Part shown: positions 1 through 64,000 of the stretch, in pieces
How positions within the stretch are numbered: the stretch's first letter is position 1
Layout of the letters: each line of letters starts with the position of its first letter
Origin: an uncultured virus (IMG/VR IMGVR_UViG_3300028678_000003)
Lineage: Duplodnaviria > Heunggongvirae > Uroviricota > Caudoviricetes
DNA: 64,000 bases
IMG/VR virus record: IMGVR_UViG_3300028678_000003
Strand: one strand, 5' to 3'
Program-made: the position numbers and the translations under genes
The notes under the pieces: model-generated
What the model saw: only the letters and a program-made list of their open reading frames with translations
The model's database searches: none
What the model was told of the DNA's origin: nothing

Positions 1-1129
1 CCGCGTTATCGTATATCAAATTACCATCTAAATTACGAATAACAAACCCTCTAATCCTAGGCAATTGTCCGATAGGTACATTTATATCAAATCGGGGTAA
101 AAAGTTTGTATCGGGCACGTAACGGACTCCACCTGTATTTTTAGCAATAAATAATAAATTTTCCCATTCAATTTTATTTCCGTCTTTCCAAAATCTGTAA
201 TCGAATAACTTCGACATTTGTATTTGAAGATCTTTTCTAACAACATCTATGTCCGACGATGGGTCGATATCAAGCCTGAATTGAACATCCAATAAAAACC
301 ATTTTACATTGTTCAGTTGCAAAGAGAATGTTGAAGCGTCGGAAGAATTTAAAAATTCGTTTATGGATAAATATTCTTCAGACCTAGAAACCATTTCATT
401 TATTTCATCAGATGTGAAATCTTGACCATTACAAGGAACAATTGTTAAGTTTAATTTTCCAGAACCGTCAACTCCGCCCTTTAAAACTCTCAATACATTA
501 TTATTGATTTTCATCAAAATCTGTTCGATATACGATACTGTATCCCTCGCTAATTGATTGACGCTTTCTTTAATCCTTACCCGATACGTTTCATCGCTCT
601 CAAAATCAGATCCCCCCGTGGCTTGATACTCATTTGTGCACGATATATGTCCCTGAGGAATTATTGTCATTCTATTTATAGACACTGGCCCGACGTTCGT
701 TTGCATCCCAGTGGATTCGCTTTTTACTTTAGCATATTCAAACCCTTGTATACCGATTGTGACGTCTTTTTCTAACGAAAATCTCACTCCGCTTGTGCTT
801 AAAAATTGGTTATCTGCAGATGAATAATAAGTACCTTTATCGGCGACTAATCTAATATAAGTTGAACTCCCTGAAGCTGTAAATCTTTCCGAAACCCCTC
901 TTCTTTTTGCGGCTTCGTCTAAATAGCTACCATAAGAAGAATCAGGGAATATATGACCTTCAATTATCGCTTGATTCGTCAAACATTTTTGACCTATTTT
1001 AGCAACTCCGTAACCAATTCCGCTTAAGACTGACTCATTTGAAATGTCATTTACCTTATCAGTTTTGTTTAAGAATATTTCCAAAAATATTTGCTTTAAT
1101 TCTTGCGCTGTACTTATTTTAGTTATCAT
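1..1129 (-). CDS. Baseplate J-like wedge protein (partial, runs off the window start)
   Basis: ATG at 1129 overlaps the upstream stop (ATGA). It translates MITKISTAQELKQIFLEIFLNKTDKVNDISNESVL...SYGSYLDEAAKRRGV, a typical baseplate J N-terminus. Not in the ORF track. Confidence 0.75.
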   Translation of the reverse strand, partial: MITKISTAQELKQIFLEIFLNKTDKVNDISNESVLSGIGYGVAKIGQKCLTNQAIIEGHIFPDSSYGSYLDEAAKRRGVSERFTASGSSTYIRLVADKGTYYSSADNQFLSTSGVRFSLEKDVTIGIQGFEYAKVKSESTGMQTNVGPVSINRMTIIPQGHISCTNEYQATGGSDFESDETYRVRIKESVNQLARDTVSYIEQILMKINNNVLRVLKGGVDGSGKLNLTIVPCNGQDFTSDEINEMVSRSEEYLSINEFLNSSDASTFSLQLNNVKWFLLDVQFRLDIDPSSDIDVVRKDLQIQMSKLFDYRFWKDGNKIEWENLLFIAKNTGGVRYVPDTNFLPRFDINVPIGQLPRIRGFVIRNLDGNLIYDNA

Positions 1130-2046
1130 ATTGTTATCTTTTGCTCAGTTTTGTAATCATACTTTGTTTTAATGTCGCAAGTCAATGTCATATCTCCTTC
1201 CGAAAATTTAAATCCTTTTACGTTTACATATTCAAACAAATCATTTTGCATAAATATATTCGTTATGTCCTCCACTAAAATGGGATATGAAAATTGTTTA
1301 ACCGTACTGCCCGATATTAACGACATATCCTTCCCAAATAATGGGTTTTCGGGAACATCCCCTCGATTTAATTCTAACAATATAGCGCACTTTTGGTCAA
1401 TGTTATCTTTGTATAAAACAATATCTAAATCATTGTCTACAAAAGTTATATTTTTACAAATATCTTTGCCATAAATTCTTTCTCCGATAGGCTGGTCTAA
1501 GATTGTAGTAACCACAATATCAGTGGCATTGTTAACGAACGCGCTTATAGATTTTAATTCATCAATTTCCCAATCTGATTCGTTCAAATCGTTATTCAAC
1601 ATCAAGTCTATCCAGTCAGAATTTTCTCCGCTTACATTCTTGATTGAATTAGCCACTTCTTCCATTGTTCTCAACCCCCCTACTGTCGTGTCAACTTGTA
1701 TGTAAGGTTTATACCCGTATTTGGTTTTTGAAGTCCTTAAAAACTTTGGTAATTTGTTTATTTTTTCAACAGCGGCTGTCAATGCTTCGACCAACTCCAT
1801 TAGTTCCCAATAACCGCAGGTTGAAAACTTAGACGAGAAATTCTTAAACTGAACCCCCAACGTTACACAGTCTTTTGTCAGCTTAGATAAAAAGTTTAAA
1901 TGTGTATTATCAATTTCGTCTGTTTCCCCTGAATAATATTGAAGCACTATTGGATACGAATTTAGCATGAATAAACGATAGTCATTCAAGAATTTCAATA
2001 AAGGATATTTTGTTACTTTTTCAAATTCGTATATTATTGAATCCAT
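1126..2046 (-). CDS. Baseplate protein (C-terminus resembles a gp25-like wedge/sheath initiator)
   Basis: 306 aa, directly before baseplate J. C-terminal RGDVPENPLFG motif. Confidence 0.5.
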   Translation of the reverse strand: MDSIIYEFEKVTKYPLLKFLNDYRLFMLNSYPIVLQYYSGETDEIDNTHLNFLSKLTKDCVTLGVQFKNFSSKFSTCGYWELMELVEALTAAVEKINKLPKFLRTSKTKYGYKPYIQVDTTVGGLRTMEEVANSIKNVSGENSDWIDLMLNNDLNESDWEIDELKSISAFVNNATDIVVTTILDQPIGERIYGKDICKNITFVDNDLDIVLYKDNIDQKCAILLELNRGDVPENPLFGKDMSLISGSTVKQFSYPILVEDITNIFMQNDLFEYVNVKGFKFSEGDMTLTCDIKTKYDYKTEQKITI

Positions 2047-2049
2047 CTT

Positions 2050-2814
2050 TTATATTTTTAATGCCATCCCGTAATTTTTGATTGCGCTCGTAACTAAATT
2101 ATTTAATAATTTTGCTATTTGAGAACTTGCAACCGTTGTTAGAAATTTCTTCATGTCTTTGTTGCCGGAATAATCGCTCTTCACCATATTTCCGTCGGCG
2201 ACTGCTTTTAGTTCTACTGAGTAAAACCAAAGCATATTGTTTTCAACCCCCTGAGAAAACGATTGTTGTAAAGGCTCAACCACGTATGAAGAATTTAACG
2301 CGTAATTATTAAATATGAGAATATGTGGTTTATTTTTATCGTCTAACTTCCAAGCTGACTCAAGAATATTCTCCATCATTTTCAGAAGCCCGAACCCAGT
2401 TTTTATTAACAAGTTTTCTTTTCCTATTTTTACGCCAGTATTCCCCCCGAAGAATGGGATAGTTGACACATTACCCGTTGCTTGAACTCCAGTAACTAAA
2501 CGCAATTTTCTACCAAAGCAACCCTGCAAAGATATATCTCGTGGAGAAAACGAGTCACTAAATAAAGTAGTTATTCCCGTATTTGTTTTTGTTATAGTAG
2601 CAACTTGCGTTTTAGAGTCCATTACGTTATTAGGCATAACCGTAAAAGTCATATAACCCTTTGTTATTCCGGAGCTGTCAATTAATTCCAAAGAACATAA
2701 ATAATATTCTATTTCATCTGGATATAAAGCGTGTAAAGCGGCACGCCCCATAGACGATGTCGCTGAAGCTAAATTAGTAGCCGCACTGTTTAATCCATTA
2801 GAGAATAAATCCAT
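2050..2814 (-). CDS. Putative baseplate/tube-initiator virion protein
   Basis: 254 aa in the baseplate cluster. FTVMP and ISLQG beta-rich motifs. Confidence 0.4.
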   Translation of the reverse strand: MDLFSNGLNSAATNLASATSSMGRAALHALYPDEIEYYLCSLELIDSSGITKGYMTFTVMPNNVMDSKTQVATITKTNTGITTLFSDSFSPRDISLQGCFGRKLRLVTGVQATGNVSTIPFFGGNTGVKIGKENLLIKTGFGLLKMMENILESAWKLDDKNKPHILIFNNYALNSSYVVEPLQQSFSQGVENNMLWFYSVELKAVADGNMVKSDYSGNKDMKKFLTTVASSQIAKLLNNLVTSAIKNYGMALKI

Positions 2815-2815
2815 A

Positions 2816-3712
2816 TTAATCTGTATTTGAAAGCTTAGACAACAAACTGCTGAGTTTACCTTTAATAGTTGTTAATTTTAATACCGATGGCGGGGATGGA
2901 ACGGCTGTAGGCAATGAAACTGCTAGCACCATAGTTGATATTGTGTCAATTAATTCTCCTAATAATTCGTTCAAAGAATTTCCTAAAACTAATGGTTGTT
3001 TGCCCGAACCCAGATTTATGGATTTTGATTCAAGTTTTATTTCGTTATTCAGCGCGGTTATTTTATTATCAAATTCATCGATGTAAGTAAGACCTTCTCC
3101 CAACACATACTTTATACTACCTTTCGTTACACCTTCTTCAGTAACGCTTAAATTTAGACTACCACTTGTACTTATGTTTATTTCTTTGTCTGAAGTTATG
3201 TTGAGTTGGTTATCGCAATAAATATCAACTAACGAATCTTCATTTTCGCTGTTTATCTTTATTTGCAAATTTGATGGGCTGTCTTTATCTCCTAATAAAC
3301 TAATTTGCAAAAGTGATTCTTCGCCATTCATGAAAAATTCGACAGTCTTTGAAGAACCGTTTCCTCGCACTAAGCGATATTGGTTCTTCCCCATTGAAAA
3401 ACCGTCCCCCTCTTTTGTTAGATAAGCCACTATAACAGGCAATCCAGACACTCCATCTTTTATCCAGATTACGGGAGTACCTAAATCCCCCTCATGTGGA
3501 AAATGTATGTTACTGATTACTTGTTCAGGACAAAGTACGTTATTAAAAAAGCCGTATCCCCGTCCTCCTTGCATAGTTAATCTATGGGTGGAATAACAAT
3601 CGTTTATGTACTCTTCTCGCTCATTTTCATCAGGCACCACTACATAACCTACTCCACCGCTGCCAATGTCAAGGTTGTTATTGTGTATTCCTAGTATATC
3701 TTTTTGTTGCAT
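2816..3712 (-). CDS. Putative baseplate central spike protein
   Basis: 298 aa downstream of the hub genes. Beta-repeat region and INLGSGKQPLVLGNSL C-terminus resemble phage spike proteins. Confidence 0.5.
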   Translation of the reverse strand: MQQKDILGIHNNNLDIGSGGVGYVVVPDENEREEYINDCYSTHRLTMQGGRGYGFFNNVLCPEQVISNIHFPHEGDLGTPVIWIKDGVSGLPVIVAYLTKEGDGFSMGKNQYRLVRGNGSSKTVEFFMNGEESLLQISLLGDKDSPSNLQIKINSENEDSLVDIYCDNQLNITSDKEINISTSGSLNLSVTEEGVTKGSIKYVLGEGLTYIDEFDNKITALNNEIKLESKSINLGSGKQPLVLGNSLNELLGELIDTISTMVLAVSLPTAVPSPPSVLKLTTIKGKLSSLLSKLSNTD

Positions 3713-3716
3713 AGTA

Positions 3717-5270
3717 TTACATATTTCTTTGTCTGCCGTGAGTTATCAATTGTTCTTTTCTCATAAAATAACCGAATACTTCTTTGTTAACCTTCCATTT
3801 TGACATTACTTTTTGCCAATTGCTTTCAGTTATTTTTTCTTTATTTGTGCCAAAATCTATTATATTAAAATAGTTGTGTCCGTCTACCCCCTCGACAAAC
3901 TCTTGGTACATTCCACGTGATACGCCTAAAACTGTTTTTCTCGTTATTCCGTTACTGCTAATACTCCACTCATTTGTAACGCTATCAATGTAGAAAATTT
4001 CTCCAGAGGTATGTAAAACCAACGTTCCCTTTTTGTATCGGCGATCTCCGTTTAAAGTTATGGTTCCTCGTCGTGTGAACGGAGCATAAGCGTTACATTC
4101 TATAAGATATTGCAAATCGGAGAAAGCGGCTTGTATAGTATTGTCGTCGTTTGTTTTATTTTTATCAGAATTGTATTTTCCTCTTCCGACCCAAGTGTAG
4201 TAATTGCTTTCAACTGCTAATGGCTTAGAGCCCCATATGGATGCGTACTCTGGAAAGAATACAGCTGGAACTAACGAGGATAATTCAAACTCGCCGAGTT
4301 GAAGTTGATACTTTGGCATATATTGATACCATGAATAAATACCCTCGGTATTCCAATCTAAAGAAGTTGACACAATATCATCAGGGTTAATTTCCAACAT
4401 TGCAAGTTCCATCATATTAACAATTCCTTCTTTGTCGAATGGCGGTTTTCTAGCGATCAAATAATATTGGTCTCCATAAGTATCTCCAAAAAATTCTACC
4501 ATGGGTTCTTGGCAAACTTTGTGAAAAAAATTAAGCAAAGACCCTTGTTGTGAAGCTATACTGGAGTCTACAACTTGCTTGTTTGATATTGAACTATCCA
4601 TAACCAACTTGACAATTCCCCAAATGCCTGCAGCCGCGCGCATAGAAGCCGTGGTATTGTTAGGAGTTATGACGTCCAATTTTTCAGTAGCATTTTCTAT
4701 TGTAGTTTGAGGCACTACATTCGCTATTTTATCTGATATCGAAACGAAGTCGGTTTCCCAAACCATATACCCACCAGGAACAGAAGTGTCGTAAACACCT
4801 CCTTTGCCGTAAACTTTATTAGTTTTTTGTATAATAAGTTTATGATACATCAAGAAATCTATTGGGTCTATCGGAGTGGAAATATGCCTCATCTCCAGAT
4901 GTAAATGTGGCCCAGTGGAATGCCCAGAATTACCCGTTTTACCTAAATATTCTCCAATTTTTATATCATCTCCTAACGATATTCTTGAAGATATGGAGCT
5001 CAAATGCGCAAAATATATGTCTATATAATCGCCAGTCATAATTTCATAGCGCACCACTACATGTTTACCGTATCCTTTTACTTCGTTGGCTATCTTTTTG
5101 ATTACTCCATTAAGCGGGCAAGCGATAGAGATGCCAATTGGCGTTCCTATATCTATCCCCTTGTGATACTTATCTCCCCTCTTAGCTCCAAACATACTGG
5201 TTATTCTAAAAGTAGGATATCCCACTAAAAAATTTTTCAAAAACACTGGGGCTTGAAGAATTGCGTTCAT
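3717..5270 (-). CDS. M23 metallopeptidase fused to the C-terminal part of a baseplate hub protein
   Basis: HKGID, YFAHL and GNSGHSTGPHLHLE are M23 motifs. C-terminal GTITLNGD...FYIDSV...LGVSRG is hub-like. Confidence 0.8.
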   Translation of the reverse strand: MNAILQAPVFLKNFLVGYPTFRITSMFGAKRGDKYHKGIDIGTPIGISIACPLNGVIKKIANEVKGYGKHVVVRYEIMTGDYIDIYFAHLSSISSRISLGDDIKIGEYLGKTGNSGHSTGPHLHLEMRHISTPIDPIDFLMYHKLIIQKTNKVYGKGGVYDTSVPGGYMVWETDFVSISDKIANVVPQTTIENATEKLDVITPNNTTASMRAAAGIWGIVKLVMDSSISNKQVVDSSIASQQGSLLNFFHKVCQEPMVEFFGDTYGDQYYLIARKPPFDKEGIVNMMELAMLEINPDDIVSTSLDWNTEGIYSWYQYMPKYQLQLGEFELSSLVPAVFFPEYASIWGSKPLAVESNYYTWVGRGKYNSDKNKTNDDNTIQAAFSDLQYLIECNAYAPFTRRGTITLNGDRRYKKGTLVLHTSGEIFYIDSVTNEWSISSNGITRKTVLGVSRGMYQEFVEGVDGHNYFNIIDFGTNKEKITESNWQKVMSKWKVNKEVFGYFMRKEQLITHGRQRNM

Positions 5271-6562
5271 TACTTTTTAGGCTTTAAATCAATAAATTTA
5301 GTTCGTCTATCTCCATACGAATCAAATACGTAATTAGGTACAACTTCTACATTTGACAATTGAGACACAACCCCCTTGAGTATGTAATCTAAATCCATAT
5401 TTATTTTGTTTCTGAATATGTCTATTTCTGTCGAGTCCAAGCGCATTCTAAAAATGGGATTATTTTGAGTTCCGTTTACAAAATTTATGTCTTTTGCATC
5501 ACCTTGCGTTTCGTTAGCGAATACTGAAGAAGTAGATTTTGTAGTTGACACATTAAAGAAGAAAGACCCGTCCTCAATTAATAGCTTCATTAAGTCCCTC
5601 CCAGTGACCTCTACATGAGCTTGAGACGTAACGTTATCGGTAACCACTTTTACGCTATCTACCAGCGCTATCATGTCGTAAACCTGCCCCGCTATTTTTG
5701 TTTCTAAATCAAAGCTATCAGAGTCAGCATTTTTATCCTTTCTTATCTTTTCCATTTCAAGTTCTTCAAAACTTATAAACAAAAGATCTTGAGAAGAAAT
5801 TAACCAATTAAAATAGTTAGATTCAATGCTGGAAAACGGAGTTTTGCTATAAAATTCTTTACCCTTTTCGTAAAAAGATTTAGAGCCAAATTCGTTGTCC
5901 TTGACGGCTTGTCGATAGACTTTATCCTTCCCGTTAACTTTAGTGAAATAGTCATCAACTGCCGCCGTATTGATTATCGGCAATGTGAGTGTGAAACTTC
6001 CCCCTTCAGCGGTTGATGAAGTGCTAAGACTGATTAAATATCTGCTCAAATCGACATATTGACCTATGCCCTTGCCCGTGTAAACTAATTTGTCTTTCTT
6101 AGATTCGGTAATGTAGTACAAACTCTTGAACCAGCCAAATACTTGACAAGTTGGATTCCTTTTGCTTAAACCATTTGCTCTATAACCTTCGTTTTGATAT
6201 ATTTTTTGTATTTCAGCATGGGCAAAGGCTACAAATTTTTCGTCATCTATTTGAAAATTAGTTTGACTTATGGCAAGTTCACGAGTAACTTTTGTTGGAT
6301 TAATCCTTAAATTACACGGACAAGGCAAAGTCATATTTGCGCTTAAATCGCTAACCGTTGGCCAATTCTTTTTGCCATTAGATTTAGACCATGCTGTTTT
6401 GTCAAAAGCCGTCATCTGTCTAAAAATTAAAGCGCGGTTACTTTCAAAAAAATCCTTTTCTGAAATAGCATACACGCCAGACCGTTCCATAAAATCAGCT
6501 ATGGTTTTTACGCTCGAGTTATTATGACGCAGAAAAATATATTTGTTGTTGTTTTTTGCCAT
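5270..6562 (-). CDS. Baseplate hub-like protein, N-terminal part
   Basis: GSFTLTLP and VEVTGRDLMKLL motifs typical of hub/gpD-like proteins. Follows the tape measure gene. Confidence 0.55.
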   Translation of the reverse strand: MAKNNNKYIFLRHNNSSVKTIADFMERSGVYAISEKDFFESNRALIFRQMTAFDKTAWSKSNGKKNWPTVSDLSANMTLPCPCNLRINPTKVTRELAISQTNFQIDDEKFVAFAHAEIQKIYQNEGYRANGLSKRNPTCQVFGWFKSLYYITESKKDKLVYTGKGIGQYVDLSRYLISLSTSSTAEGGSFTLTLPIINTAAVDDYFTKVNGKDKVYRQAVKDNEFGSKSFYEKGKEFYSKTPFSSIESNYFNWLISSQDLLFISFEELEMEKIRKDKNADSDSFDLETKIAGQVYDMIALVDSVKVVTDNVTSQAHVEVTGRDLMKLLIEDGSFFFNVSTTKSTSSVFANETQGDAKDINFVNGTQNNPIFRMRLDSTEIDIFRNKINMDLDYILKGVVSQLSNVEVVPNYVFDSYGDRRTKFIDLKPKK

Positions 6563-6564
6563 TG

Positions 6565-8565
6565 TTAATGTGCGCCTGCTCTACCTGTTGCGGGTGCCGC
6601 TGGAGTAGGATGGTCTGTTGTCAAGTGAGTATAAATATTAGCCACTGATTCTTTTATCCCCGCGAACATTTTAGTCCATTGGTCATTAAGTTGTGTGGTA
6701 TTTTGAACCATGTTGTCTTTGAAGTTATTTGTGGCAGCTTGTTCCTCGGTGTTTTTTGTAGCGTCTGACCTTAATACCTTACTGGCATCTCCGCCATTGG
6801 TAAATGCCTTTTGATAAGCGTCCATTCTTTCAGGAGCTATGTTAGGGAATAAACTTTTTAAAGTAAAGTACCCTAATGTAGTATCGGTTCCGCCATTTTG
6901 ATTTTTAAGACGTTGCATGACAGATTGTATTATTTTGCCCTCATTATCCGGATTTCTCAAATCTCTGTCCAATAAATCCATCCTCCCCTTTGACTTAGGG
7001 AATAAATCTGATACTGAACTGTAAACCAAAGCCTTCATTCTATCGTTTTGCGGGTTTTGAATCATGCCCTGAAATGAAGCGATGTCTGAACCTAAGCGCT
7101 TATCTTGAGTTATGCCATTTACCGAAGAAAATGCTTGCAACATGTGGTTAGCTACGTTGTAGTTTGGTTTGTCGGACCTGTCCATGTAGCTTCCCATTAC
7201 TTGTTGTTGTATGTCAAATTTTTCTTGAACCCGAGTGAAATCATCTCCACTAACCCCAGAACCCTTAATACCAGAAAGAACCGTAACCATTCTTGCTAGC
7301 GCGTCTGTTACATTTATCCCGTATCGGTCATATTGTCCGCCCTCAGTTAGAGCTCCAGATTTCATTCCTAACGATTTTTCCATCCCGTAACCTTGTATAG
7401 TCTGGTTATACCAATCGTCAGCCGTTCCCCTAGACCTTATTCGGTCGGCTGCTAAACCACCAAATTCTCCTCTATCCATACCGAAACCAACATATCTTTC
7501 TCCTAACTCACCGCCAGTGTCCATCCCGTTCTTCAAATAATCCCAAGATTCACTTCCGCTTCTACCGCCCGTGGCGGCATTCATTCCAGCTAAATTTAAC
7601 AAACCCTTATTTGATTCACGACCACTCGTCATAGTTCCTATTAGCGCAGCAGCAACTCCAACAACAGCGTTCATTTTTAAAGCCATCTGAGCTGTCATCC
7701 CAGCTATCGAAGTTACTCCCATAGAAGCCCCCATCATCATTTCAGGTATGCTGCCTGAAGTGGCTCCATTCACTAGCGTTGTCATTCCTTGAGCTCCCAT
7801 CAATGTTCGGTCAAATACTGGATTTGACTTACCACCTCCCATTGCTCTTGCTATTTTCCCGTCGTATTCTTCAACGCGTTTTTGAGCGGCTGTCGCTTCT
7901 TCTGAAGTCATAGCATTATCCCTGTCGTGCATGGCATCTTTTCTGCCTTCACGCATTTTATTCAAAAAAGAGTTAGGGTCTGTTCCGCCCCTTCCGCTGG
8001 TTATTTCGTCGGTCAATGCTTTTATTGCTTCGACTAAATCCAATTCAGCATTTTTCTTTTCCCCCGCCTCATCGGCGCTTATTTGTTCGTCTTCTTTGTC
8101 GTACTTTTTCCCTATTTTTTCATACTCTCCGTCCCTTAATTTTTCATATTGTTGGTCAATATTTTTTTTGTGTAACGGGTCATTTTCGTATGCCCCTCCC
8201 ATAGAAGCAATGCGTTTTGCTTTTTCAATTTCAACCTGTTTATCAACGTTATCGTAATCGTTGCCCATTCGACTTTGCATGTCTGCGCGGCGAGCGTTGT
8301 ATTTATCTGTTATATCTTGATTGGTTCGGTCTGATTCAATTTTCTTTACGTTTTCAATGGCTTCTTTAGCGCCCATTCCGCGTTGCTGCTGAATCTCGTT
8401 ACGCACTTCGTCTATCAAACGAGTATCTGGCGCTAACGAACCTCTGCTACCTTGAGCGCCATCTTGACCTATCCGTTCGGCGTCAGGGCGACTTCCTGAT
8501 ACGCTATCAATTTCTTGCTTTAGTTGTTCGGCGTTTCCCCGTATATTTACTACTACATCTCCCAT
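6565..8565 (-). CDS. Tape measure protein
   Basis: 666 aa, Ala/Gly-rich and helical with a hydrophobic segment. Directly after the tail chaperone genes. Confidence 0.7.
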   Translation of the reverse strand: MGDVVVNIRGNAEQLKQEIDSVSGSRPDAERIGQDGAQGSRGSLAPDTRLIDEVRNEIQQQRGMGAKEAIENVKKIESDRTNQDITDKYNARRADMQSRMGNDYDNVDKQVEIEKAKRIASMGGAYENDPLHKKNIDQQYEKLRDGEYEKIGKKYDKEDEQISADEAGEKKNAELDLVEAIKALTDEITSGRGGTDPNSFLNKMREGRKDAMHDRDNAMTSEEATAAQKRVEEYDGKIARAMGGGKSNPVFDRTLMGAQGMTTLVNGATSGSIPEMMMGASMGVTSIAGMTAQMALKMNAVVGVAAALIGTMTSGRESNKGLLNLAGMNAATGGRSGSESWDYLKNGMDTGGELGERYVGFGMDRGEFGGLAADRIRSRGTADDWYNQTIQGYGMEKSLGMKSGALTEGGQYDRYGINVTDALARMVTVLSGIKGSGVSGDDFTRVQEKFDIQQQVMGSYMDRSDKPNYNVANHMLQAFSSVNGITQDKRLGSDIASFQGMIQNPQNDRMKALVYSSVSDLFPKSKGRMDLLDRDLRNPDNEGKIIQSVMQRLKNQNGGTDTTLGYFTLKSLFPNIAPERMDAYQKAFTNGGDASKVLRSDATKNTEEQAATNNFKDNMVQNTTQLNDQWTKMFAGIKESVANIYTHLTTDHPTPAAPATGRAGAH

Positions 8566-8567
8566 TA

Positions 8568-8897
8568 TTATTCTTTTTTATCAAATTGAGACAATTCTAA
8601 ATTTTCAAAAGCATCATCAATCTCGGCTTGGCTTAGAACGTTGCTGTCTTTGTTTTCATAATAACCTACCGATTCATAATCCTTATCGCTTACATCATTG
8701 GATTTAGATATCCTCTTGTTTATATCTAGCTCTTCTTGATAGTCGATAAGCATATCTATGAAGTTCATTTCACGATGAGTCACGGAACCAAATGGCACAT
8801 TATATTTTTTTCTCCACCAATAATCTATTGGGAAGGAATGCCATTGTTCTAAAAACTCACTCGCCTTCCTTCTCAGTGTCTTCTGCTGTTGCAACAT
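8568..8897 (-). CDS. Tail assembly chaperone-associated protein
   Basis: ATG at 8897 (MLQQQKTLRRKASEF...) lies inside the end of the upstream chaperone gene. Position is between tube and tape measure. Confidence 0.5.
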   Translation of the reverse strand: MLQQQKTLRRKASEFLEQWHSFPIDYWWRKKYNVPFGSVTHREMNFIDMLIDYQEELDINKRISKSNDVSDKDYESVGYYENKDSNVLSQAEIDDAFENLELSQFDKKE

Positions 8898-9255
8898 CTG
8901 GCTCGCTGGATAAATAAAGTTCTCTTGAAACTGATTCGTACCAAGGCAACAATTGTTGTTTATAAAACTCAATAAGCTCTTTAGCGGCCAAAGGATCCAT
9001 TTTTGTGTAATCTTCCAACTCCAACATACGCTTTACTTTAGGGCAAAGTACTTGAATAAATACTATTGCGTCCACTAAATCTAGTGCTAAATACATTGAT
9101 TTAATTCCGGAAGCCGACATAGAACCATAACGATTATTAGTCAATGCTAACTTCATTGATTCCATATCTAGAAGCTGCCCCACGTTAGGGAATTTTACAA
9201 TTAACTTTTCGCCTTTAAATGTACAAGCGTGTTCTTTTTCAATCATAATTTTCAA
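8857..9255 (-). CDS. Tail assembly chaperone
   Basis: 132 aa between the tail tube and tape measure genes. Confidence 0.6.
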   Translation of the reverse strand: MKIMIEKEHACTFKGEKLIVKFPNVGQLLDMESMKLALTNNRYGSMSASGIKSMYLALDLVDAIVFIQVLCPKVKRMLELEDYTKMDPLAAKELIEFYKQQLLPWYESVSRELYLSSEPDVATAEDTEKEGE

Positions 9256-9278
9256 TTTTTATATTAATTCTAATAAAC

Positions 9279-9313
9279 AAAAAGGCACTCCGTTTTTACA
9301 GAGTACCTCTTTT
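9279..9313 (-). terminator. Rho-independent terminator after the tail tube gene
   Basis: Minus strand AGAGGTACTC-loop-GAGTGCCTTTTT. Confidence 0.7.
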
Positions 9314-9329
9314 AATAGTTGATTTCACA

Positions 9330-9833
9330 TTAAAGAACGCTGTTGAACAAAATAGGTTCAAGATACTCAAATTCAGTATCGCGTCCGGAAATTTGCCCTT
9401 CTTGAATATCAAACCCCTCACGGGTTACAAATGCTGCATTAATCTTAGCAAAAGTTTCAAACTTTGCTTTAATTTGACCAGTTTTGATATCGATAGCCCC
9501 GTCTTTTACTTTTCGCATTATAGCTATTTCTAAACCATCTTCTTGCAAAAGTAATGCATTTGTCCAGTCTTCGATGGAAGCCGAATTACGAAAACTACCC
9601 CTGACCATTTTATTAGCCAAAAGATTGAAATTGATAGTGTACGAGGAGCAAGATAAAGAACCGCTCCATTCTACTGGAGGAAGTTCATCTGGGTTGAACC
9701 GACCTATCCCCGTAACCTTGCTTCGGCGGATATTTTCAGTAACTCGAACGCTCTTCATCTTACCGATAGTTATCCCATCGATTTGTATGATTGCGATTGG
9801 CGCCGTCATTACCTTTTCGTTTTTATTAGCCAT
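9330..9833 (-). CDS. Tail tube protein
   Basis: 167 aa directly after the sheath. Ends with EFEYLEP, as in SPO1/Twort-like tubes. Confidence 0.8.
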   Translation of the reverse strand: MANKNEKVMTAPIAIIQIDGITIGKMKSVRVTENIRRSKVTGIGRFNPDELPPVEWSGSLSCSSYTINFNLLANKMVRGSFRNSASIEDWTNALLLQEDGLEIAIMRKVKDGAIDIKTGQIKAKFETFAKINAAFVTREGFDIQEGQISGRDTEFEYLEPILFNSVL

Positions 9834-9862
9834 ATTTGTATGTTTAAAATTTTTTGTTTATA

Positions 9863-11476
9863 TTACACGGTGAAGTCAAGCATATTTCCGATAAAGAACA
9901 TTTTGTTGTTCGGCACATTTGGCACAAAATCGTAAGTAATGAAGAAATCTCCATTTACGGCTGTCACCTTAACGTTTTTCCAAGTTATAATAAGATTATC
10001 ATTTCCTGGTCTGGCAACTCTTGAAGCTAATTTAGTTTCGGTGAAGTTCTTTAAACTTTCAGGAGAAGCTTGAGCAACAGTGTCGCCTGTAAACCGAGCA
10101 GCAGCATCAATTATGAGTTCCTTGTTCAGTTGAGCTTTAATAAGCGCAATTGATAACTCGAGACTTTCTCCATCGTCAGCGATAGTCTTTAGATTGTCTT
10201 GTATCGTTGTTATGCCTTGATTTATACACCAGTACCCGTTCACGTTACGAACGTGCATTATACCAGCTTGTAAAGCATTAACCCGTTCTTGCTTTTTCAA
10301 ATCATAAACGAAGTTTTTGTACCCAATACGTTTGAAAGTTAATGGAGTTTGAGGAGCAAGGCTCGCATTCAACCCTATGACTGAAGCTGCAAGGTAAATT
10401 GACGGAAGGCTTTTATTTCCGTTTTTATCTTTTCGAACGTCTTCGGGGGAACCGTGAACGGTCACAACTTGTTCGTCGTTATAATATTTTGCAATTGCTT
10501 CTGAAGTACCAACTTCTCCAAATAAATCATCGTCTTTTTCGCCGCCGCCTATAACCATAAACTGGGTGAACTTTGCTTCATTCTTCAAGAAAGCGTGAAG
10601 TAATCCGTTAGTGGCGGTATCAGCTCCCATTACGCCATATTTGTCGCATAAAAAGAATGTAACATCAAGTTCTGATATCGCTTCAAGAACCGCTTTATAT
10701 TCATTATCGACGCTGGTAGTGGCTCCTCCTGTGAATACTTCCAATGGGCGAGTTGCTAAATCTCCCAACAATAGTTGATTTGCAGAAACTAAGAAATTAG
10801 CCGTCATTACTTTATTGCTAATTGCCCAAGCTTTAAGTTCGTTAATCGACGTACATTCAGGACTTTCAGCCAGTAAAATTGGAGCGGAGTTATCGTATGA
10901 TTTAGTACCATACACTTCGCCATCTTTGTCAACTCCGGACCAAGTTCCTTTATAAACTTGAAGTATAAACAAAAATGGAGTACTGCCTGTTATTATTTTT
11001 GCTGCATACCCAGTTTTTAATATACTGGAAGTTTCTGCGTCTAAAACTCCGTTACCAACTATGCCTTCGTTTTTGCAAGTAAAAGTTATATCCCCTTTTG
11101 TTCCCATTGATAAGACAAGACTGGCTGGAACGGTCGTGGCCGCTCTGGTGTAATACAACTTAGGAATACCAACTGAACCTTCTATCGGCATAAACAACTT
11201 CTTTGCTATGTCGGCAACAGGTCCTCCGTTGACAAATGCGGAAAAATCTTCCCAAGCGGTAAATTCATATATCGCCTTTAATCCCTTTGCATTAGTTCCT
11301 TTAATTCCGGAACCTCCCGAAAACTCAACCCCATTCGATAAGCTTAACCCCGTATCTATAATCATAGCGTTGCCAAAATTAGCAACATTCGCTACCGATG
11401 TAGGATTATAGACCGTTGCGGCATAACTTCCTGGTTCTATGCAGTTCTTGCCCTGAAAATTAACAACTGTACTCAT
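9863..11476 (-). CDS. Contractile tail sheath protein
   Basis: 537 aa. N-terminal EPGSY and C-terminal LTFKR...INQGITT sheath motifs. Confidence 0.9.
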   Translation of the reverse strand: MSTVVNFQGKNCIEPGSYAATVYNPTSVANVANFGNAMIIDTGLSLSNGVEFSGGSGIKGTNAKGLKAIYEFTAWEDFSAFVNGGPVADIAKKLFMPIEGSVGIPKLYYTRAATTVPASLVLSMGTKGDITFTCKNEGIVGNGVLDAETSSILKTGYAAKIITGSTPFLFILQVYKGTWSGVDKDGEVYGTKSYDNSAPILLAESPECTSINELKAWAISNKVMTANFLVSANQLLLGDLATRPLEVFTGGATTSVDNEYKAVLEAISELDVTFFLCDKYGVMGADTATNGLLHAFLKNEAKFTQFMVIGGGEKDDDLFGEVGTSEAIAKYYNDEQVVTVHGSPEDVRKDKNGNKSLPSIYLAASVIGLNASLAPQTPLTFKRIGYKNFVYDLKKQERVNALQAGIMHVRNVNGYWCINQGITTIQDNLKTIADDGESLELSIALIKAQLNKELIIDAAARFTGDTVAQASPESLKNFTETKLASRVARPGNDNLIITWKNVKVTAVNGDFFITYDFVPNVPNNKMFFIGNMLDFTV

Positions 11477-11496
11477 AATTATAATTTTTATTTTGT

Positions 11497-12186
11497 TTAT
11501 ATTATTACTTGTTCAAACATTTTACCCTTGAATACGAAATTTTTTATTATCTCGTCACAAACTGTTTTAGGAACAGTTAATTCGTATTTGAATGATAAAT
11601 TTAATACTTTATGAAATATGGCCACTGGTATTAAATCATCTTGCATCATTATATCATTTCCAGATATTCGTGGAAGTCTAAGTCCTAAAAGTTCAAGATG
11701 TGGGGACAATATCAGCAGCATTGATTTTAATACATTATATACCACACCAACTTCGCTTGAGTTATCGCCCGTTATCATTATTTGATAATTACTTTCCATC
11801 ATCTGCGTAAGCGTATCCCTTTCTTTTTCAACTCCATCGGAATTTATTTCAGTATCAGTTTGATACCCTTCTCCTAATCCTATTGAGCCATCGCAAGCCG
11901 ATTCAGCGGGTAGCATAATGTGTAACGATAAATCTTTTGCTACTTGAAAATTATACCCAAAATTAACGCTTAAAAATTGGGTCTTAAGAAAAATCTTTTT
12001 AGCTTGTTCAAAGTAATTATAGTTGTTTAATCTAATAGCTTGCCCGTCCGAGTTTTCTCCGAGCATTCTATATAATATGCTTTTTTTTGGTTCAGCTGTA
12101 TTCTCAACAATATTATCCTTCAAAACCCTTTTAATGGTTTCAAGAGTATTGTATATAATTATTTCAGGTATTACAATTGCACTCAT
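11497..12186 (-). CDS. Putative tail terminator/neck protein
   Basis: 229 aa immediately upstream of the sheath gene. Confidence 0.45.
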   Translation of the reverse strand: MSAIVIPEIIIYNTLETIKRVLKDNIVENTAEPKKSILYRMLGENSDGQAIRLNNYNYFEQAKKIFLKTQFLSVNFGYNFQVAKDLSLHIMLPAESACDGSIGLGEGYQTDTEINSDGVEKERDTLTQMMESNYQIMITGDNSSEVGVVYNVLKSMLLILSPHLELLGLRLPRISGNDIMMQDDLIPVAIFHKVLNLSFKYELTVPKTVCDEIIKNFVFKGKMFEQVII

Positions 12187-12986
12187 AATGTTGCGTCTAA
12201 ATATTTCAAAGATTCATTATTCACTATTGTATCGACATCTGTTGTTTGAACGGCTTGTTCTGATAAATGTACCGCTTTTAATCCCCTGTGTATCCAACTC
12301 AAGGGGTCTGAATTTGAACTAACTCTCCTGAAAGTGCCATACGTATTTTGAGTGGAATTTGCATACACGCCAGTGCGCTTTCCTAACCCATCGTACAAAG
12401 AATTTTTATGTTGATATTCGGCGAATAAAACAGCCGCCGATTTAGGGGAAGTTATTTCAGCTCTTGATTGCGGTATATTATAGGGAGCGGGGATGCTCGA
12501 TGCAGGAAGTTGTTCTCCCTTAGATTGTTTTAATACCAAGTCGTAAACTTCTTGAGGAATTTGTCCGGCAAATCCAGCCATGCCTAATGTTCCAGGAACA
12601 CCAATGCGAAATGGTATTGTTAGATACCAACCCGCTGGTTTTATCATCATCCCTTTTTTGTTATAGACGGGGACGGTATTTTTAATTTTAGCGGACTTTA
12701 AAAATCCTGCCTTCATGTCAAAAGCAGATGCCCCGTTTTCGAGCATAGTAGGTAAAACTCCAGTAAGTACTATTTGCTTTTCAAATCTTCCTTTATCTAC
12801 TTTGTGTAAATTTTGAAGATATTCAGGGAGTGTAGATTTTAGATTTTGTTTTGCTAAAGATACCCAATTTAGATAAATAGCCGCTGAGACTTCATTAACG
12901 CAAATTTCCGTTAACAAATTTATATCGGTCGCACATAAACCGAATTGCTTTTTTAGCCCAGTTAAATCTATTTCTATGGGTTTCAT
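12183..12986 (-). CDS. Neck/tail-completion virion protein
   Basis: GWYLTIPFR and FRRVSSNSDPLSWIH motifs resemble Twort/SPO1-like neck-region proteins. Confidence 0.6.
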   Translation of the reverse strand: MKPIEIDLTGLKKQFGLCATDINLLTEICVNEVSAAIYLNWVSLAKQNLKSTLPEYLQNLHKVDKGRFEKQIVLTGVLPTMLENGASAFDMKAGFLKSAKIKNTVPVYNKKGMMIKPAGWYLTIPFRIGVPGTLGMAGFAGQIPQEVYDLVLKQSKGEQLPASSIPAPYNIPQSRAEITSPKSAAVLFAEYQHKNSLYDGLGKRTGVYANSTQNTYGTFRRVSSNSDPLSWIHRGLKAVHLSEQAVQTTDVDTIVNNESLKYLDATL

Positions 12987-13801
12987 GGATATATTGTATT
13001 ATCAAATATTTCGATGCCGAATTTTTGAGCGTCAAACATAAAATGTGCTTTTCGGCATGTTACGTTTACAGGCATTGCTGTGAGCTTTTCGTCTGAAAGT
13101 GATTCATTCCTTTCTCTTACTTTCATTAATTCCCTATTCGCGTCTAAAACGTGGTATACTGGAGCATACGAGTATCGTACTGTGATTGAAATAGGCAAAT
13201 CTTTTGAGGACATATCTTTAGCTTCTATTAGGTCTTGTATTCCTAAATCAAAAACTATTCTATTCCCCTTTATAGTGTATTGTTTATTTGTTAACGGCAA
13301 CAATGGTTTATCATCTGATACAAATAAATAAATGTTTGTAATGTCAATGGGTTCATAAATTGGATATGCTAATATCTCCCCTTCGAAAAGAATTGGTCTT
13401 AATACTTCTGAATAATACGCTTCTAATTCTATAAGGATTATTCTATCCATAAATCCTAATTTGTCGATACCGCGAGTGGTAATTTTTGCAGTCCCTTGAT
13501 TTACCTCGCTAAAATCTTTGTACCGCTTTGAGTTGTTCATCCCCTGAGAAACTACTCGGGTGAGTTTTCGGTCTACAAATATCCAGCCTCTTCCGGAACA
13601 GTTTTGGCAGGTAGTAAGAGCTTGACCTCCTGACTTTTCATTACATGGACAACGGAGCGCTCTGTCGATATACGCTTCATATCCGTGGTTATCTATCAAC
13701 TCATTAAAATCGCCAACTCTCCAAACTGGCTGAGGGTCTACAAATTCTTTCGGAGTTGTGACTATTGGCAGATAATCGTTAACAATGCTCTTTGTTTTCA
13801 T
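12983..13801 (-). CDS. Neck/head-completion protein with Cys motifs
   Basis: CPC...CQNCSGRG motif. Position matches Twort-like phages. Confidence 0.6.
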   Translation of the reverse strand: MKTKSIVNDYLPIVTTPKEFVDPQPVWRVGDFNELIDNHGYEAYIDRALRCPCNEKSGGQALTTCQNCSGRGWIFVDRKLTRVVSQGMNNSKRYKDFSEVNQGTAKITTRGIDKLGFMDRIILIELEAYYSEVLRPILFEGEILAYPIYEPIDITNIYLFVSDDKPLLPLTNKQYTIKGNRIVFDLGIQDLIEAKDMSSKDLPISITVRYSYAPVYHVLDANRELMKVRERNESLSDEKLTAMPVNVTCRKAHFMFDAQKFGIEIFDNTIYP

Positions 13802-13803
13802 GT

Positions 13804-14595
13804 CTACAATACTTCAAAAGTTATTCCTCTGTACTGATTTTTTATGTTAGGGAAAGTTTCTTTCATGTCCTCGATATACATCTTTATACGACCTTGGAAG
13901 AGTCCTCCGGCAGCTGACCTAGATAACGGTGTGTTTTGGGAAACTCCGTCTAAACTGACTTGGATATTAGTTATACCAACTCCGTATAAAACATCTCCAA
14001 TTATTCCTAAAACACTCACCGCCGCCATCTTTGAAATGAAATCAAATAAGTCTTTTGGAGTTACGTCCCATCCTGTGACATACGACATTCTCCAATAGTT
14101 AGGGATAAATTTTTGACCAAACCACCCCATGCTTGGAGAAATTCCGTTGAATATTAATGAGTTTTGATTCATTTGAGAACCGCCCCCCATATTGGCAATT
14201 AAGTATATGTTTCTGTAAATAGCAACTTGAGATATTTTTTTTAGAGATATCCACTCTTTAGGATATGTTATTTGACAAACGTCGTTTATATAACCTTTCA
14301 ACCCGTCTACCGATACAATCGGATACATTGTCCTGATATACCCCCAGCAATTAAATTCTTCGCGTACAAAATCACGGCTTTCTTCAATAACTTGCTTAGT
14401 AAGTTTTATGCTAAACAAATTTTCAATCTTCTGCTGCGCGTTCGCGATATGATTCTTAATAGCTTGAACTGATAATACTTTACCGTCGTTATTACTCATT
14501 GGTATACCAAACAAGTAATTTTCTATCAATTCCGATGGACTCATTATAAGACCTTCGTTCTTGTTATATTGTATTTTTAGTTTCAGCTTAGGCAT
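13804..14595 (-). CDS. Head-tail adaptor-like protein
   Basis: 263 aa, two genes after the MCP. YVTGW and SLDGVSQ motifs. Confidence 0.55.
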   Translation of the reverse strand: MPKLKLKIQYNKNEGLIMSPSELIENYLFGIPMSNNDGKVLSVQAIKNHIANAQQKIENLFSIKLTKQVIEESRDFVREEFNCWGYIRTMYPIVSVDGLKGYINDVCQITYPKEWISLKKISQVAIYRNIYLIANMGGGSQMNQNSLIFNGISPSMGWFGQKFIPNYWRMSYVTGWDVTPKDLFDFISKMAAVSVLGIIGDVLYGVGITNIQVSLDGVSQNTPLSRSAAGGLFQGRIKMYIEDMKETFPNIKNQYRGITFEVL

Positions 14596-14617
14596 AGTGG
14601 TATATCAGGACTAAATG

Positions 14618-15046
14618 TTATTTTACTTCTTCAATTTTTTCGGCAGGAACTTCAGGTTCTTCAACCGTTTGTTTGTCTTCTTCAGCCAAATCTGTTTCGA
14701 GTTTTAAATCGTTGTACTTTTTGATTAAGTACCCTTGCATTAATTTGTCTTTGTTTTTGAATTTAGCATATTCGGCTTCCGGATATTCAGCTCCTACTGC
14801 TAACGCAATCATGTCAAGCATTGACATTTTTTTGATTGAAGAAATTACTTGTTCTTCTTCTGATTTTTCTTCACCTGATACTGGAATAATAGAAACTCCT
14901 ACTTCTTCCCAATCCTCAGTCTGTAAAAGCAATGTTCTTGCAGCTTGAGTTGATACGTCAACCTGACCTTCAGAATCGATTGTAATTAAGCCATCAAAAG
15001 GGATAATCAATTTTGAGTTAGTAATTTTTTTTGATTGAATTTTCAT
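14618..15046 (-). CDS. Hypothetical protein after the MCP
   Basis: Start moved to MKIQSKK (15046) because the longer ORF runs through the MCP terminator. Confidence 0.6.
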   Translation of the reverse strand: MKIQSKKITNSKLIIPFDGLITIDSEGQVDVSTQAARTLLLQTEDWEEVGVSIIPVSGEEKSEEEQVISSIKKMSMLDMIALAVGAEYPEAEYAKFKNKDKLMQGYLIKKYNDLKLETDLAEEDKQTVEEPEVPAEKIEEVK

Positions 15047-15059
15047 AATGTTTACTTTT

Positions 15060-15100
15060 AAAAAAAAGAGGGGAAAGGGCAAGACCCCGACCCCTCTTCT
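15060..15100 (-). terminator. Terminator after the major capsid gene
   Basis: Minus strand AAGAGGGG...CCCCTCTTTTTTTT. Confidence 0.75.
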
Positions 15101-15119
15101 TCGATTATACAATTTTATT

Positions 15120-16610
15120 TTATGTCAAGGAAGTTCCAATGTTGATGAAACGAACCATTTTCTTTGGTGCGTACAAGAACGGAGTACCGTACATCAGAAT
15201 CATGAAACGGAAGGCTGGAGATAATACAGCTAAATCCATTTTCATAAGCGGAGCTAATTGAGCGAACTCAATAACCTCGTTGTCGAACTGTTGCATCATC
15301 GCTTGGTCGGTATCAGGCAAGAAACGGTTATTATCGCGAATACTTCCGGCAATTGCTCCGTCATAACCACGGTTCAAATCATCCAAAGAAACATCAAACA
15401 AGGGGAAGAACTGGCCAGAAGCCAACCCACCGCGTTTTGTACGATAAATTCTATAACCTGTTGCGGCATTAATTCCACCGCCTGTCGTAAATTTCAAATC
15501 ACAACCAGCTCCTACGACAGCTGTAACTGCCGCTGTATTGTAAATTGATAACGCCGACTCACCTTTTCGGTTCAAAGCTGTAACGGCATAATACACAGCT
15601 CCTGCGTCAGTAGAGAACCATTTACTTCCGTTAACAGCTGCGGTTACTGTAATTGGAGCAGTTGCATCCCAAATAGGAGCATTCGGAGCCAATACTGAAT
15701 TAGCTGCGCTCAAAGAAGTCCGGAAAGGCAATTTTTTGAAGAATACATCGTGATTCAACCCAATCTGTCCAAACTGAGAATCAAAAGCCTGAACTTTTTG
15801 TCCCATGATACCATTCGACATGGCAGCAGTATTCGGTTGGATGAATTTGTTTCCATAGAAGTTTTTCACGAAATTACTCAATACTGCAGGAGGTGCATAA
15901 ATTTGAGTGCCTAAACCGTAATTTTCAACGATAGTGTTGGCGGCTGTTTCGATAGAATCTTCTTGTAAAGCTTTACCGCGTAAATCCACGATATGTTCAG
16001 AATCCATGTAAGTTCCAAAATCAGCCCAAGCATCAGATTGAATCTGTTGAGCGATAAACCCATTAAATTCCTGAGGGATGATTCTTTCGTCTCCAAAATA
16101 AAGAGATTTGTTCAATTTACGGAGAATCCAAAGAGTACCGTCTTTGATTGTACGTTCCATAACGTTCCCAATCATGGTATTGACCAAAGTCATCTGGTGA
16201 GTCACACTCTTAGTAACGCCAAGGTATTTCACCAACTGAGCCCGACGAACATAAGTCGAGTCTTCTTCGTCCGGAAGTTCTCCTTCAGAATTAAATCCAC
16301 CGCGATCCTGACCGTAACTGGTCTGTTGGTTGTACTCTTCCACAGTGTTGAAAGCAGCTTTCTTTGGTATGTCTTTCCACAAGCGGATATCAGCTTCCTT
16401 GAAAGTGATATGTTTTAGGGTCTTTTCCAAAGACTCAACTTTCAATGGAGCGCCAGAAGCATCTGCCATGTCGGTGTTTTCACGACCAGTAGTTTCGCCA
16501 GCACTTAACGCTTTATTAAGAGCGTCAACGCTTTCCCCCGAAGAAGATCCGTAACCGTCATTACCAGCGGCGTATCCGTAATCAGAAAGATTGATTGATA
16601 ATTTTTCCAT
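15120..16610 (-). CDS. Major capsid protein (SPO1/Twort-like)
   Basis: GAPLKVESLEKTL, NTVEEYNQ, QLAPLMKMDLA and LMYGTPFLYAPKK motifs. Follows the protease and has a downstream terminator. Confidence 0.9.
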   Translation of the reverse strand: MEKLSINLSDYGYAAGNDGYGSSSGESVDALNKALSAGETTGRENTDMADASGAPLKVESLEKTLKHITFKEADIRLWKDIPKKAAFNTVEEYNQQTSYGQDRGGFNSEGELPDEEDSTYVRRAQLVKYLGVTKSVTHQMTLVNTMIGNVMERTIKDGTLWILRKLNKSLYFGDERIIPQEFNGFIAQQIQSDAWADFGTYMDSEHIVDLRGKALQEDSIETAANTIVENYGLGTQIYAPPAVLSNFVKNFYGNKFIQPNTAAMSNGIMGQKVQAFDSQFGQIGLNHDVFFKKLPFRTSLSAANSVLAPNAPIWDATAPITVTAAVNGSKWFSTDAGAVYYAVTALNRKGESALSIYNTAAVTAVVGAGCDLKFTTGGGINAATGYRIYRTKRGGLASGQFFPLFDVSLDDLNRGYDGAIAGSIRDNNRFLPDTDQAMMQQFDNEVIEFAQLAPLMKMDLAVLSPAFRFMILMYGTPFLYAPKKMVRFINIGTSLT

Positions 16611-16635
16611 CTTTTGTTTTGTTTTTATTTTTATT

Positions 16636-18084
16636 TTATGCTACAATTTGAATTCCAAATTCACGCTTAACGCGGTCAATAATGTCTTTAGGAAGATTTT
16701 TGTTTGCTTCAAAATGAGTACAAGCGGCTGAATATTCTTCATCGTATCCCCCCTTTTGAAAAGTCGCTTCGTCAAGTATGGCGGCAATAGCCTTTTTTTG
16801 ATTTTTCATACTCACACGTTGCATTCCGTCATCAACGGCTTTTTCGCCAAAGTCGCTATTGTCAGCTTTAACAAAATTCTTTTCAACCGCCGCTGTATTC
16901 CGCATTGATTTAGGGGCAGGAGATGAAGAACCAAATTCTTCAATCTGTTGACTCAAACCTAAAATAGTTGACTCGTTTGCTTTGATTACATCTAATAGCT
17001 CTGCTTCATGTATGGCGGCTGAATCAAGCTTTTGAGAACATTCTTTAATCAATACAGCAGCTGCAGTAATAAAGCCTTTAGTCAGTTTGTGTGATTCAGC
17101 GATGGCTTTTTCAATCGTATCAAAACGATTTTCTTTTTTCACTTCTTCAGCTTCTTCGGCTTTTTTCATTTCAACTTTTTCTTCGGCTTCTTCAGCGGGT
17201 GCTTCTTTGGCTTCTTCGGCTGGCGTTTCTTCAGCTTCTTTTGTTTCCGCTTCTTTGGCTTTCACAATCGTTTCAGTACTTGAATTAATATCAAGACCTA
17301 AAACTTCATATGCTTTTTCAATATCAGCGTCGGTAACTGTTTTTCTATTATTCATATTTGAAATTTTTAGTAGCAATGAATATATTTTTTCTGCTTTTTC
17401 AATATTAATACTTGGTACGTCTAAGAATATACGTTCCATTACCTCGGATTTACAAAAAGATTGATTTTTTATTTTCTTGTCGACCGATTCTTTAATCAAA
17501 GGAGCGGCTGTTGAAGTGTCCATTGATTTTTCTTCTTCGTCATCTTCTTCTGGTTCGGAACCTTCGCCTTTAATAATGTCAGCGAACGTTTGAGAGTTTT
17601 TAGGTTGGTGTGTTATAGCAACTCCCGTGATACTTGCTTTTGTGATAATTTTATAATCAGGGGATTTTTTATCGTTAGATTTTCTTTGAAGAACTTTACC
17701 TTCGATTGAGTAACCGAGGCGACGGGTTTTGCTATCCTTTGCTAATGTCAAAGCGAGCTCATATACGTCACGAGCTATCTTGCTAGATGGGTATAAATCA
17801 GTTTCAATATAAAGACCTTCGGGTCTTATTTCTCCTTTGCTTGGTTCTCCCACAATTGTAGCGGGTGCTCCTTTGGCTTGATGATGCCAATTTACTGTTC
17901 CGCTTTTCATCAAAGGTTCTATGTCAAATCCCTTAGGGTCTAAAAACTCCCCGTCTGAATCTTTATCCATAGTGGAAGCAATACCGCCAAGTCGCATAAT
18001 TTCAACGCCTGTAGTTTCGTCAATAGCTTTTTCAATCGCTACTGGACACCAAAATTTAAAATCGTCTTTAAGTACTCGTTCCAT
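16636..18084 (-). CDS. Prohead protease with C-terminal scaffold-like region
   Basis: GIAST.DKDSDGE, NWHH, LGYSIEG and VAITHQP protease motifs, followed by an acidic EA-rich tail. Confidence 0.85.
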   Translation of the reverse strand: MERVLKDDFKFWCPVAIEKAIDETTGVEIMRLGGIASTMDKDSDGEFLDPKGFDIEPLMKSGTVNWHHQAKGAPATIVGEPSKGEIRPEGLYIETDLYPSSKIARDVYELALTLAKDSKTRRLGYSIEGKVLQRKSNDKKSPDYKIITKASITGVAITHQPKNSQTFADIIKGEGSEPEEDDEEEKSMDTSTAAPLIKESVDKKIKNQSFCKSEVMERIFLDVPSINIEKAEKIYSLLLKISNMNNRKTVTDADIEKAYEVLGLDINSSTETIVKAKEAETKEAEETPAEEAKEAPAEEAEEKVEMKKAEEAEEVKKENRFDTIEKAIAESHKLTKGFITAAAVLIKECSQKLDSAAIHEAELLDVIKANESTILGLSQQIEEFGSSSPAPKSMRNTAAVEKNFVKADNSDFGEKAVDDGMQRVSMKNQKKAIAAILDEATFQKGGYDEEYSAACTHFEANKNLPKDIIDRVKREFGIQIVA

Positions 18085-18124
18085 AAAAAAAGGTCAAGAA
18101 AGTTATTTTGTAACTCTTGACCTT
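18085..18124 (-). terminator. Terminator-like hairpin abutting the protease start codon
   Basis: Minus strand AAGGTCAAGAGTTA...TAACTTTCTTGACCTTTTTTT followed directly by ATG. Confidence 0.65.
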
Positions 18125-18162
18125 ATTATAGCTGCTTGAACTTAAAACAAAGAAAATATTTT

Positions 18163-18381
18163 TTATTCAGTTCTAGTGCCGCCAGTGACATCAGCATCTT
18201 TATCAAAGAATTTCCCAATTCCTAAAATAACGGGAGTAGAGATTACAAGATATTGACCAATATCTGATATAGTGGCAATTTTTAAATATACAAAAAATAA
18301 AGAAACAAAAACATTTAACAAACACAATATTCCTATTACATTTGTTTTCCAAGATCTCCCTAATAAATTAGTCTTTTCCAT
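18163..18381 (-). CDS. Small two-TM holin-like protein
   Basis: 72 aa with two hydrophobic segments, near the endolysin. Confidence 0.55.
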   Translation of the reverse strand: MEKTNLLGRSWKTNVIGILCLLNVFVSLFFVYLKIATISDIGQYLVISTPVILGIGKFFDKDADVTGGTRTE

Positions 18382-18392
18382 AATATATAAAT

Positions 18393-18818
18393 TTATTTAA
18401 ATCCTGGCATTAATGTCGCATCCGGAACATAATCGGTGGGCTTGTAATTTTTATTTTGAGCCTCAAATACACGAGTAGACCACCCCTTATAATATTTCCA
18501 ATTTTTAGGGTTTTTATTACATAAATTATAATATCTCAACAACCAAGAAAATTTGTACAATTCTATAAAATCGCTGTTGGTCATAAACGTTTTTAATTTG
18601 TATTCGTTTACGGTATTGTTTAAAGAATCTAACTTTTTTTGTTGCACTAATATGGTCTCTTGAAGTTTGTATGTTGAATACAATAAAGTATCATTTTGAG
18701 CTTTAAGCACAATGATTGAATCTTTCAGCGGCTTGTCTGAAGACAATGTCTGAATTTGTTTAGGAGAACACGCTGCAAAATTGATAGATAATAATAGCAA
18801 TAAAATTATTTTTTTCAT
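18393..18818 (-). CDS. Lipoprotein with coiled coil (spanin-like)
   Basis: Signal peptide with lipobox FAA-C. Lies between the endolysin and the holin-like gene. Confidence 0.5.
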   Translation of the reverse strand: MKKIILLLLLSINFAACSPKQIQTLSSDKPLKDSIIVLKAQNDTLLYSTYKLQETILVQQKKLDSLNNTVNEYKLKTFMTNSDFIELYKFSWLLRYYNLCNKNPKNWKYYKGWSTRVFEAQNKNYKPTDYVPDATLMPGFK

Positions 18819-19246
18819 AAAGCATTTAATTTTGATATAAGTTCTGGGTCAACGACTCCGTCTTGCTTCACATGAACCAAACCTTCTGCCATCTTTATAG
18901 CTGGAGATATGCCGAGATTAACTGCCGCGTTTACTAATATCCCCGCAGTAGGTTGACTCTTTATACCGTTGCCTCCTATTTTATTCCAAAAATTCTTAAG
19001 GTAGAAACTCAATACGCTATCGTCTAATCCTGGAATTGAGCCCAAGTTTTTAGGGAAATTTGCTTTATCTTTTTTGGCAATATCCACATACTTCCACACA
19101 GGTTCGTTTGGCCAAAAGTTACGTGCTATTCCCCCGATTGTTTCCCCTCCCGAATCATTCTTATCATTAACATACCCCGTTCGTTTGTTTTTAGAATATC
19201 CTTCAATTGTGAGGACAGGTCTTATTGCTAAAAGAAAATCAGCCAT
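18815..19246 (-). CDS. Endolysin, GH108-like N-acetylmuramidase
   Basis: EG...GYVND.NDSGGET.GGI, FY...FW and AVNLG motifs. Confidence 0.85.
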   Translation of the reverse strand: MADFLLAIRPVLTIEGYSKNKRTGYVNDKNDSGGETIGGIARNFWPNEPVWKYVDIAKKDKANFPKNLGSIPGLDDSVLSFYLKNFWNKIGGNGIKSQPTAGILVNAAVNLGISPAIKMAEGLVHVKQDGVVDPELISKLNAL

Positions 19247-19247
19247 T

Positions 19248-19610
19248 TTATTTTATTGTTAAAGATGTGAAATCAATACAATTTTTATTTAGAAAGTCAA
19301 TTAATTTTGTGGACTTTTTTGAGTTATCTAACAACAGAAATTTTGATACGTCAGTTCCATCGTTTTCCAAGTACTCTTTAAATCCGTTTTCTAAAAGGTA
19401 TATTTGAAACCCTTTGCGTATCGCTTCTTGATATTCGGTCTTCAAATCACTTATAAGCATAGTCTTATCCATATCCTCGATTAAATGTGGATATTCAAAA
19501 TCTTCCATTAACGGAAAATCCCCTTTAAACGGGATAAGGTCGCTCGGCTTCTTTTTTAGCAAATAACCTTTTGCTAATGTGCCTACTGTTGAAACTAAAT
19601 TGTAATCCAT
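19248..19610 (-). CDS. Hypothetical protein
   Basis: 120 aa, tightly packed in the operon. Confidence 0.6.
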   Translation of the reverse strand: MDYNLVSTVGTLAKGYLLKKKPSDLIPFKGDFPLMEDFEYPHLIEDMDKTMLISDLKTEYQEAIRKGFQIYLLENGFKEYLENDGTDVSKFLLLDNSKKSTKLIDFLNKNCIDFTSLTIK

Positions 19611-19615
19611 ATAGT

Positions 19616-21976
19616 TTATTTTTTTACGATTATTTTACTTCTGTTTAACACTACCATAAATGAATTTCCCCGACCGTTTCCGTCAGGCGCTATTAAAGCG
19701 TCATACCCCTTTAAAGCGGCATAAACTCCTATGGCTTCACGATTGTGGTGTCTTGTGTTATCATATATCGCTGAATATACATCAGCATCCGCATTCTTTG
19801 GTTTCTTTAAAGCGTCTAATTCTTCTTTAGCCGTTACATTGGCTTTAAATAACGCATTTACTTCGCCTTTCATTGCCGCTACTTTATCTCCCATTTCATC
19901 CACTCCTTTTGTGACCGCTTTGTCGATTACCTTATAATGATTGTTCATGAACCATTCTTGAAATTCTTGAACAGGATAACTATACGGGTTGGTGAACGCA
20001 TTCTTTTGTTTTATTGCATTATTTTCGTACCTATATTTACTAAACATCAAAGATGTCTTAGAGTTTGGCATTTTTAAAATAAATACATTTGAATTAGGAG
20101 CTTTTTCAGTAACCGTTCCCCCGTTTGACGTAACCCATTTAGTTATATTTTTACCAAAGAAATCGTCAAACTTAGGGTAATCGGGTTTATCATCGTCGTC
20201 TAATTTCCCCCAATCTATACTATCAATAGTAAGTTGATGGTCGACTAACGACGCTTCGTCCCAATGCATATCTGCTTTTATGTCAGCTGTTACTTTTTCG
20301 GTGATATGTAATAATTCGTCTTTCTTTATTTCTAGCTCTTTGTATAAATTGTCTACTTCCGCTTGCTTCGCCAAAGCTGCTTGAGTATCGAATGTTGTAA
20401 GTTTTTCAATTTCTTTTTTTAAATCTTCAATCTTAGCGACTTTGGCACTTTTGTCCATTGTACATTCCAATATCTGACCCCCGCTATGTGCATATTGGTG
20501 TGCGTGGGAATACGCGTCAGACTTTTTATAATCAGCTTCGGTTCTTTGTTTATTGGCTCCATCGTTTACATGAAAGTAAATACCTTGACCGTAATACCCC
20601 ATAGTCCCATAAAAGCATTCATCTGTATATTTGAACTCGTCAGCCCAATATAAAGCGGTTTTCCCTCTTCCGTCATCAAGCCCCCTGAATAATTGTATAT
20701 CCCCTTTGGCTATTTTATCCCAGTAATTCTTATGTTCTACTACCAACGGTCTAGCATCAAATCCGCGGGATTGACAAATAGTATCTAATAATTCCCAACC
20801 GTGCTTACCTGTGTTATTTAATTTGCCATCAGCACTTGAACCGTTAGCTTGAGACCAAAAATCCTTCAATTCATCATCTGAAAATTCCCTATACATGTCA
20901 ACGTCCGGAAGTAAAGTCCTCGGTAAAACGGTACGGTTTAATTTCTTGTCCGCGTCTTCGATGTCTTTTTTTATTTTTTCAAGACTGCTAAAACGTTTAA
21001 TCATAACGTCCGCTAAAACCGCGTCTCCCGATAAAGAAATAAAGTTTAGGACATCATCCTTTTTCTTTATTACTTCATTTATCTGGTCAACTTTTTCTTT
21101 ATTAGTCAGATTACCTAAAACAGTAGGATTATATTTCAGCATACTGGCCCAATCATTGACATCATTATCAAATCCCTTCATGCCCCCTTGAGCCTTGTAA
21201 AACAAAGAACCCCCGTTATCAACTCGCACTAACCGACCCGCTGAATCAATTAATATATTGTCGTTTTTATAGACATCCCAATTTGATAATAGCGCATCGG
21301 CTGCGTACCCTTTAGCCATATCGGGATAATTAGAAGAATCCGGAACTTTAGCAAAAGGTATAAATTTGGACAACAATGTTTTATTTCCTTTACCGTCATC
21401 ATACATTTCCATATCCGGAACACGTTGTCCGAGTATATGATAAAGTTGTGTCGCCATGTACTCGGAAGCTACGTGTCCGTTGGAAGTATTACTCCCCTTC
21501 TTCATCACGTATTGATTGCCCTTCGAGTCTTCAACCAACTGAGCCCCCGTACTACCGCCGAGTGCTTTAATTACCTTAAGATTGCTTATATCTTTGGGGA
21601 ACATATCGTTTACATACGCAACATTCATATCCGCTTTTTTGCTTGTTTGTTTAGCGTTGCCTGCCAACACATGACCCTTGTATACTCGCCAATCGTATGT
21701 GGTTGTAGCGCCAGGAGTTAGAGTCCATATATATACAATTCCATCAACGTTTTTAGTTTGGCCAGGAAGTATTGCCTTGCATATTTCAACGTCTTGAGCG
21801 ACTTCGTTTAAAAAATCGGCGATGGATTTTGATACATAAAGGTGGTATTCGTAATCATCCATAAAATCGTCGGACTTTATCTTATATGCGTCACAAGCCT
21901 TTATCAATGTATCGTAAGAAGAATCGTCCAGCGCAAACTGAGAGATCCTCTCCAATGCTACTCTATATTCATTCAT
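19616..21976 (-). CDS. Putative virion cargo protein: PI3/4-kinase/HipA-like kinase domain plus ADP-ribosyltransferase-like domain
   Basis: Kinase motifs LGGSTGA, YVMK, SEY, LLSNWD...NIL and VDNGGSL. ART-like motifs LFRG, YGQGIYF and KGYDA...VVLNR. Confidence 0.65.
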   Translation of the reverse strand: MNEYRVALERISQFALDDSSYDTLIKACDAYKIKSDDFMDDYEYHLYVSKSIADFLNEVAQDVEICKAILPGQTKNVDGIVYIWTLTPGATTTYDWRVYKGHVLAGNAKQTSKKADMNVAYVNDMFPKDISNLKVIKALGGSTGAQLVEDSKGNQYVMKKGSNTSNGHVASEYMATQLYHILGQRVPDMEMYDDGKGNKTLLSKFIPFAKVPDSSNYPDMAKGYAADALLSNWDVYKNDNILIDSAGRLVRVDNGGSLFYKAQGGMKGFDNDVNDWASMLKYNPTVLGNLTNKEKVDQINEVIKKKDDVLNFISLSGDAVLADVMIKRFSSLEKIKKDIEDADKKLNRTVLPRTLLPDVDMYREFSDDELKDFWSQANGSSADGKLNNTGKHGWELLDTICQSRGFDARPLVVEHKNYWDKIAKGDIQLFRGLDDGRGKTALYWADEFKYTDECFYGTMGYYGQGIYFHVNDGANKQRTEADYKKSDAYSHAHQYAHSGGQILECTMDKSAKVAKIEDLKKEIEKLTTFDTQAALAKQAEVDNLYKELEIKKDELLHITEKVTADIKADMHWDEASLVDHQLTIDSIDWGKLDDDDKPDYPKFDDFFGKNITKWVTSNGGTVTEKAPNSNVFILKMPNSKTSLMFSKYRYENNAIKQKNAFTNPYSYPVQEFQEWFMNNHYKVIDKAVTKGVDEMGDKVAAMKGEVNALFKANVTAKEELDALKKPKNADADVYSAIYDNTRHHNREAIGVYAALKGYDALIAPDGNGRGNSFMVVLNRSKIIVKK

Positions 21977-21978
21977 GA

Positions 21979-23553
21979 TTATCCTTCAGTTTCTTCGAAC
22001 AATAAAGATTCAGCTTTTTCAATCGACATTTCGTTTATTTGGTCTTCAAACGATTTTTCAATTACTTCCGGAACGATAACCGTTTCTTGAAAAGTTTCAG
22101 CTTTTTCAAAAATTTCAACGCTTGAAACAAACTCATTATCGTCAGCCTTCGTTAAAACCTGCAACGCTTGAGTTTCCCAATCCTTGTCTTTTGTTCCTAA
22201 ATATTTTTGAAAATTGGCGCTTTGTTTTCTTAGGTTGGCTCTAGTTGCAGTTCTGCGTTCGTTAAGTATCTTTGAGAAAGTTCGAGTGGTAAATTGTGCT
22301 GGGTCAATATTGTTTTCGTGCCTGATAATTAAATCTAGAAGTTCTTGACGTTCTTTGTCATCTTCGGCTGCATCATCCAAACGTGGAGCCGAATCAAATT
22401 CATAGTCTTGGAAACGACTTTTCATCGTTTCAATTGTTTCATGAATTGTTAAGTAAATTTCCGAAACAACCCCGCGGGACAAAATAGCTTTTGTGTCCTC
22501 GTTTTCAGACAAGGTATTAACGTCTTTATTCGTCATTACCATTATACGCCCCGTAAATTCAAAATTACTTTTTACATCGTCTGGGTCTCCGATAATTCTT
22601 TTTCCGGTCGCCGATGTAGCCTTTTTCATAACCGAAGCGCAATCGGCGCGGGTGATTACTTTATCCGTATCATCAAACAATATGATTTTCCCGTTGTGAG
22701 CTTTTAGGATAGTCAACAATTGTTTTCCCGAAGCTACGTCGGTTGCTTCAAAGATGTCATAATCTCCATCACCAGGAGTGTCGCCTTCTTGGAATGGTCT
22801 CATGTTCAATTCTTTTGCAAGTCCGTTGAAACCGTATGTTTTACCAATACCTGCTCCACCTGCTGAAATCATGAACCTTTGACCGTCGTTTTCAAGAAAT
22901 TCCAAATACTTAGCATTCAAATCGAATATTACTTCGTCGGGTTGAATGTAGTTAGGGTCTTTTATTTTTTGTTTGTAAACAAATTTGTCGTAACGTATCC
23001 GGTCAGCTTTACCGATAAGTTTGTTGAATGTTTTTTGAACACGTGGGTCGTTTTTGTTCAAATACCATTCTTCACGAATAGCTTCTTGACCGTCTAAATC
23101 TACTTCTGCGCCGTCGGCGATATCGTCAGTAGAAGCCGCGGCAGGTTTAGCTCCGTTGCCGACCATTTTATTAATTTTGGCTTGTTTAGCCATGTGGTCG
23201 TCTAAAGTTCCAGTTGTGCTTATGCCCGAAATATCAACCCCGCGCTTTTCAAGCTCTTCTCGAGCAATGATACGTTGTTCAGCTTTCGCATTCTTTGCTC
23301 CGGCAAATGTTATTAATTTTGAATCATCGGTTTTAGAAGCCCATTCTTTCAGGGTATCGTTACTCATTGGTTTAGCGGTAGAACTCGAAGTCACGCTCCC
23401 CCTTCCGCCTTGTTTACGCCAATCTTCTTTGCCTGAAGTTAACAACGTCCAAACTAAAGAACTATCTTTAGGGTGCACGTCGCCTATTGCGTGTGCTTTC
23501 TTAATAATATCATCTTTATTCATGCCAATAGTTTTTATTTTTACACATGACAA
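21979..23553 (-). CDS. P-loop/AAA-like ATPase with N-terminal DWR module
   Basis: Walker A GGAGIGKT, Walker B IILFDD and a sensor-like VMTN. Confidence 0.75.
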   Translation of the reverse strand: MSCVKIKTIGMNKDDIIKKAHAIGDVHPKDSSLVWTLLTSGKEDWRKQGGRGSVTSSSTAKPMSNDTLKEWASKTDDSKLITFAGAKNAKAEQRIIAREELEKRGVDISGISTTGTLDDHMAKQAKINKMVGNGAKPAAASTDDIADGAEVDLDGQEAIREEWYLNKNDPRVQKTFNKLIGKADRIRYDKFVYKQKIKDPNYIQPDEVIFDLNAKYLEFLENDGQRFMISAGGAGIGKTYGFNGLAKELNMRPFQEGDTPGDGDYDIFEATDVASGKQLLTILKAHNGKIILFDDTDKVITRADCASVMKKATSATGKRIIGDPDDVKSNFEFTGRIMVMTNKDVNTLSENEDTKAILSRGVVSEIYLTIHETIETMKSRFQDYEFDSAPRLDDAAEDDKERQELLDLIIRHENNIDPAQFTTRTFSKILNERRTATRANLRKQSANFQKYLGTKDKDWETQALQVLTKADDNEFVSSVEIFEKAETFQETVIVPEVIEKSFEDQINEMSIEKAESLLFEETEG

Positions 23554-23566
23554 TTAATAGTTGATT

Positions 23567-25015
23567 CTATTCTGTTTCGAACTCGATTGGTAAATGTATC
23601 CCGAAAAAGTCTTCCATAATCTCACGAGTAACCCGCGTAACCGTATCAGAATCTTCGCCCCGACGCAATTCTTTATTGACTAACTTTTTGCCGCCTTTAA
23701 TTAACCGAATAGTTTCTTCAGCATTTTTTACAGCGTTGAACAATTCCATTACCAAGTCAAAATTATGCTTCGTATCGATTAAATATTGCTTCTGAGTAAT
23801 TTCCCTTTCAGCCTTCTTTAAAGCTTCAGCAAACTCCTTAGGAGTGGCATTCCATGGTATTATTACCGCTCGTATGTTTTCAAACAACGGGTCGTAAATT
23901 TCTTTTGTCGATTTTTCAAGCCCTCGGTAATCTCTCAATACTGGATAACACCCGTTCAACATTGCTTCGATTATAAACCCGTTGATATGCGTACGACAAT
24001 ATTGAGCATAATGGCGTGCCCACGATGGGTCTACGGCAAATTTAGTGCATTGCAATCTGCGAGTTACTTCGACACTACTCACTAAACCAATATAATGCAT
24101 ACCGAACTTCTCGGCTCTATTCCAAACAGTAATTTTTTTATCGTATTCTTCAGGTAAATCAGGGTCGTACCTAATGTCGCAAATATAATTTTCTTTGACC
24201 TTATCTGGAGAAGTCATATAAGCTTGTTCAATGCCGGAACCAGCGACTGTTATGGAATAAGTCCCTTGAATAACATCGTAGTTCATATACGGAACCGCTC
24301 TTAATAAATCCTCAACCCGCTTCATGCTCTTGAATATGTGAGCGGCAAAGAAATCCTCTTTTCGGTCTTTTAATAAAACAACAGGCATTTTTGAGTTTTC
24401 GTCCAGATAACGCGGGTTCAAAAGCAATACCCTCGGCATATCTATATTTTCACAACATTGGTACGCCGCAATATGAGCACATTCCAAATAAAGTATCTTT
24501 TCGTGAAGAGCCGAAACATTGGACGCCCTGATATCGAAGTACGCGTCATGAACAATGAACACTTGTTTTATCTTAGAAGGTAGGTCAAAAAACTTCCACC
24601 AAAAACTTGTATCTTTATGACTCCAAACTGAGCTTTTTGTCGGTACGAAATTCCAAAGTATCAAGTCGGCGTCTTTAACTATCTCGTTCCAACGTTCAAG
24701 AGCGTCAGGCTCATATATCCCTATCTTGTTAGTTGGAGGTAAATAATACCCGTAGTAGTTATTCTTCCAATAACCTGTCGCTTCACTTATTTCGTACCCG
24801 CCGTTTTGAGAATTGATTTTCTGTTTTGACTCAAACGAACCATCCGCTAATTCAATTAGCGATTTGTCGTATGCTTTTTGTTTAGTAGACGTTGGGGATA
24901 TTTGTATAATGTCGATGTCGTGGCCAAGATGTTTGAACGCCTTGACTTTTGACTCAACGTGTTCAACTATCCCGCCATACTTCATTATTTCGAAATCTGC
25001 AATAAAAATCTTCAT
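23567..25015 (-). CDS. GT-B fold glycosyltransferase
   Basis: N-terminal YGGIVEH, VHD, KRVEDL and IEAMLNGCYPV motifs. Confidence 0.75.
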   Translation of the reverse strand: MKIFIADFEIMKYGGIVEHVESKVKAFKHLGHDIDIIQISPTSTKQKAYDKSLIELADGSFESKQKINSQNGGYEISEATGYWKNNYYGYYLPPTNKIGIYEPDALERWNEIVKDADLILWNFVPTKSSVWSHKDTSFWWKFFDLPSKIKQVFIVHDAYFDIRASNVSALHEKILYLECAHIAAYQCCENIDMPRVLLLNPRYLDENSKMPVVLLKDRKEDFFAAHIFKSMKRVEDLLRAVPYMNYDVIQGTYSITVAGSGIEQAYMTSPDKVKENYICDIRYDPDLPEEYDKKITVWNRAEKFGMHYIGLVSSVEVTRRLQCTKFAVDPSWARHYAQYCRTHINGFIIEAMLNGCYPVLRDYRGLEKSTKEIYDPLFENIRAVIIPWNATPKEFAEALKKAEREITQKQYLIDTKHNFDLVMELFNAVKNAEETIRLIKGGKKLVNKELRRGEDSDTVTRVTREIMEDFFGIHLPIEFETE

Positions 25016-25677
25016 TACTTTGTTTTATTTACGTAAATTTCTTCAGGGAGCATTTTCTTTATGTAGCCCTGCTCAAACCAAAGTAGCCCTGATTGGCTCT
25101 TATAAAACCTTTTCGCGAGGTCAAATTTTATGTCGTGAATCTCAACCGTCGGGATTGACTTGTAAAGTTCAAAATCTACCAAGCTGTTTTCAAACTGCTC
25201 TTTTGCCCGCTTCTTATACGAATGAGGAAATTCTCTATAAAAGTAATTTGCTTGAGCTGAAATTAACCAATGTACAAAATAATGGAAAGGGTGCGACTGC
25301 CCGAAAGGAGCTACAATTTTATAATCGGGATTTATCTTTTGAAATTTCCTGATGAAGGCATACAAAGCTTGAGAAATTTCAGTCAACTTATCTTCTCCCC
25401 AATATTCTGTCAAATAATTTAGGGCATTCTCGTGATTAACGGTTTTAAACTGTTTAAAATACCCGTAATAGCTTTGGTCGTCGAACTCTACTGTCAAGTG
25501 GTGAAAAGGTATGTTCAAGAACTCATAAAGGTTCTTATCTTCTTGTATACGCTTTGCATTATTTTCAACGGTCAACACTTGAACTTCGTACCCTTCTCCC
25601 AATAGTGCGTGCGCACAACTAAACAAAATATCATCACTGTGCGGCTGAATTAGCAATAGCTTTTCTACTTTTCCCAT
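25015..25677 (-). CDS. PIG-L/LmbE-family N-deacetylase
   Basis: LLIQPHSDDILFSC, HPFH and YKSQ motifs. Confidence 0.75.
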   Translation of the reverse strand: MGKVEKLLLIQPHSDDILFSCAHALLGEGYEVQVLTVENNAKRIQEDKNLYEFLNIPFHHLTVEFDDQSYYGYFKQFKTVNHENALNYLTEYWGEDKLTEISQALYAFIRKFQKINPDYKIVAPFGQSHPFHYFVHWLISAQANYFYREFPHSYKKRAKEQFENSLVDFELYKSIPTVEIHDIKFDLAKRFYKSQSGLLWFEQGYIKKMLPEEIYVNKTK

Positions 25678-26633
25678 TTTCTTTTTACAATTATTTTTGA
25701 TAAAGGTTGATTCTTTTTTGTTACTGATTGGGCCAATGTCCGGACTTCATCGCTTATTTCCGGAAGTGTCTTTTGACCTGTTGGATCTGGAAGTAATCCA
25801 ACTCGCATGCTTAAATTTGTACAACCTAAACATGGTGAGAAACTTCGTTCCTTATTATACAACATAACTCTGGCGGCTTGAAAACGTTCGTGGTTCCACA
25901 GCGCGTCAATTTCATAGTCAAATATACTGCCAATTGGATAAGTGCCTCTGAAGTCGTCGCAACATAAAGCCACATTTCCATCCCAGCGAAAAGACATTTC
26001 CCTAAACGGCATAGTGCAACGTTTATGTTGGTCTTTGTTATCCAATGGGAACGCTGCTCCACAATGGTTAGTTAGGTTACGAACTAATGATATTTGTTCG
26101 GTACGTATTGGCGGAACAACTAAAATACGGAACTCTTTTTTGTCAGAGAACATTGGTATCCCTGCTTTGAGATATTGTATGTCTTCCTTGCCATCCATCT
26201 CCTTAACAATTTTTGACCAATCTCCTTCGTCTGAATAGTTGTCTAACAATAGATGGTTGATGCCTGCTTCTTTTAAAGCTTCTATTTTTTCGTGTATGAA
26301 ATCTTCTTCTTTTGCGATACCGTACCCGTTCGTTATTAAATGAAATATTGTCTTTGGCAAAGCAAACCTGAAAATACTAATTATGTCCAATAATTGCGGG
26401 TTCAAAGTTGGTTCCCCGTGCATTGCGAAGATTATCTTACTTGGCCAATTTGCTTTAGCTATTTCGCCCGCTATTTCTTTTGCAGTCTTTAGCGTCATAA
26501 AATTCCAAGGAGTAGTACCTTTTTCTCGCATTCCCCTTAACCCGCAAAAACTGCAACCAAGATTACACCCCTCGGTCGGCTCAATTTGTATTGAGTATGG
26601 GGCATGTTGTAATTCTAAATCTTCTAATGCCAT
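25665..26633 (-). CDS. Radical SAM enzyme with SPASM/twitch domain
   Basis: CNLGCSFC (CxxxCxxC) and GEP motifs. C-terminal C...CC...WN...CLGC. Confidence 0.9.
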   Translation of the reverse strand: MALEDLELQHAPYSIQIEPTEGCNLGCSFCGLRGMREKGTTPWNFMTLKTAKEIAGEIAKANWPSKIIFAMHGEPTLNPQLLDIISIFRFALPKTIFHLITNGYGIAKEEDFIHEKIEALKEAGINHLLLDNYSDEGDWSKIVKEMDGKEDIQYLKAGIPMFSDKKEFRILVVPPIRTEQISLVRNLTNHCGAAFPLDNKDQHKRCTMPFREMSFRWDGNVALCCDDFRGTYPIGSIFDYEIDALWNHERFQAARVMLYNKERSFSPCLGCTNLSMRVGLLPDPTGQKTLPEISDEVRTLAQSVTKKNQPLSKIIVKRKWEK

Positions 26634-26639
26634 AATGTA

Positions 26640-26852
26640 TTAATCTTTTTTAAAAATTTCAAATATATAGCCAGTTGACGAACTGTAAATCGTTGCCTTT
26701 GGTTTATCCATCAACTCTATTTTTCGGTTAGTGAAAGGCATGTCTTTTAGTTCTTCGCTACTTATAGAGGCAGTAATTGACATGTCTTCGGGAATCTTTA
26801 TGCCCGACATTGCTAAATTTATAGCAAATTGTTCAACTTCGTTTAGTGTCAT
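26640..26852 (-). CDS. Hypothetical protein
   Basis: 70 aa, first gene after the tmRNA terminator. Confidence 0.55.
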   Translation of the reverse strand: MTLNEVEQFAINLAMSGIKIPEDMSITASISSEELKDMPFTNRKIELMDKPKATIYSSSTGYIFEIFKKD

Positions 26853-26884
26853 AATGTATATTTTTCTTTATTAACTCTGGTGAC

Positions 26885-26913
26885 AAAAATGGGGAGCCTT
26901 TTCGCGGCTCCCC
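26885..26913 (-). terminator. Terminator hairpin ending the tmRNA coding piece
   Basis: Minus strand GGGGAGCC-GCGAAAA-GGCTCCCC-ATTTTT. Confidence 0.8.
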
Positions 26914-27185
26914 TTGGTTCACGTCTTATGCTACTGCTCTGAGCGGTGCATTAGAAAAGTTGATTGTTTTGCCCGTTATAGACAACGACTTTCTCTTTTT
27001 ACCCTACTTATAACGCTGTCAAAACCAAACAGCCCCGTATAATTGTAACTAACATTCCCGTAGTCTAAGGCATAATCGGAATGCAGTTGCCTTCTGTTAG
27101 TTACTCCTCTGGCGAAGGATGTGGAGCTGGAGGGAGTCGAACCCTCGTCCAAACGTATTTCAAATAAACGTCATAGATTGTCGTG
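26890..27185 (-). ncRNA. ssrA: Circularly permuted (two-piece) tmRNA
   Basis: The acceptor piece GGACGAGGGTTCGACTCCCTCCAGCTCCA ends at 27122 and lies upstream of the coding piece, which starts GGGGCTGTTTGGTTTTGAC at 27036. The stem GGGGCTG/CAGCTCC contains G3-U70. Tag frame 26973-26926 reads GKTINFSNAPLRAVA-stop. Outer ends are approximate. Confidence 0.88.
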
Positions 27186-27206
27186 TAATATTAATAACCT
27201 TGGTAG

Positions 27207-28139
27207 TTATTTTGTGACTTTTATGTCAAGCTTCACACCTTGAAGTCTTGGATTTTTAGCAATATATTTTGGAGCAATAGAGAACGCCCGTAAACCTGAA
27301 TCCCAAAGATAACCTTTTTGCTTATGGTTTATTGTGCAACGACAGTACGGGTGAACTGGAGAAATTGTCGCCTTATAATCAGCCGCCTTGAGTCCTATGT
27401 TATTCCCGTTCGCTATTACATCATCCAATACATAAACTATCGGTTCGCTATTTGGGTCTTCTGGGTCTGTCAAGTAAAGCTCTTTGCAATGTTTACAAGC
27501 TCCTTCATAAACATCAAAATAGACTTCGGAATCAACGCCGTGGTTCTTTACGATACTTTGAGCTATTCCGGAGTTATACGCTTCGTGTAATAAGTAGTAA
27601 GCAATACGCAGCCAATCCCTTTCCCAGTCCTTAGTCGCTTCCCCAAGTTCCGCTGCTAGAGTACGCCCGCTTTTTCGTAATTCGACAGCCTTCGCCGCCT
27701 TATCCTTGATTAACGCCTTTATTTTGAATTGGTTCTTTTGATTGCCACGAACTATGATATTTGAAGTACCTTGTCTGATACGACTACCCAGCCCACCAAT
27801 ATCATTATATGCTCGGTTCTTGATTTGTTCAAGAGCAAATCTTTCTTGTTCGGTCAAAGGTATGAAGTTACCAGAACCTAAAAACTTTGTAAACTGCGAG
27901 TAATTCAATCCCTTTGCTCTTTTAGAACCTAATGCGTCGGACAATATTCCAAAGTAGAATGCATGGTCTATTATACCTTGACTATTCTTATACAAATTTA
28001 CGTCAATTCCGGAAGCTAGAAGTAACGCTTTTTCGTTAGCCGACAGATAATTGTATCCAAGTTGTTTACCCACGAATATGCATTCCCACCTTTTGAGTAT
28101 TCCGAGTATATCTTGTATTTGGTTATTGTTGAATATCAT
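27207..28139 (-). CDS. MuF/SPP1 gp7-like head morphogenesis protein
   Basis: C-terminal CKHC...PVHPYCRC signature. Confidence 0.75.
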   Translation of the reverse strand: MIFNNNQIQDILGILKRWECIFVGKQLGYNYLSANEKALLLASGIDVNLYKNSQGIIDHAFYFGILSDALGSKRAKGLNYSQFTKFLGSGNFIPLTEQERFALEQIKNRAYNDIGGLGSRIRQGTSNIIVRGNQKNQFKIKALIKDKAAKAVELRKSGRTLAAELGEATKDWERDWLRIAYYLLHEAYNSGIAQSIVKNHGVDSEVYFDVYEGACKHCKELYLTDPEDPNSEPIVYVLDDVIANGNNIGLKAADYKATISPVHPYCRCTINHKQKGYLWDSGLRAFSIAPKYIAKNPRLQGVKLDIKVTK

Positions 28140-29122
28140 TTTTTGATAGGCTTAATAATTTCGTTGATTAATTTTTTGTACCTCGAATTAATCTTTTTGT
28201 CCAATTCTTCGAATACGGTTGGCAATTCCTTTTTCAACCAATCAGGCGCGATAAAATAATGCATAAAATTTTCTGCAAACACTTCATTGCTCTTGCTAAT
28301 CTCATAAGGGCTGCTTGCGTGCGTAATGGTTTTAGCAAACCCCTTGTACCCCTTACTTTCAAAGTGGTCATAATGATGTCCTAATTCATGCACAAACGTA
28401 TTTGCATCCAATTTGGAAGGCATAGAGATAGTATCTATCAAATCATGTCCAGCTATATTTCCAGAGCCGCCGTTGTACTCCCTCAACACCAACTTTAATT
28501 TAATATCCCTTGTTATTTTTTCAGCTTCATCGAACGAAATTTCAATATCTAAATTAACAGGCTGTTCTAAATTTCTTAGTTGATATATCTTCTTAGCGTA
28601 TTTTATGTAATTGTCAAAATTCAAAAAATCTGTTTTGTGCTTAATGTCTTTTAAATTCGCACTTTGTATATAACTATCATCTTTGTCTAATTCATCATAA
28701 TTAATATCGAATTTAGTTTTTAGCAAATCTTTGTATTTTTGATACTTATCAAGTTTCGGATTTAACGAAATAATATCTATGTACGCTTGAGCTTCATCAT
28801 TTATTTCGTGTTTCTTAGCAGCGGGTTTCGCATCGCTCTTGCTGACATTACGCCAATCATACTTCCCTGAAGGAAGCTGTTTCCAGACCCATTTACCGTT
28901 CGGATGAATATCTCCCACGTTATGCCCCTTTTCAATGTCGTTTTCTTGCGCCTTATCGATGTCCTCGTCTTTGGTGTCGACTGCCGCTGATTTAGCGATA
29001 TACTTTAACACATCCGCAACCGCCCCCGACAAATTAGTGTTGTATTCTGAAATGAACTTGTTTTCATATTCAGTTACAACTTTGAAGGGTGAAGGTATGA
29101 AATGTGAATCTTTCTTTGCCAT
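28136..29122 (-). CDS. Putative virion cargo protein with YDWR module and zincin metallopeptidase domain
   Basis: FVHELGHH...EVFAE motif. Start placed at MAKKDSHF (29122); 29158 is an alternative. Confidence 0.65.
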   Translation of the reverse strand: MAKKDSHFIPSPFKVVTEYENKFISEYNTNLSGAVADVLKYIAKSAAVDTKDEDIDKAQENDIEKGHNVGDIHPNGKWVWKQLPSGKYDWRNVSKSDAKPAAKKHEINDEAQAYIDIISLNPKLDKYQKYKDLLKTKFDINYDELDKDDSYIQSANLKDIKHKTDFLNFDNYIKYAKKIYQLRNLEQPVNLDIEISFDEAEKITRDIKLKLVLREYNGGSGNIAGHDLIDTISMPSKLDANTFVHELGHHYDHFESKGYKGFAKTITHASSPYEISKSNEVFAENFMHYFIAPDWLKKELPTVFEELDKKINSRYKKLINEIIKPIKK

Positions 29123-29123
29123 A

Positions 29124-30140
29124 TTATTTATCGCCTTTTTTGCTTTTTGATATTTCAACCGCTTCAGTCAGATATTTGTAATAATCTAAATAACCAGCTT
29201 TTTCTTGGCTCAACTCTTTATAAAAATCTAGAGACCTTTGTATTTTTTCGTCATCAAATTTAGAAACGAATGGCGCAAACATATCTGGCCATAAAGGTCT
29301 TTCGCCAAGCATGTTGACTAAATCGTCTTGTTTTATTTTTTTGCTTATTGCCAATTCGACTTTTCTTAATATGGCATATCTCGCCCCATAGTCTATATCT
29401 CCAGCTTTCGTGCCCTCATCGTAAATTCTTTGAGCTTCTTTTAATTGGTTTGCTAACCCTTTAAAATCAAATCCGCTTTTTTTATCTTCAACGTCTTTTG
29501 AATCAGGTTTTTCATCAAACTCGTACGAAGCTTTTTCGTGAGCATTACGCTGGTCGGTCAAGCTTTTTGCTGATTCTTTAGCTTCCGGAGTATCAACGCC
29601 CGACAGTTTCTCAATTGCTTCATTGAATGTTTTCACATGTCCAGCGTGTTCTTCCTTTGTCATGCCCATAGAAGATTTCTTGTCCATGCTGACCCCGCGT
29701 TTCTCGAGCTCTTTCTTTGCAGCTGAAACTAACTCTTCTTTTGCGTCTTTTGATTCCAAAACCTTTTTCAAAGTTTCAGTATCGGTCGTTGCAGCATGTT
29801 CTTCAAGTGTCTTCGTAATCGGCTTCTTCTTGCCGTTTTCGTCCAACTCAACTTTTTTGTTGTCTAAAAATTCTTTTGCCTTTGCTTTTTGTTCTGGAGT
29901 TGAATCATCTGAATCCATAACTCGCCTTGCTCTTATGGTTTGTTCAGAAGAAGCTGCCGACTTGACTTTCTTTGAGTCAACTTCGTTACCGTCTTTCTTT
30001 TCAGCCCCATACTTTTGTCCAACTCGGTTGAGTTTTTTGTTTTCCGGAGTATTTGCATAAACTCCGCTGCGAGATTTTTCAATTTCGTCTTCAAACCCCT
30101 TTAATATGTTTCTTCTTTTATCGTCTCCAATGTTTAACAT
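29124..30140 (-). CDS. Highly charged putative internal head protein
   Basis: Shared leader (GDD..NILKGF), IEKS site and ELEKRGV module. Confidence 0.55.
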   Translation of the reverse strand: MLNIGDDKRRNILKGFEDEIEKSRSGVYANTPENKKLNRVGQKYGAEKKDGNEVDSKKVKSAASSEQTIRARRVMDSDDSTPEQKAKAKEFLDNKKVELDENGKKKPITKTLEEHAATTDTETLKKVLESKDAKEELVSAAKKELEKRGVSMDKKSSMGMTKEEHAGHVKTFNEAIEKLSGVDTPEAKESAKSLTDQRNAHEKASYEFDEKPDSKDVEDKKSGFDFKGLANQLKEAQRIYDEGTKAGDIDYGARYAILRKVELAISKKIKQDDLVNMLGERPLWPDMFAPFVSKFDDEKIQRSLDFYKELSQEKAGYLDYYKYLTEAVEISKSKKGDK

Positions 30141-30152
30141 GATTTTGCGTGT

Positions 30153-30740
30153 TTAGAATTTTATACCAACATTTATTGTGTACCCTACTTGAGGACCTGA
30201 AACACCAACGTAACGTATTGCCGAAGCCCCAATCATATACTTTTGACCTAAATCAATCCCCGCTTGCACCTGATTCAAACTTAAATCTATCGACGACCCG
30301 ACCATACCGTAAAACTGAATTGCCGGAATACGAGTTATGGTATTGGTGGTCGTTATGTATTTAACAATCGGTTGTATGGTTGATTTTGCTTTTATTATTT
30401 TATTTCCCACAACTTTTACATCAACCTTAAACGTACCTAAACTGTCAGTTGAATAATCAAGATTGTAATCTCTTTCTAAATGGTAATCAGCCAAAATTGC
30501 TGTTGTGTCAACCTTTTGAATAATTGTTTTACCTGCTACAGCATACGGAACGGTATCATGCACCGCATAAGGAACTGGGTTATCCAATGTTTTAATAATC
30601 TCGTACGGAACTTTCTTAGTTACCGTTACCGTTTTAGTGTTTATTGCAGTTTTTACTGTTAAACGCCCCGTAAACAATCCAGCGAAAAATAAAACTACGA
30701 TAGTGATTCCTGCGGTCAAAAATTTGTTTCCTGTTGTCAT
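30153..30740 (-). CDS. Membrane-anchored protein, possible spanin-like lysis protein
   Basis: N-terminal TM helix and beta-strand-rich C-terminus ending in Phe. Overlaps the holin gene. Confidence 0.45.
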   Translation of the reverse strand: MTTGNKFLTAGITIVVLFFAGLFTGRLTVKTAINTKTVTVTKKVPYEIIKTLDNPVPYAVHDTVPYAVAGKTIIQKVDTTAILADYHLERDYNLDYSTDSLGTFKVDVKVVGNKIIKAKSTIQPIVKYITTTNTITRIPAIQFYGMVGSSIDLSLNQVQAGIDLGQKYMIGASAIRYVGVSGPQVGYTINVGIKF

Positions 30741-31255
30741 TTTTCTTCTTGTTTAAAATAGTTTTCTACATCGTCTTCGTGTACTCCTAACTTATGAGCT
30801 ATTTCGCCTGACAGTAATTTCTTCATCATTTTTACCGCTGGCAAATCAGGCTTTATTATTAACATATGAGCGCATACAGAAAAGAACTCGGCTGCACATA
30901 ATAACGCTGTTACGAAAACAGTCCCTATACTTATGTCGTTGTTGATTAAAACTTTTTCTAAGACCAACGGCATAAAAAATAAAACAAAATACATTACCAA
31001 TTTCACCGCTGTTGAATAAAGCGCGATGCTTATTTTAAATTTACGAACCTTCAAAGAAGACCAACACCCAAAAAATAAATCGATAAAAAGAGCCAACAGC
31101 ACCCAATGAAATAATTGCGCCTTTACGCCAAACGTTGCGGCAACGAACATCATAAACATCATCCCCCAACCCATGACAGTACTGAAAATAAGTCTTAGTT
31201 TTAAGACTAAATCGTCTATTGTTAAAACAACTTTTTGAAAAGCATTCAATTCCAT
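30737..31255 (-). CDS. Holin (phage holin family 4-like)
   Basis: Three to four TM segments with D...G, K...Y and EFFS pattern. Confidence 0.65.
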   Translation of the reverse strand: MELNAFQKVVLTIDDLVLKLRLIFSTVMGWGMMFMMFVAATFGVKAQLFHWVLLALFIDLFFGCWSSLKVRKFKISIALYSTAVKLVMYFVLFFMPLVLEKVLINNDISIGTVFVTALLCAAEFFSVCAHMLIIKPDLPAVKMMKKLLSGEIAHKLGVHEDDVENYFKQEEK

Positions 31256-31299
31256 CTCATATTACTATTTTATGCAAATTTATAGCCCTGTATATCTAT

Positions 31300-33048
31300 T
31301 TATTTGTACACAACTGTGCTGTCTATGCTATAATCTTCGGTCAAATCGCTGGTCGGTGCTAAGCTATTTATCGACACTGAATAATCTACCCCAGCCACAG
31401 CATTTTCCTGCTGGTTAGCGGGATTATACACATCGTCGATAATGTATGTTTCCGATTCTACTCCTCCAATTGGTATGGTTATATTATGGTCTACGGTGAC
31501 GTCTGGACCAGTCGTCCTAGCGTAACCTATTATATTAGAAACTAATGCGCTACCAACCGCCTCGCTGCTAGTAGCCTTGATGTGTATCTGGTCTCTAAAT
31601 GGACCATCAGTTTGGTCATATTTAACAAACAATACATTAAGCGTTATCAAATTTTGTATTTTGGTAGACCCCGAAACAACCAAAGTGTCATCGGATATCA
31701 AAGTCAATGCAACCACATCCAGTTTTAAAATTTGGTTTGCTGCGTATGTAGTGGCAAAATATCTCCAAATCGATGCCGAATCGCTTTTATGAACTTCTGC
31801 CGCCCAAACTGTTGATGATACTTTAGTAATGCGTAACCAAAGAGGATATTGTCCAGCCTTGAATATAATTTGTATTATTGGACGTTTTGAAGAAATAAAG
31901 TCGGCTTGAGAAGCCCAAATATTCATAACATCGCGTACAGAACTCCAAGCGTATGAAAAATCTGCGTAATACACTTCTACAGATTCACCAACTGCTAAGT
32001 TTTGAGCTAACCAAGTTGATTTATCTCCGGAAAGTTGTTTCCTGTAAGTCTTGGAAAAATTGCTAACAAACGCATTAGTGTTATTTATTTGAGCTTGCGT
32101 TTTTCTGAAAGCCGAATCCACGCTGTCATTGTTGTTTATGGCGGAAACAGAAGAAGATGGGGAAAAATCAAGCGACAATTTAATTCCTGTCGCTTCTTTA
32201 AATTTGTTTATCCAGCGTTGAAACTTGGACACTATTATTAACAAAGAATCGTTTAATAATATGTCCGTCGCTTCTCCCGTTGCGACAAGAGATGGGACTG
32301 TCTTTGAATAAATCTCATTAGACGAAGTTTGATTATTAATTTCTTCAGCGGTCTTAGCTACAATACTTTGATAGTTAGAACCTATCGCTGTTGTATCTCG
32401 GGACACCAAATCCATGTCGGTATCATATTTTTCTTTAGATACAAATCCCCCCGCCTTATCTTTCCAAGAATCCAACGCCCATTTGAAATTGAAATACAAT
32501 CCATTATTCCAAGATATCAAATTGCCTTGACCCTCCGATATCAGCTTAGATAATTTGTATTTTGCTAACGAAAATATCCCCTCGACTTTTGATTTACCGA
32601 AAATATACCCATCAGTAAAATCAAAGTCGACTTCATCAAATGTGAATATTAATTTCTTATTGGTTAAATCAAACACGCCTGCCAAATCATCAATCAGTAA
32701 ATTAGATGACGTAACGTGGTATTGTATGTTAGTTCCTAAATCATCAACAACGATATTTCCTAATGCGTCTGTGTATTGAACCTTGGTGGTTGTAATTGCA
32801 ACTGCTATCGCATTTAATTTATCTGTTATTCTATAATGAGCCCCCAATGACAACCCATCACCCGAAGCAAGATTAACTAACTCGCTGTATTGAATAACGG
32901 ATATAATTTCTTGCTTCAAAACAATCCAATTCAAAAGAAAAAAATCATAAACTTTATGACATTTCTGAGAAGGGGTTGTGTCAAACCAAATTAATGTAGT
33001 ATCTTCCGGAGCGTTAGCTCCTATATACAAACCTGAAGTATCAGCCAT
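31300..33048 (-). CDS. Putative virion structural protein (fibre or decoration-like)
   Basis: 582 aa. N-terminal GANAPEDTTLIWFDT and two DS......KxQ repeats resemble fibre proteins. Confidence 0.4.
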   Translation of the reverse strand: MADTSGLYIGANAPEDTTLIWFDTTPSQKCHKVYDFFLLNWIVLKQEIISVIQYSELVNLASGDGLSLGAHYRITDKLNAIAVAITTTKVQYTDALGNIVVDDLGTNIQYHVTSSNLLIDDLAGVFDLTNKKLIFTFDEVDFDFTDGYIFGKSKVEGIFSLAKYKLSKLISEGQGNLISWNNGLYFNFKWALDSWKDKAGGFVSKEKYDTDMDLVSRDTTAIGSNYQSIVAKTAEEINNQTSSNEIYSKTVPSLVATGEATDILLNDSLLIIVSKFQRWINKFKEATGIKLSLDFSPSSSVSAINNNDSVDSAFRKTQAQINNTNAFVSNFSKTYRKQLSGDKSTWLAQNLAVGESVEVYYADFSYAWSSVRDVMNIWASQADFISSKRPIIQIIFKAGQYPLWLRITKVSSTVWAAEVHKSDSASIWRYFATTYAANQILKLDVVALTLISDDTLVVSGSTKIQNLITLNVLFVKYDQTDGPFRDQIHIKATSSEAVGSALVSNIIGYARTTGPDVTVDHNITIPIGGVESETYIIDDVYNPANQQENAVAGVDYSVSINSLAPTSDLTEDYSIDSTVVYK

Positions 33049-33059
33049 GATTTTTATTT

Positions 33060-33311
33060 TTAGCGAGTGTAAACGTAATCGGATCTGTCATTCCAAACCG
33101 AAATAAAATCCATTGTTGATTGCGCATATTCAACGATCGTCACAGTTCCAGTAACGGTAGTTTTTGATATCCTCCAACCTGCTCGAGATGGGTCTGTCCC
33201 TAGAGGTGCATACCCTTTATAAGTACCGCCCACTTGAACATCTACGATAGGTTCTGGCATGGTATCGCTCAAAAGTTGTACTATTGGTGCGTTAGTTTTT
33301 TGTACTTCCAT
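33060..33311 (-). CDS. Small hypothetical (possibly structural) protein
   Basis: 83 aa overlapping the end of the portal gene. Confidence 0.5.
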   Translation of the reverse strand: MEVQKTNAPIVQLLSDTMPEPIVDVQVGGTYKGYAPLGTDPSRAGWRISKTTVTGTVTIVEYAQSTMDFISVWNDRSDYVYTR

Positions 33312-34989
33312 CTTCTTCTTGTTTTAAAAAATTGTCAAATGCTTTTATAAATGAATTGTCTTCTGCTTTTTCTGAATCCTCGTCGTCGTTGTCGTATTCG
33401 CTACCTGAAGCGTCCTCGTCAACAACAGCTTCGTCAAATGGGTTATAAGTATCTTCTCCAGCTCCATTCATATTTGCTTGCTGTGTAGCCTGAGCGGCTT
33501 GTGTCTTAGCCGAAATATAAACTGCGTTTTCGATTATTTCACCTTCTTCGCCAATTGGTTCAAGTTCCCATTTCTCGCGGATTTCATTAATCTTCATGAA
33601 ACTTCCAAGCTTCTTCACGTCCAAATCAACCTCTTCTGAAATGGTCATTCCATTTAACCCTACGAATTGGAACTCAAATTCGGGATTTACTTGTTCTACA
33701 ATGTATTTGTTTATTTTACGTTGAAGAAATTTCAACAGCGGATATAACCCCTTATCCTTAGAATTTTTGAGACGTTCAGCTTGACTTCCTTCAAACATTC
33801 CTCCGCCACCCGATTTTGATATGTCCCACCCTATTTCAGTTGGGTCAATAGAATAAATGGCACATGCGAGTTTTATTAAGTATTCAATCCAAGCCGTATA
33901 TTCCATATCCCGATTGTTCTTCTGCAAGTCAATCCAGTCTATGTCGCCTTCTACCACAGGAGTCTTCCAGCTTTGCATAACGCCCGTAATCATAGATTGC
34001 CATTGTTGCTTAAATTGTTGAAGAGACGCTTCGTTGACATTACCCTTAACACGCAACAACCCTTTAGGAGCCGAACCTTGTGAAAAGAACCTACGATTAT
34101 ACTCATCTCCCCACAACATGGAAGTAACTACATTTATCAATTCTTCAAGTTCTGAAGTGCCATACCCGTTTGCGTAAATACTAGACGAAGGATTACGTAC
34201 ACCGAAACACATTTCCCAAGGCAAAAATTCGCTTACTACTGCGTTTTGATATATTTGTACGTACGACGGTTTATAACCCTTTACCATCTGCCCTAGCATA
34301 CGGTCTTGATTCGTAAAGGCAGTATTCCTTTTAAAGAAAACGTTTGTTGAATTATTGTCGAAGTAAGACTCAGCCATTCTGAAAGATGAAGCGTCCGTCG
34401 CCATAAATTGAGTAAGTTTCCCCCTTCGGTTACGGATGCACTCAAAAGTCATCTGGTCGTAAACTAATGAATCATCGACAGATTTTCGTATGAACGTATC
34501 AAAGTCATCGTGTTCCCAAGAATTAACTTCCCCGCAATTTAGAATAAAGTCAGTTATCGCATTAGCTATCCTTTTGTCCTTATCATCCATTTTAGAATTA
34601 ACCCCAAACTTCGGTTTCTTGCGAATTACGAATCCCGTTGAATACTTGTCGGATTGAGGCTCGGCAAAATCAGCAATTTGATTCTTACGAGTTTTTATTA
34701 TGGCGTTTATAATGGGAGCTTTTGACATCCGTTTCAGCGTGGTGTAAGATAGCGAAAACGGTTTATCCTTGAATCCTAACGAGCTTTGAAATTCGAGAGG
34801 GTCTACAAAGAAGGATTTTGAATCATCGGGTTGTTTAGGTTGTATAGACGCTAATGAATTAGCCGCCTTTATCATGTCGTCTGGATGGTCTGACTTTAAC
34901 GCCTTTTCGAGCGTCCTCAGTTTTTTATAGTGTAAAAGCTGTTCCGCCTTTTCTATCGCTTCAATTTGTGTCGCTAATTTGCCAGCCAT
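33292..34989 (-). CDS. Portal protein
   Basis: GYGTSELE, FFSQGSAPKGLL, IDPTEIG and SKDKGLYPLL motifs of SPO1/Twort-like portals. Confidence 0.9.
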   Translation of the reverse strand: MAGKLATQIEAIEKAEQLLHYKKLRTLEKALKSDHPDDMIKAANSLASIQPKQPDDSKSFFVDPLEFQSSLGFKDKPFSLSYTTLKRMSKAPIINAIIKTRKNQIADFAEPQSDKYSTGFVIRKKPKFGVNSKMDDKDKRIANAITDFILNCGEVNSWEHDDFDTFIRKSVDDSLVYDQMTFECIRNRRGKLTQFMATDASSFRMAESYFDNNSTNVFFKRNTAFTNQDRMLGQMVKGYKPSYVQIYQNAVVSEFLPWEMCFGVRNPSSSIYANGYGTSELEELINVVTSMLWGDEYNRRFFSQGSAPKGLLRVKGNVNEASLQQFKQQWQSMITGVMQSWKTPVVEGDIDWIDLQKNNRDMEYTAWIEYLIKLACAIYSIDPTEIGWDISKSGGGGMFEGSQAERLKNSKDKGLYPLLKFLQRKINKYIVEQVNPEFEFQFVGLNGMTISEEVDLDVKKLGSFMKINEIREKWELEPIGEEGEIIENAVYISAKTQAAQATQQANMNGAGEDTYNPFDEAVVDEDASGSEYDNDDEDSEKAEDNSFIKAFDNFLKQEEDGSTKN

Positions 34990-35016
34990 TTAGATAATTA
35001 AATTTAGTTTCATTAT

Positions 35017-35331
35017 CTATATAACTGCTAAACCAATTTTAATTTTGCGAAGATCTTTATTTTCACAAATTACATATTTGTCAGTCAATGTTTCGTGAGT
35101 AGCCAACACCGCATCCTCAATATCGTATAATTCGGTATCATCATCAAAGCTACTGAAAGACTCAAATTCTTTTAGTTTTTCCCAAATAGAGTCAAACTCT
35201 TCAATGTCTTCAATGGTCATAGCGCTAAAATCTGAAAGAAATACCAAGTCTTTAACTTGCGTATCCATTTCTCCTGCTAACAACTGCAAGTCTATATCTA
35301 AATTAATAGTTTTATAATCGTTCCACTTCAT
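35017..35331 (-). CDS. Acidic hypothetical protein
   Basis: 104 aa, very D/E-rich. Confidence 0.55.
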   Translation of the reverse strand: MKWNDYKTINLDIDLQLLAGEMDTQVKDLVFLSDFSAMTIEDIEEFDSIWEKLKEFESFSSFDDDTELYDIEDAVLATHETLTDKYVICENKDLRKIKIGLAVI

Positions 35332-35332
35332 G

Positions 35333-36343
35333 TCATTTACCGATTACGCCCGTTGATTGTGGTACAAATTTAGACCTTTGTTTGCCTTCTCCAATTGTCA
35401 TTTTCCAATACTTTTGAAATTCACATAGCCACATCTCTATCTGATGCAATGTGATATTGCATTCCTTGTCTGTGTAGTATTTACCTTTATCTTTATTCCA
35501 ATAGAGGTAAGGCATCGAACCGAACCTCTTCAGCTCAACTTCAGCTAAATCTCTAAGCATATAGATTCCTATTTTTTGAGCCTTCCCTTTTAAGTTAGGG
35601 AAAATTAACCGTATCCCCACGCTAGCGCCAGGACCGACATTGGTGTAATCGTCTTGAGTGAACTTCATGAACCTTCGATTTGTGTAGCGAAAGATGTAAG
35701 TAAAATCTTGATAAAATTCGTGCGCTATGAAATCAGCAACCCCAGGATATGACTTCAAATGTTTAATTATATCTTCCGGAGTTTTAGCGGTCAAAACTGT
35801 CTTTACTATGTTGTTGATATTTTTATGAAGCGTTGGGATTACAACTCGAGTATAACAATAATCGCGGGTGTGGTGAGGTGAGGCTTGTGAATTTATTAGA
35901 TAAGCGTTGGTGAAAGGGTTGGCGTTGCAATCTCTTACTTCTTGTATTACTTCAGCAAAATCATCTTCATCAAAATCTTCCCAATTCTGGATACCCGCCT
36001 TCCAGCCGCGAGTCATTACCGCATATTCAAAAGTATTGGGATTGTTAAAATAGCGAAAGAACATTATCTTCCATATCAGGTTCCGGAGCGATAAACTATC
36101 ATCCAGAATAATATTCTTGATTTGCCATTGTGAATTTTTATCCAACTCACGATAAACGTTTGTAAACTTTGATTCAGATAGTATCTTATTTTTAGTCCAT
36201 GGCGCGGGAGTCTTGTCTATAAAACGTTTCTTCCATACATTTTGGCGCTCAAACATTACATTGAAAAACAATTCCAGATTTGGTCTATAAACTTCCAAAT
36301 CTTCTTCAGGCAAAGAACTATGCCAACTATTTCTTTCAAACAT
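35333..36343 (-). CDS. aGPT-Pplase1 / 5-hmdU DNA kinase-like DNA-modification protein
   Basis: KFTNVYRELD, FRYFN, FIAHE...D, GPGA..G and IEMWLCEFQKY motifs of this family. Confidence 0.75.
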   Translation of the reverse strand: MFERNSWHSSLPEEDLEVYRPNLELFFNVMFERQNVWKKRFIDKTPAPWTKNKILSESKFTNVYRELDKNSQWQIKNIILDDSLSLRNLIWKIMFFRYFNNPNTFEYAVMTRGWKAGIQNWEDFDEDDFAEVIQEVRDCNANPFTNAYLINSQASPHHTRDYCYTRVVIPTLHKNINNIVKTVLTAKTPEDIIKHLKSYPGVADFIAHEFYQDFTYIFRYTNRRFMKFTQDDYTNVGPGASVGIRLIFPNLKGKAQKIGIYMLRDLAEVELKRFGSMPYLYWNKDKGKYYTDKECNITLHQIEMWLCEFQKYWKMTIGEGKQRSKFVPQSTGVIGK

Positions 36344-36350
36344 ACGCTAT

Positions 36351-36656
36351 TTAATTTTTTCTTGACCTAATTATTAATTCTCTTTTTGCTTCGATATTGC
36401 CTTTGGAAAGAAGTTTTATTATTACTTCTTTCTTCAACTTAATAAATGGTCTTCTATAAGAATTAATTAATTTAGTATCGGACAATGTAAAATTACAAGT
36501 GTTTTTTATGCAGATTGGTTTGTTTGCAAAATGAACTGAAAACTCAGGTTGATATTTGTTACCGTGAAAACCGTGTATGACGAATAATATATCGCCCCAT
36601 ACGCTTTCATTCTTTACAATATCGCCCTCCTTAAAATACCCGTGAATTGACTCCAT
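36351..36656 (-). CDS. Hypothetical protein
   Basis: 101 aa ORF in the operon. Confidence 0.55.
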   Translation of the reverse strand: MESIHGYFKEGDIVKNESVWGDILFVIHGFHGNKYQPEFSVHFANKPICIKNTCNFTLSDTKLINSYRRPFIKLKKEVIIKLLSKGNIEAKRELIIRSRKN

Positions 36657-36693
36657 GCTATATGACTCTTTTTATTTTATAAAACTTTGAACT

Positions 36694-36728
36694 AAAAAGA
36701 AGAGCGAACTTCACAGCCCGCTCTCTCT
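36694..36728 (-). terminator. Rho-independent terminator
   Basis: Minus strand GAGAGCGGGCT...AGTTCGCTCTTCTTTTT. Confidence 0.7.
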
Positions 36729-36769
36729 CAATTGACAAATCTTAAATTTAACCAAATCACCCTATGAAA

Positions 36770-37531
36770 TTATTTTCCAAACCCAAATGCAATAACCTGT
36801 CTTGGTGACAACTCGTAACTTGAAGTATCTTTTATTTCTTGAAGCAATTCGCAAGCCTTAATATCAGTCATGATATTACAAATCTTTGAAACCGTGTCGT
36901 TGTATTTTCTGCGCGTATCAGCTTCAGCTTTTGAGGCAGGGCAACAATTTGGTTTTGACTGTGCGTCGGTTACCGATAGGCTTTCAGCCACAGCGCCGCA
37001 ATTTTCTTTTAAATTCGTGTCTTCCCAATCGTACACCTTGAAGGGAACTGACAGTTTCATGTCTTGTGTCCACCAAGGCGATACGTCTTTGGTAGGAGCT
37101 GCTCCGCAATCTTCAAGTAAAGTATTAGCAGCGGCGGTTTGAACGGCAAGGTCGGCATTTAAAGCGGGTAAAACCCCCGTATTAATCTGATCTTTTATTT
37201 CCTTGCCAGTTTTACTGAACTTTATACCACCGTCGTTCATTGCATACAGAATATCCGACTTCTCTACGTCGTCAACGGGTGCACCTTGAGTATCATCTTC
37301 GCTGACTGCCTTTTCAAAAGGGTTTTCGTCGACTTCTTCGACAACCTCAACCGCCTTTTCAATTTCGGCTTCGTCCACGTCGTCAACTGCTTTTTCAATG
37401 TCAACCTCAGCGGATTTTGCTAAATTAGATTCAGCGTCATCAGCTTTCAGCTGGTCTGAATTTGTAAAACCGTTGGCGATATGTAACCGCCGCGCTTGTT
37501 GCGCTTTTCTTATTTCGTCTCCTACGTTCAT
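36770..37531 (-). CDS. Putative internal head/core protein with repeated EKA/EKS sites
   Basis: Shared leader, then LAKS, IEKA, IEKA, FEKA and VEKS in an acidic N-terminal region. Confidence 0.55.
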   Translation of the reverse strand: MNVGDEIRKAQQARRLHIANGFTNSDQLKADDAESNLAKSAEVDIEKAVDDVDEAEIEKAVEVVEEVDENPFEKAVSEDDTQGAPVDDVEKSDILYAMNDGGIKFSKTGKEIKDQINTGVLPALNADLAVQTAAANTLLEDCGAAPTKDVSPWWTQDMKLSVPFKVYDWEDTNLKENCGAVAESLSVTDAQSKPNCCPASKAEADTRRKYNDTVSKICNIMTDIKACELLQEIKDTSSYELSPRQVIAFGFGK

Positions 37532-37542
37532 GGTTTTATGTT

Positions 37543-38523
37543 TTATCTGCGTTTTATTCTATATGATACTGAACCTGAATATTCGTTATCTTCGTAATCA
37601 TCCCAATCGCCGTCCGATTTTCCTTTCTTCATCAAATCAGAAAAACTTGTAAACCCTCCTCCGAATGGATTCCACACAGAGGTTGTGTCTACCCAAAATC
37701 CTTTTGGCGGAGAAATTAAAGCTTTTGCGGCTGCCTTGCGAGTTGCATCCGCTACAGTTCCTCTTTTTGAATCATAAGACACGCCCAAGGCAACTATACC
37801 CTTGCCTACTTTCTCAGTATAAAATTGATAATTGTTATCGTTTTGTTTACTGTAGTGGTCATTTATGAGTTTTAATTCTTCTTTGGTAAATGGGTCGTCT
37901 GATTTAGGTTTATCGGCTTCTTTTGTTGGTTGCTTCTTGATAACGTCCGTATCCGTTTTTGGGGTTGGTTTTGTTGTAGTGCGATGCGATAATATCTCGG
38001 CTTCCCGCTTTTTCATTGATTCATATTTTTTAGCGGCAACTGGGTTTTTGGTTGCAAAGTCAGGAGCATTGACAGGATATTTTTTTCTATAATTAGCTAT
38101 GTCAACTCTCAACCCTGTATATTCAATTTCTTCTTTATCCGAAGCTTGAGCTGGCTTGCCTCCGATAGCCTTATCATGATATTGTTTTGAAGACGGGTCG
38201 TCTCCGTTTCTATCATCGCTGTCGTCTTGTTTCCCCGCTGAGTGTGTCTTGTTATCAGGCATATGAACATAAGGTTTGTTTGGGTCTGCATTAGCAGCGG
38301 GTTTTGAACCCGTCTTAGCTGCATTTCGCCAATCGTACTTACCTGATGGAAGTTGAGTCCAAACCCATTTACCGTTGGGGTGAGCGTCTCCCACATTATG
38401 ACCTTTTTCAATGTCGGTTTCTTCAGCCTTTTCGATGCGGTCTGAACTTGAAACCACGAACCCCTTCAAGATATTCATCTTGCGGTCGTTTTGCGCCCTT
38501 CTAATGTCGTCGTTTATGCTCAT
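37543..38523 (-). CDS. Putative internal head cargo protein with leader and YDWR module
   Basis: MSINDDIRRAQNDRKMNILKGF...IEKGHNVGDAHPNGKWVWTQLPSGKYDWR. Confidence 0.55.
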   Translation of the reverse strand: MSINDDIRRAQNDRKMNILKGFVVSSSDRIEKAEETDIEKGHNVGDAHPNGKWVWTQLPSGKYDWRNAAKTGSKPAANADPNKPYVHMPDNKTHSAGKQDDSDDRNGDDPSSKQYHDKAIGGKPAQASDKEEIEYTGLRVDIANYRKKYPVNAPDFATKNPVAAKKYESMKKREAEILSHRTTTKPTPKTDTDVIKKQPTKEADKPKSDDPFTKEELKLINDHYSKQNDNNYQFYTEKVGKGIVALGVSYDSKRGTVADATRKAAAKALISPPKGFWVDTTSVWNPFGGGFTSFSDLMKKGKSDGDWDDYEDNEYSGSVSYRIKRR

Positions 38524-38525
38524 AA

Positions 38526-39506
38526 TTATTTTAATAACATACCGTAAAATTGTTCTAATGTGAATGCCTTATTATAGTTGTAGTTTTCTTTTTGGTTATT
38601 CACATCATCCAACATATTTTCTAACAAGCTTTTCCCATTCTTCGTTTGATAGTCAGTATTGTTGTAGACTGAAAGGTTCAACCATGTCATTTTCAAATTG
38701 AATAACACCTGTCCTAAAACTACCTTTTCGTCTAACTTAGCATATTCAGAGAACCGCCCCGCTAACCATTGTGACATTTTTATCAGGTCTGGATTGTCAT
38801 GTACAAATTGAGGATATGGCTTGATTGATGTTACGAATTTTTCAAACGCCTTCTTGCCGAACCCCTTCAAAAGTTTAGGTATATTGTCGGAAGTGTCTCC
38901 CAATATCACCTTACCTAACAGAACCTGTATTGGGTCAATTTCGTTGACAGGTAAATTCATTTCAAAGTACCGCTCCCATTTATTCATATTTTCCGGAAGG
39001 CACGTCATCATTAACCGATTGGAAGCGTTGCAAAAGCAAGATACATTTTTAGTGCACATTTGAGTTATATCTGAATCGCCTGTAACGATTACCAATTCTT
39101 CGTCCAATATGTAACCGAAGTACAAACTCCAAACATAGAGAAGGTCATCACCTTCGGCTCCCCAAACTCGGCTCACGATTAACCCCTTCTTGCGAAGTAA
39201 CGCTTCGAACTCATCCAACACTTGCAGAAACAACTTATAGAAGTCGTCGCGCACCTTTGTCAGAGCGTACTTATAATCGTCATATAAGGAATAACGCCAA
39301 CTTGAGCTGTCAATTACGAACGCAACGCGGTCAATGTCCTTAAATCGGTTGAGAGTAAAGCACATATCGATTACGCACTTTCGCAATAAAACTTGTTGGT
39401 TTTCTTTAACAGATAAAACCGAGGACATATCTTGCCCTCGGTAATAAGTTGTAAATACGTTATAAACTTTGTGAAAAAGGAAATTTCCGTCAAATAGTAT
39501 ATTCAT
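38526..39506 (-). CDS. 5'-3' exonuclease / flap endonuclease (T4 RNase H, T5 exonuclease-like)
   Basis: FDGN, YK..., EGDD, TGDSD and GDTSDNIP motifs. Confidence 0.85.
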   Translation of the reverse strand: MNILFDGNFLFHKVYNVFTTYYRGQDMSSVLSVKENQQVLLRKCVIDMCFTLNRFKDIDRVAFVIDSSSWRYSLYDDYKYALTKVRDDFYKLFLQVLDEFEALLRKKGLIVSRVWGAEGDDLLYVWSLYFGYILDEELVIVTGDSDITQMCTKNVSCFCNASNRLMMTCLPENMNKWERYFEMNLPVNEIDPIQVLLGKVILGDTSDNIPKLLKGFGKKAFEKFVTSIKPYPQFVHDNPDLIKMSQWLAGRFSEYAKLDEKVVLGQVLFNLKMTWLNLSVYNNTDYQTKNGKSLLENMLDDVNNQKENYNYNKAFTLEQFYGMLLK

Positions 39507-40279
39507 TTGAGCATTTTTATTTTGTTAATTTGGTCGTCCTTTGATTCTTTAACCGCTTTATTGATACTTGTATTCTTGCCGTCTTTAACTCCGTGCATGA
39601 ATATGTTGTTAACCTTAACGTTGGTTTGACGCCCCTTATTCATTTTATATTTGGTAGCCACAAACTCATCAATCGCCGCATCATTGCGTAAAACCAGAGC
39701 CGTTACCTTACCTGCAAAAATGGCGTCTTGGGATTTATCTGCATTTGCTTCTTCTTGAAACTTGACATCAAGTCCGGAAACACAACCGCCAAGATAATGA
39801 CGTAAATAAGTGTCGAGACCGATTGGCTTAAATTTGAAATCAATTGTGTCCTGATATAATTTGTATTTCAACTTTCCTAATTCCACGAACCGTTCGCAAA
39901 GCATGGTGTGTAACCATTTCACAGTTTCCATGTTTTGAGGCAGACCCAAAATCAACATACGCCTATCTTTGCGGTCGCCGTGAATAAAACACTTACAAAA
40001 ATTCCATTTGCAACATACGTACATCAAGCGAAACTCCCAATCACCGCCTATGAATTTATACTTGTACCAAGAGTCCATGTTTTCTTCAACTCCAGCTTTT
40101 GGTTTATCCTTCAAATCGAGTTCATCGATTGACAGATTATAACTGAGTAATAAACGTTGAATGGCGGCTGCTGCGGCTGTCGCTTCGTTTTCATTACCCA
40201 CCTTGATTGCACTTTCCTGAAGCTTGATGAGCTTGCGTAATTTGTTCTGAATTTGGTCAATTTGATTTACAGTTTCCAT
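39503..40279 (-). CDS. DUF2786-like protein
   Basis: KLRKL...EA.AA...IQRLL.YNL N-terminus and C-terminal G..DG. Confidence 0.65.
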   Translation of the reverse strand: METVNQIDQIQNKLRKLIKLQESAIKVGNENEATAAAAAIQRLLLSYNLSIDELDLKDKPKAGVEENMDSWYKYKFIGGDWEFRLMYVCCKWNFCKCFIHGDRKDRRMLILGLPQNMETVKWLHTMLCERFVELGKLKYKLYQDTIDFKFKPIGLDTYLRHYLGGCVSGLDVKFQEEANADKSQDAIFAGKVTALVLRNDAAIDEFVATKYKMNKGRQTNVKVNNIFMHGVKDGKNTSINKAVKESKDDQINKIKMLK

Positions 40280-40321
40280 TTATTTGTCATTTTATGGATT
40301 AATACTATTTGGATTACGATA

Positions 40322-40393
40322 CAAAGATATCGCTTTATTTGAATACTACCTAATGTTTTATTGATTATTTTTCGCTTAGAGCCAAGATTTAAC
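40322..40393 (-). promoter_or_regulatory. Bacteroidota-type promoter, conserved element copy 1
   Basis: -7 TATCTTTG (40329-40322), TTAG 20 nt upstream, an A-tract and a GTTAAAT box. Confidence 0.7.
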
Positions 40394-41880
40394 TATTCGC
40401 ATTTAAAATCGGTTACAAATCCTAAATAATGTTTTGCCCGCGTATATGCCACATAAACCAGATTTCGTTCTTGTTCTGCCATCCAAGGAATTTTCATACA
40501 ATGTTTCAAGTACATTTTATCTTCACATATGATAAACACCTTATCAGATTCGAGCCCTTTGGATTTATGAATGGTTGACAAACATATACCGTTTTTATTG
40601 TCGTCTTTGAAAATGGTTTCAATGCGCGAAATAACTTCATTGACAGTTGTCAACCCTTGCGACAATATATCAATCACCTTTAGTTTGTCTGAATAATTCT
40701 TGTACATATCCGACTCCATAGCCTCAGCCTGAGTGCAAGATGTTTTAGCTATTACCTTGCCAATGATTCTTGATAACTCCTTGCTCAAAACGTCTTGAAC
40801 ATCGGCTATCTGTTTACGGTTTGTTTTCTTTATCATGTTGATAAGGTTAGTTCCAATATCGCGACCCTTAACGTATGCTTTTGTGCCTTCGCTGATATAC
40901 TTCATACACAAACTAACAAGCGGAGCGGTAACTCGGCAAAGAACCATATCGCCATCCTTTATATCTGCCGTTTTAGCGTCGCGGTCTACTATCCCAACGG
41001 GAGCATTATCGCGTGCTAATATCTGTGGTACTATGCCTTTTGCTAAATCTATGATTGATGAATCGCAGCGGTAACATATTGATAATGGCATTTTAGCGGT
41101 GTGCGGAGTATTTTTAAGTAGGTTGAAGCTTTCAACATCGGCTCCAGCAAAACCGTAAATTGCTTGGCGTGGGTCGCCTACCGCTATAAATCTTCCCGTT
41201 ACTGGTTTTACGCATTGCAAAAACATTTCGCGTTGAGCCGAATTAAGATCTTGGCATTCGTCAATAAATACCCAATCAAACTTTGGCATGCGTAACTGCT
41301 TTACGTTGGGGAAATAAATCATGTCGGTAAAATCTATGACGTTGGTTTCTGATTCGCCCCAGGATATAACTTGCATTGCGGCTGCGCATTCGTTATCCAC
41401 TATATCCAAATCATGTTTTTCAGCTAAATCAGCCAATTGGTATTCTGACTTACATAAGCTTGAACGACCGAGATCGGCAAGCTTGGCAATATTTGAACGA
41501 TACTGTCCTTGAGCTTCAAACGATATGGAAACATTTGGGCGAATTGCCCCGTATTTAACCGCGTTATTGATATAAGTAGTATATTTGTCGCCCTGAATTT
41601 GTGACTTGAAAGTCTTCATTATTGCCGAAGCTCCAAGGGAATGTAAGGTACGTACATCAACATTTGGCAGATTACCTACTTTTATTTTCAGTTCCTCAAC
41701 AATAGCTTTATTGAAAGCCAAGAACAACACGGATTGAGTAGATGGGATAAGTTTTAAAGCGTTTACAATTGTGGTGGATTTTCCGGAACCTGCGACTGCG
41801 TCTATGACCGCATTGCCTTTACCTACTTGAACGTATGTGTAAACGGCTTTCTGATAACGGGAGGGAGTTTGAGTTGACAT
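40393..41880 (-). CDS. UvrD/Rep-like superfamily 1 helicase
   Basis: AVAGSGKS, DECQD, VGDPRQAIYGF, TIHKSKGLE and YVAYTRA motifs. Start moved to MSTQTPS (41880), downstream of the promoter. Confidence 0.9.
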   Translation of the reverse strand: MSTQTPSRYQKAVYTYVQVGKGNAVIDAVAGSGKSTTIVNALKLIPSTQSVLFLAFNKAIVEELKIKVGNLPNVDVRTLHSLGASAIMKTFKSQIQGDKYTTYINNAVKYGAIRPNVSISFEAQGQYRSNIAKLADLGRSSLCKSEYQLADLAEKHDLDIVDNECAAAMQVISWGESETNVIDFTDMIYFPNVKQLRMPKFDWVFIDECQDLNSAQREMFLQCVKPVTGRFIAVGDPRQAIYGFAGADVESFNLLKNTPHTAKMPLSICYRCDSSIIDLAKGIVPQILARDNAPVGIVDRDAKTADIKDGDMVLCRVTAPLVSLCMKYISEGTKAYVKGRDIGTNLINMIKKTNRKQIADVQDVLSKELSRIIGKVIAKTSCTQAEAMESDMYKNYSDKLKVIDILSQGLTTVNEVISRIETIFKDDNKNGICLSTIHKSKGLESDKVFIICEDKMYLKHCMKIPWMAEQERNLVYVAYTRAKHYLGFVTDFKCE

Positions 41881-41907
41881 GACTGTTTTGTTTTTACGAT
41901 TATGGTA

Positions 41908-41979
41908 TAAAGATATCGCTTTATTTAATACGCTCAAAACTTTTTGCCAATTATTTTTGGTTGGAGCCAAAGATTTAAC
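41908..41979 (-). promoter_or_regulatory. Bacteroidota-type promoter, conserved element copy 2
   Basis: -7 TATCTTTA, -33 TTTG (19 nt spacer), an A-tract and GTTAAATCTTTGG. Confidence 0.65.
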
Positions 41980-41987
41980 GTTTGTTG

Positions 41988-42296
41988 CTAATAATTCATG
42001 ATAAGGTTGTTTTCATTGGCTAATCTCAACAAATAGTCTTCAGACATCGAGCAATAACAAAATGCAACATTTATGCCTTTAGCTTTAGCTGCTTTATGGT
42101 ATGCCTTGCTGAATGTCTTAAACCTTTTATCTTGCGCATAAAAAGCATAATCATTTACCGCTATCCAATACCAGCGAAGTGAGCCGTCGGGATAGTAGTC
42201 TTCATGCGCTATACAAATAACGCCTTCCTTGAGGCTTTCTATTTTTTGTAGAATGCTCAAAAGGAAGGCTTCTTTATTTATTTTAGTTATCGACAT
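41988..42296 (-). CDS. Hypothetical protein
   Basis: 102 aa ORF. Confidence 0.55.
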   Translation of the reverse strand: MSITKINKEAFLLSILQKIESLKEGVICIAHEDYYPDGSLRWYWIAVNDYAFYAQDKRFKTFSKAYHKAAKAKGINVAFCYCSMSEDYLLRLANENNLIMNY

Positions 42297-42793
42297 TTTC
42301 TTTCAACGCTCGCTATCGTATCATGAATTGCACCGCCGTGGGAGAATAAACATATTTTTTCCACTTCGAACCCTCTATTGACGCCGAACGTATTTGAATG
42401 ATATCCGAAAGTAATTACTTTCCCGCCCATTTTTAAAACATTCGACACTTCGTCTTTAAGTTGCCTAAATGGACTACATCTCATTCCTTTGTACATTTCC
42501 ATACTTTTGCGATAGGCATATGGCGGGTCAAGCAAAATGGTGTCAAATTTTTCTCCTTCCCATGTTCTTAAAAATTCGACCGCATCTAAATTATAATCCG
42601 CTAATGATTCAACGTCTAAATCATTCCTTATTTCGTCAATCTCTAATTTAGTTATGCCGGCAAAAAGATTTAAAGTTTTCCCTTCACAATTCTTCTCTAC
42701 CCAACTTCTTATGGGTTTAACAGAAAATGTATATCTGTGAAGAGGACATTTGATATAATCGAAATCTGGAATTTCTTGAACCGTCTTTTTCAT
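42287..42793 (-). CDS. Small amino-methyltransferase-like protein
   Basis: LNLFAG (SAM-binding) and LLDPPY (catalytic) motifs. Confidence 0.7.
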   Translation of the reverse strand: MKKTVQEIPDFDYIKCPLHRYTFSVKPIRSWVEKNCEGKTLNLFAGITKLEIDEIRNDLDVESLADYNLDAVEFLRTWEGEKFDTILLDPPYAYRKSMEMYKGMRCSPFRQLKDEVSNVLKMGGKVITFGYHSNTFGVNRGFEVEKICLFSHGGAIHDTIASVERKCR

Positions 42794-43305
42794 TATTTCG
42801 AATAATTTGCGTCGCCCTCGCTCAAATTGGGAGCACCATAACCTGAATCCCCAAACCCTTTTGCTCCACGAGCTGTTTCGTCAAGTTTTTCTACGACTAC
42901 GAAATCACCTTGTATAACTTTGTCTACAATTACCATTTGTGCTATGCGGTCACCATCATGTACGCCGTACATTATTTCACCAGAGTTGTAAATTATTACC
43001 CCAACTTCACCGCGATAATCAGCGTCAATTGTTCCTGGTGCATTTAATACCGTAATTCCATTTTTCAGAGCCAACCCGCTACGAGGGCGAATTTGAGCTT
43101 CACAGTCGTCCGGAAGTTCAAGAAATACGCCAGTACCTATCAAAGCACGTGTATGCGGAGGAATGTGAATGGTAGGTTGTCTGTCTTCAGGAGTTGTGAA
43201 ATCTGTAATGTGAGCAAATAAATCAGCCCCTGCTGAATTTTCTGTAGCGTACCAAGGAGCCTGAGCCCCCGTTGCTAATTTGATATTAATCGTTCGTTTG
43301 TTCAT
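42793..43305 (-). CDS. dut: Trimeric dUTPase
   Basis: SAGADL, RPRSGLA, GTIDADYRGE, RIAQ and RGAKGFGDSG motifs. Confidence 0.95.
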   Translation of the reverse strand: MNKRTINIKLATGAQAPWYATENSAGADLFAHITDFTTPEDRQPTIHIPPHTRALIGTGVFLELPDDCEAQIRPRSGLALKNGITVLNAPGTIDADYRGEVGVIIYNSGEIMYGVHDGDRIAQMVIVDKVIQGDFVVVEKLDETARGAKGFGDSGYGAPNLSEGDANYSK

Positions 43306-43765
43306 CTTGCTGATACGGTGCGTTTAAAATATGTATTTGTATAATTCTTACTCCTAATTTTTGGGCGATAAGGTATTCTTCTTTCACCCCGTCAATTTGA
43401 GCTCCTATGAAGAATGCCGTTCCTTTCAGTTTTGCTAAATTTTCGAGCATAGTCCAACGGTCACGCAAGATTGATTCTTCTTTTTCGCTTTCACGATACG
43501 CAACATCGCCTTCTGTTGTTCTATACCAACAAATCCTTTTGAAGGGATTTATTTGTCTTAAAAAATCCAAAACTTCGGTAGTCCAACCGCGTTGCTCTAC
43601 TACAATTCTTGGTAAGAAACAATGATGCAGAACGTCATCGGTTTCTTTAACCAAACTTTCAGTCATCAACAATATATCAAAAGCTTCCTTGATTTGCTCA
43701 AGAGTTTGCCCTTTCAATGTGAAGTGTACTGAATAGTCCTTAAATGCAATTAACCCATTTTTCAT
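43286..43765 (-). CDS. Hypothetical protein
   Basis: 159 aa ORF in the nucleotide-metabolism cluster. Confidence 0.55.
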   Translation of the reverse strand: MKNGLIAFKDYSVHFTLKGQTLEQIKEAFDILLMTESLVKETDDVLHHCFLPRIVVEQRGWTTEVLDFLRQINPFKRICWYRTTEGDVAYRESEKEESILRDRWTMLENLAKLKGTAFFIGAQIDGVKEEYLIAQKLGVRIIQIHILNAPYQQDEQTND

Positions 43766-43767
43766 AA

Positions 43768-44487
43768 CTACAATTTTTTATATTTTATTTTTAAATCCAG
43801 CCGCCCGAATTTTTCGACCACGGTGCAGTTTAATGGATAACGTTGGACCATTATTTCATTATACTCCAAGTCTTTTTTGTCTCGATAAAAATCGGAAAAA
43901 CCGCCGCTATTAGCTACCATTGTATGGTCGTATGCAAACGTGTTAAAACGCATTACAATTTTGTCGGCATAAATGTTCTTCAACGTGAAGTCCATGTCCT
44001 CTTTGCATTTCAACGTTTCGTCGTACCAAATATCGGTCTTGGAGTTTATTAATGTAATAGTCCCCACGAAACAATTAAAAGCATACGGGTTTTTTGAACT
44101 CCACACGAATTGGCGCATGCCGAGGGTCGCTATGTCGAACGATAAGTCTTGAGCCTCATATTCTAGTAACGATAGATATTCAAGAGTAGGTTTCCGGTTA
44201 GAATTATTGGTAAGGCGACTCGTAACTTGATCTAAGATATCAAACTTTATAATGTCGTCGTCAATCATCATTAACAGTTCACCGCGATACCGCCTTTTTA
44301 TGAAATTCCGGACATAAGATATCCCCATATCGTTTTTAGGCAATACGAGGATATTTTGTTTTTCATGCCCCCCTTTTAGGTATAGCTCAAAATCTTGAGG
44401 TTCTACTACTACTGTGTATTTGATACCCTGAAGCAGACTGAATGTCTTTCCGTTGGGTCTGTTCTTTGAGGGAATGTATATGTCCAT
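43768..44487 (-). CDS. GT-A glycosyltransferase (TET-associated/GREB1-C-like)
   Basis: IYIPSKNR, VVEPQD, GI..VRNFI, MIDDDI, KEDMDF and SGG motifs. Confidence 0.7.
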   Translation of the reverse strand: MDIYIPSKNRPNGKTFSLLQGIKYTVVVEPQDFELYLKGGHEKQNILVLPKNDMGISYVRNFIKRRYRGELLMMIDDDIIKFDILDQVTSRLTNNSNRKPTLEYLSLLEYEAQDLSFDIATLGMRQFVWSSKNPYAFNCFVGTITLINSKTDIWYDETLKCKEDMDFTLKNIYADKIVMRFNTFAYDHTMVANSGGFSDFYRDKKDLEYNEIMVQRYPLNCTVVEKFGRLDLKIKYKKL

Positions 44488-44518
44488 TTTGTTGTGCGAT
44501 TTTACTTAATAACGTTGT

Positions 44519-44665
44519 TTACTCTTCAACCTCTTCGACCTTAGTTTCGTCAACTTCAGTTTTTGCCTTTTCGAGCAATGAATCACTTTGTTCAAATCCG
44601 AAGCCTTTCATTATGGCTTGTTTGCGAGCTTCTTGCTCTTGTTTAATGTCTTCTCCTGCGTACAT
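44519..44665 (-). CDS. 48-aa peptide consisting mostly of the shared leader
   Basis: Own translation: MYAGEDIKQEQEARKQAIMKGFGFEQSDSLLEKAKTEVDETKVEEVEE. Below the ORF-track cutoff. Confidence 0.6.
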   Translation of the reverse strand: MYAGEDIKQEQEARKQAIMKGFGFEQSDSLLEKAKTEVDETKVEEVEE

Positions 44666-44827
44666 AATTTTATTTGTTAAGTTTATATTTTTCAGCGGCT
44701 TTATCTACCGCATATTTGAATCCTTCAATCACTGGTAATAACGTTGGGTCTATTGTCACTAATAACTTTTCTAATGCGATACGTTTTGATTTTACGCTCG
44801 CTCTATATGCCTCAAATTCTTCGTGTG

Positions 44828-45133
44828 TCATACAAAGTTTGCTTTATTTTTAGTTATAATATAATGGCTACGATTTGGACAATGTGTATTTAGGATTGAT
44901 GGCGTGAACGAATATACGTCAGAATCGTTTTTTACTAAATCCCATCCATTTTCCCACATTGGCTTTAATGACATTGATGCTATTTCACCACACCCGCATA
45001 AACATTTATGTTGCGTACAACCATGTTCAATAGATACATAAATGGTGACTTTATTCATTTCATCATGCGGCGGTAATGGTTCGTTGCCTATGGTAAATTC
45101 AAATTTAACCTCAACACTTTTTATTGTTTTCAT
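44828..45133 (-). CDS. DUF6527-like Cys/His protein
   Basis: HKCLCGCGE...W...TPSI...C..RSHY.I pattern. Confidence 0.55.
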   Translation of the reverse strand: MKTIKSVEVKFEFTIGNEPLPPHDEMNKVTIYVSIEHGCTQHKCLCGCGEIASMSLKPMWENGWDLVKNDSDVYSFTPSILNTHCPNRSHYIITKNKANFV

Positions 45134-45134
45134 T

Positions 45135-46805
45135 TTACAAGAAATTAAATTTGAATCCCGTTGTCATTTTAGTAGCCCCTAATTTAGCAAGCCAAAAGCT
45201 TGAAGAAATATCATCATGTTCGCCTACGGACTCAAGCCCTTTCTCTGTAAATGCAACGCTACCAAGGTCGGTAAATATCAAGTCCTTCATGTCTTGTGAA
45301 AACTTGTCGCCTATCGGTATGTGAATCTTGTTACGTTCAAAATCCAAAGCCAATCCTGGCCAACCAGTCTTTAGGTCGTATTTATCAATCCCCGTGGTAT
45401 GTCCTATAACTGGCAGCCCCGCCCTGTCAGATTCTTGCACAAATATTTGTTGGAATACGTTTTGTTCTAAAACCATTACATCTGGACGATACCTAACATT
45501 CAGCCCCCTCAAGATTTGCATTTGTTCATAAAAGCTTCGCCCCTTTTCGCGGTGCAACCAAAGCAACCAGCGCTCTCCCGTTTCGTCATCGACTCCCCAC
45601 ACGCTAAATACAGTATAATCCGCGCCGACAGAAGATGATATAGAGAAGTCACAGCCAACCACTACCTTGCTGAACTTCATTGGGAAATCGTCCCTATTCT
45701 TTACCAACGTGTAGTTCTCCATACGAACCAAAGAACGTATCAAAATCGACATTGGGAAGATTGAAGCTTCATTCGTAATTGGGCGACAAAGGTTTTCCCT
45801 TGAGAAAATAATGTTCCCTTGAGATTCCTTTTTGTCCATCAGGTCTTTGAAGTTCCACCTATGTGGCCAAAGTATTCTTCCGTCAGGGAATATGGCTGGA
45901 TATTCAATAACGAACCAACCTTTCTTTGTTTTTAAATCCCCGTATAAATCGCTACTATGGAATGGTGTTCCAACTACTACAATTTGCCCACCAGGAACAA
46001 GCATGTTCATAATTACTGAATGGAAGTAGTCAATACCCTTGGTACGTTGAAGCGAACTATATATCACATTATCTTTTAATCCGTCATCTACCACAATCCA
46101 ATACGGGTGTGCCCCGCGGACAGATGACCCGAACCCTTTTACCGTTAAACGAGCTCCGTTTCGACATACGATATTAGTATTGGCCCAACCGCCGTTGTTA
46201 GTCTTAGGCATTAACCGTTCGTTCAATATGTCGTTTCCTTCAATAGTCCCCTTTAGGATTTCAAGAAGGTCGATGCCTTGTTGCAATGAGAATGAGAATA
46301 TAAACCCACGGTTGGAGTTTGAAAGCGAAGGTCTAGCTGAATATGCCCCCGATTTAGGCTTTCTGTATTTGTATAACTGCCAAGCAGCGTATGCATTTGA
46401 AAAGTAATAAGATTTTCCGTGGTCACGCGCCGCTTCTACGCATATCTTTCGGTGACGCTGAACGAGGTCTCCCCATTCAAGATGATGCCAAGACATTTGA
46501 AAATCTGGCATTACAGAAGTAATGAAATAACTAAGACTTGAGTTTCTTAATGTTTCTTCAATCGACTCGGAAAGTCTTTGTGTGTATTTAGGGCTGAAAT
46601 CAATTTCGCCCTGCCCCGTATAAAGAACCCCATAGGCATCCTTCATCAAGTTGTCAAGTACAAAATCTAAATCTCCGGAAGACCCCTGAAGTAACTCATC
46701 AAGCCCTCGGTCGTCCATCCCGTTTATAATTTCATCAACTATCCCTAAACATTCCATGCGGTGCATGGGCGATTGCAATAAAGTTTGTCCAATGTCAAGT
46801 ACCAT
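45135..46805 (-). CDS. terL: Terminase large subunit
   Basis: Walker A AARDHGKS, VRGAHP..IVVDD, VGTP, nuclease GCD...DYT and EHDD motifs. Confidence 0.92.
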   Translation of the reverse strand: MVLDIGQTLLQSPMHRMECLGIVDEIINGMDDRGLDELLQGSSGDLDFVLDNLMKDAYGVLYTGQGEIDFSPKYTQRLSESIEETLRNSSLSYFITSVMPDFQMSWHHLEWGDLVQRHRKICVEAARDHGKSYYFSNAYAAWQLYKYRKPKSGAYSARPSLSNSNRGFIFSFSLQQGIDLLEILKGTIEGNDILNERLMPKTNNGGWANTNIVCRNGARLTVKGFGSSVRGAHPYWIVVDDGLKDNVIYSSLQRTKGIDYFHSVIMNMLVPGGQIVVVGTPFHSSDLYGDLKTKKGWFVIEYPAIFPDGRILWPHRWNFKDLMDKKESQGNIIFSRENLCRPITNEASIFPMSILIRSLVRMENYTLVKNRDDFPMKFSKVVVGCDFSISSSVGADYTVFSVWGVDDETGERWLLWLHREKGRSFYEQMQILRGLNVRYRPDVMVLEQNVFQQIFVQESDRAGLPVIGHTTGIDKYDLKTGWPGLALDFERNKIHIPIGDKFSQDMKDLIFTDLGSVAFTEKGLESVGEHDDISSSFWLAKLGATKMTTGFKFNFL

Positions 46806-46824
46806 ATACGATTTTGATTAAAAT

Positions 46825-46857
46825 AAAAAAGGTTACGAAATTTCTTCCGTAACCCCC
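46825..46857 (-). terminator. Rho-independent terminator
   Basis: Minus strand GGTTACGGAA-GAAA-TTTCGTAACCTTTTTT. Confidence 0.7.
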
Positions 46858-46876
46858 TTATAACTGGTCAAAACTC

Positions 46877-47878
46877 TTAGTATTCGATACTGAACTTTCT
46901 TTTCACGTCTTTCATCAATTGAGCTGTTAAATCCAATTGTTTCATGACATCTGGCTCAACTTGCCCTACAATTGTCCTGAATCTTGTTTCGTTAAACTTA
47001 AGAGCTTCACAAGAGGCAAACACATCTTTCCTCACGGCATCAATAGCTACTTTAGGGTCTGCGTTGAACTTAAACTCGTGATGTCCTTTTGTGAATGTAA
47101 TAAACCCAAATACACTTAATAAATTGAGCACCTCAGCTGTTTTGGAATGTGTCAAGGTTGTTTTTCTTACCACTTCAGTTTCGGTGTGTATTAATCCGAC
47201 AGGGTCAATAATATTAGCAGGAGTTATCAGAACAAACAATTTTTTGCAATGTTCTTCAGCTTGTTTGAAATTGTTTACATCCCCAACAAACTCTTCCATA
47301 GTTTTAGCGCGGCTTTCAGATAACGCAGCTTTCGCTTCACGCTCAGCCAATACCTTAAAATCTTCTTCGGTCAATATAACTATGGTCATGCCTGTCTTTT
47401 CAGCTTGCTTTTTTACCATGTCCATTAACTTGACGTTTTCGGTATAAATGAAAACAATCTTTTCTTCTTCAGTTAATTTAGGTTTTGCAGGTCTCTTCAA
47501 TCTCGCTGGCGTTAAACATTCCAAAGTTGCGTCCGTTATCACAGAATGGTCTTCGCTTTCAACTCCAAGGTCAACTCCCAAAACCATAACTTCTTTCACA
47601 TCACCAACGGGTAATTCAGAACCCATTATGATTTTCCCAGCAATTTTGCCAGCTCCTAATACCAAATCATTTGCATGTTCGGTGTTAATTTCTACACCAG
47701 CGGCTAAATAATTTTCAGCTTCTTTGTCTTCAGCGGTGGAGGTTGCGTCCGCCGTACATCCATTACAACTACTGTAAATGCAACCTAAACATTGTCCGTC
47801 ACACTCATTACCTGCTGAATCGTGATGAGTCGCAACAGGTCTCGTTACTTGTACTAATTCTTCTTCTAATCCTTTCAT
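46877..47878 (-). CDS. Hypothetical protein with N-terminal Cys cluster
   Basis: 333 aa containing CDGQCLGCIYSSCNGC. Confidence 0.55.
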   Translation of the reverse strand: MKGLEEELVQVTRPVATHHDSAGNECDGQCLGCIYSSCNGCTADATSTAEDKEAENYLAAGVEINTEHANDLVLGAGKIAGKIIMGSELPVGDVKEVMVLGVDLGVESEDHSVITDATLECLTPARLKRPAKPKLTEEEKIVFIYTENVKLMDMVKKQAEKTGMTIVILTEEDFKVLAEREAKAALSESRAKTMEEFVGDVNNFKQAEEHCKKLFVLITPANIIDPVGLIHTETEVVRKTTLTHSKTAEVLNLLSVFGFITFTKGHHEFKFNADPKVAIDAVRKDVFASCEALKFNETRFRTIVGQVEPDVMKQLDLTAQLMKDVKRKFSIEY

Positions 47879-48516
47879 TATTTTAGTTTTGATATGTTTT
47901 CATTTAAAAAATTTAACAATAATTCTGATGTTTGGAAAAGCTCCTTTGAATCAAACACTTGTTTTTCTGTAACGGCACCTGAAAACGGATTAATGAAACG
48001 TACTTTGTGCACAAAATTACCAACTTTAGCTTTTTCAACGGCAAAAACTTCAGCTTGGCAAATACAGTGTGAGTAACCGTCAACAAACAAAAAGTAACAA
48101 ACATCATCTATTTGGTATTGTTCTTTTTTATTGAAAACGATCGGCGCTAACTTTCTTATTTCAATATCCTTAAAAACTTTGTTATTTTCAAGATAACGCA
48201 CAGGAAACTTTTGTATTCTTCTTTGAGTTTCAAAAATGCCGCTGCAAATATCACCTAATAGGAAAGATGAGTCCAAAGAACGATAATGGGTTTTGACAGA
48301 CGACTTCCGTGTTCGTTTAGCGTGAAATTCAAATATTTTGTTTTCTTCCAAAAACACAAATAACGCTGGAATAAACTGCGGCTTTAACTCGAACTTTTCA
48401 GCTAATTTGTATATGGAATTGGATTCTATTAAGACCCATTTACCTTTTGACAAACTATACATTTCTTTCAGTACCCTTTCAATCAATGGTACGGTTTCTT
48501 CTTTTTCAATTTTCAT
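47878..48516 (-). CDS. Hypothetical protein, paralog of the sigma factor C-terminal extension
   Basis: Shares LS..kW, YR, ID..C..L and LF.T.E.L...L patterns with the C-terminus of 56675-57943. Confidence 0.55.
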   Translation of the reverse strand: MKIEKEETVPLIERVLKEMYSLSKGKWVLIESNSIYKLAEKFELKPQFIPALFVFLEENKIFEFHAKRTRKSSVKTHYRSLDSSFLLGDICSGIFETQRRIQKFPVRYLENNKVFKDIEIRKLAPIVFNKKEQYQIDDVCYFLFVDGYSHCICQAEVFAVEKAKVGNFVHKVRFINPFSGAVTEKQVFDSKELFQTSELLLNFLNENISKLK

Positions 48517-48541
48517 GATACGATTTTATTTTTACGATTTA

Positions 48542-49198
48542 TTATTTTGCACATTTAAACTCAAAAAAATCTGCCCCCTTTTCCCTTTGTTTTATTTCAG
48601 TTGAGGAAGTTGAACCTTTATTGGAACGCATCTTCTTTACAAAATACCTAAACAACTCCGCGGTAGCCATAACATCATTCATAGCTCCGTGAGCGTCAGT
48701 AAGCTTTATTCCGGCAAATTCACAACAAGCATTCAGGTTTATTTTCTCTTCGCCCGTTAAACACCAAACCGCTTTAGACAGTTTCATTGTGTCAATAGCT
48801 TCTTCGTATATGAACGAGTAAAGATTTAATTTATGTAGGTTAAGAGCATACGATAAAAAACCATTATCAAATCCCACATTGTGGCCAACTGGAACTAACC
48901 GCCCGCGTTCAGAACTATTGCCCGAAGCGTTATGCATTTTAAAGAACTGAGAGAACGTTTCGTCGAATTGCTTTACCGTTATACCAGAATTAATGTCCGA
49001 CATGCTTACCATCGTCTTATCAAGCGATTTTTGTGTAATCTTAAGACCCTCGTACGGCTTAACGAAAGTTTCCCATTGGTCTACGACTTTCAATGTCTTG
49101 AAGTCTAATACTTGACAAGCGAACTGGGTGATTGGATTTTCAGTTTCTTCCAGCCCCCCAGTTTCACAATCATAAACAACGTAATTTGATTTATGCAT
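48542..49198 (-). CDS. DEDDh 3'-5' exonuclease (DnaQ-like)
   Basis: YDCETGG, GHNVGFD, IDT and HGAMND motifs. Confidence 0.88.
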   Translation of the reverse strand: MHKSNYVVYDCETGGLEETENPITQFACQVLDFKTLKVVDQWETFVKPYEGLKITQKSLDKTMVSMSDINSGITVKQFDETFSQFFKMHNASGNSSERGRLVPVGHNVGFDNGFLSYALNLHKLNLYSFIYEEAIDTMKLSKAVWCLTGEEKINLNACCEFAGIKLTDAHGAMNDVMATAELFRYFVKKMRSNKGSTSSTEIKQREKGADFFEFKCAK

Positions 49199-49370
49199 TT
49201 TCTTCCTTAAAAAGCGGTTCAGTTTTCTTTACTAACTCTGACGTCTTTTCGAAGTTATCTACGTCATGACGTTTACCAAAAGTGTAATTACTGAACTGAA
49301 TAGCTTGCCAAATTAATTGTTTTTGGTCAGCGGTAAAGATTAATCCTAATAAGAATTTTTTAAATTTCAT
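49191..49370 (-). CDS. Small hypothetical protein, paralog of the upstream gene
   Basis: Own translation: MKFKKFLLGLIFTADQKQLIWQAI... (59 aa). Confidence 0.5.
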   Translation of the reverse strand: MKFKKFLLGLIFTADQKQLIWQAIQFSNYTFGKRHDVDNFEKTSELVKKTEPLFKEENA

Positions 49371-49375
49371 GATTT

Positions 49376-49735
49376 CTAATTGTTAATTGTTTGTAATTGG
49401 GTTTCGACAGTTTTACGTACTTGTTCAAATTTTGTTGAGCCTTCTTGAACCCCGCGCTTGTAAATGTTTTCCAGCACCTCGTCGATGCTCGCTTCAGTCT
49501 TTAGACATAGCGCTTCAGCTATCTTTGTACGCATCATAATAGTGTGGTCGTTTAAGGGAGCGGGAGTAACATCAAGAATTTTTTCAGTCTGATGCATTAC
49601 AAGTTCAATTTGCGCCATCTTTTCTAATTCCAAATCCGCTTTTGCGGTTGTGCGAACTTCTTCAAGTGAGTTCCAAATAATTTGGCGTTGCGTGGGATTC
49701 AACAATGTGCTTAACAAAAATCTTTCAAGTTTCAT
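49376..49735 (-). CDS. Hypothetical protein
   Basis: 119 aa, starts MKLERFLLSTLLNPTQRQIIWNSL. Confidence 0.55.
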   Translation of the reverse strand: MKLERFLLSTLLNPTQRQIIWNSLEEVRTTAKADLELEKMAQIELVMHQTEKILDVTPAPLNDHTIMMRTKIAEALCLKTEASIDEVLENIYKRGVQEGSTKFEQVRKTVETQLQTINN

Positions 49736-50013
49736 TTCTTAATTGTTTTTATACTTGTTACTAATTCAAAATTACACCATAATTCGCTATAATCTACGTC
49801 CCATTTACCGTCTGTACTTTTACGAAGTACTCTAACATACTTCTTCAAAAAATCTTTAGGTTCTAATATTGTAGATGTTTGTTCTGGGTGTACCTTAACC
49901 ATTTCGCCCGATTTCCAAGGCATCAATAAATGTTTATTCCAATCCGTCTTTTCAGGTTCAGAATTTACAATTAAAAACTTAGGTAATAATTCAATTTTCA
50001 AGATAGGATTCAT
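49732..50013 (-). CDS. Hypothetical protein
   Basis: Start moved to MNPILKIELL, downstream of the terminator. Confidence 0.5.
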   Translation of the reverse strand: MNPILKIELLPKFLIVNSEPEKTDWNKHLLMPWKSGEMVKVHPEQTSTILEPKDFLKKYVRVLRKSTDGKWDVDYSELWCNFELVTSIKTIKK

Positions 50014-50050
50014 AATAATACATTTTATACTATTAGTAACGTTGGGGCAT

Positions 50051-50090
50051 AAAAAAAGCTTGGAAAAGTTCAACCTTAGCCCAAGCTTTT
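50051..50090 (-). terminator. Rho-independent terminator
   Basis: Minus strand AAAAGCTTGG...CCAAGCTTTTTTT. Confidence 0.7.
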
Positions 50091-50124
50091 AATACATTTT
50101 ACAACTTTTCTTTTTTGTTAGTGC

Positions 50125-50556
50125 TTAACAATAAAACCGCAGGAAATTCCGGTCGGCTACATTGTCTTTGGCAGCGCTTATCATATGGGTCTGTAGTACT
50201 GGATTAAAGTTTTGATTACAAATATACCCGATATTATTTAGCTTAACTTTTTGATTTATATAATTAATTGCGATGTAGCTTTGCCAACCAACGTCTCTAT
50301 TCCTTATCAGGTAAACAGCCGTCGCTCGCTGACTTCTTATTACTGATTCTACCATTACCCCCGCTTGAACGGACGGGTTGATAAACATCACTTGCAACTT
50401 GCCGGAAATCGTTACTGCTACTAAATTAATTGGCTGAACTATCTGTCCTACAATGTAGGCGTTCGACTCAATTTTCTGATTGCCCCCGCTTTCGAAGGCA
50501 TTTGCCGCGACCGTGAACAGTAGCATGCAAAAGATAAAACCCAATAGTCTTTTCAT
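50125..50556 (-). CDS. Secreted hypothetical protein
   Basis: Signal peptide ending ANA. Confidence 0.5.
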   Translation of the reverse strand: MKRLLGFIFCMLLFTVAANAFESGGNQKIESNAYIVGQIVQPINLVAVTISGKLQVMFINPSVQAGVMVESVIRSQRATAVYLIRNRDVGWQSYIAINYINQKVKLNNIGYICNQNFNPVLQTHMISAAKDNVADRNFLRFYC

Positions 50557-50621
50557 AAATGCTTTGTTTTGTTAATACTAATTTTTAAAAACTCAATAGG
50601 ACTTACTAATACTTGGAAATG

Positions 50622-50894
50622 TTAAACCAGTTTCTTCATTGTTGAAGTAGGCTGGAACTTAATAGTTTTTGATTCCGGAATTTCCAGCGCTGCTCCTGTT
50701 AAAGGATTACGTCCTGTCCGTGCTGGATTTGTTTTTTGTTTAAAGATACCCAAACCAGGAAGGTTAACTGAATCACCACCGTCCCGAACTTCAGACGTAA
50801 TAATTTCTGGCATTGCGTCAACCATTTTTTCTACGTCACCTTTACTCAAACCAGTTTTAGCTGCGATAGCTACTACAAAATCATACTTTTTCAT
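50622..50894 (-). CDS. hup: HU/IHF-family DNA-binding protein
   Basis: LPGLGIF, ARTGRNPLTG and IP...IKF.P motifs. Confidence 0.92.
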   Translation of the reverse strand: MKKYDFVVAIAAKTGLSKGDVEKMVDAMPEIITSEVRDGGDSVNLPGLGIFKQKTNPARTGRNPLTGAALEIPESKTIKFQPTSTMKKLV

Positions 50895-50920
50895 TCTTTT
50901 CAATTTTTAAAATTTAACAA

Positions 50921-51328
50921 TTACATTTTAATTATATTGAACCCCGACTCTTCAAGTTTAGAAAGCAAGGATTCATACTTCATATCTCTTAACTCTGGGG
51001 TAGAATACCAAACAGAAATATCAACTCTTTTCACAAACGACGAGGGCAAAACTCCCTTGTTTATTGTTATACCGTATTCCCAATGAGCTGACGGTTTCTC
51101 AACAAAACGAATATCAATGTCTATGGATTGTATGTCGAAAATATTGATAACAACTCCCGTTTCCAATGCTAACATTGATTTCTTGTAACGGTCTCCTTCC
51201 TCATCTTCTTCCTCGTCTTCTTCATCCAAGAAAGTTTTGACTTTGTCGCCCTTAACTTCCTTCCAATTCTTGCTTTCGAATAACGGCTTTCCGCCTTCTT
51301 CGGGTATATTGCTATTCTTTACATTCAT
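50921..51328 (-). CDS. Hypothetical protein
   Basis: 135 aa with an acidic stretch. Confidence 0.55.
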   Translation of the reverse strand: MNVKNSNIPEEGGKPLFESKNWKEVKGDKVKTFLDEEDEEEDEEGDRYKKSMLALETGVVINIFDIQSIDIDIRFVEKPSAHWEYGITINKGVLPSSFVKRVDISVWYSTPELRDMKYESLLSKLEESGFNIIKM

Positions 51329-51647
51329 ATTCTTTTCCTTCTAATCTAGCTTTTAAAATTTGCTCTATGCGTGCCCGTCCTCGGTCTTTTACGGCTTGAA
51401 TGGTTAGTAGTTGCGACGGCGATTCATTGATCCGATACGCCCCGTATTTCCATGTTTCCAGATAACCAGCATTTGTTAAATACCCCCGATAAGTGTCAAC
51501 GGTTGTCAACCCCTTGTCAGAGTCGTTGAACGCAATACCTCTATTCCGGACATTGTTCAAAAGATGCTGTCGGGTTATGATATTCCCTGCCCCGACGGAG
51601 CGTATGTGCTCTATAACTGTTAACCATAATGTTTCCCCGCCTTTCAT
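51312..51647 (-). CDS. Hypothetical protein, possible winged helix
   Basis: TVDTYRGYLTNAGYL...GAY pattern. Confidence 0.45.
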   Translation of the reverse strand: MKGGETLWLTVIEHIRSVGAGNIITRQHLLNNVRNRGIAFNDSDKGLTTVDTYRGYLTNAGYLETWKYGAYRINESPSQLLTIQAVKDRGRARIEQILKARLEGKEYECKE

Positions 51648-52288
51648 CTACCCAATTGTATTTTACGTTGTACTTTGATGAACGACATAGCAGCTCCCCA
51701 AGCTTGGTCCGATATTAGTTGCACGCTATTTCCCAAAGCCCATACGTGAGTTGTTATTTCTGAAGTGCAATCTTGAATTGCGTATCTAACTTGACGCTTT
51801 ACAAGTTGCACTTCTATCGTAAAATTATAATCGTTAATTCGTATTACCAAATATTTTAGATTATCTTTATTGTAACCGCCGTTGATTGGGTGATCGTACA
51901 CTTTCCCTGTGACAAAATGAACTCCCCAAACATCATCTATTGAACGAATATGCCTGCATAATTCATCATTAACATCTTTGGTAGGAACTAATGCCACGAA
52001 GTTAGGATCCGGCAACCAGTCAGAAATACCTTTGAACATATAATTTGGAATTATAACCTTGCCGTGGGTAAAGAGCTGGTCTTTTAAACGGTTGCGTTCT
52101 TTGTCAACTTGCAAAGCATGGTTAGCAGAAGCTGACATATCTACCCCCCTTTGTATTGCTATTGCTTCTGATTCTTCAAATTTTGAAACTAATAAATGTA
52201 TCAACTTGCTTTGGTTAACAAGTATCTGGTCTGAGGCTTTTATTTCATGCCGGAGTATCCAGCTGGCCAATTGATTTACGATTTTCAT
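51644..52288 (-). CDS. Hypothetical protein
   Basis: 214 aa ORF. Confidence 0.55.
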   Translation of the reverse strand: MKIVNQLASWILRHEIKASDQILVNQSKLIHLLVSKFEESEAIAIQRGVDMSASANHALQVDKERNRLKDQLFTHGKVIIPNYMFKGISDWLPDPNFVALVPTKDVNDELCRHIRSIDDVWGVHFVTGKVYDHPINGGYNKDNLKYLVIRINDYNFTIEVQLVKRQVRYAIQDCTSEITTHVWALGNSVQLISDQAWGAAMSFIKVQRKIQLGR

Positions 52289-52670
52289 TTACGGTTTTAT
52301 TTATGATTTCTATTTGTACATTGCTAAGAGAACGACTTGCCGGATGAGGCACGAATATCATCGGTCGGTTTAAAGCGGTTATTGTATCAAGATACCTGTT
52401 AACAGTTTCCTTTGCTTGATTACCGCAAACTAATATCATATCAAACTTGCCTAGCTTCAAGATAACCTTTTCAAAATGTTCATAGTTCGGTTTTGGCTTG
52501 CCTTTTGCAGTGATTGTCATTTCGTTTGTGGTGTTGCAAAAGAAAGCTTGATTATCTTCGCCTATCATTTTCTGAATTGTCCTTGCGCTCTTGTTGTGAG
52601 GGTTTGGGATAAATACCGTTGGCAAGTCTCTATCTCCCCAAGCGTTCTGAAGTATGCAAATTATTTTCAT
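52245..52670 (-). CDS. Uracil-DNA glycosylase-superfamily-like protein
   Basis: N-terminal ILQN, ILVCG..A and VPHPASR motifs. Confidence 0.5.
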   Translation of the reverse strand: MKIICILQNAWGDRDLPTVFIPNPHNKSARTIQKMIGEDNQAFFCNTTNEMTITAKGKPKPNYEHFEKVILKLGKFDMILVCGNQAKETVNRYLDTITALNRPMIFVPHPASRSLSNVQIEIINKTVNENRKSIGQLDTPA

Positions 52671-52694
52671 ATCTGGTTAGTTTTATTTTACAAG

Positions 52695-52815
52695 AAACAT
52701 TCAGCAGAGTCGAGGGTTTTCTTTGTTCCTTAGCGCGCTCCCCATTTCGAACCTACGACGCAGTAAAAGTGCGACATTGGTTCTGTTATCTTGCAAACTC
52801 CTCTGCTGAATGTTT
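52695..52815. repeat. 15-bp perfect inverted repeat enclosing a structured 91-nt segment
   Basis: AAACATTCAGCAGAG (52695-52709) and CTCTGCTGAATGTTT (52801-52815). Confidence 0.75.
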
Positions 52816-52918
52816 AATATCTTTCTGTCGGTATGAATAACGTTGGGGAGTCGGGGAAGGTATTTCATCAACGAAAGATACAAGTTTCCTCTGGACTCCT
52901 TCAAAATCTTCCAATCTT

Positions 52919-53308
52919 CTATTCTTTGTTTCTCTCCTCTCGTATACGCAGGCTCGCTTCGCTCGCTTTAACCCCCTTTAAATCCCCCTTGCTCCAATGC
53001 CATCTATCAAACAATTTTAAGCTGTTGTCAAAAGCATACGAACCTTGGTTTTGCATTAAGAATGATATCAATGTTTCATCCCTTGGATTGTTCGGCTTCA
53101 ACGTTAAAGAAGTGCTTTCTCCAAAACAAACAACTTTCAGCGGCGAATTTTGTACTCTGAAAAATCCAGCTGATGTTGGCTTCAATTGAACTATTTTACC
53201 GCCCCTTTTAACAGGCATATCTTTGAATGCTATATCGCAATGGTTCACAATATCGGGGAATATGACAGGGAAGGTGAAACCAACGGTCTCAAAAACAATG
53301 TATTTCAT
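52919..53308 (-). CDS. Hypothetical phage protein
   Basis: MKYIVF...PVIFP...H...SAGF...CFGESTSL pattern seen in phage hypotheticals. Confidence 0.55.
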   Translation of the reverse strand: MKYIVFETVGFTFPVIFPDIVNHCDIAFKDMPVKRGGKIVQLKPTSAGFFRVQNSPLKVVCFGESTSLTLKPNNPRDETLISFLMQNQGSYAFDNSLKLFDRWHWSKGDLKGVKASEASLRIREERNKE

Positions 53309-53366
53309 ATTGTATGCTTGCTAAATGATTATTAATACAGGTTGATACATTTTACCGCATTCGGGA

Positions 53367-56174
53367 TTAAAATTGCTTACCATCGTTAGGTTCGCCTTGG
53401 GATTGCGCTCTTAGAGCGGTTATAATATACATCTTCCCGTCAGATTCATTCTTTTCAACTTTTATATTATTAACCCTGAAAAGTGTATCTATGGATATGT
53501 CAAAGTTAGAATCCCAAAGCTTTTGATTATACATAATGTAAAACGTATGTTCATACCCGCGTGACTTACTCATAGAGCGGGTGAACGTAACATTTTTCAT
53601 ATGCGTCGGAAGTATGCTTTTAATCTTGTTCTTGATCTTTTCAAACTCTTCATAACTCAAAGTATTGAAGTCTGCATTCCGGAGAGCGTTAACCGCTTTA
53701 ACAAAGCCAGTGGCATTAAATGTATTGCTTTTCATTATCGTTTTAATATGTTTTTAATAAATTTGGCTAACTTGCTAGCTGGGTAGTTTAGTAGATACAA
53801 TCCCAACATTGAGCCGAACAATATAAAGCCGTATAATAATACGGTCAAAGTTTCTTTTTTCATGCTTTATAATGTATTTTGTAAGTTCCATAATCTTTGG
53901 TGACCAATAGACCGTATGTTTCTTCAGGAGTCCAAAAGTAAGCGGCGGTGGGAGTTACGTTAGACATTATCCAACCAGATCCCTTGTACTCGCTGTTTAG
54001 AGATGCATTTCTCTTTTCCATACGATAAAAATTACTAATTCTGAACTCTTTCAAAATAGCAAATGCGACTCCTATTTCTTCTTCTTTGATTTGCGCAAAA
54101 ACAGATTCAAAATCTGACTTGAACTCTTTATATTCAAAGCGGCTGGTTTGCGGTTCGTTATTCGTGTTTCTTCTTTTTATCCCAATGTCAACTTTTTGGA
54201 ATTGTTGATTTTGGGTAGTTCCTAAAATAGTATATCCCATTTCATTGCAAATAGTTCTGACTCCTTCCGCTTGTTTGTCTAATCCTATTACATCTACCGA
54301 AATAAAACACCAAACGTATTTGGCTAAAAATTCTTCTTTTGTCATTTGTATAAGTCTATTACCATTGTTCTATGGTCGTTAATACCTTTGTTATCTGTGT
54401 TAGGGTGGTACGTTGGGTCTATTGATACTACTACAACCCTCTTGCATTTATACGGAAGTTTGATTTGCTTCCAATTCCCATTCAAAACATAATTAATATG
54501 TAAATCAAACACCTCGTGTTTGACAAGTTTGCCGCTGTGATAAACATATTCATTTTCACCTCGGCTGTGAAGCGGAACGACTATTCTTTTTACACGCTCA
54601 ACTGAAAGTGAAAGATTCACTTCAAACTCCAATCCTGCAAATCTAATTGTTTTCATTATTTCTTGTAGTGAATTGATTCAATAAAAAATATGTCTAAATC
54701 TTCCACCTTATAAAGCGGATGTCCTTCTATCCAAATTTTCTTTACTTCATCGTGCAACAACGTTGGTGTTGATAATTTATCAATGTCCCTTGGCAGCTCT
54801 ATTTCAATTTGTACGTTACCTTGAAAGAATATTTTTTGTTGCACTCTGAAATTCATTAATACTTTCTCCATTACCGTTTCTTTTTACGCTCTTGTTTACG
54901 GCGATCTCGCCTTGATTCTTTACCACTTTTATAATTCAGACAATTAAAATTGCTTATAACCAATGATTCTCTTTCGATTAATCTTTCACATTTTTCTCGT
55001 ATAGTTGCTTCCTCACGCGGTAACAATATTTGTTCTCCTTCGACAATGATTACATGATGAGTCTCATGAACTCTAGCTAACAACTCGGCTCTTGCCATTA
55101 AATCGGCGGAGCGACATCCAATAAGAACAATTCGTTTGCCATCAGTTATTTTCATCGTTTTTGTTTTTGCTGTACTTAATGTTATGAATTGCTGCAAACG
55201 ATAATAGAGCTACGTAAAACAATACCGCCACTGTAATAGGTATGTAATTTTCTTCCATGATTAATTTTGACAAACGTAAAAAGCCATGTACTTGTACACC
55301 CATTGTTCAGGACAATTATTTACCGCTAATGCGTAATAATAAAATGGAGCGTGTGGGTTGAATCCTTTCACCATGATTACTCCATTGAAGAGGTTAATGA
55401 CTCTTCAACTTCCTCCAAAGAGGACTCAACTGACTCAATAGCTTGAAATGCCACATCGAGATTTTCAACGGCTTGTTCTGAAGTTGAATAACGCTCCGAG
55501 CCTTGTAGGTTTTCCGGCACATTATCATAGTACTCTTGTTCTTCGTCTTTGATTCCTTCAACCATAGACTTAAACTCTTCAATTCTTTCCTTAATTCCAG
55601 TCAGCTCCTCAAGAGCTTTTTCGATTTGTTTTCTGCGAGTTTTATTCATGACTTTGTTATTTAATTGATTCTTGTAAAATTGCTATTGTATCTTCTATTT
55701 TGTGAACGGCAGAATAAAGTTTTTGGTTTACCGCTTTTTGCGCCATCGTAACTTCGTTATGTTTGTTACCGTTCAATGCTATCTTTACTTTTGTATCAAC
55801 CTTTTCAACCGCCATAATGCGGTATATTATTATAGATGAATCTGACAACCTCTTAATTTCAGCTTCTATTGCCTTCTTGCTTCTTTCTAACATATAATTT
55901 TGTATTTCCCGTATAACTTATCTTCCAAAATTTCTTGGCTTTCTTTGTTAAGTGACGGAATTGTAGTTACTCCATTATTAATAACTTTGGAGAAACAATA
56001 ACAATGCGCTGATACAATTTTGTACACCGTATGCAGCATAGAGCCGTCCTCTTGCTTTATAACGCGCAACCCGCAAACCTCGAAGTTTCCCATCTTTAAA
56101 TGGCCACCGCTGGCAGTGTCTGTTAGTGTCAGCGGCTTGTTTAAACGGAGTAACCCGTATGTTGGTTTATTCAC
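53367..56174 (-). other. Array of small co-oriented hypothetical genes
   Basis: ORFs 53367-53735, 53860-54345, 54342-54656, 54656-54871, 54871-55197, 55377-55649, 55657-55893 and 55887-56174, many abutting. Confidence 0.6.
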
Positions 56175-56440
56175 CTTATTTGGTCTTGATTAATTATTAA
56201 TACGTTACCGACGATTATGTCGGCGAGTCCAGCCTTTTGAGCTATCATAGTCGCTTCTACGTTTTCGTCCAACCAGTTTACCTTACCTTCCTCGTTTAAC
56301 ACCATAATCTTTTGCTCCGGCAGGTAAACCACTTCTATGTAACCTTCAACGAATTTCTGAAGTTCTTCCAATGTGAAGTAACTTACATTTTGTGGTTCAA
56401 CTTCGACGGAAGTACCGTCTACTCGTATATGCCTTGCCAT
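56171..56440 (-). CDS. DUF3846-like protein
   Basis: LEELQKFVEGYIE...NEEGK...N..AT...IVGNV motif. Confidence 0.75.
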   Translation of the reverse strand: MARHIRVDGTSVEVEPQNVSYFTLEELQKFVEGYIEVVYLPEQKIMVLNEEGKVNWLDENVEATMIAQKAGLADIIVGNVLIINQDQIR

Positions 56441-56441
56441 A

Positions 56442-56675
56442 TTACTTGTAGATTTTATTGTGTTGGTCTTGATAATACTGACATTCCAATTTGTCTTTGG
56501 TCAAATTAACAGCGAAAGGAGCGGAGTAGTTTGAACTGGCCAATACAAGATAGCGCATACCGTCTACGGTTACAACCTTTCCTTCAACCGATTGTATGTA
56601 ATTGTAGGACTTCCCCTCTTTGGGAGTGAACGCCGTTATCGCTAACAACGCAACAAAGATAATTATCTTTTTCAT
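56442..56675 (-). CDS. Small secreted or membrane hypothetical protein
   Basis: Signal-peptide-like N-terminus. Confidence 0.5.
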   Translation of the reverse strand: MKKIIIFVALLAITAFTPKEGKSYNYIQSVEGKVVTVDGMRYLVLASSNYSAPFAVNLTKDKLECQYYQDQHNKIYK

Positions 56676-57943
56676 TATTTCTTGAATTTAATAACGCCGC
56701 GTAACAAACACTCAACTAACTGTTCAGCGGTTTCGAACAATTGCGTGTTCCTGATATTCTTTTCAATTTGCCCGCCGCCTTTATTTATATGGTGCCAATA
56801 CTCAATATGATCTTCGTCGTCTTCTTCTTTGTAAACCCCGCTTATTTCCACTTCTTGGATAGACCGTAATTGGGGGTTCAGCCAAAAGCACCTTTGGTCA
56901 ATATCAAAGTGAGTCCGGCGGGTAACTTTTGGAGCGATTTCGGCTTTTAGTTTCTGTGGCCTGTTCATCTCTTTGGCCACTTCAGACACAACGGCTTTGT
57001 CTTTTACAAATTTCTTTGGTTCTTCTTGTTGCCCGTATAAAGGCAAAACTTTAACCTTATTGTACTTTTCAGATATGAGACTTTTGAAAACAATTGCTTC
57101 TTGGGCCAATGTATCATAATCTGGAATAACATCCCCTGACGCACGATAACGAAGACCGCTTTTGTTCCCCTCGGTCATGAAAAGTTTATTGGTCTTCAAT
57201 ACCTGATTTATGGGAGCGCCCCAATTATGGTCTAACCCGCATTTGATATACATTGGAGTGATAGGGTGATCCTTTACATCAATCCAACGATTATTACTTA
57301 ATTCAAAAATCATGGCGAAGAACTTCTTCAAGCTTTCAGTTTTGTCAATTTTAGTTCCCATGTCAATTGTTGTTATTTGGTTATTGTTTGATTTGTTGTT
57401 ATTAATAACTTTGGGGCAATTAGTTTTGGGTTTCTTTACAAACTCTTTTATTTTCCCCAAACCGTTTATTTGGTCAATCAATATTTGGCGCGCTAAGAAT
57501 ATACGGCTTTTTATGGTTCCAATTGGCAGTTCTAGTTGCTCGGCAATCTCTTCGTATTTGAAGCCTGATACTGACATATCGAATGGGATACGCAACGTTT
57601 CTCTTAACCCGTCTACGAACTTCCGTATATCTTTGTATTTTAGCTCTTCGTCCGCGTTATCGGTGTTGCTTACTACAGTATTTGTCGCAGTTTCGTAATC
57701 GCCTTCTTTTATTACCAACTTCTTTCGGTACTCGTTGACAAAGGTATTCTTCAAAATTATATGACCCCAAGCGTTCATATTTGTCCCAGCTTCAAATTTA
57801 TCCCTATTGCGTAACATAAGCAATATCGTATTGCTTACCAAATCTTCAGCGGCGAATATATCTCCAAAATAATATATCTTTGCTTTTGCTAAAAGCTTTA
57901 CGCGTAAATCAACAACACCTTGCTCAAACTCGTCTACTGGCAT
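56675..57943 (-). CDS. ECF-like RNA polymerase sigma factor with long C-terminal extension
   Basis: Region 2 AEDLV...F..GTNMNAW...ILKNTFVNEYRK. Region 4 GFKYEEIAEQLELPIGTIKSRIFLAR. Confidence 0.85.
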   Translation of the reverse strand: MPVDEFEQGVVDLRVKLLAKAKIYYFGDIFAAEDLVSNTILLMLRNRDKFEAGTNMNAWGHIILKNTFVNEYRKKLVIKEGDYETATNTVVSNTDNADEELKYKDIRKFVDGLRETLRIPFDMSVSGFKYEEIAEQLELPIGTIKSRIFLARQILIDQINGLGKIKEFVKKPKTNCPKVINNNKSNNNQITTIDMGTKIDKTESLKKFFAMIFELSNNRWIDVKDHPITPMYIKCGLDHNWGAPINQVLKTNKLFMTEGNKSGLRYRASGDVIPDYDTLAQEAIVFKSLISEKYNKVKVLPLYGQQEEPKKFVKDKAVVSEVAKEMNRPQKLKAEIAPKVTRRTHFDIDQRCFWLNPQLRSIQEVEISGVYKEEDDEDHIEYWHHINKGGGQIEKNIRNTQLFETAEQLVECLLRGVIKFKK

Positions 57944-57944
57944 T

Positions 57945-58808
57945 TTAAATCTCTCCTAATTTGAACCCTTCTGGGAATAACAATACATCGCCAAACACTT
58001 CGACTCCCCAAATATGGTTTTCTTCGAGTATTGTCTTAGCTACTTGATTATCATCAAACCCGTTGTCTTCGTTATTTATTACCATAACTCGGTCGTCTTG
58101 TAATCTAAGCAACTTGAAAGGTGCCCCGACGTACTCGTTTAATGATTGGTCAACATTATCGGGATGTACTTCTACTTTTGATATTGCTCCTTTAATGTCT
58201 GTCGCCTTAATCAAAAGCACAGCCGTTTCAATTTGTTTAGGTTTTGGATTTAAATACTTAACGTATTCCTCCAATGTCCTAACTTTTGAGCTTTGTTGGC
58301 TTTCAACCATAAACTTCCAACCTTCACCGCTGAAACGTAACCGCGCTATTTCGGCAAATAATTCAATAAGTTCTTGTTGTGACTCAAACCCGTTTACGTC
58401 AGCTCCCGCGTCATAATAATCCCAACGTTGGGGATCTGAATCGATCTCTTCTTGGGTAAGGATATGCAATAGCTCAAAACGGTATGAGCTTTGGCACAAC
58501 GGGTATTCTTTTTCGCTACAACTGGAACAAACGTCTTTTTCATCGTCAACAACACATTCAACTCCGTCCACTTCAACTTTACCGTACCAATGCATTGCGT
58601 TCATGCTTGTGCCTCTCCAAGTTGTTATTTTCAGCAAGACTTCGCGTTCAATGCCTTCAGCTTTACGTTTGTGAAGTCTAGTTGTGTGCATTTTACACCC
58701 TCGGTCTTCTACGTGCAATCCTATTCCGGAAGTAATGTCAAATACAGCGGGATATACGGCGCGGTCTCTACAATGCTTTAAAGCATCTTCTAATGTAAGT
58801 GGTTCCAT
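57945..58808 (-). CDS. Hypothetical protein with C-terminal DUF3846-like domain
   Basis: C-terminal LNEYVG...VMVINNE...N.VA...VFGDVLL. Confidence 0.55.
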   Translation of the reverse strand: MEPLTLEDALKHCRDRAVYPAVFDITSGIGLHVEDRGCKMHTTRLHKRKAEGIEREVLLKITTWRGTSMNAMHWYGKVEVDGVECVVDDEKDVCSSCSEKEYPLCQSSYRFELLHILTQEEIDSDPQRWDYYDAGADVNGFESQQELIELFAEIARLRFSGEGWKFMVESQQSSKVRTLEEYVKYLNPKPKQIETAVLLIKATDIKGAISKVEVHPDNVDQSLNEYVGAPFKLLRLQDDRVMVINNEDNGFDDNQVAKTILEENHIWGVEVFGDVLLFPEGFKLGEI

Positions 58809-58809
58809 A

Positions 58810-59166
58810 TTAGTATTTTGGTATTTTAAAGAATTGACTTATTTGAGGAGCGCAATCTACTTTGCTCCTGTCGAAATTATTCAAGAACCTTTGAATTTCA
58901 CGTATGTCTCTTTCGCCAAGGTCAACGAACTTTATGTAATCGGCTTTTTGACCTTGTATTGATATTACCGCCCAACTCGGTGAGTACTGATGAACATCTA
59001 CACTGACATCAATATTGCCTAATAAGTTCTTGATACGCTTTTCTTGACTTTCTTAGTTTTCCCTTTGGTCTTTAAAATCGCGGGTCTGTTTTGATAGCGC
59101 GGATATTTCTTCGCTGAATATCCAAGAAAACAATTTCTTTAGTAATTTTCTAATGAGCTTTTTCAT
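58810..59166 (-). pseudogene. 118-codon gene interrupted by one in-frame TAA
   Basis: ATG at 59166, TAA at codon 38 (59055-59053). The frame stays open to TAA 58812-58810, just before the next ATG. Confidence 0.6.
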
Positions 59167-59666
59167 TTTACATTGTTTTTATCAAATGTTAATCTCCCCG
59201 CGTAATTCGCTTGCAAGTATTTGAACATATTTTGGAAGTTTTCTTCGTAATGCCCCAAATAATAAGTTTCCTTTATATCGGCGAGCTTATCTCTTTCCAT
59301 CACTCGAGCACGCGCCGTTTCAACGTCAACCTCAAATATGCGAAAAGTGTAATGGAATTTACCTTCTACCAAAGACAACATATATTCCAAATCTTTTACT
59401 TTGATGTTTGTACTGTCTATAACTATGCTCTTCCCCTTTAGCCAACAACTTATCACCAAACTCGCTATCGTTTCAGATACCATGTGTTCCAAATCATCAA
59501 TATCTTCGCGGTCCCAGTACCCCGAAGCTGAATTAGTGCACACCAAACATTTACGTATTGAATCCTTATTTATACGAACAAAGTTTTTGTGCGCCACAAC
59601 AAATTTTTCAGCGAAGGTAGATTTACCCGACCCGCTATTGCCTACGAGAATGATTGCTTCTTGCAT
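59163..59666 (-). CDS. Polynucleotide kinase-like P-loop protein (AAA_33-like)
   Basis: GNSGSGKST, INKDSIR, IVIDSTN and R...R motifs. Confidence 0.8.
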   Translation of the reverse strand: MQEAIILVGNSGSGKSTFAEKFVVAHKNFVRINKDSIRKCLVCTNSASGYWDREDIDDLEHMVSETIASLVISCWLKGKSIVIDSTNIKVKDLEYMLSLVEGKFHYTFRIFEVDVETARARVMERDKLADIKETYYLGHYEENFQNMFKYLQANYAGRLTFDKNNVK

Positions 59667-61592
59667 AGCTATTGCTTTTTGTTATTTGGCGAAGTATTGT
59701 TGAGTTGTTTGATTATTTCTTCAGAAACTTCATCTGAAACTGTCAACCATTCATTAGGCACGTTAACCTCAGACCAATGCGATATTTCAACGTTGCCTGT
59801 TATGCCTTGAATATTTACAATGTCATTCAACCGATTACGCCTACTTATAGAAGCAAAGCGAGGTTCAAATTTTTTGTCGCCTGTAAACTTAAACATGACC
59901 AATATGTCGTTAGACTCACGATCATTCTTCATACCTACCAAATCAACTATCTTTGAGAGGTCTGTGTCTTTATCAAATTTCTTCCAAATTATCATATTAA
60001 CAAATTATTTCAAACATTAAATGAAGGACGTGACTTTCAACATATACTGTATTACCATCGCCCCATAAGGTAATACCCGATTCGTTTGACACCGCATGAC
60101 AAGTCAGGTTTGCTTTATTAACGTTGACTCCTTTTAGAGCCTTTATTTTTGGTTCGCTTCTTTCATTCAATTTAGCAATAATGCCGTTTATAATCTCTTC
60201 CATAATGTATTTCTCTTGGTCTGTTAATATTGGTTTGTCAATCTCATTTAATAGTTCTGGGTGCTCTCTGAAGAACTTCACTACTGCGCTCCATTCCTTT
60301 TTGTCAATTACAACATAAGTATCAGGAACCCCCAACCTGCCTTGTATTGACAAGCGGGGATTTAGAAAGTTTATGCCTATTATCTTTTTCATGATGTAGA
60401 TTGTTATTCAGCATCAACGTACTCCAACATTATTTGAAGAGCTTCATCGTACGACCCCGCGTTTAATACCCGTTGTTTGAACTCGTGAACTTTATCACCT
60501 TGTCCAACTCCTTTGAGCCCTTGTATGCAAATAGCCATTAGGTTGTAAACATTGCTGTCTGCCCCAACTAATTTAACGTTGGGTTTGGTTATGGTCGGTT
60601 CAGGTGTTATGGTTTTGTTTTTCAAAGCCCGTATTAATGTTGACAGCCCGTCCAAATGCATTGCCTTCATTTTCTTCCAATCTAATGTGAGTCCCATAGA
60701 TTCCTCTATTCCTTTCAGTTCGTCATACGCTTTTGCGTAATCTTGTTTCGTTGCGTAAATTGAATACTTTCCCATGGTTACAAGTTTTTTAAATCGTTGT
60801 TAAGTTTATTCTTCAATTCAGTTCTGGTGACTTTATTCATTGATGTCCGGAACCTGCGTTTTTGTTTTGTGCTACGCAAGCAACCGTGCTTTCCGCCTAC
60901 GTTGCTGGTCTTAGTTGCGTTCATGCAGTTTGCTACTACATCGCCTTCATCTCTGTCTCTCAATCTGCCATATGTTTTCATGGTTATAAGTTTTTATGTA
61001 AATTTCTTGTTGAAAATACGTTTTTCTTGGTCTTAACTGTTTTGACGAATTGTACTCCCGTATGTTCTGGGTGTGCAGCTTGCCACTTTTCAGCGGCTTC
61101 CGTCGCTTGTATCTTACTGCCCTCAAAATTGAGTGTGCGAGCCGAAGCCCCGCTGCCTATTATAAATTGATGCTTGCTCATGCCTTATGACATTTTTAAG
61201 AATCCTGATACACATATGATAACTAAAACAACTATCACGATGAAAATCGAGATACGGTATAAATCTGAACTGCTGAATATTACTTTCATGACTATTTGGT
61301 TTTGTTGTAAGTTTATGCTAATTCGTAACTATCACTGTAACGACGACATTCGTCGGCTGACATATTCAAAGCCTTTACCAAAGCAGCTCCTGTTTTAGGT
61401 TCGCGGGGAATTTTGTTATTCCAAGAATGTCCGCATTCCAAACTGTAGCCAAATATGCCATGTATCATTTCGTCCATAGTGCCTTCGAAAGTTGTATCGC
61501 GGCCATTGTGATGTTTGATGACTTTATAAGTCTTGGGAGTTTTTTGTATTGCCATAATGTTGTTTGATTTGTTGTTATTAAATAAGTATGGG

Positions 61593-61664
61593 TAAAACTA
61601 TATAAAAAAGAAATACCAACCTAATGTTTTCTTGATTATTTTTAGTTTTACCCAATTATTTAAC
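61593..61664 (-). promoter_or_regulatory. Conserved promoter element copy 3
   Basis: -7 TAGTTTTA, TTAG 20 nt upstream, an A-tract and GTTAAAT. Confidence 0.6.
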
Positions 61665-62821
61665 GTTTGCCCAATGTTTCGTTGGTCACCAAAAGCCTTT
61701 CGTGCTGATACTGTCGTTCCAAATGCGATAATATAGTTTACCGTCTATTTCAAATGTGCCCTTGTAAACTACCTTTAAATCACCGCTCATGATTCCAACA
61801 TATCCAGGACGGTCGTTTTCAAACCCGCTCTTCAATGTTTCCTTTTTGACGGTTTCCCACTTCATGGATTACGGTCAAGTCCTTTTTGTCTACACATTTT
61901 TGTTTGTAGTAATCCCATACTATCTGCCCGCTAACAGCTCCTGCTAGAGCAACCAGAACTACTCTACCGTGCATCTTTGGGTCAGCGCAGTCGGCTGCAG
62001 TACCGTCAGCCCAACCTTGTTCTTCTTCGCTGATAGGTAGTGGACGCCATTCTTTGCGTGCCCCTTTGCTGATGAGCTTGTTAAAATCTTGTTGGCTTTT
62101 GGTGTATTTCAAATCGCCGTAATATTTGAGCGTCGTGCCATTTATTTCGATGTAGTAAAAGTACTCGCTTTTAGCCGTATCAAAATCTCCAGCTTTATTG
62201 ATGCTTGTTGTGATTTCTGTGATAACCGTGTTATCTGTGTCATGCATTTGGAGTTTCATAATGTTGTATTTATTTGGGTTTATATTATTAAGCAGGAAAT
62301 TCGTCGTAAGTTTGTTGCCATAATTCAAGGTACAATTCGTCCAAATCATAATCTTCAGAACGGTCTTGGGCCAGTTCGTTCATGATATCAGCCACTTTAG
62401 CTTCGTCTGACAGAAAGTCGTTTACTTCATCTTCCTTCATGGGCTTGAATTTCAGCAGCCCGTTTAATGCTATTGTTGAAAGTTTGATTTTACACATGAT
62501 GGTAAATTTATGGGGTGATTAAATACAGTTAGTTAGTGTCAAAAATGAATGCATTTCAGCGTCGTCCGTATTTACATTATTAACGCCTATTACTCCGCTT
62601 TCTGCGAAAATTGTAGCCACTTTGGTGATGTGGGTATTTTTAAACTCGGTAGTACCCGCGCCCGCTTTCCAAACCTTTACTAAATTTTCCGCTTTTATTA
62701 CTGTTACGCTAGTTCCGTTTAATGTATATTTGCAAGAATATTTGTCTGCGTAAGTGACTTTTACTTCTAATTTAATTCTGATAGTTGCCATAATATTGAG
62801 GTGTTATTTATTAGTTATGGG

Positions 62822-62893
62822 TAAAACTACTAATAAAACAAACACGAACCTAATATTTCAGCATTTATTTTTGGGTTGAACCAAAGATTTAAC
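62822..62893 (-). promoter_or_regulatory. Conserved promoter element copy 4
   Basis: -7 TAGTTTTA, TTAG 20 nt upstream, an A-tract and GTTAAATCTTTGG. Confidence 0.6.
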
Positions 62894-62945
62894 GTTTGCC
62901 CAATGTTTTATTGGTCATTTTAATACTTTTTAAATCTCTGGGCAC

Positions 62946-62984
62946 AAAAAAAGAGGCAAACCGTTTCGCAACGCCCTACCTCTT
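62946..62984 (-). terminator. Rho-independent terminator
   Basis: Minus strand AAGAGG...CCTCTTTTTTT. Confidence 0.6.
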
Positions 62985-64000
62985 ATAAATTAATGCGAGC
63001 CGTAATTCACCAACCCGCTTTTAAAACCAAATGAAATTAAACAATAACATATAGAGTTTGCTCCCCATACGGGCATCGAACCCGCTCAATCCTTACATTG
63101 GACTGCCGATATGCTTTACACGAGATGCACCCCGCAGCTTGTTTATCTGGTCCCAGATTATGCACCCATACACCAATGGGGAGTTTCATTGACGGATAAT
63201 TTCGCTTTAATATACCGTCATCAAGCATTTCAAAAGCACATGTGTCAAATACCTAATACTTACACAAAGCATTATACTCACTAACAAAAACAAACCACCG
63301 TTCTCATTATGCCTTTGCAGTTATCCAATTTGCTCCACATGCGCTGATATCTTAAATTTCTTTGTTTGACAACATCTTGTTAAACTCAGCAGCTTGTTCT
63401 GTTATGGAGGCAAGCTCTTCCGGAGTAGTATCTTGAGCTTTGATAAGTTCGAACGTTACGTCGTTTAATACGCGGCTCGTACAAAATACTACGTTGTATT
63501 GCTTTTTTAATTCTTCTGTCACTCGACTGCTCGCCATAGAAGCACATTGCGCCATAGACATTGTATCTGGTGTGTAGACTACCAATATATCTTTTGGCTT
63601 AGCTTCCAACGCGTCTTGCAGTTCGTTTACGCGATTCACTAACTTATTTATTTTATTCTCCATCAGCAGAATCAAACGTTCGCCTGAAGCTACTTCTAAT
63701 TTTTCAATCTTGTCCATTTTAGCACTTTTTTAGATTTTTAGCTTCTTGATACGTGTGACTTTTTTGATATAAAGTCTCCAACTCAAATTTACCGAGTATG
63801 TTTCTTGAATCAATATTTATGACTTTGTACGGTTCGTCGCGATATCGAATCGGGTTGCCTAATAAGTCCCATTGACAAGCGATCAATGCTTCATCTCCGA
63901 CGGCTATGTCTTCTTTATCCATTGACAACTTCAAATAGTTTATCACCGCAACTATGTCATTAACCTTATGGACGATCTCATTAACTTTGCCCTGAATATC

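Follow-up and report, generated by a model that had tools for sequence, protein, structure and literature searches.

tmRNA is the RNA that frees stalled ribosomes, and its two-piece form is known from three bacterial lineages, from organelles and from some marine phages. The pseudoknot PK1 occurs in nearly all tmRNAs, and the 3' ends of ssrA genes are common phage attachment sites. The classical two-piece tmRNAs of Alphaproteobacteria, of cyanobacteria and of one betaproteobacterial lineage (below, the alpha, cyano and beta lineages) and their phage copies (e.g. that of Methylophilales phage Melnitz; PMC9004378) have the permuted gene order in common with the gene that is described here. In both, cleavage of a precursor presumably gives an acceptor piece and a coding piece, which pair through the acceptor stem and through helix P2. 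The classical-style phage copies have an encoded CCA, UUCGAC and an Ala resume codon, whereas the class described here has no CCA, UUUGAC, a Gly resume codon and no PK1.

Closer relatives are present in the databases. GenBank already annotates a tmRNA in the crAss-like phages cr50_1 (MT774375) and cr10_1 (MT774382) and in Chryseobacterium phage MA9V-3 (PV245944), and Table S1 of PMC9004378 (2022) gives 13 crAss-like tmRNAs as 'Permuted'. The same table has a row for Cellulophaga phage phi4:1, for which similarity searches started from MA9V-3 and from a marine locus returned no usable match. A description of a permuted tmRNA class of Bacteroidota phages was not found in the literature on phage, crAss-like, Chryseobacterium-phage and Bacteroidetes tmRNA; the passages of PMC12291355, PMC13503771 and PMC10013915 that concern tmRNA have it merely as an annotation item or reference, and the models and seed alignments in the supplement of PMC11915505 do not contain the words 'Phage' or 'Bacteroidota', although the tmRNA database of that paper may already count the class. 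The class is labelled in databases yet hardly studied, and because relatives are labelled in GenBank and the permuted topology has been tabulated, we present an added member with its analysis and not the discovery of a class.

ARAGORN identified the tmRNAs of cr50_1, cr10_1 and MA9V-3 all as permuted, and the merged Rfam model RF04321 scored them at 60.3, 49.6 and 64.7 bits, respectively. These genes share several properties with the one studied here: a host-type tRNA-like domain, a Gly resume codon, the absence of an encoded CCA and a lack of room for PK1. In addition, cr10_1 contains an exact 29-mer of our sequence, and MA9V-3 has a terminator directly after the tag and a capsid protein that is 40% identical. 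The differences concern the tags (GNNFVTDY... in the crAss-like phages and GNVIDINKYVAKLEVAA in MA9V-3), the acceptor pair 5:68 (G-C in MA9V-3, U-A in cr50_1) and the downstream side, where a tRNA-like gene takes the place of the terminator in the crAss type. Moreover, the crAss-like phages are podoviruses, whereas our sequence stems from a sheathed-tail phage.

The window, i.e. the whole stretch of 64,000 nucleotides of uncultured-virus DNA that was analysed, had been annotated initially, from its letters only, with a circularly permuted two-piece tmRNA gene on the minus strand. Two independent detectors, which were among the checks proposed with this annotation, agree with it: ARAGORN called a permuted tmRNA at 26835-27213 (-) with the tag GKTINFSNAPLRAVA, and RF04321 (tmRNA_permuted) scored 50.2 bits (E 6.9e-07 for the whole window) against a gathering cut-off of 47, a margin of just 3 bits. 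The elements that had been described for the two halves, the tag frame and the terminator were all recovered at their positions (Table 1).

Table 1. Elements of the permuted tmRNA gene, with positions in the window; RNA letters are given in the sense of the minus strand.
Element	Position	Strand	Basis or remark
Candidate P2b strand of the acceptor piece (UUAUUUG)	27161..27167	(-)	inferred, weak
P2a strand of the acceptor piece (ACGUU)	27152..27156	(-)	followed by one unpaired U, then GGAC
3' half of the tRNA-like domain (GGAC, T-arm, 3' acceptor strand, discriminator A)	27122..27150	(-)	sequence, ARAGORN, Rfam
GGAC	27150-27147	(-)	read from sequence
T-stem	27146-27142 + 27134-27130	(-)	read from sequence
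T-loop	27141-27135	(-)	read from sequence
Acceptor 3' strand	27129-27123	(-)	read from sequence
Discriminator A	27122	(-)	next letters CAU, not CCA
Spacer, 85 nt	27037..27121	(-)	presumed removed in processing
5' half of the tRNA-like domain (GGGGCUG and UGGUUUUGAC element)	27018..27036	(-)	sequence, ARAGORN, Rfam
P2a strand of the coding piece (AGCGU)	27013..27017	(-)	pairs with ACGUU 27156-27152
Linker from P2a to the resume codon, with conserved AAGUAGGGUA motif and without PK1	26974..27012	(-)	
Tag reading frame (GGC resume codon, GKTINFSNAPLRAVA, TAA)	26926..26973	(-)	15 codons, then stop
Intrinsic terminator ending the coding piece	26885..26913	(-)	8-bp stem, T-run

The 5' acceptor strand and a D-loop-like element run from G1 at 27036 (-) to 27018, and the acceptor stem GGGGCUG/CAGCUCC comprises 7 bp, in which G3 pairs with U70, as can be read directly from the sequence and as had been claimed. 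The claim that CCA is not fully encoded also holds, and the A-CAU end forms, with UUUGAC and the GGC resume codon, the set of marks by which the gene was compared to others. The 5' end of the acceptor piece was placed between 27206 and about 27168 (-). Upstream of this piece no sigma-70-like site was detected on the minus strand, by a tool that is not built for promoters of Bacteroidota or phages. The terminator has a stem at 26913-26891 of 8 bp (7 G-C) with a 7-nt loop and an ATTTTTG tail, begins 12 nt past the stop codon of the tag, and recurs at the equivalent position in the related loci L032, L046, L175 and L298 and in MA9V-3. The spacer of the window can form a 10-bp hairpin (MFE -19.1 kcal/mol, z -1.94), and the spacers of the relatives are hypervariable (36 distinct ones in 68 loci, 18-433 nt). 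A spacer hairpin as a conserved feature was considered and found not firm (median z -1.45, z < -2 in 10 of the 32 distinct spacers that were folded, four having been skipped for length). A protein-coding reading of the region was rejected: the overlapping ORFs are all ≤58 aa and cross the variable spacer.

With a probability of roughly 0.75, we read this locus as a circularly permuted ssrA gene of the phage, most likely descended from the one-piece ssrA of the Bacteroidia, whose product would be a minimal two-piece tmRNA that the host charges and that adds a tag. The kinship with host genes is apparent from both halves of the tRNA-like domain. The 29-nt 3' half has an exact match in at least 120 bacterial genome loci and, of the 80 titled loci among these, 78 carry the name of a Bacteroidota taxon and the other two carry no taxon name. 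Of 64 one-piece genes of Bacteroidota, six begin with exactly the first 22 nt of the coding piece, and 22 agree with them at 20 or more of the 22 positions. Within the same set of 64, the marks of the phage gene prevail: no encoded CCA in 61, UUUGAC in 52 and a Gly resume codon in all. Among 54 distinct permuted phage genes, 32 have UUUGAC without CCA, 18 have UUCGAC with CCA and four are mixed. The host ssrA genes of the class Bacteroidia have in common with the phage gene: the identical 29-nt 3' and 22-nt 5' parts, the P2a pattern, the absence of an encoded CCA, the Gly resume codon and the context upstream of that codon. The host genes are unpermuted, 362-410 nt long and equipped with PK1, whereas the phage gene is permuted and without pseudoknots; host tags comprise 9-10 residues and end in YALAA, the tag of the window comprises 15 and ends in LRAVA. 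That ssrA is normally one-piece in Bacteroidota, as the initial annotation had assumed, was borne out: the cut-off of the permuted model was exceeded in none of 151 sampled Bacteroidota genomes, that of the standard model was exceeded in 57 of 61, and ARAGORN classified all 50 fetched genes as standard. Two 'permuted' calls by ARAGORN in bacterial loci (L093, L114) overran the ends of the loci, had implausible tags, and were discarded as false.

Covariation across the relatives was found for the acceptor stem, the T-stem and the inter-piece helix adjacent to GGAC. In a set of 54 distinct permuted genes, for which the locus search left the 5' strand unconstrained, the acceptor pair 5:68 is complementary in every gene, and C-G, G-C, U-A and A-U all occur; position 2 of the T-stem is likewise complementary in 54 of 54. 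For P2a, beside GGAC, the cognate strands form on average 6.12 bp (24 distinct combinations) versus 3.36 bp for 534 non-cognate pairs, a mean that was reached in 0 of 5000 permutations, and compensated changes occur in L032, L046, L175, L298 and MA9V-3. The inter-piece pairing that had been claimed, between GCGTTATA and TATGACGT, does exist, with 9 bp when one pair is added, but the conserved helix is another one, AGCGU/ACGUU beside GGAC: the proximal helix is found in 11 of 11 window-type members and the distal option in two of the 11. In the window itself P2a has 5 bp only, against the 9 bp of the distal alternative in the same sequence. The P2a of MA9V-3 (AGCAGG/CUUGUU) matches the host pattern AGCA.../...UGUUU-GGAC. 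P2, the helix that links the tRNA-like domain with the remaining RNA, is supported through P2a. An extension of it, P2b, is weakly supported: the candidate pairs UUAUUUG with UAAGUAG of the coding piece (27010-27004) over 7 bp, is rich in G-U and has a duplex energy of z -1.8 relative to shuffles, and equivalent helices are present in L298 and MA9V-3. An extended P2 duplex as a demonstrated helix was marginal relative to shuffles (z -1.2 to -2.6) and is not claimed.

The phage assignment was borne out by ORF family matches, which identify a phage with a contractile, sheathed tail whose nearest deposited relatives infect Bacteroides and Chryseobacterium; these relatives and the matches to the 29-nt 3' half support the proposed Bacteroidota host. 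SmpB was recovered neither among 65 ORFs scanned with Pfam nor among an overlapping set of 37 scanned with PHROGs, which fits a reliance on host factors. The same gene order was found in 49 pattern-found loci, representing 30 distinct genes, in 36 of the 48 loci that share the 29-mer, and in the complete genome of the cultured phage MA9V-3. A pattern search of viral contigs for window-type genes recovered nine loci, of which one (L175) was new, and the same search of metagenomes recovered three, none of them new. RF04321 scored at least 47 in nine of ten window-type relatives and 46.6 in the tenth (L194). Judged by the capsid, the closest cultured relatives are Bacteroides phages DAC19 and SJC03, in which RF04321 had no match. 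The same tmRNA gene is present in the nearest virus record (G001).

These observations bear on the reading that the locus is a mere leftover of integration at a host ssrA, in which an attP-type 3' fragment lies near a 5'-like stretch by chance, or that misassembly has swapped the halves. Several viral contigs indeed end in a standard Bacteroidota tmRNA (L006, L025, L047) or in 3' fragments of one. An assembly artefact, which the initial annotation had named as a possible ground for refutation, is excluded by the recurrence of the order in the 49 loci and in a complete cultured-phage genome, and among the window ORFs that were scanned (Pfam, PHROGs) no integrase family was matched. Against both variants also stand the conservation of the tag frame and the occurrence of the order in complete deposited genomes. 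Because the order is conserved and the covariation spans the two halves, we consider this reading effectively refuted, with a negligible chance of being right.

The tag frame keeps its place and its length: in a first set of 30 distinct genes, all have a GGC resume codon at 59-65 nt from G1, followed by a frame of 13-16 codons that ends in TAA. L046, L221, L226 and L298 retain the C-terminal L-R/K-A-V-A, with Leu, Ala and Val codons that vary at the third position only; the four synonymous codon changes between the window and L046 lie, every one, within LRAVA, and the FVTDY of the crAss type is kept despite three silent changes. That conserved tag residues have changed only silently demonstrates selection on the peptide. 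When compared to the ...YALAA of the hosts, the phage-specific end ...LRAVA suggests that the proteins tagged by the phage RNA may meet a different fate than those tagged by the host RNA.

The gene is compact, as had been claimed, with no space for the usual pseudoknots. Between G1 and the resume codon lie 63 nt in the window and 52-66 nt in 11 window-type genes, whereas the median of 58 host genes is 95 nt. A crude stem search of our own, for which the host genes served as positive control (58 of 58 scored ≥14), gave no H-type pseudoknot candidate in eight of the 11 window-type genes, and those in the other three were within the range of shuffles. PK1 is thus absent upstream of the resume codon, and downstream, on the side of PK2-4, the terminator follows right after the tag. 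Since PK1 is near-universal, a tmRNA that lacks it might function in another way or badly. The absence of all pseudoknots would also suit an RNA that is no working tagging tmRNA and instead, as a tRNA-like decoy or regulator, competes with the host tmRNA for SmpB, AlaRS or ribosomes. A precedent is the tmRNA-like RNA of mycobacteriophage DS6A, like the window gene a phage-borne reduced tmRNA derivative, which is described as having no tag frame and as an inhibitor of the host tmRNA (PMC11915505). Unlike that RNA, the window gene retains a constrained tag frame, with its position and length conserved in 30 of 30 distinct genes and its silent-only changes; the resume context UAAxN-GGC resembles that of the host genes, and the stop codon is always there, as is the terminator (or, in the crAss type, the tRNA-like gene in its place). 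We therefore consider a decoy very unlikely and retain the reading of a tag-adding tmRNA.

The relation to the classical two-piece lineages was assessed with covariance models and a tree. The cut-offs of the lineage-specific Rfam models (RF01849, RF01850, RF01851) were reached by none of ten window-type loci, and the highest-scoring of these models for the window, beta_tmRNA, gave 37.6 bits versus a cut-off of 84, a cut-off that was passed by seven of ten proteobacterial-style phage loci. With RF04321, the class of the window scores 47-69 bits versus 85-150 bits for the classical-style phage copies. In a tree of 67 alignment columns, in which phage-borne copies stand in for the bacterial alpha, beta and cyano sequences, one branch (82/93, unstarred, with the bootstrap unsettled) unites all 28 genes of the window class with 11 of 13 Gly-tag host genes, and 17 of the 20 other permuted genes fall outside it. 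AU tests rejected a single clade of all permuted genes (p 0.0126) and did not reject the phage class together with the Gly-tag hosts (p 0.118); the phage class alone as one clade was marginally rejected (p 0.038), which leaves room for repeated permutation events. The failure of the lineage models, the AU result for all permuted genes and the host-type tRNA-like domain make it probable that, as had been proposed, the permutation is independent of the alpha, beta and cyano lineages.

The same data can be read as a functional two-piece tmRNA that came from a classical lineage, for instance via marine phages, and whose tRNA-like domain then took on the Bacteroidota type through selection or gene conversion with host ssrA, with no separate permutation. 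Many phages carry classical two-piece tmRNAs (18 distinct forms here; see also PMC9004378), and the tRNA-like domain must suit host factors, so that convergence is plausible. The signal of ancestry could indeed be mimicked by convergence or by gene conversion with host ssrA, because the approximately 67 columns on which the tree rests are under selection to fit the host SmpB, AlaRS and RNase P. Nor are the lineage marks absolute: the permuted genes L208, L297 and L229 bear a CCA and yet sit inside the Bacteroidota-type branch, L221 combines UUUGAC with an encoded CCA, and MA9V-3 combines UUCGAC with the lack of one. Such remodelling would, however, require a series of coordinated changes (the CCA and PK1 lost, a Gly resume codon and UUUGAC gained, and the host sequence matched exactly over 22 nt and 29 nt), and the host homology extends into P2a, as seen in MA9V-3. 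Together with the lineage-model and AU results given above, this makes a classical origin unlikely in our view.

Under the preferred reading, that of a host-derived two-piece tmRNA, the following sequence of events is proposed. A single transcript would contain the acceptor piece, the 85-nt spacer and the coding piece, and would stop at the terminator. Host RNase P would cut 5' of G1 (27036), and RNase Z or exonucleases of the host would cut after the discriminator A (27122), after which the CCA-adding enzyme would supply the CCA. The 7-bp acceptor stem and helix P2 would keep the two RNAs together. Host AlaRS would then charge the RNA via G3-U70, and host SmpB and EF-Tu would bring it to stalled ribosomes, where translation would restart at GGC (26973), append GKTINFSNAPLRAVA and end at UAA, presumably to the benefit of the phage. 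As to origin, a one-piece ssrA of the class Bacteroidia was most likely captured by a phage and permuted, with the loss of all four pseudoknots, independently of the alpha, beta and cyano two-piece lineages. A possible route for the permutation is integration at the 3' end of ssrA followed by aberrant excision, which would place the 3' fragment upstream of the 5' part. Whether the phages of Bacteroidota have in this way made a fourth kind of two-piece tmRNA of their own, by capturing host ssrA, permuting it within phage genomes, stripping it of pseudoknots and redirecting the proteins from stalled ribosomes during infection by means of phage-specific tags, is to us an evenly balanced proposition.

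A separate, host-derived origin in Bacteroidota phages would, if true, imply that the permutation of tmRNA is easier and more frequent than thought, and the abundant crAss-like phages of the gut would count among the carriers. If the RNA works without any pseudoknot, PK1 included, it would be a natural minimal tmRNA and would define the minimal needs of trans-translation. In uncultured phages, the gene is also useful as a sign that the host belongs to the Bacteroidota. As its specific tag suggests, the phage may alter the fate of the rescued proteins in addition to the rescue capacity, and the cultured pair of Chryseobacterium sp. MA9 and phage MA9V-3 makes this idea testable.

The permuted two-piece tmRNA (ssrA) gene put forward in the initial annotation is real and its interpretation sound, as judged from anatomy, ARAGORN, the Rfam model RF04321 (tmRNA_permuted) and covariation; its function and processing are predicted from sequence. 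The proposed minus-strand layout was recovered element by element (see the table), and CAU behind the discriminator A means that CCA is not encoded. The ARAGORN and covariance-model searches that had been suggested both returned the permuted form: ARAGORN, run on the whole window, called a permuted tmRNA with the tag GKTINFSNAPLRAVA as the sole tRNA-like gene within the 64 kb, and 26926-27175 matched RF04321 with 50.2 bits (cut-off 47). None of the ORFs overlapping the tmRNA region exceeds 58 aa.

Elements of the permuted tmRNA gene (window coordinates)
Element	Position	Strand	Basis or remark
GGAC	27150-27147	-	read from sequence
T-arm: 5-bp T-stem and UUCGACU loop, after GGAC		-	read from sequence
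3' acceptor strand CAGCUCC	27129-27123	-	read from sequence
Discriminator A	27122	-	then CAU
Spacer, 85 nt	27121-27037	-	read from sequence
5' acceptor strand GGGGCUG, then UGGUUUUGAC element	from 27036	-	read from sequence
Tag frame: GGC start, GKTINFSNAPLRAVA encoded, TAA end	26973-26926	-	read from sequence
Intrinsic terminator, T-run after	26913-26891	-	terminator analysis

The exact 29-nt T-arm/acceptor string was found in 48 IMG/VR loci, for which ARAGORN returned 36 permuted genes, 3 one-piece genes of standard form whose tags are of the Bacteroidota kind (GENNYALAA and similar) and 9 loci without a tmRNA call, most of them truncated or 3' fragments. A pattern search recovered the permuted order in 49 loci, the window counted, which represent 30 distinct genes of two types. 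In the window type the terminator ends the coding piece directly after the tag; its members are the window and identical copies and the scanned loci L032/L036, L046 and L175, to which a relaxed scan added L194, L221, L226, L246, L278 and L298. Genes of the crAss type instead have a tRNA-like gene behind the tag, and those of cr50_1 and cr10_1 (loci L001 and L002) already carry the GenBank label 'tmRNA, SsrA'. The cultured Chryseobacterium phage MA9V-3 has a window-type gene of its own (RF04321 64.7 bits; permuted by ARAGORN; tag GNVIDINKYVAKLEVAA), annotated as tmRNA, and the RF04321 search found no tmRNA of this kind in the Bacteroides phages DAC19 and SJC03.

Some loci have additional features. 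In most crAss-type loci (L001 2593-2664 and L002 2703-2768 among them) the tRNA-like gene, to which ARAGORN assigns tRNA-Lys(ttt) or an undetermined 2-nt anticodon (Rfam tRNA 48-54 bits), abuts the tag region and overlaps the ARAGORN tmRNA call; an RNase P cut there could yield the 3' end of the coding piece, replacing the window-type terminator. Rfam matches to the ribozymes RAGATH-22, RAGATH-9 and Hatchet, well over the cut-offs, lie near the cr50_1 and cr10_1 tmRNA genes (L001 3517-3683 and 5553-5680; L002 4230-4408 and 5261-5387). The window-type gene of L221 (tag GKVVQMFSPSLRAVA) encodes CCA, unlike the remaining class, and is immediately preceded at its acceptor piece by a tRNA gene (Rfam 43 bits); these features occupy 494-563 and 572-814 of that locus. 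Spacers are very short (18-19 nt in three of the loci) in a further UUUGAC/no-CCA subgroup with tags like GEQVELAMAA (L204, L207, L224, L269, L274 and L275), whose structured 3' region past the tag is longer.

Covariation in related phage contigs, which had been proposed as a check, was found at acceptor position 5:68 and T-stem position 2, each complementary in 54/54 distinct permuted genes; at 5:68, where the search placed no constraint on the 5' strand, carried by the other piece, all four Watson-Crick pairs were seen. P2a, the helix that joins the two pieces directly beside GGAC (AGCGU/ACGUU in the window), shows compensated changes in L032 (AGGGGC/GCCUUU), L175 (AGCUUAU/GUAAGUU), L298 (AGCAGU/ACUGUU) and L221 (GGAUUAAU/GUUAGUCC). 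Cognate pieces form a P2a of 6.12 bp on average (minimum 4; 24 distinct combinations) versus 3.36 bp for 534 non-cognate pairs, and 0 of 5000 permutations reached the observed mean. The P2a of the GEQVELAMAA-like subgroup covaries as well (AAGAG/CUCUU, CGAUG/CAUUG, GGGUG/CACUU). The GCGTTATA/TATGACGT pairing of the initial annotation is present and can be extended to 9 bp, but it is not the conserved one: a distal option of this kind occurs in 2 of the 11 window-type genes and the proximal helix in all 11. tmRNA geometry, too, predicts the proximal helix. A further predicted helix, between UAAGUAG of the coding piece and UUAUUUG of the acceptor piece, is plausible but weak; extensions of this type have duplex energies at z -1.2 to -2.6 relative to shuffles.

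In the first set, all 30 distinct genes have GGC 59-65 nt past G1 (the first nucleotide of the coding piece), which opens a frame of 13-16 codons closed by TAA. Window and L046 differ in 12 of 15 codons, all four silent differences falling within the shared C-terminal LRAVA; L-R/K-A-V-A is kept in L221 and L226 through yet other synonymous codons, and the crAss-type FVTDY is kept through three silent changes. Such a pattern is expected of a translated peptide under constraint. The phage tags end in RAVA, RIAA, RMAA or KAVA, versus YALAA in the hosts. The spacers are hypervariable (36 distinct ones across 68 loci, 18-433 nt; L050 433 nt, L034 216 nt, L051 208 nt, L207/L224/L269 18-19 nt) and unrelated ones separate near-identical functional parts, which suggests that sequence here is often replaced or inserted; a T-arm-like GAGGTTCGACTCCTC lies inside the cr10_1-type spacer.

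A compact RNA with little room for pseudoknots had been anticipated, and the comparison with host genes agrees. The G1-to-resume distance is 52-66 nt in the 11 window-type genes, whereas its median across 58 host genes is 95 nt. Two interleaved stems were looked for with a simple, crude in-house search, which gave no candidate in 8 of the 11 and scores of 11-12, inside the shuffle range, in the other three (shuffles: mean 9, maximum 16); all 58 host genes scored at least 14. Past the stop codon of the window tag there is the terminator alone. The mature RNA would thus lack PK1 and PK2-4; it would measure well under 250 nt in total, versus 362-410 nt for host genes.

That Bacteroidota ssrA is normally one-piece was borne out: the RF04321 cut-off was exceeded in 0 of 151 sampled Bacteroidota genomes (the 10 best sub-threshold matches were standard genes), that of the standard model RF00023 in 57 of 61, and ARAGORN called 50/50 fetched genes standard. 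The 29-mer occurs exactly in at least 120 bacterial genome loci, Bacteroidota taxa being named in 78 of the 80 titled ones; among 120 such loci ARAGORN called 64 standard one-piece genes and made no call in 55 (40 of them short loci). Two 'permuted' calls in bacterial loci were set aside as implausible. Within the 64 host genes, whose 5' ends lie outside the 29-mer searched for, the first 22 nt of the window's gene recur exactly in 6 and with at least 20 matched positions in 22; CCA is unencoded in 61, UUUGAC is found in 52, and the tag starts with Gly in all. In 24 of the 64, which come from host loci L052-L171, GGGGUUG stands opposite CAGCUCC, and their acceptor stem therefore contains a U5-G68 wobble. 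The combination UUUGAC-AGC... / ...UGUUU-GGAC, common to the phage genes, is confined in an unbiased sample of 50 host genes to the Gly-tag group (15/50).

The permuted genes of viral contigs fall into 32 distinct forms with UUUGAC and no CCA, 18 with UUCGAC, CCA and AND...ALAA-type tags, and 4 mixed. Ten classical-style loci scored 85-150 bits with RF04321 and 7 of them passed the lineage-specific beta_tmRNA model, whereas ten window-type loci scored 46.6-68.5 bits and none passed a lineage-specific model. In a tree built from both halves of the tRNA-like domain (91 rows; 67 columns, few and all subject to selection for a fit to host factors; many forks unresolved, bootstrap unsettled), one branch (82/93) unites all 28 window-class genes with 11 of the 13 host genes of the Gly-tag group and also takes in 3 permuted genes that encode CCA, and the other 17 classical-style genes, the classical lineages being represented by phage copies only, lie outside it. 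The sub-branch that contains the window gene (90/80) comprises 11 genes from hosts and 9 from phages. The AU test rejected a single clade of all permuted genes (p 0.0126), a grouping that does not depend on the class label, and so favours the independent permutation that had been raised as a possibility; the phage class with Gly-tag hosts was not rejected (p 0.118), and the phage class alone, a label resting partly on an alignment column, was marginally rejected (p 0.038).

The long ORFs of the window all lie on the minus strand. They match PHROGs for tail sheath, major head protein, head protease, portal, large terminase, helicase and exonucleases, and Pfam adds a holin, a GH108 lysin, dUTPase, HU, a sigma-70-like factor (56675-57943; regions 2 and 4), an AAA_33/zeta-toxin-like kinase (59163-59666; 58.4 bits) and, just downstream of the tmRNA, a radical-SAM/SPASM protein (25665-26633; two genes on, past a small ORF starting at 26851). 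Sigma-factor genes near the tmRNA also occur in crAss-like phages. A TET-associated glycosyltransferase (43768-44487; PF20691, 69.9 bits) adjoins a dUTPase/dCTP-deaminase-like gene (42793-43305), which hints at hypermodified phage DNA. Neither SmpB nor an integrase was matched by PHROGs or Pfam among the window ORFs scanned. The nearest deposited phages are Bacteroides thetaiotaomicron DAC16-23 and SJC03 (capsid 45%, terminase 37% identity) and Chryseobacterium MA9V-3 (capsid 40%); since these infect Bacteroidota, the Bacteroidota host proposed for this phage is supported by sequence comparison.

The founding papers on two-piece tmRNA are reportedly Keiler et al. 2000 and Sharkady and Williams 2004. 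Our literature search found no paper on the present class, its origin or its missing pseudoknots. Two-piece tmRNA in marine myophages is described in PMC9004378, the accessible part of which counts 53 of 133 unique phage tmRNAs as two-piece by ARAGORN and names the three classical two-piece lineages only. Its Table S1 lists 13 of 14 crAss-like phage tmRNAs and that of Cellulophaga phage phi4:1 as 'Permuted', and the topology is therefore already on record for relatives. The main text there attributes 50 of the 53 to marine or aquatic samples, which disagrees with Table S1 because its 13 'Permuted' crAss-like entries are human-derived. RF04321 was seeded from alpha, beta and cyano sequences, with 79 phage sequences counted (PMC11915505). 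The window's gene thus adds a member, from a phage group new to it, to a class that databases already label.

Going by established tmRNA and tRNA-processing biology and by the anatomy, the steps from transcription to tagging would rely on host RNase P, RNase Z, CCA-adding enzyme, AlaRS, SmpB and EF-Tu, which fits the host-identical tRNA-like domain and the lack of a phage SmpB match. The phage might benefit from added rescue capacity when non-stop mRNAs arise during infection, or from a tag routing rescued proteins to another fate. In kind, the gene is a distinct and little-studied form of two-piece tmRNA, most likely derived from the host, predicted to be free of pseudoknots and probably permuted independently.
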